20,000 nt of DNA, taken from the IMG/VR virus record IMGVR_UViG_3300025168_000065; one strand, 5' to 3'. Both the position numbers and the translations under genes were made by a program. The DNA comes from an uncultured virus (IMG/VR IMGVR_UViG_3300025168_000065) (taxonomy: Duplodnaviria; Heunggongvirae; Uroviricota; Caudoviricetes; Crassvirales). Positions 1 through 20,000 of this stretch are shown piece after piece. The notes under the pieces are model-generated. The model was not told the DNA's origin, made no database searches, and saw only the letters and a program-made list of their open reading frames with translations. The stretch's first letter is position 1; each line of letters begins with the position of its first letter.

Positions 1-427
1 TAGCTGGCTTATCTACCGCTGTAACATTTCCGTTTTTAGCAGCCATCTGAACTATTAAATCCCCAGTTCCACCAACATATAATGAACATCCAATTGTTGG
101 CCTGTTATATATTGTAAAGCTATCCGTTGCACCACCTGTTGTTGCAGGTGTTAGCGATAATGCAGTATCACTATCTATATTTGTCACTGTGTAAGCAACA
201 TTAGTTGTTGTGTTATATACAATAGCACCTATATTTATTCCCGCTGTTGTAAATTTTGGGGCAGCTGGAGTAGCTATTGTTAATGCACCAGCAGTAAAAG
301 ATGCTGTTCCAACAGTCTGACCTGTAGTTGTGTCTAATACAACAACCGCTGATGGATCTGGAATAGGCACCGTTGTACTCGGTATTACCTTTAGACCTTC
401 ACTTATTTGTAGTTTTTGATATGCCAT
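1..427 (-). CDS. Virion structural protein, probable head spike-base/decoration family (partial, runs off window)
   Basis: Not in ORF track. Manual translation: MAYQKLQISEGLKVIPSTTVPIPDP...GCSLYVGGTGDLIVQMAAKNG...; Thr/Ala/Gly-rich. The LYVGGTGDLxV motif resembles RcGTA Rcc01079-like spike-base proteins. Confidence 0.65.
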   Translation of the reverse strand, partial: MAYQKLQISEGLKVIPSTTVPIPDPSAVVVLDTTTGQTVGTASFTAGALTIATPAAPKFTTAGINIGAIVYNTTTNVAYTVTNIDSDTALSLTPATTGGATDSFTIYNRPTIGCSLYVGGTGDLIVQMAAKNGNVTAVDKPA

Positions 428-432
428 TTTAT

Positions 433-609
433 TTATTTATTTTCGTAAGGAAACATTCTATTTAAAGTATCCTTTCTTTTATTACATCCGCAGTCACTAT
501 TAGTAGCCTTAGCTACAGTATCAACTACTTTTTTTATTCCTGTTGCTCTGGTGAACTTCTCTACTGAATCCCCTAAGCCTCTTGACTTATTAATTGCAGT
601 TCTTTTCAT
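433..609 (-). CDS. Conserved small phage protein (GLGD...TGIK...CGC..R...LN..FPY type), 58 aa
   Basis: Manual translation MKRTAINKSRGLGDSVEKFTRATGIKKVVDTVAKATNSDCGCNKRKDTLNRMFPYENK; start is coupled to upstream stop (TAATG). Confidence 0.8.
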   Translation of the reverse strand: MKRTAINKSRGLGDSVEKFTRATGIKKVVDTVAKATNSDCGCNKRKDTLNRMFPYENK

Positions 610-713
610 TATGATTTACAACATTTTCCTGATTCACAACAACACTCACACCAATTAAAACATACTAATCCAAAAGTTATAGCCTCAACCCATTTGCATA
701 TTCTTGCTTTCAT
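609..713 (-). CDS. Cys-rich micro-protein, 34 aa
   Basis: MKARICKWVEAITFGLVCFNWCECCCESGKCCKS; fills the gap between neighbours exactly, with TAATG overlap into the next gene. Confidence 0.65.
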   Translation of the reverse strand: MKARICKWVEAITFGLVCFNWCECCCESGKCCKS

Positions 714-716
714 AAT

Positions 717-914
717 TTATTTTGTTTTACATCCAAAGTTGTTAGCGTAGTTTGCCATCTTTACTACTTTTTCAGAATACTTTTTAGTATTCTTCATTAC
801 AGCAGAAGCTCCACTACAAGCATCTTTGAATCCATTATTCTTAGCCCATTTAGTAAAAGCTCCTTGTCTGGATTCTTTTATTGCTGGGAATTTCTTTTTA
901 GTTCTACCTGCCAT
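717..914 (-). CDS. Small basic hypothetical phage protein
   Basis: ORF track; tightly packed with neighbours; Lys-rich with GAFTKWAK motif. Confidence 0.75.
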   Translation of the reverse strand: MAGRTKKKFPAIKESRQGAFTKWAKNNGFKDACSGASAVMKNTKKYSEKVVKMANYANNFGCKTK

Positions 915-1120
915 TATTTTCTAATTGCAGATCCGATCTTTTTCTTTACGTTGTTGATACACTCGTAAGACATATTGTGATCTCCACCGTATGCATGACC
1001 GTAATCTTTTTTAGACATAGCTTTAGACTCATCTCTTCTGTCTTTCATAGACTGAGACTTCTTTCCGTTCTTAGCTCCTAATGACTCATCAAGTCTTGAA
1101 TTGTAACCTTGCTTTTTCAT
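914..1120 (-). CDS. Small basic hypothetical phage protein
   Basis: ORF track; 1-nt stop/start overlap with the downstream gene. Confidence 0.75.
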   Translation of the reverse strand: MKKQGYNSRLDESLGAKNGKKSQSMKDRRDESKAMSKKDYGHAYGGDHNMSYECINNVKKKIGSAIRK

Positions 1121-1122
1121 AA

Positions 1123-1518
1123 TTATTTTTTCTTTTTAATTTTATTACCATGTTTGTCTCTACCCATTTCCTTAAACCTTGGATCATCATAGATATAAGT
1201 CTTTGTTTTAGAATTTCCAAAACCTGAAGCATTAGATTTTGGCTTTAAAGATTTTACATCACTTTCTAATTTATCTCTTTTTTCCTTGAGCTTAATATAT
1301 TTTCTTGTATTACGAGCTGTTTTAGATAATCCTTTAGTCTTGTCGTAGTCAATCTTTTTCTTTCCAGAATCATGGTCAGCTTGTTTTTTCTTTATTTTCT
1401 CATTTACCTTAGCAATCCTTTTAGTTTTTCTTTTTATTTTTCTTGCAGTTCTTCTTTCTTTACCATCAAACTCAGATGTCGATAATGGTTGTGATAGATT
1501 TCTTCTTATGGGTGCCAT
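1123..1518 (-). CDS. Lys/Arg-rich hypothetical protein
   Basis: ORF track; A-rich leader and TATCTTTG promoter at 1540-1547. Confidence 0.75.
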   Translation of the reverse strand: MAPIRRNLSQPLSTSEFDGKERRTARKIKRKTKRIAKVNEKIKKKQADHDSGKKKIDYDKTKGLSKTARNTRKYIKLKEKRDKLESDVKSLKPKSNASGFGNSKTKTYIYDDPRFKEMGRDKHGNKIKKKK

Positions 1519-1539
1519 AATTTATTTTTTAATTCTTTA

Positions 1540-1547
1540 CAAAGATA
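1540..1547 (-). promoter_or_regulatory. Bacteroidota-type -7 promoter element TATCTTTG
   Basis: caaagata on + strand, about 20 nt upstream of ATG 1518; matches TAnnTTTG. Confidence 0.7.
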
Positions 1548-1561
1548 GTTATTTTATTTAT

Positions 1562-2221
1562 TTAATTCCAAGTTGTGTCATATCTCTTGAGACCCGTTTG
1601 AGCTTGCATTCTTTTCTTTCTGTTAGCACGCTTAGTAGCTCTACGCTTTTGATTAGACATTCTTGTGTTAGATCTTTTTTCTTTTCTTTCTGTTTGAGCT
1701 TGAATTTTTTCAGCTTTTTTATCTCCTCTTTTTTGAACTCTCTCTGGTCTTGCTTTTATTTTTTGACCTTTTGCCTCTAACTTGGCATTAAGCTTAGCCT
1801 TTCTTTCTTTAAGCTCGTTTCTTTTGTCAATTAATTTATTTCTTTTTTTACCTATTGGAGCATTATTTATATTCTCTTGATTTGCTTTTAATTTTGCTTT
1901 AAATGAAGCGTCTTTCTTTTTTTGCTTTTCCTGAAGTCTGCTTGATTTTTTATTAGCAGTCTCTTTAGCTTTTTCTACTTTCTTCTTAGTCTTGCCTATA
2001 TTCTTCTGACCCTTAGTTTCCTGCTTTGCAGTAATATTAGCCAACCTTTCTTTATTTTTCTTTTCAGCTAAAGCTTTTTTGTTTGCCGCTTTTATGTCAG
2101 CCTCTGATCTTTTCTTCTTGTTAGACTCTTTCTTTAAAGTAGCTTTAGATTTAACAGTAGTTTTCTTTTTTGTAATAGCCTTACTAAAAGGCTTTTTATA
2201 TTTTTTCTTAGGATCTGGCAT
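1562..2221 (-). CDS. Extremely Lys-rich, histone H1-like low-complexity protein
   Basis: ORF track 1562..2254; start moved to MPDPKKK (2221) because the promoter at 2244-2251 lies within the longer version. Confidence 0.75.
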   Translation of the reverse strand: MPDPKKKYKKPFSKAITKKKTTVKSKATLKKESNKKKRSEADIKAANKKALAEKKNKERLANITAKQETKGQKNIGKTKKKVEKAKETANKKSSRLQEKQKKKDASFKAKLKANQENINNAPIGKKRNKLIDKRNELKERKAKLNAKLEAKGQKIKARPERVQKRGDKKAEKIQAQTERKEKRSNTRMSNQKRRATKRANRKKRMQAQTGLKRYDTTWN

Positions 2222-2229
2222 AATTTTAT

Positions 2230-2251
2230 TACTTTTGTTCTTGCAAAGATA
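2230..2251. promoter_or_regulatory. Overlapping divergent promoters: TACTTTTG (+, 2230-2237) and TATCTTTG (-, 2244-2251)
   Basis: Two TAnnTTTG matches in a 43-bp gap between divergent ATGs at 2221 and 2265. Confidence 0.65.
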
Positions 2252-2264
2252 CAAATTAAATTTA

Positions 2265-2729
2265 ATGCCAAATATAGTAAGAAAGAACTACGATAGGATT
2301 CAACCCTCACACGATTATATGAAGTACTGGAGGGTGATAAGGTACTGGGCTAAAGCCAAGTATAAGATCGGAACCCCCGATATAGACATGCTATTCTTCC
2401 TATATAGCGAACAAATATTTAATAAAAGTAAGTTTAAAGAGTTTGAAGAGTGTATGTCATGGGATGAACCCAGGTTTCATAGGCTCCTGAAAGAAGGATG
2501 GATACATGTATGGCGTAAGCGCACAGGCAATGAGACAACACTATACGAGCTTTCTTATCAAGGTAAAAGACTTGTAAACACTATATACAAAAAATTAAAT
2601 GGAGATGAGATTGCAGAAAACCCAAAGAACAACCCTCTGTTTAGACATGACGCCTCTTACATGGATAAGATTTACCGTAATATGATATTAGAGATGAATC
2701 AGTTTATAAAACAAGAAAAGCTTAAGTAG
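2265..2729 (+). CDS. Winged helix-turn-helix (MarR-like) DNA-binding protein
   Basis: True start likely MPNIVRK at 2265. Pattern DIDMLFFLY...FHRLLKEGWIHVWRKR...TLYELSYQGKRLV fits a wHTH recognition helix, wing and C-terminal helix. Confidence 0.6.
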   Translation: MPNIVRKNYDRIQPSHDYMKYWRVIRYWAKAKYKIGTPDIDMLFFLYSEQIFNKSKFKEFEECMSWDEPRFHRLLKEGWIHVWRKRTGNETTLYELSYQGKRLVNTIYKKLNGDEIAENPKNNPLFRHDASYMDKIYRNMILEMNQFIKQEKLK

Positions 2730-3207
2730 ACTTTGCTTGGATTACAATCCACTGCACACCATCAGACCAAACAGCACATCCATTGTATGATTTATTAATT
2801 TCATAAAAAGACGCTCCATCAATAGTCTCCGATCCTGGTGCTGTTATGTGAATTTTTTCAGAAGCAGTAACAGAGCTATTATTTACAAATCGTATTTTTC
2901 GATAAGGAATAGCTGCAGCACTTGGAAGTATAAATTCATATGTACCTGATCCTCCACCCCCTACCCAAGAAAAATCAACTATATTGTTTGAAGCTGTATA
3001 TGTATCGCTACCAGCAGGAGATGCTTCTTGAAAGTAAGGAACAAGTCTGATAATTTGAGTGTCCTCAATAATAATGTTTATAGCAGCTGCTAACTCCTCA
3101 ATTGTATAAGCGTCCCTCCAGCTATTGGCTAAATAAGACCCTTTGTTTGTTGTTTCTATTGAAGTGTCTACTCCATGAAATTTAGTTCCTGCAGGTATTG
3201 AACTCAT
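2722..3207 (-). CDS. Probable virion structural protein (fiber/baseplate-like C-terminal beta domain)
   Basis: ILPSA...IRFVN...GSETIDG...VWSDGVQWIV is a pattern common in phage fiber/decoration domains. Confidence 0.6.
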   Translation of the reverse strand: MSSIPAGTKFHGVDTSIETTNKGSYLANSWRDAYTIEELAAAINIIIEDTQIIRLVPYFQEASPAGSDTYTASNNIVDFSWVGGGGSGTYEFILPSAAAIPYRKIRFVNNSSVTASEKIHITAPGSETIDGASFYEINKSYNGCAVWSDGVQWIVIQAKST

Positions 3208-3212
3208 AGGAA

Positions 3213-3220
3213 CAAAGATA
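3213..3220 (-). promoter_or_regulatory. TATCTTTG promoter, probably giving a leaderless mRNA
   Basis: caaagata ends only 5 nt before ATG 3207. Confidence 0.6.
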
Positions 3221-3230
3221 CAAAATAATA

Positions 3231-3488
3231 TTACACAACTACAACAACATCCCTCTCCTGAATAACAGCGTAGGGATTGTCCTCTATTAACATCTCATGA
3301 CCTGCAGCTCCGTCATAGTAAATAATATCTCCAGAGTTAATTACACTCACATCAGTACCAGCCTTTACAACCTCACCCTTCTTGTACCTAAACCCAGAAG
3401 CATCTTGAGCAGATAATAAAAGACCTGACTCAGTTTTTAACTCTTCTTTTATTTTTTTTATTACTATGTACTTTCCTATTGGCTTCAT
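3231..3488 (-). CDS. groES: Co-chaperonin GroES (Cpn10)
   Basis: MKPIGKYIVIK...KTESGLLL...GEVVKAG...GDIIYY...VIQERDVV; adjacent to groEL. Confidence 0.93.
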   Translation of the reverse strand: MKPIGKYIVIKKIKEELKTESGLLLSAQDASGFRYKKGEVVKAGTDVSVINSGDIIYYDGAAGHEMLIEDNPYAVIQERDVVVVV

Positions 3489-3553
3489 ATTGTTTTATGT
3501 TTTCAATTAATTTTTTATCAGAGTCCTCCTTTAAAAATAATGATCTTATAAGC

Positions 3554-5149
3554 TTAATCATCTTTCCCTGCTCTGGCGTGCGTTATAATTGCATTGGTAG
3601 TAAGGATAGTCGTAGCTACACTTATTGCATTAGAGAGCGCCTGACAGGTAACCTTAGCTGGATCAATAACCCCCATCTTAAACATATCTCCCCACTCCCC
3701 TGTCTTTACATTCAATCCTTCATTATTAGCATCATACATAAGCTTTTCGTTATCATCTTCAGATAACTCTAAGCCTGCATTAGAATATATTTGCAACAAA
3801 GGCGCTCGAAGTGCTGTCGCTAAAATCTTACCTGCAATCTTATAGTTCATATCTTCAGCGAATGTAGCTTTTTTATAAAGCGCTACACCTCCCCCTGCTA
3901 CTATCCCTTCCTGTAGTGCGGACCGCACTGCACAGACAGAGTCATCGACTCTGTCGAATTTTTCTTTTTGCTCAATATCAGAGGTAGCTCCAACGTAAAT
4001 ACATCCTATACCACCAACCAAAGATGCGATACGCTCGTTCACAAAGTCTCTCTCGTGCTTAGCAGTTAGTGTTTCTTGCTGTAGTCTAAGCTCTGTCACC
4101 CTGTTCATAGTCTCCTTAGTAATCTCGCCGTTCTTAATTATTATGGCATTGTCTTTCCCTACAATAATTTTATCTGCATACCCTAAGTCCTCAGGTCTAA
4201 TCAATGATAAATCATCTCCAGTCTTTTCTGAAAAGTATTTAGCACCTACTGAGAACGCAATGTCCTGCATTAACTCATGAGACTTGTAGCCGAATGATGG
4301 CACCATGATATTACAAAACTTTAAACCATTACGCTGAACGTTAGCCGCCATAGTATTAATAACATTCTGAGAGCAGTTCCCTATGATAAGAAGCTTCTCT
4401 CCAGCATTAATAATTGGTTTAAGTACATTCTCAATCTGAAGTATGTTGGTTATCTCTGTATCACACAGCAAAACCTTAACACCCTCCATAATACACTCGT
4501 CCTTTCTCTGGTCATTAATAAACATCGTAGAGGTATAACCCCTATCAACCTTTATCCCGTTAGTAACCTCAGAATATGTTTTGTCAGTTTGAGATCTCTC
4601 AACCGTTACAATACCATCCCTACCAACTTCCTTGTAGGCCTCAGCTATAATCTTACCGATCTCTGGATCATTATTAGCAGAGATAGTCGCAATATCCTCC
4701 AGCATATCATCAGTAACTGGGATTGCTCTTTCTTTAATCTCGTCTAAAATAGCTTCTCCCTGCCATCTAATATCTCTAACTATCTCTATGGTATTATCAC
4801 CCTCCTTAATATACTTCTGACCCGCCTTTACTAAAGCCTCCGTCAAAACAATAGCCGTAGTTGTTCCATCACCAGCTACATTAGCCGTCTTCTCCGAAGC
4901 TTGCTTCATCATCCTAACCGCTAAGTTCTCTACAGGATCAATAAGAAATATACTCTTAGCCACAGTAACACCATCCTTAGTCACTGTTAACCCCTGAGTA
5001 TGCTGGGTCGATTCAATTAAAACAGTCTGACCCTGAGGCCCCAATGTTGACTTAACCGCATTAGATATTTTTGAGATTCCCGATATTAGTTTTGTTCTTG
5101 CCTGCTCATCAAACGACAGGTCTTTTGGAATGTATCCTTGTTCTTGCAT
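3554..5149 (-). CDS. groEL: Chaperonin GroEL (Cpn60), phage-encoded
   Basis: TLGPQG, TKDGVTVAK, AGDGTTTA, TISANND, EGIVAGGG and GVIDPAKV motifs; no GGM tail. Confidence 0.97.
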   Translation of the reverse strand: MQEQGYIPKDLSFDEQARTKLISGISKISNAVKSTLGPQGQTVLIESTQHTQGLTVTKDGVTVAKSIFLIDPVENLAVRMMKQASEKTANVAGDGTTTAIVLTEALVKAGQKYIKEGDNTIEIVRDIRWQGEAILDEIKERAIPVTDDMLEDIATISANNDPEIGKIIAEAYKEVGRDGIVTVERSQTDKTYSEVTNGIKVDRGYTSTMFINDQRKDECIMEGVKVLLCDTEITNILQIENVLKPIINAGEKLLIIGNCSQNVINTMAANVQRNGLKFCNIMVPSFGYKSHELMQDIAFSVGAKYFSEKTGDDLSLIRPEDLGYADKIIVGKDNAIIIKNGEITKETMNRVTELRLQQETLTAKHERDFVNERIASLVGGIGCIYVGATSDIEQKEKFDRVDDSVCAVRSALQEGIVAGGGVALYKKATFAEDMNYKIAGKILATALRAPLLQIYSNAGLELSEDDNEKLMYDANNEGLNVKTGEWGDMFKMGVIDPAKVTCQALSNAISVATTILTTNAIITHARAGKDD

Positions 5150-5182
5150 CTTGTTGTGTATTTGATTAAAATTAATTTAAAG

Positions 5183-5190
5183 CAAAGATA
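5183..5190 (-). promoter_or_regulatory. TATCTTTG promoter for groEL-groES
   Basis: caaagata about 33 nt upstream of ATG 5149. Confidence 0.7.
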
Positions 5191-5208
5191 CTAAAAATAA
5201 ATAAACAC

Positions 5209-5392
5209 TATGACAACATTTTAAGTTTTTACTTTCTATTTGTTATATATATATTTATTATTATTATTATTATTTATTATTATATATTTTAGACTTAAAG
5301 TCGTCATCTTGTCATAAATAAATATAATATATTGAAAATCAATTAGTTAGGCCCATGACGACTTTTTTTAAAGTCATCATAACTATGACGAG
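5209..5392. repeat. ATGAC(G/A)A repeat cluster around an AT-rich spacer (origin-like locus A)
   Basis: tatgacaac 5209-5217; aagtcgtcatcttgtcata 5298-5316; atgacgactt 5355-5364; aaagtcatcat 5370-5380; tatgacgag 5384-5392; almost pure A/T spacer 5218-5297. Confidence 0.7.
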
Positions 5393-5407
5393 TCTTGAAA
5401 TATTATT

Positions 5408-5440
5408 AAAAAAAAGAGGTAGACCATAAGCCTACCCCTC
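5408..5440 (-). terminator. Intrinsic terminator
   Basis: Minus strand GAGGGGTAGG-CTTATG-GTCTACCTC-T8, downstream of ORF 5468. Confidence 0.7.
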
Positions 5441-5467
5441 TCACACAACAGAACAAATAAGAAATCT

Positions 5468-5665
5468 TTAGAAGTCTAACTGCCTCCAATTCTTTTTATT
5501 TTCCGCTAACTCAATACCCTCAGCTATACGGTTTATCTTACGATCATTCTTAACCGAACGCTTAATACGAGAAGCCTGAGCTATACCCGTCTCACCATCT
5601 CTACGCTCATTTATAAGTCTTCCGTTCTTTACATATAACCCATCTACATAATCCATTTTTTTCAT
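5468..5665 (-). CDS. Small basic hypothetical protein
   Basis: ORF track; likely start MKKMDY at 5665; TATCTTTG promoter at 5684-5691. Confidence 0.7.
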   Translation of the reverse strand: MKKMDYVDGLYVKNGRLINERRDGETGIAQASRIKRSVKNDRKINRIAEGIELAENKKNWRQLDF

Positions 5666-5683
5666 AGTGCTTTTTATTTTTAA

Positions 5684-5691
5684 CAAAGATA
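5684..5691 (-). promoter_or_regulatory. TATCTTTG promoter
   Basis: caaagata; fifth identical copy upstream of a minus-strand gene. Confidence 0.7.
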
Positions 5692-6128
5692 TAAAATTTT
5701 TTTAGATGTCTCGGGGTTGAGGGTTATTATACGTTATACGCACACACATTGCCTCAGGAAATAGATTTCAAAAAGCACCCCCCCCATGACGATTTGGAAA
5801 TTTTCACCCCAACTTTTTGACGTTTTTGTATGAGCTTCCCGTATGCCGTAGGGATTCCCCTTGTACACTACCTCTATCCCTACCTTACACTCCTGTTGTA
5901 CTCTTAATGTCTACGATTACACCAATACCTTCCCCTCTTTGCAAGGGATAAAAGAGAATATATCTTTAGTTAGATAAAGAGAGATGTCTCTTAATCCCAT
6001 CCCCATCCCCAAAATACCTAAACATATCAACAAATCAATAGATCATTTCGAAAGCACGTAAGATGCTGATAATCAGTTAGTTTCATTTCATTTCATTTAT
6101 GGAACAAGATATTCTTTTGAATTTATAG

Positions 6129-6158
6129 TTGACAATCCAATTATTTATAGTATATTTG
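6129..6158 (+). promoter_or_regulatory. Promoter of the early-type gene cluster (TTG-N19-TATATTTG)
   Basis: TTG at 6129-6131 and TATATTTG at 6151-6158; Bacteroidota -33/-7 arrangement. Confidence 0.75.
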
Positions 6159-6200
6159 TACAGAATTTAAACAATTAATAACTTAAAAGACACACACAAA

Positions 6201-6347
6201 ATGGAACAAAGAGTAGAGTACATTAGACAAGAAATCAGAGTATTGAATCAAGCATTAACATTAGTAAATGAGATAGATTCTCTTTACATTAAAGAAATGA
6301 TAAAAGAAAAGGAAAAATACATTCGCCTGATGAGAATGCAAGACTAA
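6201..6347 (+). CDS. Small helical hypothetical protein, 48 aa
   Basis: Not in track. MEQRVEYIRQEIRVLNQALTLVNEIDSLYIKEMIKEKEKYIRLMRMQD; preceded by the ACACACACAAA leader. Confidence 0.75.
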   Translation: MEQRVEYIRQEIRVLNQALTLVNEIDSLYIKEMIKEKEKYIRLMRMQD

Positions 6348-6356
6348 ACCTCACCA

Positions 6357-6419
6357 ACTACCGAATGGCTCGTACTGAATTAAGTACGGGCTTTTCGTAG
6401 TAGAGGGATATTCCTCGCA
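6357..6419 (+). ncRNA. Structured intergenic RNA motif, copy 1 (long interrupted stem plus GAGG/CCUC hairpin)
   Basis: actac-c-gaa/ttcgtagt outer stem; gctcgtact/agtacgggc inner stem; gagg-gatatt-cctc hairpin; paralog at 7993-8053. Confidence 0.65.
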
Positions 6420-6438
6420 AGATTAAAACACACACAAA

Positions 6439-6921
6439 ATGAATAAGCAACAAGAAGAATTAGCAATGAGATTAGATTTAAAAACACCATACAAATGGGT
6501 AATGGATAATCTAATTCCAAACCAATCATCTGATGTACAAGAGAGATGGAAGATAATGAGTAAAATGGTAGAATTGAATCAGGAATGGGTAGAGGAAGTA
6601 GTAAACAATGGAGATTTAAAGTTATCTGAAGTATTGCATGACTTTAGAGGTATCTACTCAGAGGATGAGCATTTCGTACCAAGAATATCTACTGAAGTTT
6701 CTGATGATAGGGTTAACGGATACACTAACCTTCAAACCTACCGATTATGTTTAGTATTAGATAACGAGCAAGTAGTACCTAATCCCTTAACAAGATTCTT
6801 AGAGTTAGTACAAGAGAATGAGTTTGAATCTAATGATATTGATATTATCAATTGGAATGAGGTAATTGAGAGATACTCTGATAGCATTCTTTTAGAGCAT
6901 TCGTTTTACGCAAACAAATAA
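6439..6921 (+). CDS. Hypothetical early protein; C-terminal half has an NG(Y/W)TNxxT...LxLDNE motif seen in small phage proteins
   Basis: ORF track; ACACACACAAA leader. Confidence 0.75.
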   Translation: MNKQQEELAMRLDLKTPYKWVMDNLIPNQSSDVQERWKIMSKMVELNQEWVEEVVNNGDLKLSEVLHDFRGIYSEDEHFVPRISTEVSDDRVNGYTNLQTYRLCLVLDNEQVVPNPLTRFLELVQENEFESNDIDIINWNEVIERYSDSILLEHSFYANK

Positions 6922-6975
6922 GATACTCTGATGAGGACTCAGTGTCCGAAACACTACGCAAGTAGTGTCAGTATC
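6922..6975 (+). ncRNA. Hammerhead ribozyme, type I (HH1); predicted cleavage after C6969
   Basis: GAUACU-CUGAUGA-GGAC(UCAGU)GUCC-GAAA-CACUAC(GCAA)GUAGUG-UC-AGUAUC: complete core and three perfect stems. Confidence 0.95.
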
Positions 6976-7001
6976 ATAAGATACCAATTAACACACACAC
7001 A

Positions 7002-7211
7002 ATGACAACAAGCGAAAAAGCAGTAGAGGTACTTAAAACCAAGTACGGCATAGATGCAAGAATCTATAAGGACAATGTATACTTAGCAGTATGGAATGAT
7101 GACTTATCCGACACCATAGATGTTGAAGCGTCTAAAGGACAAGTAGAAGATTGGGCATTAGAACATGACAAAGAATGTACTTGGTATGGAGAATATAAAG
7201 CAAAGCAATAG
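7002..7211 (+). CDS. Small acidic hypothetical protein bracketed by two hammerheads
   Basis: ORF track; ACACACACACA leader. Confidence 0.8.
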   Translation: MTTSEKAVEVLKTKYGIDARIYKDNVYLAVWNDDLSDTIDVEASKGQVEDWALEHDKECTWYGEYKAKQ

Positions 7212-7212
7212 A

Positions 7213-7269
7213 GATACTCTGATGATGGATTTAATATCCGAAACTACTCTTAATTGAGTAGTCAGTATC
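7213..7269 (+). ncRNA. Hammerhead ribozyme, type I (HH2, with 1-nt U insertion after CUGAUGA); predicted cleavage after C7263
   Basis: GAUACU-CUGAUGA-U-GGAU(UUAAU)AUCC-GAAA-CUACUC(UUAAUU)GAGUAG-UC-AGUAUC; stems II and III differ from HH1 but keep pairing. Confidence 0.9.
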
Positions 7270-7296
7270 ATAAGATACCAATTTAAATAACACACA

Positions 7297-7521
7297 ATGT
7301 ATAAAACAATGGTTAAAGATTCCCAAGATTTTTGGGGAAAAGTAGCGTCCGAAAATGGATGGAGTATGAATGGTAGAGGATGTACAATATGGATTAATAA
7401 AGACAATGAAGTATTAGATAGTATCTACAACAAAGAAGATAATAAAGAATCTTATATTGTACAAGTAGATGTAGATTATGAAGGTTTCTATGAGAATGAG
7501 GTATTAATTAAAACAATATAG
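7297..7521 (+). CDS. Small hypothetical protein
   Basis: ORF track; AACACACA leader. Confidence 0.8.
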   Translation: MYKTMVKDSQDFWGKVASENGWSMNGRGCTIWINKDNEVLDSIYNKEDNKESYIVQVDVDYEGFYENEVLIKTI

Positions 7522-7523
7522 AT

Positions 7524-7682
7524 ATGAAAGATATATTAGGATTACCGATAAAATGGTTAGCAAGATACTACTACACAATATTGATAGTATGGTTAACATT
7601 AACGATGAGTAGCTGTGGATTAAGATTTGGAGACTACCATGCATGGGAAAAAGATTATAAACAAAAATGTATAAGAAAATGA
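7524..7682 (+). CDS. Small putative lipoprotein, 52 aa
   Basis: Not in track. MKDILGLPIKWLARYYYTILIVWLTLTMSSCGLRFGDYHAWEKDYKQKCIRK; hydrophobic stretch ending in lipobox-like MSS-C. Confidence 0.65.
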   Translation: MKDILGLPIKWLARYYYTILIVWLTLTMSSCGLRFGDYHAWEKDYKQKCIRK

Positions 7683-7981
7683 TGAGATTAAAATTAAGTA
7701 TGATAACATTTAATATGTTAGAGAGTCATTTCAGTAATGACTACGGGAAAAAGAATGGTAATGGTGTAGCTATGCCACTTGGAGATGATAGCTTACATAT
7801 GATTCATAATGAAGGTGCATTAGAGAATTACAAAGAGACGATAACAAAAAAGTTTGGAGATGTTATGGTGTTATTACAGGATCCTGACGAGGTATGGTTT
7901 AACAAGGTAAAGATTGATGACGGAGTATTTCAAGATTATCATAGAAAATATATGCAGAAAGCAATGAATAATAGGAATTAA
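7679..7981 (+). CDS. Hypothetical protein
   Basis: ORF track 7667..7981; start uncertain (7679 by ATGA overlap, or 7700). Confidence 0.7.
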   Translation: MMRLKLSMITFNMLESHFSNDYGKKNGNGVAMPLGDDSLHMIHNEGALENYKETITKKFGDVMVLLQDPDEVWFNKVKIDDGVFQDYHRKYMQKAMNNRN

Positions 7982-7992
7982 CGTGTGTGTTT

Positions 7993-8053
7993 CCATCATC
8001 TAACCTCACTACGAAAGTAGTGGGGATTTGGTGGTAGAGGGATGTTCCTCACA
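7993..8053 (+). ncRNA. Structured intergenic RNA motif, copy 2
   Basis: ccatca/tggtgg outer stem; cctcactac-GAAA-gtagtgggg inner stem; gagg-gatgtt-cctc hairpin; 18/20 identity with 6400-6419. Confidence 0.65.
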
Positions 8054-8071
8054 CAATTAAATTAAATTATT

Positions 8072-8563
8072 ATGAGTAGAAAAGAATTAGAAGCAAAGTT
8101 TATGGAGTTTCCTAAACTGGTAGTAGCAAAGTATGATGTAGGAGAATACATCCAAGACCAAATTAAATTCTTCCAAGATGACAAGCAAGAGTTTCTTGTA
8201 AGTAAACTATGGGATGAAGAGAGAGATGTTGAAAGTGTAACTGATAAAGAAATAGAAGAACACTTCTATGATGATGTTTGGATTAGTGTTCAATGTTATG
8301 AAGACTTTGAGTATGACTTGACTGAAGAGTTTAAAAAACACATAGGTAAAGAAGTTTATGTAGAGGGAAGAAATATGGGATGGAGAAATAGAAGTGGACA
8401 TAAATGTTTCACTATAAATAAACCATTAGACTTGTTTAAAGAAATAGCACCTGAATGTGAACTGACTTATGAAATGGAGAAAGTAACCGATAAAGAGTAT
8501 GAGGTAAGAATTGCACACCACGACTCACCAATGGGAGAATATTATAACTTAAAAATTAAATAG
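8072..8563 (+). CDS. Acidic hypothetical protein (GRNMGWRNRSG, HHDSPMGE motifs)
   Basis: ORF track; TTAAATTATT leader. Confidence 0.8.
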   Translation: MSRKELEAKFMEFPKLVVAKYDVGEYIQDQIKFFQDDKQEFLVSKLWDEERDVESVTDKEIEEHFYDDVWISVQCYEDFEYDLTEEFKKHIGKEVYVEGRNMGWRNRSGHKCFTINKPLDLFKEIAPECELTYEMEKVTDKEYEVRIAHHDSPMGEYYNLKIK

Positions 8564-8565
8564 AT

Positions 8566-8811
8566 ATGAATTGGAAAGAAATGAAAAGTAAGATACTATC
8601 AAATAGTATATTATTAGAGAAACTAAAAAAGTTTCCTAACAGAAAGTTTATTCAGAAGTGTCAGCAAAAATTAGATGCATACAAGAAACCTAAACCAAAT
8701 CCTTTAGATTGGTTTAATCATTTTGTAGATTACATTGAAAATACAGATAGCAATCTTTATAATCAAGCGTGTGAGTATGCCGACAATAAAGAAAAGCAAG
8801 AAAATGAATAG
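8566..8811 (+). CDS. Hypothetical protein
   Basis: ORF track; packed against upstream gene. Confidence 0.7.
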   Translation: MNWKEMKSKILSNSILLEKLKKFPNRKFIQKCQQKLDAYKKPKPNPLDWFNHFVDYIENTDSNLYNQACEYADNKEKQENE

Positions 8812-9211
8812 AGAATTAACATACAATAAGTGGATAAAGTATATCCATGATTATCAATTAAATAAAAATAAAATTATGAAAAAAGATCAAGCGTTAAAAA
8901 AAATCAGTAATATGTTGGGAGACAAACATATACATATATCAGATGAGGTAAAAATAGATGATATAAAGGGAACAAAAGGGAAAGTATATGTAGATAATTC
9001 ATTGTTAATGGAATTAATAGATGAGATTGCTACTCAAATGACAGAAGAAAAATTTGGAGAATACTATCACAATACGGGATTTGATAATGTTAAAGATAGA
9101 ACGTACACTTTAACAGATGAAGCACAGGATTTTTACAATAAAAAGTATGATGAGGTAGAGGGTATGATAAATAACATTACTAACATATATTCAAATAATG
9201 ATGAGCGATAG
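8804..9211 (+). CDS. Hypothetical protein
   Basis: ORF track 8735..9211; ATG start more likely at 8804 or 8876. Confidence 0.7.
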   Translation: MNRELTYNKWIKYIHDYQLNKNKIMKKDQALKKISNMLGDKHIHISDEVKIDDIKGTKGKVYVDNSLLMELIDEIATQMTEEKFGEYYHNTGFDNVKDRTYTLTDEAQDFYNKKYDEVEGMINNITNIYSNNDER

Positions 9212-9277
9212 ATTAGAAAGTAGTTTTGCAGAAATAATAATAGTAATTTTAATAACATTAATAATTTTAATATCAAT

Positions 9278-9559
9278 ATGAAACAGACAAGCGAATTAAT
9301 TAAGGAAGTAGGAAGAGAGGTAGTAATGCTACTACTTGAAAAGAATAAAGCGTATGGAGACACTGCAAATGATCCTCCTAAAATATTTTCTAAACTATCA
9401 GCAAAAGAGGGAATACTTGCGAGGATAGATGACAAGTTAAGTAGGATTAAAACAAGTGGGTTAAACGATAAAACTGAGGATACAATGCTTGATTTAATTG
9501 GATACCTTATATTGTATAGAGTACAATGTAAGAAGGAAAATCCCCCAAATGGGCAGTAA
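9278..9559 (+). CDS. DUF1599 / nucleotide-modification-associated domain 1 protein
   Basis: KNKAYGD...GILARIDDKLSRI...EDTMLDLIGYLIL pattern. Confidence 0.8.
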   Translation: MKQTSELIKEVGREVVMLLLEKNKAYGDTANDPPKIFSKLSAKEGILARIDDKLSRIKTSGLNDKTEDTMLDLIGYLILYRVQCKKENPPNGQ

Positions 9560-9656
9560 TTCCCCAAAATGGGGAAAGAAAGAAATAAAAATAAGTTAAA
9601 CATAATTTTGCTATTAATTGAAAAAGAATTATATTAGCAACCTAATCAAATTAAAT

Positions 9657-9950
9657 ATGAAAAAAGAAATATTTGACTCCTATGCTGAGTCAATAGCAAA
9701 GCAATTCCACCTTAGTTTAGACCAGATGTTTGATAAATCTAAGCGTAGAGATATTGTAGATGCAAGACAAATGCTTTACTACTTATGTATGGAAAGACCA
9801 ATTAGAATATCATACATCCAGAGGTTTATGAATGAGCAAGGTTTAGATGTTGCACATTCAACTATTATACATGGCTACAACAGGGCTAAAGGTATGGTAG
9901 ATAAAGATCCAGACTTTAAGAATGTAGTAAATAAACTACAAAATGTATAG
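9657..9950 (+). CDS. DnaA C-terminal (domain IV)-like HTH DNA-binding protein
   Basis: KSKRRDIVDARQMLYYL...HSTIIHG; ATG at 9657. Confidence 0.8.
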   Translation: MKKEIFDSYAESIAKQFHLSLDQMFDKSKRRDIVDARQMLYYLCMERPIRISYIQRFMNEQGLDVAHSTIIHGYNRAKGMVDKDPDFKNVVNKLQNV

Positions 9951-10359
9951 TATAGAGGAGGTTTATTCTCAATCCTTATCTGATGAGTTTTCTATACAAG
10001 TTAAAAAGCCGTTAGGATTTAGTGTAGTAAATTATGGAGTAAAGATTCAAAAGTTTAATAGTAAGATTGAATTATTAAACTGCTCTAAGAGTGGTAATTA
10101 TTTCCAAGAATTTACAGAGGATGAGTATAATTTATTTTATCAATACGGATGGAAGGAGGGAGGAGTAAGACTATCTTTATTAAATTACAAAAGAAAGTTA
10201 GATTTAGTAAACGATAAAATAAGGATAGAAATTAATACTCGAAAGAATAATAAACATATATCTAAATTAAAGTCAACAAGAGAAAATTTGTTGGTTAGAT
10301 ATGCAACCAGAAATAAACAATTAAATAAAATTAAATCAAATGAAAAAAAACATTTTTAA
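9943..10359 (+). CDS. Hypothetical protein
   Basis: ORF track; overlaps both neighbours slightly. Confidence 0.75.
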   Translation: MYSIEEVYSQSLSDEFSIQVKKPLGFSVVNYGVKIQKFNSKIELLNCSKSGNYFQEFTEDEYNLFYQYGWKEGGVRLSLLNYKRKLDLVNDKIRIEINTRKNNKHISKLKSTRENLLVRYATRNKQLNKIKSNEKKHF

Positions 10360-10942
10360 AGAATTATCTGCAGTTTCCATAAAAGGAAAGACAGATAAAA
10401 AAGGAAAGTTTGATTATATGTCTTGGGCTACGGCTTGGAGTATGATCAAGTCAGAGTACCCTAATGCACAGAGAAAAGTATATGAGTCAGAACACACTGG
10501 ATTAAACTTTTTTACTGATGGTAAGACTGCATATGTTAAGGTAGGAATTATAATTAATGATATGGAACATATTGATTACCTACCAGTTATGGATTTTAGA
10601 AATAATTCTATAACAATGGAGAAGTTAACATCTATGGATGTAAATACTGCAATACAAAGATCAACTGCTAAGGCAATTGCTATGCATGGATTAGGATTAT
10701 CATTATGGATTGGAGAGGATACAATTATAACTACTCCAGCATCTAATGTAGTTAGTAAGAATCCATTACCTACAAAGCAAAAGTCAGTACAATTAAATAT
10801 TGGAGATGCTAACTGGGATAGAGTTATGAAGTATATTGTAGATAATAAAGAGTTAGGATTACCTAAGATTGTTAAGGCACTTGAGACTAAGTATGATATT
10901 AAGGCAAGTGTTAAGAAAGAACTATCAAAGCTTATCAAGTAA
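10340..10942 (+). CDS. Sak / DUF1071 (Rad52-like) single-strand annealing protein
   Basis: YMSWATAW...LPVMDFRN...DVNTAIQRSTAKAIAMHGLGL. Confidence 0.88.
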   Translation: MKKNIFKELSAVSIKGKTDKKGKFDYMSWATAWSMIKSEYPNAQRKVYESEHTGLNFFTDGKTAYVKVGIIINDMEHIDYLPVMDFRNNSITMEKLTSMDVNTAIQRSTAKAIAMHGLGLSLWIGEDTIITTPASNVVSKNPLPTKQKSVQLNIGDANWDRVMKYIVDNKELGLPKIVKALETKYDIKASVKKELSKLIK

Positions 10943-11277
10943 TGGAAGACATTACTTTATACGATCTACTTAACTTAAAACTATCAAAGTTAACGTGGAC
11001 AGAAAAAATTCATGAGAGTAAAATTTCAAGTGAAGAAGGATTCTCTATAGAATTAGATTATTATAAAAATATTGGTAAGAATAAAGATAAAGACCAGTTA
11101 CTTGTAAATATTTACTATAAACACATAAACATAGGTGCATTTGGATCTATAGAAAAGGAAGAGTCGGACCAATTTGCTAAGTGGTTTATTGATCAATCTG
11201 AATTAATTGACAAGTCTGATGAGCAACATGAGAAATTTTTAGAGATTGAGGGTAAGGATAAATTTAAAAACTTATAG
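10942..11277 (+). CDS. Hypothetical protein inserted between SSAP and exonuclease
   Basis: ORF track; TAATG coupling. Confidence 0.75.
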   Translation: MEDITLYDLLNLKLSKLTWTEKIHESKISSEEGFSIELDYYKNIGKNKDKDQLLVNIYYKHINIGAFGSIEKEESDQFAKWFIDQSELIDKSDEQHEKFLEIEGKDKFKNL

Positions 11278-11278
11278 T

Positions 11279-12016
11279 ATGTATCAAATATTAGAAAAAT
11301 TAAAAGATGATAAGAATTATTATGGAGAGTTTGGTCAGCAGTATCTATCAAATTCTGATATAATAACTTTATTAAACGATCCTAAAGAATTTAGGAAGCC
11401 AAAGGAGGTAACAAAGGCAATGCTACTGGGGAGATATTTCCATACTGCTATGTTAGAGCCAGATAAGTTAGATTCTACTGAGTTTATAGATATAGATGTG
11501 TCAAGTAGGAATACTAAGAAGTATAAGGAAGAATTACTTATACAAAATAAAAGTATTATAATGCTTTCTAAGGAAAAGTCTGGTATTAATAATGCAATAT
11601 CTACTATGAAGAACAATTTAGAATTCTATGATGCTATTTATGATTTAGATAATACATATGAAGTACCTGCGGTACATGAAGTTATGGGTATTATGTGGAA
11701 GGGTAAGGCAGATATTGTAGCTAAGGATATGCTAATAGATCTTAAGACTACCTCAAACATCAAAGACTTTAAGTATAGCGCACGAAAATATAATTATGAT
11801 AGTCAGGCATACCTATACCAACAATTCTTCAACAAACCTCTTGTATTCTACGTTGTAGACAAGTTAACGTTGGAGTTAGGAGTCTATCATCCATCACAAA
11901 AGTTTTTGGAGTATGGAAAAGAGAAAGTAGAGCGAGCAATCGAAGTGTATAACAAATTTTATAGTAAAGATGCTAAAGAAGATATTGAAACGTACGTCAT
12001 TAAAGAGGTACTTTAA
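11279..12016 (+). CDS. PD-(D/E)XK exonuclease, RecE/DUF3799-like
   Basis: LSNSDI...MLLGRYFHTAMLEP...KGKADI...IDLKTT...YDSQAYLY; ATG at 11279. Confidence 0.85.
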   Translation: MYQILEKLKDDKNYYGEFGQQYLSNSDIITLLNDPKEFRKPKEVTKAMLLGRYFHTAMLEPDKLDSTEFIDIDVSSRNTKKYKEELLIQNKSIIMLSKEKSGINNAISTMKNNLEFYDAIYDLDNTYEVPAVHEVMGIMWKGKADIVAKDMLIDLKTTSNIKDFKYSARKYNYDSQAYLYQQFFNKPLVFYVVDKLTLELGVYHPSQKFLEYGKEKVERAIEVYNKFYSKDAKEDIETYVIKEVL

Positions 12017-12131
12017 AAAGAAAAGTGTGGTGTGGTTGCAAATTCCAACCGACCTCAACACACAAGCTGATAGAGATAATCTCATGGAAGCTACAATGAA
12101 TCAGTTGGAAAAAATTATTTATAAAAATTAA
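11970..12131 (+). CDS. Small hypothetical protein, 53 aa
   Basis: Not in track. MLKKILKRTSLKRYFKKKSVVWLQIPTDLNTQADRDNLMEATMNQLEKIIYKN fills the gap and stops 3 nt before the next ATG. Confidence 0.55.
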   Translation: MLKKILKRTSLKRYFKKKSVVWLQIPTDLNTQADRDNLMEATMNQLEKIIYKN

Positions 12132-12134
12132 ATT

Positions 12135-12392
12135 ATGGCAGAAGAAAAAATTTATGTAGGAAAAGGGACAACTAAATTTGATGGAAATCAAATTGCTTGT
12201 ACCGTATGTTTAACAGACTTACCTCAAGAACACATGTTTGAGTACAACGGAAAGAAGTACATCAAGTTAATTGTACAAGAGAAAAAGTCTGTAGATGAGT
12301 ATGGAAAATCTCATTTTGTTGCGGTTGACACATGGAAACCAGAACCAAAGAAAGAAACTGCACCAGCAGTGGAAGAAGATCTACCTTTCTAA
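12135..12392 (+). CDS. Small single-stranded DNA-binding protein (Bacteroidota-phage type)
   Basis: Acidic C-terminal tip EEDLPF; located next to SSAP and exonuclease. Confidence 0.7.
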   Translation: MAEEKIYVGKGTTKFDGNQIACTVCLTDLPQEHMFEYNGKKYIKLIVQEKKSVDEYGKSHFVAVDTWKPEPKKETAPAVEEDLPF

Positions 12393-12414
12393 TAAAGGTA
12401 AGGTTATGAAGTAG

Positions 12415-12443
12415 AAGAGGGACTTATTGTCCCTTTTCTTTTC
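12415..12443 (+). terminator. Intrinsic terminator
   Basis: AGGGAC-TTATT-GTCCCT followed by TTTCTTTTC. Confidence 0.75.
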
Positions 12444-12450
12444 TCTTATA

Positions 12451-12625
12451 TATGACGAGATGACGACTTGGTCCTAACTTTTTAGCACTATATAGTTTTT
12501 TATATATAATCTTTATTTATTTATATATATTCTATATATTTTCTTATCATCTTGTCATAAAAAAAGAATATATAAGTAGTAGTTAGTAGAAAAAGTAAAA
12601 AATAACTTGTCATAAAGTTATCATA
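12451..12625. repeat. ATGAC(G/A)A repeat cluster around an AT-rich spacer (origin-like locus B)
   Basis: tatgacgagatgacgactt 12451-12469; ttatcatcttgtcata 12544-12559; cttgtcataaagttatcata 12606-12625; directly upstream of the primase-helicase. Confidence 0.7.
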
Positions 12626-12642
12626 AATTAAAATAAAATAAA

Positions 12643-15045
12643 ATGGAAATAACAATATTTAAAGATATTAAAGATACTGCTCAACCTTTTTATAGAGATG
12701 TAGATATAATAATAGAAAGGATAAGAGAGGGAGCATCACAAGAAATAGTACGAGCAATCCGATCAGAGAAAGATAAAGAAAAAAGAAATCAATTAAAGCA
12801 ATCATTACCAGCAATATGTTTTAGTGGTAAATTTACAAAAAGAAATGACTCATCTTTAGTCAATCATAGTGGTTTAATTTGTTTGGACTTTGATAACTTT
12901 CCTTCTGAGAAGGAGATGCTGGAAGAAAAAGAAAACTTAACTAAGGATAGGTACACCTATTCTGTATTCGTATCACCAAGTGGATTGGGATTAAAGGTAT
13001 TGGTAAAGATTCCTAATGAGGTAGACACTCATAAACAATTTTTTACATCCCTTCAGCATCATTACAATAATGAGTTTTTTGATATAACATGTAAGAATGT
13101 ATCAAGAGTTTGTTATGAATCATATGATCCATTAATTTATATTAATGAGCAGTCAAGTATATTTAATCAAATACTTGAGCAAGAGTATCAGGAAGTTGTA
13201 AAGCATAAGGATGTACAGACTATACCAATAACAGATGAGAATAAGATAGTAGAAATTTTAACTAAGTGGTGGGAAAGAAAGTATGGATTAAATAGTGGAG
13301 AGAGAAATAACAATGTGTATATATTAGCAGCAGCGTTTAATGATTTTGGTGTAACTAAAACGTTAGCTGAATATGTGATGGGTAACTTTGTTAGTAAAGA
13401 CTTTCCTCAAAGCGAGATCAAAAGAACAATACAGTCAGCGTACAAACAGGTACAAAACTTTGGTACTAAGTACTACGAGGATGAGGAGAAAGTTAATAAT
13501 GTAAAACAAAAATTAAGAAAGGGAGCTACTGCATCAGAAATTAAAACACAAATAGCTGAAGAATTAGATGTAGAAGATAGTGTTTTAGATAATGTGGTAC
13601 GAAGACTCGAGGAGGAGCAAGACAAACAAAAGTTTTGGACTAAGAGTGATAAGGGAGTAGTTAAAATAATTCATATTTCATTCAAACAATTTTTAGAAGA
13701 GAATGGATTCTATAAATTTAATCCTGAAGGAAGTAAGAACTATGTTTTTGTTAAGGTTACTAATAATTTAATAGACCACACATCAGAGAAAGAGATTAAA
13801 GACTTTATCCTAAACTACTTATTAGATGTAGATGATAAGAGTATATATAATTACTTTGCTGAGTGTACAAGATATTTTAGAGAAGAGTTTCTAACCTTAC
13901 TATCATCTATAAATGTTTACTTTATAGCGGACACTAAAGATAATGCTTATCTGTACTACACAAATTGTGCAGTTAAGATTACTAAGAATGAAATAATACC
14001 AATAGACTACTTAGACTTAGGAGGTTATGTTTGGAAGGACCATGTTATTGATAGAGTGTTTGATGTTTGTGAGGTTACAAATTGTAATTATAAAACTTTC
14101 ATTCATAATATATCAGGATCAAATGATACAAGAATAAAGTCTATGGAGTCAACAATGGGTTACTTACTACATGGATGGAAGAACTTATCGTACTGTCCAG
14201 CTACCATATTAAACGATGAGGTTATATCAGATAATCCTGAAGGTGGTACTGGTAAAGGTTTGTTTATGAATGGGTTATCTCATATGAAAAAGTTAGTAGT
14301 TATAGATGGTAAATCATTTAACTTTGAGAAGTCATTTGCTTATCAATTGGTTTCTGCTGATACTCAGATACTATGCTTTGATGATGTAAAGAAACATTTT
14401 GACTTTGAGAGATTGTTCAGTGTAGTAACAGAGGGACTAACTTTAGAGAAGAAAAATAAGGATGCAATTAAGATACCATTTAGTAAATCTCCAAAGGTTG
14501 CCATCACTACTAACTATGCTATTAAAGGTAAGGGATCTTCTTTTGAGAGAAGAAAGTGGGAGTTAGAACTTAGTCAGTATTACACTAAAGAGTTTACACC
14601 ACTTGTAGAGTTTGGTAAGTTAATGTTTGGTGAGTGGAATGATAATGACTGGTGTCAGTTTGATAATTATATGATAACATGTCTGCAATTGTACTTAGAT
14701 AAAGGATTATTAAAGAGTGACTTTGTTAACCTTAAAACACGTAAGTTTTCTGCTGAGACATCTCATGAATTTATAGAGTGGTGTGGAATTATAGATGGAA
14801 TGCATAATCCTAAGTTAACTAAAGACTCAAGAATTTATAGTAATGATTTATATATGGATTTTGTAAATGAGTATCCTGACTATGGACCAAAGGCTAAGAT
14901 GACGGTGAGTAGAATTAGATTTGGAAAATGGTTAGTGTCTTATTCTGTTTATAAATACGATTGTAATCCGTTAGAAGGTAAGGACATGATGGGTAAGTGG
15001 ATAAAATTTGTTGACAGTACTCACTATGAAAGTGATACGGTATGA
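12643..15045 (+). CDS. Primase-helicase: BT4734/VirE-N domain + PriCT-like domain + C-terminal SF3-like P-loop ATPase
   Basis: KQSLPAICFSG, HSGLICLDFD, FVSPSGLGLK, RVCYESYDP; GERNN; Walker A GGTGKG, Walker B LCFDD, ITTN. Confidence 0.88.
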   Translation: MEITIFKDIKDTAQPFYRDVDIIIERIREGASQEIVRAIRSEKDKEKRNQLKQSLPAICFSGKFTKRNDSSLVNHSGLICLDFDNFPSEKEMLEEKENLTKDRYTYSVFVSPSGLGLKVLVKIPNEVDTHKQFFTSLQHHYNNEFFDITCKNVSRVCYESYDPLIYINEQSSIFNQILEQEYQEVVKHKDVQTIPITDENKIVEILTKWWERKYGLNSGERNNNVYILAAAFNDFGVTKTLAEYVMGNFVSKDFPQSEIKRTIQSAYKQVQNFGTKYYEDEEKVNNVKQKLRKGATASEIKTQIAEELDVEDSVLDNVVRRLEEEQDKQKFWTKSDKGVVKIIHISFKQFLEENGFYKFNPEGSKNYVFVKVTNNLIDHTSEKEIKDFILNYLLDVDDKSIYNYFAECTRYFREEFLTLLSSINVYFIADTKDNAYLYYTNCAVKITKNEIIPIDYLDLGGYVWKDHVIDRVFDVCEVTNCNYKTFIHNISGSNDTRIKSMESTMGYLLHGWKNLSYCPATILNDEVISDNPEGGTGKGLFMNGLSHMKKLVVIDGKSFNFEKSFAYQLVSADTQILCFDDVKKHFDFERLFSVVTEGLTLEKKNKDAIKIPFSKSPKVAITTNYAIKGKGSSFERRKWELELSQYYTKEFTPLVEFGKLMFGEWNDNDWCQFDNYMITCLQLYLDKGLLKSDFVNLKTRKFSAETSHEFIEWCGIIDGMHNPKLTKDSRIYSNDLYMDFVNEYPDYGPKAKMTVSRIRFGKWLVSYSVYKYDCNPLEGKDMMGKWIKFVDSTHYESDTV

Positions 15046-16274
15046 TAGAGTATAGAGATTACCAAAAGAATATTATATCAGATGGTGTTGGTATAATAAA
15101 AGAGAATAGGTTTTTATATTTAGCGATGGAGGTAAGAACTGGTAAAACATTAACGAGTTTAGGAATATGTGATAAGCTAAATGTAGATAAAGTTTTATTT
15201 ATAACTAAGAAAAAAGCTATATCAAGTATAAAAAATGATTATAATTTATTACAACCATCTTTTAGTATTGAAATAATAAACTATGAATCATTACATAAGG
15301 TTAGACAGACTGGTTGGGATGTTGTAATATGTGACGAGGCTCATGGTATGGGAGCATTTCCTAAACCAAGTGGCAGATCTAAGAAGGTAAAGAACATTAT
15401 ATTCAGATCTAATCCTTATGTTATATTATTAAGTGGAACTCCTACACCTGAGGCTTACTCTCAAATGTATCATCAAATATATTTTATACCTAACAATCCG
15501 TTTGCTATGTATAAAAACTTTTATCAGTTTGCTAATGATTATGTTGGTGTTGTTAAGAAAAAGATAGGTGGAATGTATATCAATGATTACTCTAAGGGTA
15601 GTAAAAAGATTATAGAAACCATGTCACCTTATACTATTAACTTTAGTCAAAAGGATGCGGGTTTTGTAGTTGACACTACTGAGCATGTGTTAGAGGTAGA
15701 CATTAAAAAATCTACACTGGACCTTATATCTAAGTTAAAAAGAAACTTAGTAGTTGAGGGTGAAAGCGAAGTAATTTTGGCTGATACATCGGTTAAGCTT
15801 ATGACTAAGGTACATCAGATGTGCAGTGGTACTATTAAGTTTGAGAGTGGTAACTCAATGGTGTTAGATCTTAGTAAGGCTGAATTTATAAAGAAGAAGT
15901 TTCACAATAAAAAGATAGGTATATTCTATAAGTTTAAGGAAGAGCTTAATGCTATAAAGGAGGTGTTCGGTGATGATATATGCACAGACTTAGATTGTTT
16001 TAATACTACATCTAAAAACATTGCCCTTCAGATAGTTAGTGGTAGAGAAGGGATATCTTTACGCCAGGCTGATGCATTAGTTTATTACAATATTGACTTT
16101 AGTGCTACATCATATTGGCAGAGTAAAGATAGGATGACTACTAAGGATAGGCTGAAGAATAATATCTATTGGATATTCAGTAAAGGTGGTATTGAGAGGG
16201 ATATTTATAAAGCGGTAATTAAAAAGAAGGACTATACCCTTACTCATTTTAGAAGAAAATTTATAAATTTGTAA
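15042..16274 (+). CDS. SF2 (SNF2-like, DEAH) helicase
   Basis: VRTGKT, NYESL, ICDEAH, LSGTP, SGREGISL and WQSKDR motifs. Confidence 0.9.
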   Translation: MIEYRDYQKNIISDGVGIIKENRFLYLAMEVRTGKTLTSLGICDKLNVDKVLFITKKKAISSIKNDYNLLQPSFSIEIINYESLHKVRQTGWDVVICDEAHGMGAFPKPSGRSKKVKNIIFRSNPYVILLSGTPTPEAYSQMYHQIYFIPNNPFAMYKNFYQFANDYVGVVKKKIGGMYINDYSKGSKKIIETMSPYTINFSQKDAGFVVDTTEHVLEVDIKKSTLDLISKLKRNLVVEGESEVILADTSVKLMTKVHQMCSGTIKFESGNSMVLDLSKAEFIKKKFHNKKIGIFYKFKEELNAIKEVFGDDICTDLDCFNTTSKNIALQIVSGREGISLRQADALVYYNIDFSATSYWQSKDRMTTKDRLKNNIYWIFSKGGIERDIYKAVIKKKDYTLTHFRRKFINL

Positions 16275-16285
16275 AACATAAAACA

Positions 16286-16471
16286 ATGAAAGAAATAGGA
16301 AGTTTAGAAATAACAAGGTACAATTACGATGAGGTAGATGGCGATCCAAAGATTATTATATCTATGGTAAAAGTATTAGATAAAAAAGGAAAGTATATAA
16401 AATTTGCCAAGTTAAAAGAGGTAGAGAAATACCTTTCAAAGTACCCTGTTATATTTAAAGAGATAGGTTAG
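16286..16471 (+). CDS. Small hypothetical protein
   Basis: ORF track; TAAATTTG at 16264-16271 upstream. Confidence 0.7.
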   Translation: MKEIGSLEITRYNYDEVDGDPKIIISMVKVLDKKGKYIKFAKLKEVEKYLSKYPVIFKEIG

Positions 16472-16473
16472 TA

Positions 16474-16719
16474 ATGACCGAACAACAAATACAATCAAAG
16501 AGGATTAAGCAATTGGAGGCGGAAGGATACTATGTTCTTAAGCTAATCAAGACTAATAAGAATGGCATCCCCGACCTCCTTGCAATCCCTCCAAATTGTG
16601 ATGTATTATTTTCAGAAGTAAAAAAACCAACAGGTAAGTTATCAAAATTACAAGAGTATAGACTAAAAGAATTAGATAAACATGGATGTAAAACAGAGGT
16701 ATACAAGGGAGACAGATGA
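16474..16719 (+). CDS. VRR-NUC domain nuclease (Holliday-junction resolvase-like)
   Basis: EQQIQ...GIPDL...FSEVKKPTGKLSKLQ. Confidence 0.88.
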   Translation: MTEQQIQSKRIKQLEAEGYYVLKLIKTNKNGIPDLLAIPPNCDVLFSEVKKPTGKLSKLQEYRLKELDKHGCKTEVYKGDR

Positions 16720-17026
16720 ATATAAAGTAGAAGATGATTTTATTGAAAGCATTCAGCGATTTGATATTAGAACAGGAATTAAGATAGCAAATTACATTAA
16801 TCAAAAATCATTATACATACCTGAAAGTACTTTAGTATCTACCATAATGGGTGGCCTTGTAATCAATGATGATAATGAGCCAGTAACATTTGCAGTAGAA
16901 ATAATAAAAGACTTTTCTCCAAAAATAAAATTAACAGATCTAAAACCTGTAAGCATGGACGAGTATTTAGATTTGTATAACTTAAATTTAAAATCAAATG
17001 GATCACTTAAAAGTAAAAGCAGTTAA
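16682..17026 (+). CDS. Hypothetical protein
   Basis: ORF track. Confidence 0.65.
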   Translation: MDVKQRYTRETDEYKVEDDFIESIQRFDIRTGIKIANYINQKSLYIPESTLVSTIMGGLVINDDNEPVTFAVEIIKDFSPKIKLTDLKPVSMDEYLDLYNLNLKSNGSLKSKSS

Positions 17027-17447
17027 GAATTTAGTGGTGTCCCATACAGGACTAAATTTAGACAGTAGATTTAAAACAGATCCTTTAATAAAAGCAAGAG
17101 CTATTTGTTATAAGATATTAAAGGACGAGTGTAATATGTCTTACACTTACATAGGAAAACAATTTGGTAAGCATCATGCAACAATTATGCATTCACATAG
17201 AGAGTTTAAATGGATGGTGAAGGCTGATAAAGACATGGAGAGAAAGTATAATTTAATTTTAAATTTATACAAAGAAGAGAAAGACCAATACACAGAATTA
17301 ACACCAGTTGAAATAAAAAAAACTTTAAAAGATTTGGCTGAACAAAATAAAATGTTAAATTTGTCTGTGATTAATGTTCAAAAAGAGTTGAAAGAAAGAT
17401 TAATACAGTTAGAAACTAAAATTGATAAACTAATTAGTAGCGTATAA
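16998..17447 (+). CDS. DnaA domain IV-like HTH protein with C-terminal coiled coil
   Basis: IKARAICYKIL...SYTYIGKQFGKHHATIMHS; TAGATTTG promoter-like element at 16968-16975. Confidence 0.78.
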   Translation: MDHLKVKAVKNLVVSHTGLNLDSRFKTDPLIKARAICYKILKDECNMSYTYIGKQFGKHHATIMHSHREFKWMVKADKDMERKYNLILNLYKEEKDQYTELTPVEIKKTLKDLAEQNKMLNLSVINVQKELKERLIQLETKIDKLISSV

Positions 17448-17451
17448 TTAA

Positions 17452-17643
17452 ATGCCAAGAGTAGCACCAGAAGATGTACAAGCAATATCGCATATAAACC
17501 ATACATGTGATAGCATCCACGACTTTGCTGATAACCTATATGAAGACTTGATGGATAGAGAACATGAGTCTATTAAAAAATCAGCCCAAGAACTAATCAA
17601 TCATCTTAATGACTTAATTTATTCCATGTCTGATGAGATATAA
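17452..17643 (+). CDS. Small acidic hypothetical protein
   Basis: ORF track. Confidence 0.7.
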   Translation: MPRVAPEDVQAISHINHTCDSIHDFADNLYEDLMDREHESIKKSAQELINHLNDLIYSMSDEI

Positions 17644-17683
17644 AAAAGAAAGTTGTGTTGTAATATGGCCATCTTAATTTGTT

Positions 17684-18037
17684 ATGGGTTACAAAAGCAA
17701 GGAAGATCAGGCTGTTAACTCTAAAAAACATTATGAAAATAATAAAGAAAAAATTAAACTTAGGTCTGCTAAAAGAAATAAAACTCAACGTAGGTCTAAT
17801 GTTGATTATGTAAAGGATGTAAAAAGAACAACTCCATGTGTAGATTGTGGAGAGTCTAACCCAGTACTGTTAGAGTTTGATCATGTGCGGGGAGAAAAGG
17901 TAAAGTGTATATCTGATATGGTAAGAGGATCTTACAGTATAGAAACTATAAAAGAAGAAATAAAAAAATGTGACGTTAGATGTGCAAATTGTCATAGGTT
18001 AGTAACACATGAAAGAAGAATAGAAAACAAAATATAA
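17684..18037 (+). CDS. HNH endonuclease
   Basis: CVDCG...LEFDHV...KCDVRCANCHRLVTH. Confidence 0.85.
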   Translation: MGYKSKEDQAVNSKKHYENNKEKIKLRSAKRNKTQRRSNVDYVKDVKRTTPCVDCGESNPVLLEFDHVRGEKVKCISDMVRGSYSIETIKEEIKKCDVRCANCHRLVTHERRIENKI

Positions 18038-18291
18038 TGGATGAAATTTTAATGCAAAAGTTAGAAGAGAATGAATGCTTATTAGCCACAGGATATGAGT
18101 CAGCTTTAATAGGAATAACTGAGGGGCCTAATCCTGTAGCTGTATATGATACTGACGAGTGTATAAGATGTTTAATGGAAGAGGATGAAGAAAGGTTGAG
18201 CCAAGAGGATGCCTTAGATTTTTTTTATTTTCAGACTGTCAATGCTTATGTAGGAGAAAAAACACCAATATTTATTAAAAGATATGAATAA
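18037..18291 (+). CDS. Conserved hypothetical phage protein
   Basis: GYESALIG...VAVYD...EDALDFFYF...AYVGEKTPIFI, a pattern common in aquatic phages. Confidence 0.75.
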   Translation: MDEILMQKLEENECLLATGYESALIGITEGPNPVAVYDTDECIRCLMEEDEERLSQEDALDFFYFQTVNAYVGEKTPIFIKRYE

Positions 18292-18667
18292 ACAAATAGC
18301 GAAAGAGTTACATCAGTTTAGTAAAACAATAGCCGAAAGGTTTTCTCGTAAGGACAGAGAGGGAAATGTTTCTCAAGAATCATTCAGTGTAGAAGAGGTT
18401 ATACCAACTTCAGATCATACAGCAGTTATTAATTTTAAAAAGAGTAGCGGAAAGATAGGTGTGGCTTTCTGTTATTATATAGCTAAAGGAATGTCAAAGG
18501 GTTGGAAGTATTTCTTTCCTACTGACTCACATCTTAATGGGTTCCAAGCTTTCTTATATTATAAGTTAGATGCTGAGCGCAGAAACTATGATAAGAATTT
18601 TTTAGTGGAACAGTATAATAGAAATAGAGAAATTAAAGATCAAATTAAATATGAGCATGAAATATAA
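18284..18667 (+). CDS. Hypothetical protein
   Basis: ORF track; overlapping coupling with neighbours. Confidence 0.75.
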   Translation: MNKQIAKELHQFSKTIAERFSRKDREGNVSQESFSVEEVIPTSDHTAVINFKKSSGKIGVAFCYYIAKGMSKGWKYFFPTDSHLNGFQAFLYYKLDAERRNYDKNFLVEQYNRNREIKDQIKYEHEI

Positions 18668-18848
18668 AACAATAAAAAGTGTGCTGAGAAATAATATAGA
18701 AAAGAAGGTTAATGTATTATGGACGTGGGATAAAATTGAAAATAACTTTACTCAAATATATCAGAACTACAATAATGGCCTACGCATATACACGCCAGCA
18801 CAACTATTAGAAGAAATAGAAAGAGAACTTAAGCTGCAAGCTTCTTAG
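18651..18848 (+). CDS. Small hypothetical protein
   Basis: ORF track; last + strand gene, 20-bp convergent overlap. Confidence 0.7.
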   Translation: MSMKYKTIKSVLRNNIEKKVNVLWTWDKIENNFTQIYQNYNNGLRIYTPAQLLEEIERELKLQAS

Positions 18849-19062
18849 CTTTTAATAACTCAGCACACTTTTCATACTCTTCAGTATATGTAAAATATTC
18901 TATAAGGGTATCGTATATATCATCCACCATCACTACCACAGGATTTTCAGGGTTATGCATAAAATATAAAGTATCTTGTTCTTCTAACAATTCATCAACC
19001 GTTTTCTTTCCCATCAGCAACTCATAGCTACTCCTCATACATAAGTCTTCATTGAATTCCAT
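18829..19062 (-). CDS. Small protein with C-terminal UVR-like (EEYEKCAEL) helical motif
   Basis: LIEYFTYTEEYEKCAELL. Confidence 0.7.
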   Translation of the reverse strand: MEFNEDLCMRSSYELLMGKKTVDELLEEQDTLYFMHNPENPVVVMVDDIYDTLIEYFTYTEEYEKCAELLKAKKLAA

Positions 19063-19063
19063 A

Positions 19064-20000
19064 TTATTCCATAGGGTTTTTATATAACATAGGGTCTGTT
19101 TTATCGTTCATTGGATCTTCTGAATTCATAGGATCTCCAGAAATCATAGGATTACTATCTGCTTTTTTCTTTGCTTTTCTTTTACTTTTTTTATTACGTT
19201 TTCTTTCTGCTTCGTTTTGTATTTGATACTCACTGAAGTTAAACAAACGCATAATTACTTTAACTGGATCCTCTCCTCCTTCAATAAGTTGTTCCATATT
19301 TTTAAATATCTTACGAACATTATTTACAGGAAGCCCTGTTATTTGAGATGTCTCTGCTAAAGCTTTATACAAAGCCTCTTGTTTTTTCTTAGGATCTTTA
19401 GTGTCCCTATATCTTGCAAACCTTTGGAAAATTTCTTCTCCCTGTGTTAGAATAGGAAGGTTTTTAAACTTTAAAAAACTTTGTGGCTTACCAATAATAA
19501 GGTCTTTTATTTTAACAGCAAACTCTCCATAAATAAATAAAGCGTTTATATTTCCAAGTATAGCAGCCATACCTAAATCTTTTGCGTCCTCATCTTCCCA
19601 GTCAGCTAACAAACCTGGCATTCCATTTGCTACAAACTGAAAGAATACAGGCATAATTACATGGTAAGTTAAAAATATACGACCAGCATCTGTCTTTGTT
19701 CCCTTACCTGACTTACCTCCTGACGACATAAGCCTGTACATATTTCGTAAAGCATAAACTTCTTTTCTTAAGTATTGCTTAGGAGTAGTTAAGAACATAT
19801 TAAGTGCTCTAAATATTGGACCTTTAGTTTGATAGTAGTCTCTATCTTGTAAGTCAGTAGACTGCTGAGATCTTTTAGTGTCTCTTTCAAATTTAACAAT
19901 AGCCTCATCAATTGCTTCCTGTTCTGTCTTACCAGCTTCTAATGCTTTGTTTTTATAGTACACATAGTTAGGAACTCCTCCTAAATAAATTGCACCTCTA
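19064..20000 (-). CDS. C-terminus of a large protein, possibly a virion-injected/large polyvalent-type protein (partial)
   Basis: Frame stays open to the window edge (RGAIYLGGVPNYVYYKNK...); helical with hydrophobic segments; function is inferred. Confidence 0.6.
   Translation of the reverse strand, partial: RGAIYLGGVPNYVYYKNKALEAGKTEQEAIDEAIVKFERDTKRSQQSTDLQDRDYYQTKGPIFRALNMFLTTPKQYLRKEVYALRNMYRLMSSGGKSGKGTKTDAGRIFLTYHVIMPVFFQFVANGMPGLLADWEDEDAKDLGMAAILGNINALFIYGEFAVKIKDLIIGKPQSFLKFKNLPILTQGEEIFQRFARYRDTKDPKKKQEALYKALAETSQITGLPVNNVRKIFKNMEQLIEGGEDPVKVIMRLFNFSEYQIQNEAERKRNKKSKRKAKKKADSNPMISGDPMNSEDPMNDKTDPMLYKNPME

Follow-up and report, generated by a model that had tools for sequence, protein, structure and literature searches.

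An unnamed folded RNA lies between the cistrons of early operons in marine Flavobacteria-type phages and is distributed patchily among relatives. It is of a known kind, a cis-acting intercistronic hairpin of phage early operons, in a well-defined form that was not annotated before. Two copies occur in the window, which here means the whole 20,000-nucleotide stretch of DNA from an uncultured virus (IMG/VR IMGVR_UViG_3300025168_000065) that was analyzed, and the two-hairpin form seen there belongs, as a subtype, to a far larger family in phages. Judged from sequence, the element more probably serves as a leaky stop or pause signal, or marks the early transcript for processing, than represents a new ribozyme. 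The best reading appears, tentatively, to be a leaky terminator or pause site that governs elongation of the transcript, and an attenuator and an RNase III-type site remain the two best candidate readings, close to each other.

Gene expression in Bacteroidota and their phages is poorly understood, the hosts having no Shine-Dalgarno pairing, unusual promoters and pause sites described only recently. A compact, widespread cis element (at least 127 IMG/VR loci) that is restricted to early operons and missing from annotation libraries offers a handle on how Bacteroidota phages punctuate and time their long early transcripts. Furthermore, the sharing of one slot, in one phage group, by hammerheads and an element that is not ribozyme-like bears on what phage hammerheads are for.

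Structure of the two copies

Two structured RNA copies, each with an outer stem, an internal loop and an inner stem followed by a conserved block, had been proposed from the sequence, and folding of the + strand bears this out. Copy 1 (6357..6416) reaches -29.6 kcal/mol (z -5.9) and copy 2 (7995..8050) -29.3 kcal/mol (z -3.5), a stability that none of 200 shuffles attained in either case. The minus-strand folds are weaker, at -25.5 (z -2.6) and -20.6 (z -1.8), respectively. Each copy consists of an outer stem P1, a small internal loop, an inner stem P2 of 9-10 bp, one unpaired A and a 5-bp stem P3. In the fold of copy 1, P1 pairs 6357-6365 with 6394-6401 and bulges one C, P2 pairs 6367-6376 with 6383-6392 in 10 bp around the loop GAAUUA (6377-6382), the U-run and the 3' strand of P1 together occupy 6393-6401, and the junction A at 6402 leads into P3 (6403-6407 with 6412-6416). 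Copy 2 is built likewise on the + strand: P1 pairs 7995-8000 with 8030-8035, the 3' strand being GGUGGU; the loop UAA follows at 8001-8003; P2 (8004-8012 with 8017-8025) has 9 bp and a GAAA loop; AUUU stands at 8026-8029 and the junction A at 8036; and P3 spans 8037-8050 (8037-8041 with 8046-8050). The P3 stem is GAGGG/UCCUC, 5 bp, in both.

The P2 sequences of the two copies are unlike and pairing is retained in both, so that the earlier impression of stems that differ in sequence yet still pair holds. The 18/20 identity claimed for the downstream block was likewise reproduced with the 20-mers GTAGAGGGATATTCCTCGCA (6400-6419) and GTAGAGGGATGTTCCTCACA (8034-8053). The 17-mer GTAGAGGGATRTTCCTC, with up to three mismatches, occurs twice in the window against 0.04 expected, a count reached in 0 of 200 shuffles, and a repeat search of the window joined the two copies into one repeat family with 80% identity across 40 nt.

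An optional outer helix, P0, encloses copy 2 in the MFE fold (7984..8055, + strand), where GUGUG after the stop codon pairs with CACAC after P3. The same pairing, AAUUGUGUG...CACACAAUU, was seen by eye in four further loci (L004, L009, L011, L014) and is absent from L013, L115 and copy 1. Four loci (L006, L009, L011 and L017, from G004, G009, G010 and G007) carry an extra perfect hairpin between the stop codon and P1, for example GAUAGGG UUGUG CCUAUC, which together with P0 would turn the element into a multi-branched structure.

Each copy sits in a gap between co-directional ORFs, on their sense strand: copy 1 between a stop codon at 6345-6347 and the ATG at 6439, and copy 2 between a stop codon at 7979-7981 and the ATG at 8072. 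From P3 to the ATG run a leader that is A/C-rich and predicted to be unstructured in the first case (6417..6438, + strand) and one that is A/U-rich in the second (8051..8071, + strand). The first 16-28 residues (MSRKELEAKFMEFP...) of the gene after copy 2 (8072-8563) reappear at the start of a different, 82-aa gene, located upstream of the motif in two relatives (L023 1236-1484, L030 808-1056). Such a shared N-terminal start of unlike genes near the motif is indicative of mosaic recombination in or close to the motif and its leader.

Conservation in the phage group of the window

A scan of IMG/VR with the 17-mer returned 10 loci, eight with the full hairpin and two chance matches, and searches with flanking proteins led to further variants that differ in P3. 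A covariance model built from 12 sequences (R1), which scores copies 1 and 2 at 71.8 and 75.1 bits, found 1-3 copies per record in the 10 records first collected. Among 50 further records sharing the primase, copies were found in six; among the 17 of these that are at least 90% complete, in two. When 22 sequences were aligned with the model, 90.4% of cells were paired, compared with 71.8% after shuffling (reached in 0 of 500) and 46-50% with the partners slid, in an alignment that is fitted to the model and biased towards it.

P2 is 100% paired in these 22 sequences, with both sides changed in six of its nine pairs, P3 is 95% paired, and P1 is 70% paired in an alignment with a register problem. 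Compensatory changes in P1 are visible by eye: the inner pair C-G has become G-C in several lineages and U-A in L014, and window copy 1 has U-A where its orthologue L016 has C-G. The versions of P3 are unrelated in sequence and 4 to 9 bp long (for example UAGGGGAC/GUUUCCUA and AGGAGUCAA/UUGAUUCCU), and P3 is missing in two members.

A wider family defined by one hairpin and its tail

The core of the wide family is a hairpin CCUC...GGGG, followed by WUUU and then SGUGGUA, with an upstream CACCA-like strand that can pair back onto the tail. The strict pattern CCUC-gap-GGGG-WUUU-SGUGGUA occurs at no fewer than 127 IMG/VR loci, against about 17 estimated by chance, and 73 of 80 among the matches listed have an R1 E of 0.01 or better. 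The matches listed comprise 68 unique sequences, 57 of which have at least six contiguous P2 pairs, the pattern forcing just four. RNAalifold predicted nine P2 pairs from 60 aligned sequences, with double changes in six. The stems covary, with double changes in 6/9 P2 pairs among the 22 as among the 60 sequences; a search for covariation in a covariance model from virome sequences had been proposed along with the sequence-only reading.

P2 measures 7-10 bp in the wide family and has a CCUC/GGGG base, which is G+C-rich and abuts WUUU in all 22 model-found members and in the 60-sequence alignment. The third P2 pair is U.G in 54 of the 60 sequences, and such conserved wobble pairs assign the structure to the sense RNA. 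In most members the A of GGUA lies 11 nt from the base of the hairpin, the unforced variants UUUUUGUGGUA and UAUUCGAGGUA included; variants found by the model alone (these two and UAUUGGUGGUA) retain both the 11-nt span and GUA. On the 3' side of the hairpin, conservation is linear and reads GGUGGUA followed by N-A-A-R (A at +2 in 53/60), an invariance of the tail that is partly built in, since most sequences were fished with the tail pattern. The only conserved unpaired positions are the U-run, itself paired in some members, and the UA junction; loops vary freely, and so does stem sequence between close relatives.

The most conserved part is not P3; it consists of the 3' half of P2 and the tail, GGGG-WUUU-SGUGGUA. 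A P3-like hairpin follows the core in 11 of 57 wide members and is absent from 46, and only one of the 57 has a hammerhead core in the 200 nt upstream, and one in the 250 nt downstream. P3 and nearby hammerheads are special to the phage group of the window. The motif is present as the sequence-only reading described it, but that reading missed that the two-hairpin form is a subtype. Pairing between the tail and the 14 nt that precede P2 amounts to at least five contiguous pairs in 88% of the wide set versus 54% in the local control, and to at least seven in 27% versus 9%.

The position of the element is regular on its upstream side. In 32 of the 39 wide members with a clear upstream ORF, 17-27 nt separate its stop codon from P2; an ORF start follows the motif in all 57, and the distance from GGUA to that start is 1-40 nt in 56. 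A position tied to the upstream stop and loose with respect to the next AUG argues against a fixed geometry of translation initiation. An unlikely possibility is that the element is an uncut translation insulator or enhancer, whose hairpins would shield the A-rich leader from base pairing with upstream coding sequence and thereby let non-Shine-Dalgarno ribosomes start independently on the next cistron. The ORF start that always stands behind the motif (57/57 wide members and all instances in the window's group) would suit it, as would leaders that are A/U/C-rich and predicted to be unstructured, and P0 would in several members couple the opening of the leader to upstream termination. However, the AUG may follow after anything from 1 to 40 nt, P0 is missing in L013, L115 and copy 1, and there are 1-2 copies per genome though many cistrons need initiation.

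Distribution in phages, hosts and RNA libraries

A covariance model of the core (R2), which gives the window copies 45.4 and 53.1 bits, was run on 16 fetched genomes of 940 kb in total. It returned 14 copies, all in the early regions of nine motif-bearing genomes with 1-2 each, and none elsewhere in those nine or in seven relatives negative with R1. The motif is followed by many different, unrelated genes. No partner protein emerged from 856 ORF clusters (ATG-started ORFs of at least 45 aa; blastp 1e-5, 50% coverage), the best of which is present in 4/9 motif-bearing versus 0/7 motif-lacking genomes. An operator bound by a host or phage RNA-binding regulator, which would repress or stabilize a set of early mRNAs, could account for the conserved hairpin base with its near-constant U.G wobble (54/60), for the conserved tail and for the many unrelated genes that follow; it is improbable, as no phage protein co-occurs with the motif and the loops, the usual site of recognition, vary freely.

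Host genomes yielded no real member. In host genome contigs, a 19-nt pattern gave 30 matches, about the estimated chance number, none of them real by the covariance model (best 22 bits). Across 151 Bacteroidota genomes R1 found 0 matches, and R2 found seven weak matches that are terminator look-alikes, two of them directly adjoined by a tRNA 3' end in reverse complement. In L340 and L342, which come from Bacteroidota genomes, UGGUGGUAC of the tail exactly reverse-complements GUACCACCA, the apparent 3' end of a tRNA-Phe gene with a GAA anticodon, read by eye, that adjoins a terminator hairpin; a tRNA-Phe 3' end beside a terminator hairpin explains such look-alike matches. A 15-nt tail pattern in 401 Bacteroidota genomes gave 18 matches versus 13 for a reversed control, at most two per genome and forming no arrays, with core-model scores at these loci of 24.9 bits at best versus 30-53 bits for real members.

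These searches also bear on another idea. RNA anti-CRISPRs are solitary mimics of CRISPR repeats carried by phages, and the element has a repeat-like size and shape, a hairpin with an 11-nt 3' handle, and is phage-borne, non-coding and patchy. That it is such a mimic is nevertheless the least credible of the readings considered: in the 401 sampled genomes the tail pattern forms no arrays and barely differs in number from the control (18 versus 13), the best core-model score there stays below the range of real members (24.9 versus 30-53 bits), and the stem sequence is free to vary between close relatives.

Among deposited phages, BLAST against GenBank gave no match to a 4-kb query and only A/T-rich chance matches to the 86-nt motif, and R2 found nothing in the GenBank relative MW202828 and 15.9 bits at most in the cultured Flavobacterium phage elemoE_10-3D. 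The motif is crossed by two RNA-library contigs: record 7 of X17 (7926-8085) bridges copy 2, and record 1 of X15 spans the motif of a relative. None of these contigs covers the hammerheads, and contigs cannot show RNA ends, so that they give a weak hint that an uncut, read-through form of copy 2 exists in some sample.

The early operon and its hammerheads

The source phage has a genome of about 60 kb. Its 800-aa primase/helicase has 427 relatives in IMG/VR; the closest deposited phages are an uncultured podovirus (66%) and Elemovirus Flavobacterium phages (43% across 284 aa), and the hosts named among the matches are Flavobacteriia. The early operon occupies the + strand from about 6160 to 12440, begins with small ORFs without a PHROG match, continues with recombination genes and is ended by a canonical terminator, a hairpin with a U-run, at 12413..12439 (+); the replication genes lie beyond. 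The Bacteroidota -7 promoter motif is TAnnTTTG, and the likely early promoter at 6129..6156 (+), about 200 nt upstream of copy 1, is the best promoter-like match (11/12), TTGACA-16-TATATT overlapping TAtaTTTG. Along the operon follow a 48-aa ORF, motif 1 directly after this first small ORF, an ORF, a hammerhead, an ORF, a second hammerhead, three ORFs, motif 2, an ORF and the remaining genes.

Several other features were noticed in the surroundings. Repeated short boxes (CTTGTCATAAA, GTCATC and ATGACGA/TCGTCAT) at 5246-5400 and 12489-12626 occupy two A/T-rich regions that precede the early operon and the primase operon and resemble the repeats of operator or promoter regions. GroES- and GroEL-like proteins (PHROG 3188 and 5725) are encoded at 3234-5149 on the minus strand. 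Upstream of the early promoter, about 350 nt at 5700-6060 (+) hold no convincing ORF and are C-rich beyond the norm for the genome, with runs such as CACCCCCCCC and CCCATCCCCATCCCC. At 9559-9657 (+), an intergenic 7-bp hairpin, UUCCCCA AAA UGGGGAA, comes right after a stop codon, has no U-run behind it and folds with z -2.3.

The two hammerheads, which are context elements outside the motif, are of type I and lie on the + strand at 6922..6975 (predicted cleavage after C6969) and 7213..7269 (predicted cleavage after C7263). Both read GAUACU / CUGAUGA / helix II / GAAAC / helix III / GUC / AGUAUC, and helices II and III covary across relatives. Neither was reported by the Rfam hammerhead models, and the RAGATH-1-hammerhead model matched hammerhead 2 alone (18.2 bits, E 3.5). 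After the predicted cut, the 3' strand of helix I and the bases that follow can form a small hairpin, GUAUC AUAA GAUAC. Both hammerheads come directly after stop codons, with leaders behind them that resemble those behind the motif, so that the two kinds of element occupy equivalent gaps in one operon, in agreement with the shared stop-to-leader slot noted at the outset.

Relatives carry 0-4 hammerheads in the early operon, as counted by a core parser that missed at least one (a hammerhead of G002 was found by reading). With M for the motif and HH for a hammerhead, the order is M-HH-HH-M in the window and in G006, M-HH-M in G023, M-HH-M-HH in G003, HH-M-HH-HH-HH-M in G002, HH-HH-HH-M-HH in G004, HH-HH-M in G005, HH-M-HH in G007 and HH-HH-M-M in G028; G008 has the motif only. 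In G002, one gap holds a hammerhead and the motif about 40 nt apart.

Post-transcriptional punctuation is a possible reading that ranks second. The P1-P2 hairpin, irregular, roughly 15-19 bp long and bulged by U-rich sequence on its 3' strand, may be cut by a host endonuclease of the RNase III type, one that is specific for double strands or guided by structure. P2 would then remain on the upstream mRNA as a 3' stabilizer, P3 would protect the downstream mRNA at its 5' end, and the element would be a protein-dependent counterpart of the hammerheads. Slot and leader type are those of the hammerheads in the window and in 9/10 early operons of the group. Moreover, pairing in P1, P2 and P3 survives changes in sequence, the bulge is asymmetric, and the 1-3 copies are confined to early ORFan clusters, like the early RNase III sites of T7. 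The distance from GGUA to the AUG, 34-36 nt in 9/22 sequences by script count and in two more by eye where the script chose a later ORF, is near the 32-33 nt from the hammerhead cut to the AUG. On the other hand, a double-strand RNase needs neither an abutting U-run nor a conserved tail of single-strand character, a hammerhead is nearby in only 1/57 of the wide family on each side and P3 present in only 11/57, the gap in G002 holds both elements together, and the two RNA-library contigs span the motif uncut, a weak hint. Compared with termination, RNase III-type cleavage explains P1, the bulge, P3 and the hammerhead slot better and the U-run and tail worse.

Known RNA classes and the ribozyme question

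That the element belongs to no assignable family, as first stated, agrees with Rfam: a scan of the whole window gave nothing for the motif, short-range scans gave no match on either copy at E up to 10, and 20 loci of the wide family gave none at E up to 0.5, in scans that barely saw the evident hammerheads (18.2 bits). Hammerheads have a core of CUGANGA and GAAA that joins three helices, with a UH cleavage site. The motif is not a hammerhead, as there is no CUGANGA within 6357-6419 or 7993-8053 and no Rfam hammerhead match on it, and the models for twister, twister-sister, pistol, hatchet, HDV-like and hairpin ribozymes gave no match, again in scans that barely saw hammerheads. No tRNA or tmRNA was found in a scan of the window. 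GGUGGUA has what we take to be a resemblance to the T-box core; a T-box leader, which has a Stem I with specifier loop and an antiterminator bulge UGGN, was rejected, with no Rfam T-box match and no room for Stem I. A host-type DNA promoter was rejected because the Bacteroidota -33/-7 spacing misfits; TAnnTTTG occurs within 230 nt upstream of the motif in 10/49 cases versus 4/49 downstream. A template-strand hairpin promoter of the N4 type was rejected too, for on that strand the conserved U.G pairs would turn into A.C mismatches. A coding explanation is contradicted by paired changes, length variation and stop codons. Likenesses to a Chi-like TGGTGG and to a complemented tRNA 3' end were also seen, and nothing else supports them.

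In a search of openly accessible main texts, the motif strings gave only unrelated primer and probe matches, and work on hammerheads, phages, RAGATH and new ribozyme classes did not describe the motif. The proposal of a novel ribozyme is weakened, and a new class of self-cleaving ribozyme now seems very improbable. Its appeal is that the element adjoins hammerheads in phage operons, as earlier classes did, and matches no known family. Known small ribozymes have helices joined by conserved, formally unpaired nucleotides that build the active site (PMC6765202). Against a ribozyme, the conserved core is one irregular hairpin and an 11-nt tail with few conserved unpaired nucleotides and an optional P3, the wide family no longer shows the link to hammerheads, G002 has a hammerhead and the motif in one gap, and RNA-library contigs span the motif, a weak point.

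A proposed control of transcript elongation

In the reading preferred here, the element would act in cis on the early polycistronic transcript during its synthesis. P2, the abutting 3-5 U and (G/C)GUGGUA would form a weak intrinsic terminator or a hairpin-stabilized pause, at a site just past the footprint of the ribosome finishing the upstream ORF. A fraction of RNA polymerases would stop or dwell there, setting polarity and timing for the downstream early genes, and the dwell could allow a host elongation factor to load. Polymerases that read through would transcribe the GGUGGUA tail, which could then pair with the upstream CACCA-like strand as P1 to give a long irregular hairpin, followed in the window's phage group by the P3 hairpin one nucleotide further on.

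Termination or pausing, like factor loading, is what we infer; the element's structure, conservation, position and distribution are observed. A G+C-based hairpin with a short U-run right behind it is what characterizes weak terminators and hairpin pauses, and linear conservation of the tail is expected if it is read as RNA:DNA hybrid or as non-template DNA. Also consistent with elongation control are the fixed 11-nt spacing, the small number of copies, the linear conservation and a placement just past the upstream stop codon, and the failure of any phage ORF cluster to track the motif fits action through the host machinery. Presumably there is also a match to the elemental pause consensus (G-10, Y-1, G+1). 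A precedent exists in the same phylum, since Bacteroides opsX combines a nascent-RNA pause hairpin with a downstream DNA element near the start codon, and its hairpin can extend towards the 3' end as an 'escape duplex' (PMC11685472).

Several observations speak against termination. Canonical terminators of the same phages carry 7-10 U, against 3-5 in the motif, which is thus probably not one of these, and the terminator scan of the window listed neither copy. P1 and P3 can form only after the polymerase has passed and would be superfluous for a pure terminator; P1 nevertheless shows compensatory changes in the window subfamily, its excess over the local control being modest in the wide family (88% versus 54%). 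Furthermore, no strong terminator that would call for antitermination was predicted by that scan inside the early operon downstream of the motif, and the likeness to ops is partial, the GC..GC stem of the non-template hairpin being lost.

A related and rather unlikely reading is that the element loads a factor that modifies RNA polymerase, in the style of HK022 put or of RfaH/UpxY ops, and that this loading would be renewed downstream of hammerheads, where self-cleavage severs the RNA tether. The window subtype has two stems with one unpaired base between them, resembling put, the tail is ops-like, the 1-2 copies per genome lie in early operons, and the order motif-HH-(HH)-motif recurs in the window, G006, G023, G003 and G002. 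Yet most of the family lacks P3, a hammerhead rather than the motif comes last in 3/9 operons, no internal terminators are predicted, the stem of the ops non-template hairpin is lost, and the element was not found in the sampled host genomes, where a host factor's own targets would be expected. By analogy, it is conceivable with low probability that the phage uses a device that reprograms host RNA polymerase, in which hairpin and tail would halt the enzyme and make it resistant to termination or coupled to the ribosome, alone or with a factor of the NusA/NusG type. Equally speculative is that this device would be the Bacteroidota-phage functional counterpart of HK022 put or opsX, reinstalled downstream of hammerhead cuts. 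If true, a polymerase-modifying site would be the first such phage element described in this phylum.

Comparison with known systems

Like the motif, the intrinsic terminators and attenuators found in early operons of phages have a G+C-based hairpin directly followed by U, placed between co-directional genes just past a stop codon. Canonical terminators of the same phages differ from it in carrying 7-10 U rather than 3-5, and the motif has a GGUGGUA tail that pairs back as P1 and, in the window subtype, a second hairpin.

The early RNase III sites of T7 are irregular double-stranded hairpins of about two helical turns with an asymmetric internal loop, located between early cistrons in a few copies related by descent. 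The motif is likewise an irregular intercistronic hairpin in a few related copies, with P1 and P2 giving 14-19 bp and a 3' bulge. However, its stem is shorter in many members (5 + 9 bp), and it adds a U-run and a conserved tail; it is a candidate site for such cleavage. HK022 put consists of two stem-loops separated by a single base, both of them required, occurs in two copies per genome in early transcripts and acts in cis. Two stem-loops with one unpaired base are found in the window subtype only, and the second stem is absent in 46/57 wide members.

Hammerhead cassettes flank genes in phage and prophage operons (PMC3088659). These cassettes and RAGATH-type candidates resemble the motif of this phage group in intercistronic slot and leader type, and are interleaved with it in one operon, but the motif has no hammerhead core and the association is gone in the wider family.

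In ops and opsX a nascent-RNA hairpin is combined with a conserved linear element near the start codon, in opsX within the same host phylum and with a non-template DNA element that recruits UpxY (PMC11685472). Such sites have a cognate specialized NusG paralogue. The motif GTGGTAGA agrees with E. coli ops GCGGTAGC in 6/8 positions, and the eighth base of the ops-like tail varies (G 20, A 17, T 14, C 9; n=60). The non-template hairpin, GCGGTAGC in E. coli or YGCGNAGCR in Bacteroides, is not matched by the motif, which loses the outer G-C and inner C-G pairs of the GCG..AGC stem. Unlike opsX, the motif is intercistronic rather than in the first leader of an operon, and it was not found in the sampled Bacteroidota genomes. 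As in opsX (PMC11685472), the hairpin of the motif can extend towards the 3' end, and the upstream pause hairpin of ops and opsX has its equivalent in P2, with covariation.

Follow-up and report, generated by a model that had tools for sequence, protein, structure and literature searches.

What becomes of the RNA between two hammerhead ribozymes that share the same stem I and bracket a single small gene? The question is raised by a 20,000-nucleotide stretch of DNA from an uncultured virus (IMG/VR record IMGVR_UViG_3300025168_000065), here called the window, in which two such motifs, HH1 and HH2, lie 291 nt apart, both on the + strand and both intergenic between small ORFs. A preliminary description of this sequence had proposed that the two ribozymes excise a 294-nt RNA that could be closed into a circular mRNA.

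HH1 spans positions 6922-6975 (+ strand, as are all features below unless stated), with a predicted cut between C6969 and A6970. Its stem I pairs GAUACU (6922-6927) with AGUAUC (6970-6975), the core consists of CUGAUGA (6928-6934) and GAAA (6948-6951), stem II is GGAC-UCAGU-GUCC (6935-6947), and stem III has 7 bp and a GCAA loop (6951-6968), leading into the GUC triplet before the cut. HH2 (7213-7269, predicted cut between C7263 and A7264) has stem I strands GAUACU (7213-7218) and AGUAUC (7264-7269), core segments CUGAUGA (7219-7225) and GAAA (7240-7243), stem II GGAU-UUAAU-AUCC (7227-7239), and a 7-bp stem III with a 6-nt loop (7243-7262), again leading into GUC before the cut. Both have a type-I core (CUGANGA, GAAA, the A15.1-U16.1 pair, and an NUH triplet, here GUC), and minimum free energy (MFE) folds place three helices of 6, 4, and 7 bp around it, stem I being open and the other two capped by loops. 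Folded alone, each motif adopts the three-way junction as its MFE structure, at −18.8 kcal/mol for HH1 (z = −3.37) and −16.8 kcal/mol for HH2 (z = −3.00). HH2 has an extra U at 7226, between A9 and G10.1, that is also present in an independent module of one relative, L147. In the CChMVd hammerhead, the passage of the source that treats this position reports that an extra U between A9 and G10.1 raises the cleavage rate 3- to 4-fold (PMC3705267).

Neither motif matched Rfam at gathering scores, and at E ≤ 10 the only match was RAGATH-1-hammerhead to HH2, with 18.2 bits against a cut-off of 56.3. A loose hammerhead text motif was not above chance (4 matches; at least 4 in 31 of 200 shuffles). For these two reasons, a covariance model, R1, was built from relatives. 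A pattern scan of IMG/VR gathered 32 loci with 29 distinct ribozyme sequences, and R1 was made from these 29, with the window left out and the hammerhead structure imposed. R1 matched HH1 at 6921-6976 (69 bits, E = 1.5e-17) and HH2 at 7212-7270 (65.9 bits, E = 1.2e-16), and the runner-up match on both strands of the 20 kb reached 12.3 bits. All 14 modelled pairs are formed in both alignments. Among the 29 relatives, compensatory changes occur in 5 of the 7 stem III pairs and in the outermost stem I pair, which makes 6 of the 14 modelled pairs; the inner five stem I pairs were preset by the search pattern and are therefore uninformative on covariation. Paired cells reach 96.1% versus 78.6% in shuffles, and none of 500 shuffles reached the covariation score. 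The single modelled stem II pair (G10.1-C11.1) is invariant in the 29 relatives, and stem II has at least eight different sequences among relatives, with pairing kept. We read the Rfam results as indicating that its seeds do not cover this short-stem-I family of phage hammerheads. Sequence, folds, and R1 scores bear out the earlier claim of two hammerheads with one and the same stem I (GAUACU/AGUAUC), and on this modelling the two are confirmed as genuine, self-cleavage itself being predicted.

The TAA (6919-6921) of a 160-amino-acid (aa) ORF (6439-6921) is followed at the very next base by HH1, so that the stop codon abuts stem I, and HH2 begins one base past the TAG of a 69-aa ORF (7002-7211). 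Double cleavage is predicted to release a 294-nt RNA (6970-7263) made up of a CA-rich leader without a Shine-Dalgarno sequence (6970-7001), the 69-aa ORF, and the 5′ part of HH2 (7213-7263). The downstream message (7264-7521) has its own leader (7264-7296) ahead of a 74-aa ORF (7297-7521), and the next ATG lies 32 to 33 nt past each predicted cut. The preliminary description had assigned the leader and the 69-aa ORF to 6970-7263, and these coordinates were confirmed. Its claim that the two ribozymes excise a single-gene RNA follows from two well-supported hammerheads, and such excision, with cleavage predicted, is plausible. The 160-aa ORF belongs to no family, and neither it nor the 69-aa ORF has a PHROG or Pfam match. 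In the GenBank phage collection, there was no near or distant DNA match for 6000-9000 and no protein match for the 160-aa ORF. The 3′ part of the latter is 90% identical to the nearest relative, G001. Homologues of the 69-aa ORF were found in two IMG/VR contigs (82% and 78% identity over residues 1-55), and a distant one in contig L143 (25% identity, E = 2.8e-5).

The best sigma-70-like promoter match, TTGACA-16-TATATT at 6129-6156 (11 of 12 positions), lies upstream of the small early ORFs on the + strand and is a candidate polycistronic start by consensus match only, total promoter matches not being above those in shuffles. The Bacteroidota-type promoter consensus is TTTG-N17-21-TANNTTTG, and this motif has 2 matches, none of them near the locus (at least 2 occurred in 48 of 200 shuffles). 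By consensus matching, the + strand has nothing resembling a terminator between 5100 and 9300. From the promoter-like site at 6129-6156 and the lack of a terminator-like site, it follows that both ribozymes probably lie in one early polycistronic transcript. After the small unknown ORFs, the + strand encodes a Sak-like annealing protein, an exonuclease, a primase/helicase, a helicase, and an HNH endonuclease; the minus strand of the window carries GroEL- and GroES-like genes. The 800-aa primase/helicase corresponds to phrog_28855 (E = 4.7e-296), is 66% identical to the primase of an uncultured Caudoviricetes record, and over residues 1-284 shows 43% identity to Flavobacterium phages. The genome is that of a marine tailed phage, probably with a Flavobacteriia-type host, the host being assigned only by protein similarity to Flavobacterium phages. 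A host of this type agrees with A/C-rich leaders that have no Shine-Dalgarno sequence.

Past each cut, the 3′ strand of stem I is followed by a downstream copy of the 5′ strand, and together the two can form a hairpin, GUAUC-AUAA-GAUAC, at 6971-6984, with a second copy at 7265-7278, 3′ of the HH2 cut. The hairpin at 6971-6984 has a predicted energy of −3.9 kcal/mol (0 of 200 shuffles as good), and hairpin and stem I are mutually exclusive. Within the 294-nt RNA after excision, P is about 0.87 to 0.89 for the pairs of the hairpin and about 0.02 to 0.03 for those of a chimeric stem I, made from the freed 5′ end and the 5′ strand of HH2. When the downstream arm is included, the hammerhead and hairpin conformers of HH1 are about equal (−18.8 versus −18.6 kcal/mol) and the hairpin conformer of HH2 is the MFE structure (−20.1 kcal/mol; hammerhead alone, −16.8 kcal/mol), nearest-neighbor energies taking no account of tertiary contacts or synthesis order. 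Because the conformers are equal in energy for HH1 and favor the hairpin for HH2, the hairpin could limit cleavage and not merely follow it. We read these energies as fitting a design in which the ribozyme would fold first, cut, and then be trapped, and as allowing also a switch that limits cleavage.

A descriptor search found 40 distinct modules of this kind in 28 contigs. A stop codon, in any frame, ends 0 to 6 nt 5′ of stem I in 31 of the 40, and the first ATG lies 21 to 33 nt past the cut in 37. Stem I AUACU/AGUAU is common to the 29 distinct relatives, for which the scan selected. AUAAGAUAC follows all 13 of the 13 rows with stem I GAUACU, so the 3′ strand of stem I can refold as GUAUC-AUAA-GAUAC; this hairpin is kept across seven combinations of stems II and III and in front of several downstream genes. 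A shifted equivalent, UAUCA-AUAA-UGAUA, accompanies stem I GAUAGU (two rows), and the CUGUCU class has the hairpin GACAG-CAAGA/CAAUA-CUGUC. A 5-bp hairpin is missing from 25 of the 40 rows, namely those with stem I UAUACU, AAUACU, or AUACU and a few with unrelated stem I sequences. Among sampled phage type-I hammerheads, hairpins of at least 5 bp were not enriched (6 of 49 distinct tails versus about 4.2 expected from shuffles), and the hairpin is therefore a feature of a subfamily and not a general rule. Homologues of the 74-aa ORF likewise lie 3′ of a hammerhead-hairpin-leader module in three relatives (L001, L008, and L009). A second conserved RNA element, unclassified and with no curated Rfam match, occupies equivalent intergenic positions of the same operon.

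The relatives also indicate how the pair arose. Identity across the two cut sites extends over 23 nt (6967-6989 equals 7261-7283; family D11), and the sequence repeated between the HH1 and HH2 modules comes to only about 90 nt, comprising ribozyme ends and leader in families of 14 to 32 nt. The nearest record among those compared, G001 (58% of sampled words shared; 68% complete), has one hammerhead. Positions 6570-7005 (90%) and 7200-7299 (96%) of the window align to the same place in G001, and homology resumes at 7495 (98%). One hammerhead in G001 versus two in the window means that the cassette with the 69-aa ORF was inserted at a ribozyme/leader module, and relative to G001 the window has gained the stem III of HH1, the leader, and the 69-aa ORF, with the start of the next gene exchanged. 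Four other relatives (G002 to G005, 98 to 100% complete) have 2, 1, 1, and 1 hammerheads, none of which bracket a single gene. The family of the 69-aa ORF has a hammerhead upstream in 4 of 4 contexts and one directly downstream in the window only. In G002, a hammerhead with the stem III of HH1 lies upstream of the homologue and none follows it; in contig L136, it comes after two hammerheads and is fused directly to leader and next gene, no ribozyme lying between; and the distant homologue in L143 is also 3′ of a hammerhead. Relatives combine stems II and III in many different ways, as if modules recombined at the conserved core. When a cassette is inserted between two modules, its gene automatically ends up between ribozymes that have one stem I in common. 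The identity of stem I in HH1 and HH2 would thus be due to recombination of a gene cassette, with its own ribozyme/leader module, into an existing module, and by these sequence comparisons no RNA-level need is required to explain it.

This history bears directly on circularization, in which the excised 294-nt RNA would form a chimeric hammerhead and have its ends joined by the ribozyme or by host RtcB into a translatable circle. The preliminary description was right that the 5′ AGUAUC can pair with GAUACU of HH2: the freed 5′ end is the native 3′ strand of HH2 for 23 nt, which makes the geometry correct at the sequence level, and the forced chimeric fold lies only 2.2 kcal/mol above the minimum (−53.8 versus −56.0 kcal/mol). 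Against this, the conserved hairpin occupies the 5′ end (P of about 0.89 versus about 0.03 for chimeric stem I), and the predicted fold, both as MFE and as ensemble, does not bring the ends of the 294-nt RNA together. Ligation by protein is favored by the frequency of RtcB in bacteria (10 of 14 control genomes, including Bacteroides thetaiotaomicron) and by animal type-I hammerheads in tandem repeats, for which the source passage describes circRNAs of about 170 to 400 nt formed mostly via RtcB (PMC7229834). However, an RtcB gene was found in 0 of 5 related phage records, the repeat in the window is the roughly 90-nt one and not a whole tandem unit, and self-ligation of retrozyme RNA by the hammerhead is put in the same passage at only 1 to 3% (PMC7229834). 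Perreault et al. detected no circular products from phage hammerhead clusters, as the relevant section of their paper states (PMC3088659). Three contigs have a 141- to 145-aa gene between hammerheads (48 to 61% protein identity), which speaks for a circle; the family-wide identity of stem I, kept even by genomes with a single ribozyme, and the absence of a hammerhead pair from G001 speak against it. Stops interrupt the circle in every frame (2, 8, and 14 in the three frames), which rules out an infinite ORF.

Neighboring ribozymes in the relatives divide by distance. Three of the 15 adjacent pairs were left out (L137 twice and L139, with cut sites misparsed in low-scoring hits). All seven usable pairs less than 900 nt apart (198 nt in L154 and 487, 496, 506, 517, 770, and 855 nt elsewhere) retain 5 to 6 chimeric stem I pairs, and the five usable pairs at least 900 nt apart retain 5, 1, 5, 1, and 0. 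Neighbors from other stem I classes (GGCAAU, GAUAGU, and GAGAUUAA) differ freely. The check proposed earlier, whether stem I identity is kept between adjacent ribozymes, thus came out positive for 7 of 7 close pairs and negative for 3 of 5 farther ones, which have only 0 to 1 chimeric pairs, so that the refuting condition named there, free divergence of stem I between neighbors, holds in part. One member of every adjacent pair was chosen by its AUACU stem I. Because of this selection, and because single-ribozyme genomes keep the same stem I, compatibility of close neighbors singles out no RNA-level need; as sequence evidence, the adjacent-pair comparison neither supports nor cleanly refutes circularization. 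In RNA runs, 16 rows contained part of 6000-8500 (shares of 0.05 to 0.09), all as assembled contigs. Four of these runs (X1, X3, X6, and X10) contributed 9 contig pieces, all within 6000-6122 and 7297-8500, and none on 6123-7296, which holds both cut sites, with no joints and no end pile-ups; because all are assembled contigs, the runs say nothing on cleavage or circles. With a competing hairpin, a family-wide stem I, an origin of the pair by cassette insertion, and stops in all frames, the proposal of a circular mRNA received no support. It becomes less likely given that the 5′ hairpin is conserved and that the pair originated at the DNA level, and the locus is a weak candidate for a circular mRNA. 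We consider a translatable circle formed through the chimeric hammerhead very unlikely, and it appears highly improbable that, in infected cells, a host RtcB-type ligase or hammerhead religation closes some of the 294-nt product into a circular, translatable mRNA for the 69-aa protein, the conserved stem I enabling this for any neighboring cassettes. Were it true, this would be a natural protein-coding circular mRNA from a DNA phage.

Two further readings keep the RNA linear or put the weight on the DNA. The downstream GAUAC arm might act as an anti-ribozyme element in a conditional switch under which cleavage reaches only part of the transcripts, a tunable share that could respond to the speed of transcription, to termination of a ribosome at the stop codon next to stem I, or to Mg2+; the balance between polycistronic and monocistronic RNA would be set in this way. 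The near-equal energies of the HH1 conformers and the preference of HH2 for the hairpin conformer suit it, as does the stop codon 0 to 1 nt from stem I in the window, and regulated cleavage is proposed for some phage hammerheads in a passage of Perreault et al. (PMC3088659). However, nearest-neighbor energies omit tertiary contacts and the order of co-transcriptional folding, about half of the family does without the hairpin and yet occupies the same position, and there is no known ligand or protein partner, which leaves the switch unlikely. The other reading gives ribozyme and leader a role mainly as homology patches for swaps of early-gene cassettes, with cleavage secondary or decaying. Cassette gain and gene replacement exactly at the module relative to G001, the L136 homologue fused to leader and next gene with no ribozyme between, the many stem II/III combinations, which look like products of recombination at the conserved core, and the insertion in the core region of HH2 all agree with it. 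Compensatory changes in stems II and III, however, point to selection on RNA structure and not only on DNA identity, and the extra U of HH2 recurs in the independent module L147 and is tolerated in the CChMVd hammerhead, according to the passage on that ribozyme (PMC3705267). As the main function, a DNA-level role is quite unlikely; it is compatible with a role in processing.

We therefore favor a different account as the probable one: HH1 and HH2 belong to two intercistronic hammerhead processing cassettes in an early phage operon, which would yield linear monocistronic mRNAs. Each cassette consists, in order, of an upstream stop codon, a type-I hammerhead, the cut, a 5-bp hairpin, an A/C-rich leader, and an ATG about 32 nt past the cut, the leader being predicted to be unstructured and lacking a Shine-Dalgarno sequence. 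During transcription, the hammerhead would fold first and then cut. After the cut, stem I would be held by only 6 intermolecular pairs and would separate, and the freed 5′-OH end would snap into the local hairpin, making the cut effectively irreversible. Through capture by the hairpin, the 5′ end of the downstream message would become defined and structured and its leader context-free, and the upstream fragment would terminate, after stems II and III, in a 2′,3′-cyclic phosphate. With two such cassettes adjacent, the 69-aa ORF would be carried on a linear monocistronic 294-nt RNA. The 5′ hairpin and the 5′-OH end may have roles in message stability and insulation.

Bracketing of single genes by hammerheads has been a known phage habit since 2011, and the idea of a circular mRNA is an old one. 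The locus is a clean example, with comparative detail, for phage hammerheads, thousands of which occur in phage genomes, and a 2019 review, in the part concerned, still lists the roles of bacterial and phage hammerheads as open (PMC6765202). Within the literature searched, no report was found on this hammerhead family in Cellulophaga or Flavobacterium phages, nor one on this family that links phage hammerheads with RtcB and circular RNA. In the contigs compared here, the ribozyme travels with its leader as a portable 5′-UTR module, and early genes are gained and swapped mosaically at such modules, as ribozyme halves also appear to be. If the hairpin of the one subfamily blocks religation or stabilizes the message, it would explain how a reversible ribozyme becomes a one-way processing site. 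In that case, the hairpin module would also be available ready-made for use in organisms that initiate translation without Shine-Dalgarno sequences.

Promoter-early stem-loop elements (PeSLs) are mobile regulatory cassettes of T4-type phages that consist of a promoter and a stem-loop, with no ribozyme. As a lead only, the modules described here resemble PeSLs in being short repeated intergenic elements at which early-gene cassettes shuffle between phages, and differ from them in carrying a ribozyme. Closer in kind are the prophage hammerheads of Perreault et al. (2011, PLoS Comput Biol), which, in the passages that describe them, flank single genes or short blocks, cleave as tandem sets in vitro and in E. 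coli, and have a layout taken to imply processing of transcripts into single-gene mRNAs; spliced or circular products were considered there and could not be detected (data not shown) (PMC3088659). The window shares with those clusters the close hammerheads on the coding strand of a phage operon, the bracketing of a gene that varies among relatives, and the proposed role of cutting long transcripts into single-gene mRNAs. At the level of the passages compared, it differs in that its hammerheads are of a type-I family in which stem I is fixed (N-AUACU), found in marine Flavobacteriia-type phages and missed by Rfam; one subfamily also has a conserved post-cleavage hairpin, together with a leader that lacks a Shine-Dalgarno sequence.

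The metazoan non-LTR retrozymes provide the model for circles: in the passages of the 2020 NAR paper that concern them, type-I hammerheads lie in tandem repeats of roughly 300 bp and give circRNAs, closed by RtcB to 30 to 80% versus 1 to 3% by self-ligation, and the circles derive from whole-unit tandem repeats as highly self-paired noncoding RNAs (PMC7229834). The window resembles these descriptions in having two type-I hammerheads about 300 nt apart and in the monomer ends, here predicted, of 5′-OH and 2′,3′-cyclic phosphate that are able to rebuild a hammerhead; unlike the retrozymes so described, it repeats only a roughly 90-nt module, its insert is a protein gene, and the 5′ end would be held in a hairpin. 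The synthetic insulator RiboJ places a hammerhead and a 23-nt hairpin before the ribosome binding site and insulates 5′ UTRs, and uncleaved mRNA is modelled as decaying faster, in the portion of the source that treats it (PMC7536230). As in that description, the hammerhead in the window is followed by a hairpin and then by the translation-initiation region, and cleavage would strip off the upstream 5′-UTR context. The hairpin of RiboJ is separate from its ribozyme, whereas that of the window re-uses the 3′ strand of stem I and for this reason competes with the active fold. As a natural element with a built-in hairpin that would capture the new 5′ end, the subfamily found here may be the natural counterpart of the engineered RiboJ.

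Hammerhead ribozymes flank both sides of one gene in three contigs (3077-3499 in L155, 2556-2981 on the minus strand in L143, and 3082-3516 in L157). The encoded protein is 141 to 145 amino acids long, begins with MGYNTDWNG, is 48 to 61% identical across the three contigs, and belongs to no family in Pfam. Stems II and III of the flanking hammerheads have diverged, and the arrangement of hammerhead, MGYNTDWNG gene, and hammerhead is a conserved ribozyme-gene-ribozyme unit. The window does not carry this gene. Across the IMG/VR relatives (L137 to L168), hammerhead halves are mosaic: a given stem II is combined with as many as five different stem III sequences, and vice versa. These combinations suggest that recombination occurred at the conserved core.

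A copy of part of the hammerhead lies within the gene upstream of the first hammerhead of the window (ORF 6439-6921). Positions 6869-6882 (repeat family D5) copy the hammerhead 5' strand and the start of the core (AGAGAUACUCUGAU), ∼50 nt upstream of the hammerhead in the C-terminal coding region that encodes an RYSD motif. This copy scored 10.3 bits with a hammerhead covariance model built from 29 IMG/VR relatives, with the window left out. Contigs L002, L004, and L010 have a corresponding copy ∼52 nt 5' of their hammerhead, which is an exact 13-nt GAUACUCUGAUGA in L002-type relatives. The upstream copy might act as a decoy strand or mark a past recombination event, or it might be coincidental.

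The window contains a second conserved intergenic RNA element in two plus-strand copies (6368-6420 and 7976-8058), placed as a hammerhead would be: a stop codon precedes it, and an A/C-rich leader with its ATG comes next. The element consists of a covarying 8- to 9-bp hairpin with compensatory changes at 6 of 9 pairs (eight sequences), a U-rich linker, and an invariant GUAGAGGGAU(A/G)UUCCUC. In most copies, upstream sequence pairs with the leader in a long-range helix (AAUUGUGUG/CACACAAUU), which was read by eye and is missing from the predicted consensus structure. Seven distinct copies were found in IMG/VR, several of them on contigs that also carry hammerheads; the copy in contig L188 matches the second copy of the window. 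The element had no match in Rfam and is a candidate for a new processing or ribozyme-associated motif.

Phage-encoded GroEL-like (531 amino acids, phrog_5725, E value of 2.1e−134) and GroES-like (85 amino acids) genes lie on the minus strand at 3231-5149, divergent from the early operon. A 262-nt contig from the public RNA run X3, with 10 differences, begins precisely at the ATG of ORF 7297, downstream of the second hammerhead, and reaches 7558. Its start is probably the point where the leader of a relative diverges and does not count as evidence for an RNA end.

Three type I hammerheads occur on the minus strand of L031, an unrelated contig, with cuts at 2547, 2925, and 3092 (spacings of 378 and 167 nt) and stem I sequences of CGCCU/AGGCG or UGCC/GGCG. 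Downstream of every one of them, the 3' strand forms a short fold-back (GGC-GAAA-GCC or GGC-GAUAA-GCC), read by eye and unscored. These fold-backs are the design idea of the window's postcleavage hairpin, realized in other sequence.

What the first reader, a model, noticed from the sequence alone, without database searches (positions are those of the whole stretch)
6967..6989. Conserved post-cleavage switch hairpin (GUAUC-AUAA-GAUAC) built into both ribozymes
Seen: the 23-mer GTCAGTATCATAAGATACCAATT is identical at 6967-6989 and 7261-7283 and extends well past the ribozyme. Its GAUAC repeats the 5' strand of stem I, so the 3' strand can swap into a local hairpin that excludes stem I. Inference: it promotes product release, blocks religation and caps the new 5' end, or it is an off-state favoured when a ribosome terminating at the adjacent stop codon masks the 5' strand. 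The latter would be a translation-coupled ribozyme switch.
Basis: partly seen in the sequence, partly recalled or inferred. Interest (0 to 1): 0.7.

Follow-up and report, generated by a model that had tools for sequence, protein, structure and literature searches.

The report
Competing hairpin in phage hammerhead ribozymes
Two self-cutting hammerhead RNAs between early genes of a marine Flavobacteria phage carry an unchanging 10-base add-on that lets one strand of the ribozyme fold into a small hairpin instead, probably damping the cut and then capping the new message end.

Summary
The 23-mer occurs exactly twice (6967-6989, 7261-7283). Each copy spans the 3' edge of a type I hammerhead plus 14 further bases. 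Across 77 distinct relatives all three hammerhead helices covary, so the ribozymes are genuine, although Rfam does not detect them.

The hairpin GUAUC-AUAA-GAUAC shares its 5' arm with the 3' strand of stem I, so the two folds exclude each other. Nearest-neighbour energies put them close, or favour the hairpin.

It comes from a 10-base insert found in one lineage only. Every hammerhead with stem I GAUACU/AGUAUC has it, unchanged in 54 of 54 distinct metagenome contexts, while stems II and III, their loops and the leaders vary. The 61 sister hammerheads examined lack it, including one at the orthologous site of a close relative.

So there is strong sequence constraint but no covariation and no convergent origin. 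Product release needs no help, because the stem I duplex has a predicted Kd of 10-40 mM. A stop codon next to stem I is just as common in hairpin-less relatives.

My best reading is a fast-equilibrium damper of cleavage that becomes the 5'-terminal hairpin of the downstream mRNA. This would be a new variant of a known kind. Function is untested.

The parts
6919..6921 (+). TAA stop of ORF 6439-6921, directly abutting stem I of HHR1
6922..6975 (+). Hammerhead ribozyme 1, type I (open stem I). Stem I is 6922-6927 with 6970-6975, core CUGAUGA 6928-6934, stem-loop II 6935-6947, GAAA 6948-6951, stem-loop III 6952-6967, C17 at 6969. Predicted cut between 6969 and 6970.
   Evidence: CM R1 scores 78.5 bits. 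Helices covary.
6971..6984 (+). Competing hairpin 1: 5' arm 6971-6975 (shared with the stem I 3' strand), loop AUAA 6976-6979, 3' arm 6980-6984 (copy of the stem I 5' strand)
6976..6985 (+). 10-base lineage-specific insert (loop, competitor arm and one C), absent at the orthologous site of L283
6985..7001 (+). Unstructured A/C-rich leader without a Shine-Dalgarno motif; ATG of ORF 7002-7211 follows
7209..7211 (+). TAG stop of ORF 7002-7211, one base before stem I of HHR2
7213..7269 (+). Hammerhead ribozyme 2, type I. It has the same stem I and core as HHR1, an extra U at 7226, and different stem-loop II (7227-7239) and stem-loop III (7244-7261). C17 is at 7263; predicted cut between 7263 and 7264.
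   Evidence: CM R1 scores 72.6 bits.
7265..7278 (+). Competing hairpin 2, identical to hairpin 1
7279..7296 (+). Leader of ORF 7297-7521. From 7280 it is identical to the leader that follows the hairpin-less ribozyme of L283.

Best explanation
The 23-mer has four parts: the last bases of stem III with C17, the 6-base 3' strand of stem I, an invariant 10-base insert, and the first leader bases. The insert holds a copy of the stem I 5' strand. The 3' strand can therefore pair either with the true 5' strand (active hammerhead) or with the copy (a 5-bp hairpin with loop AUAA).

The insert is an add-on of one lineage within a large modular cassette family: stop codon, type I hammerhead with a 6-bp stem I, about 17 unstructured A-rich bases, then AUG. 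These cassettes sit between small early genes of roughly 60-kb marine phages whose named relatives infect Flavobacteriia.

Most likely working:
- Before the cut, hairpin and stem I exchange quickly. The hairpin lowers the share of molecules in the active fold, which damps self-cleavage but does not block it.
- After the cut, the 6-bp stem I cannot hold the two products together and the hairpin becomes the default fold.
- The downstream mRNA then starts with 5'-OH, one free A and a 14-base terminal hairpin, which ends 17-20 bases before the AUG.

Shown here: the element exists, the two folds exclude each other, the insert is invariant while its neighbours vary, and it is restricted to one lineage. 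Inferred: any effect on cleavage rate, on irreversibility of the cut, or on stability or translation of the downstream message.
For: Genuine hammerheads: across 77 distinct relatives 97.9% of cells pair. 15 of 17 pairs change on both sides. The covariation score is 0.663, against 0.143 when shuffled and at most 0.087 when slid.

Competition with stem I:
- HHR1 MFE is -18.8 kcal/mol with stem I, against -18.6 for the hairpin centroid; the HHR2 MFE has the hairpin.
- Mean stem I pair probability falls from 0.90-0.92 to 0.42-0.61 in 11 of 11 hairpin-type ribozymes once 32 downstream bases are added.
- With a 20-base 5' flank, the constrained ensembles give stem I 0.14 against hairpin 0.78 for HHR1, and about 0 against 0.98 for HHR2.

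Product state: the hairpin adds -3.7 and -3.9 kcal/mol to the two 3' products, and the product duplex has a Kd of 10-40 mM.

Constraint on the insert:
- All 10 hammerhead rows among the 18 distinct stretches found with the 5' strand GATACT carry the identical 3' block.
- With the 10 positions left free, 11 of 11 viral hits and 54 of 54 distinct metagenome contexts are unchanged.
- The same 54 show 22 stem-loop II variants, 14 stem-loop III variants, 21 leader variants and all 4 bases at N7.
- By my count from the lists, loops II and III show at least 15 variants within stem classes, against 0 in the AUAA loop.

Spacing from CCAA to ATG is 14-17 bases in 54 of 54.

Host RNases: an RNase E/G family protein scores over the cut-off in 41 of 41 Flavobacteriales genomes.

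Synthetic parallel: RiboJ is a hammerhead plus a downstream hairpin that stays on the message 5' end, and it raised expression. I read passages of PMC6206723.
Against: The insert never varies, so no covariation can support the hairpin as a structure.

It has a single origin. It is absent from 41 sister hammerheads in viral contigs and 20 in genome contigs. It is absent from the orthologous site in L283, in front of the same gene and with the same stem III and leader. It is also absent from three sister stem I families in all of IMG/VR. It is therefore dispensable for the cassette.

A 5-bp A/U-rich hairpin of -3.9 kcal/mol is a weak cap and cannot be a kinetic trap.

A 5'-OH end is, from recalled knowledge of E. 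coli RNase E, already a poor activator of RNase E/G. RNase J scored over its cut-off in 0 of 41 Flavobacteriales genomes, so the need for a cap is doubtful.

The hairpin model does not explain why the loop AUAA and the following CCAA are invariant. That invariance points to a sequence-specific reader or to a constraint at the DNA level.

Nearest-neighbour energies ignore hammerhead tertiary contacts and Mg2+.

There is no RNA evidence of cleavage: one search gave only short, low-depth contigs.
Confidence: 0.45

Rival explanations
1. No RNA function of its own. The insert is the junction relic of a tandem hammerhead duplication. It survives because the conserved blocks at the ribozyme edges act as short-homology handles for exchanging gene cassettes, and are homogenised at the DNA level by the phage's own recombination system.
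For: The insert equals the 9 bases ATAAGATAC that precede and open the ribozyme in 9 of 54 contexts, window HHR1 included. AGTATC followed by ATAAGATAC is what the junction of two tandem units would read.

Recombination inside the ribozymes is evident:
- Stem II, stem III, leader and downstream gene occur in many combinations.
- L318 is a chimera: the 5' half of the UAUACU family joined to the hairpin-type 3' half.
- L006, L008 and L017 carry an orphan 13-base 5' fragment 52 bases upstream of a full ribozyme.
- The same gene follows a hairpin-type ribozyme in the window and a hairpin-less one in L283.

The window encodes a Sak-like annealing protein and an exonuclease.
Against: There are 0 changes at 540 free sites (54 contexts of 10 positions), while adjacent leaders and the ribozyme's own loops carry point variants. 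That is hard to get without selection on the insert itself. In hairpin-less families the conserved block stops at stem I plus AA, and the leader varies from there. No true tandem junction was seen among the 14 IMG/VR ribozyme loci with the 18-mer.
Confidence: 0.2
2. The hairpin is a sequence-specific docking site for a phage or host protein. This could be a translational operator or an antitermination-type hairpin on the nascent early transcript, in the manner of lambda boxB (recalled). Overlap with stem I would then be secondary, or would make binding depend on cleavage.
For: The loop AUAA and the flanking CCAA are invariant in 54 of 54 contexts, while loops II and III vary. A pure structural competitor would not need that. 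The element sits at a fixed 17-20 bases from the start codon. It lies in the early small-gene region upstream of the replication genes.
Against: No candidate binding protein was found: the neighbouring ORFs have no Pfam or PHROG family. The palindrome occurs only at the two ribozymes in the window. Sister cassettes work without it.
Confidence: 0.15
3. Translation-coupled ribozyme switch. A ribosome terminating at the abutting stop codon masks the stem I 5' strand and favours the hairpin (off). A ribosome starting at the AUG 17-20 bases past the hairpin would melt the competitor arm and favour stem I (on).
For: The stop lies at -3 or -2 from stem I in 31 of 54 hairpin-type contexts, and within 7 bases in 51 of 54. 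The spacing from competitor to AUG is tightly kept. The two folds are near-isoenergetic.
Against: Stop adjacency is just as common in hairpin-less relatives: within 5 bases in 24 of 41. The roughly 17-base spacing from helix to AUG is also shared. Neither feature is therefore linked to the hairpin. A 5-bp hairpin re-equilibrates too fast to store a ribosome passage (inference). There are no data on translation.
Confidence: 0.12
4. The main role is product release and blocking religation by the hammerhead.
For: The hairpin sequesters the stem I 3' strand immediately after the cut. Natural hammerheads with tertiary contacts ligate far better than minimal ones, according to review text in PMC6155905.
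Against: The 6-bp A/U-rich stem I is predicted to bind in trans with a Kd of 10-40 mM, so the products part anyway. Forty-one sister ribozymes with equally short stem I have no such device.
Confidence: 0.08

Closest known systems
Clustered hammerhead ribozymes flanking genes in phage and prophage genomes (Perreault et al. 2011, PMC3088659; passages read; supplements not seen)
   Same: Several hammerheads of one polarity lie between short genes of a phage transcript and are thought to cut long transcripts into gene-length messages. The core and three helices are the same.
   Different: The examples there are mostly type II or stabilised by a pseudoknot. Here the ribozymes are type I with a 6-bp open stem I, no loop II to flank pseudoknot signal, a fixed stop-ribozyme-leader-AUG layout, and, in one lineage, an invariant competitor hairpin. 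I found no such hairpin described.
RiboJ synthetic insulator (satellite tobacco ringspot virus hammerhead plus a 23-nt hairpin; PMC6206723, passages read)
   Same: A self-cutting hammerhead is followed by a hairpin that remains at the 5' end of the processed message, upstream of the translation start. The result is a standardised 5' end.
   Different: RiboJ's hairpin is a separate element and does not reuse a ribozyme strand, so it does not compete with the active fold. RiboJ is engineered for E. coli with a Shine-Dalgarno site.
Natural hammerheads damped by an alternative structure: barley yellow dwarf virus satellite RNA (Miller and Silver 1991, seen only as a title in the reference list of PMC6155905; not held), and alternative folds of viroid hammerheads (recalled)
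   Same: A built-in alternative pairing lowers the share of molecules in the active hammerhead fold.
   Different: Those belong to circular replicating RNAs, where limited cleavage preserves full-length circles. Here the setting is a DNA phage mRNA, and the competitor is a 10-base insert next to a start codon.
5'-terminal stabilising stem-loops of bacterial mRNAs, such as the ompA leader (recalled)
   Same: A hairpin within one or two bases of the 5' end; hosts with RNase E/G.
   Different: Here the end is created by a ribozyme and bears 5'-OH, the hairpin is weak (-3.9 kcal/mol), and no stability data exist.

Membership tests
Hammerhead ribozyme, type I | Conserved core: CUGANGA, GAAA, and a cleavage triplet ending in a non-G base (here GUC) | tested here: met
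   Both window copies match. N7 varies U/A/G/C among relatives, as the consensus allows.
Hammerhead ribozyme, type I | Three helices around the core, supported by covariation; stem I open, stems II and III closed by loops | tested here: met
   77 distinct sequences: 97.9% paired, 15 of 17 pairs with changes on both sides, and 6 of 6 stem I pairs covary across subfamilies. The alignment was fitted to the model, which leans towards the structure.
Hammerhead ribozyme, type I | Match to a curated Rfam hammerhead model | tested here: not met
   0 matches at gathering score. The best is RAGATH-1-hammerhead, 18.2 bits against 56.3, at E up to 10 on 401 bases. I read this as a gap in the models, given the core and the covariation.
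Hammerhead ribozyme, type I | Self-cleavage at the predicted site | not testable with these tools
   RNA-library contigs were short and of low depth and cannot show ends.
Hammerhead ribozyme, type I | Tertiary contact between loop II and the stem I region | tested here: inconclusive
   Loop II to 3' flank complementarity is no higher than with shuffled loops: 2.81 against 3.10, and 3.02 against 2.93. Non-Watson-Crick contacts cannot be tested.
Conditional ribozyme or RNA switch | Two mutually exclusive folds of comparable stability | tested here: met
   These are predictions only.
Conditional ribozyme or RNA switch | Alternative fold supported by covariation in relatives | tested here: not met
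   The hairpin never varies, is absent in sister families, and has no analogue.
Conditional ribozyme or RNA switch | An identified trigger (ligand, protein, ribosome) that shifts the balance | not testable with these tools
   No aptamer-like domain is present. Stop and start spacing is shared with hairpin-less relatives.
5'-terminal stabilising stem-loop | Hairpin within a few bases of the mRNA 5' end | tested here: met
   One free base, then 14 paired or loop bases in the predicted 3' product. This holds only if the ribozyme cuts.
5'-terminal stabilising stem-loop | Host has a 5'-end-dependent RNase, and the hairpin lengthens message half-life | tested here: inconclusive
   RNase E/G is present in 41 of 41 Flavobacteriales genomes and RNase J in 0 of 41. 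Half-life is not testable.

The most novel reading that the evidence does not exclude
The invariant insert turns a constitutive phage hammerhead into a ribosome-gated one. A ribosome ending the upstream gene at the abutting stop codon hides the stem I 5' strand and parks the 3' strand in the hairpin. A ribosome loading on the downstream start, 17-20 bases past the hairpin, opens the competitor arm and licenses the cut. Each early-gene cassette would then be severed from its neighbour only once it is itself being translated. This would be a natural protein-free, ligand-free ribozyme switch read by the translation machinery.
Probability: 0.1. Interest if true: 0.8.

Novelty: new variant of a known kind. 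Interest (0 to 1): 0.45.

Why it matters
What bacterial and phage hammerheads are for is still called an open question in the field (review PMC6155905, passage read).

This family gives a very regular natural layout: stop codon, hammerhead, about 17 unstructured bases, then a start codon. It occurs in phages of hosts that do not use Shine-Dalgarno sites, and in dozens of interchangeable versions.

One lineage adds a 10-base competitor that has not changed in 54 contexts from many samples. Natural pairs of cassettes with and without the insert exist in front of the same gene. That makes a clean experiment possible on whether ribozyme cutting is tuned, and on what a ribozyme-made 5' end does for a message. 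The layout is also a natural counterpart of the RiboJ insulator used in synthetic biology.

These ribozymes are missed by Rfam, so similar cassettes are likely under-annotated.

Tried and rejected
- Rfam: nothing at gathering score. At E up to 1 the only match is a chance L20-leader hit at 5402-5500. A weak RAGATH-1-hammerhead match appears at E up to 10.
- Phage GenBank records: no DNA match to 5800-8600. The window's own assembly is not held.
- Covariation of the hairpin: no variants exist when the 10 positions are left free. Result: 11 of 11 viral hits and 54 of 54 metagenome contexts unchanged.
- Convergent competitors in the AGUAUU, AGUAAC and AGUAUA families: 10, 3 and 2 pattern hits, none with a hammerhead upstream.
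- DNA operator idea: GTATC-N4-GATAC with up to 2 mismatches gives 13 sites against 8.1 expected, and the only perfect copies are the two ribozyme sites.
- Promoter and terminator scans of 5000-8200 are at chance level.
- Loop II to 3' flank pseudoknot: no signal over shuffled loops.
- RNA evidence: four RNA-library runs gave 11 short contigs at depth 2-7 from relatives. Two contigs begin 6-10 bases upstream of the predicted cut sites. One contig of a relative runs across a ribozyme. Contigs cannot show ends, so nothing follows about cleavage.
- Bacterial genomes: the 19-mer is absent from 185,579 species genomes.
- Both stems II and III differ between the two copies in 8 of 8 loci that carry two hairpin-type ribozymes. 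By my estimate from the variant frequencies this is expected by chance about 1 time in 8, so I draw nothing from it.
- Earlier notes of this scan for this genome or sequence: none.
- Miller and Silver 1991 could not be read.

Full report
**1. Observation**

The 23-mer stands at 6967-6989 and 7261-7283 with no mismatch and no third copy at up to 3 mismatches. None of 200 shuffles gave two copies. A hammerhead core pattern matches twice in the window, at 6928-6975 and 7219-7269. Only 0.03 matches are expected, and 0 of 200 shuffles gave two.

Read against the sequence, each copy consists of:
- the last base pair of stem III and the cleavage base C17;
- the six bases of the stem I 3' strand;
- fourteen further bases.

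The bases GATAC at 6980-6984 and 7274-7278 repeat the first five bases of the stem I 5' strand at 6922-6926 and 7213-7217.

**2. The ribozymes are real**

The two window copies share stem I and the core but differ in stems II and III by compensating changes. I built a covariance model from 10 sequences. It found 126 matches, 77 of them distinct, in 90 sources.

On that alignment:

| Measure | Observed | Control |
|---|---|---|
| Cells paired | 97.9% | 23.0-47.8% slid; 69.6% shuffled |
| Pairs changed on both sides | 15 of 17 | 11.0 shuffled (1 of 500 shuffles reach 15) |
| Covariation score | 0.663 | 0.143 shuffled; at most 0.087 slid |

The alignment was fitted to the model, which leans towards the structure. 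The margin is nevertheless large.

Rfam does not see these ribozymes. There are 0 matches at gathering score. The best is RAGATH-1-hammerhead at 18.2 bits against a gathering score of 56.3.

**3. The setting**

The window encodes the following:
- a GroEL-like chaperonin;
- a Sak-like annealing protein;
- an exonuclease;
- an 800-residue primase-like protein (phrog_28855);
- a helicase.

The primase-like protein has 427 relatives in viral contigs, many on contigs of about 60 kb. All named phages that match it infect Flavobacterium, Nonlabens/Persicivirga, Polaribacter, Cellulophaga, Maribacter or Bacteroides. Of 20 hammerheads with the same layout in genome contigs, 15 lie in bins or single-cell assemblies labelled Flavobacteriales, Weeksellaceae or Bacteroidetes. 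The host is therefore very probably a marine member of the Flavobacteriia. This fits the leaders, which lack a Shine-Dalgarno motif.

**4. A modular cassette family**

Pooling viral loci gave 52 distinct hammerheads after I dropped one false positive, L257. All share these features:
- a stem I of 5-7 base pairs, mostly 6;
- A-rich unstructured bases right after it;
- a first ATG 13-31 bases after stem I, most often 17, in the hairpin-less ones.

The stop codon of the upstream reading frame lies within 5 bases of stem I in 24 of the 41 hairpin-less cases. In 31 of those 41, the first 32 bases of the predicted 3' product have no predicted structure at all.

Clustered hammerheads that flank phage genes are known (PMC3088659, passages read). 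This regular type I layout in Flavobacteria phages did not turn up in my searches. I did not look at the supplements of PMC3088659, which may hold related examples.

**5. The hairpin belongs to one lineage and never varies**

- *Same 5' strand.* Of 18 distinct stretches in IMG/VR that match the 5' strand GATACT plus core, 10 are hammerheads. All 10 carry the identical 3' block. The other 8 are chance matches in coding DNA.
- *Ten positions free, viral contigs.* A pattern leaving the ten positions after GTCAGTA free, anchored on CCAATT, found only 11 stretches, all on contigs already known.
- *Ten positions free, metagenome contigs.* The same idea, anchored on CCAA, gave 54 loci. These hold 54 distinct contexts with enough flank, and all 54 have the same ten bases.

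The same 54 contexts show:

| Feature | Variants |
|---|---|
| Stem-loop II | 22 |
| Stem-loop III | 14 |
| Leader | 21 |
| Core position N7 | all four bases |
| Downstream protein N-terminus | 29 |

Within classes that share a stem, I count at least 12 extra loop II sequences and 3 extra loop III sequences in the lists. The AUAA loop has none. Over 9 loop positions against 4, a simple Poisson estimate (my inference) makes zero changes unlikely, at roughly the one-in-a-thousand level. The insert is therefore under purifying selection at least as strong as that on the ribozyme loops.

**6. It is an insert, and a dispensable one**

L283 holds a hammerhead in front of the homologue of ORF 7002-7211. 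It has the same stem III as window HHR1, stem I AAUACU/AGUAUU, and a leader identical to that of window HHR2. It has no hairpin. The difference is a 10-base indel between stem I and the leader.

None of the 28 model matches in 50 related phage records has the insert. Neither do the 20 hammerheads in genome contigs. Hairpin-type and hairpin-less ribozymes coexist in the same records.

Searches for an analogous competitor after the three commonest sister stem I sequences gave 15 hits, none of them a hammerhead. There is thus one origin, no convergence and no covariation.

**7. Energetics**

- *81-base folds.* HHR1 has stem I in the MFE (-18.8 kcal/mol) and the hairpin in the centroid (-18.6). 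HHR2 has the hairpin in the MFE.
- *Adding 32 downstream bases.* Mean stem I pair probability drops from 0.90-0.92 to 0.42-0.61 in 11 of 11 hairpin-type ribozymes. Most hairpin-less ones stay level or rise.
- *With 20 upstream bases and enforced pairs.* Stem I holds 0.14 of the ensemble and the hairpin 0.78 in HHR1. The figures are about 0 and 0.98 in HHR2, where a small upstream hairpin also ties up part of the 5' strand.
- *After cleavage.* Stem I as a duplex between the products is predicted at -2.7 and -2.0 kcal/mol, a Kd of 10-40 mM. The hairpin adds -3.7 and -3.9 kcal/mol to the 3' products.

These numbers ignore tertiary contacts and Mg2+. They suggest three things:
- The hairpin is a real competitor before the cut.
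- It cannot be a lasting trap, because five A/U-rich pairs re-equilibrate quickly (inference).
- Product release does not need it.

**8. Reading**

I take the element as a bistable stem I/hairpin module. It damps cleavage in a pre-equilibrium. After the cut it becomes the 5'-terminal hairpin of the downstream message, one base from a 5'-OH end and 17-20 bases from the AUG.

Flavobacteriales genomes have an RNase E/G family protein in 41 of 41 searched and RNase J over its cut-off in 0 of 41. A 5' hairpin could matter for RNase E/G. However, a 5'-OH end is already a poor activator (recalled), so the benefit is uncertain.

The synthetic RiboJ part has the same order of elements and raised expression. 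Its authors suggest that the remaining terminal hairpin may stabilise the message (PMC6206723, passages read).

**9. What this reading does not explain**

The invariance of the loop and of the CCAA that follows calls for a sequence-specific reader or a constraint at the DNA level.

Recombination inside these ribozymes is evident:
- Parts occur in many combinations.
- L318 is a chimera.
- L006 has an orphan 5' fragment upstream of its ribozyme.
- An RNA-library contig of a relative joins parts of HHR1 and HHR2 in front of the ORF 7002 homologue.

The insert equals the nine bases that precede and open the ribozyme in 9 of 54 contexts. That is what the junction of a tandem duplication would look like. 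I therefore give sizeable weight to two rivals: a relic kept as a recombination handle, and a protein site.

The translation-coupled switch remains possible. Its anatomical basis is shared by the hairpin-less relatives.

**10. Verdict**

This is a new variant of a known kind: phage intergenic hammerheads, now with a built-in invariant competitor hairpin. The mechanism is inferred, not shown. Interest is moderate.

Earlier notes of this scan independently raised the RiboJ analogy and the idea of swappable leader modules in other genomes. I used them as leads only.

Noticed in passing
window 3554-5149 (-): A 531-residue GroEL-like chaperonin gene in a phage genome (phrog_5725, E 2e-134).
   Followed up: no
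window 10340-10942 and 11246-12016 (+): A Sak-like single-strand annealing protein and an exonuclease. This recombination pair could use the short conserved blocks at the ribozyme edges for cassette exchange.
   Followed up: no
window 7209-7223 (+): In HHR2 the bases around the TAG stop can pair with the end of the stem I 5' strand and the first core bases (AGAG-AUA-CUCU). This is a second small competitor, present in the MFE. The same 5' flank occurs in 5 of 54 contexts.
   Followed up: partly
L006:410-516 (-), also L008 and L017: An orphan 13-base hammerhead 5' fragment (stem I 5' strand plus CUGAUGA) lies 52 bases upstream of a complete ribozyme. It looks like a scar of recombination.
   Followed up: no
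L318 (metagenome locus): A chimeric ribozyme. The 5' flank and 5' strand are of the UAUACU family, and the 3' half is hairpin-type. This leaves a U-C mismatch at the outer stem I pair.
   Followed up: no
L002:314-409 (+) and L023 (- strand, ribozyme of 89 bases): Stem III carries inserts of about 45-55 bases in two relatives, so that arm tolerates cargo.
   Followed up: no
L369, L372, L381, L383, L384, L386, L387, L394, L401, L408, L409, L416, L420, L421: Hammerheads with stem I AAUACU/AGUAUU (AGUACU in L401) and a similar 5' flank. They sit before small genes starting MKK or MKN in Flavobacteriales-type bins and single-cell assemblies. They may be phage contigs binned with hosts, or chromosomal copies.
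   Followed up: no
window 6922-6975 and 7213-7269: Rfam release 15 has no model that detects this type I hammerhead family at its gathering score. Such cassettes will be missed by routine annotation.
   Followed up: partly
window 9618-9950 (+): A small ORF with a DnaA C-terminal helix-turn-helix domain (PF08299, 36.2 bits against a cut-off of 31.5).
   Followed up: no
window 5412-5442 (-): A 14-pair terminator-like hairpin with a T run. It also caused the chance L20-leader match.
   Followed up: no
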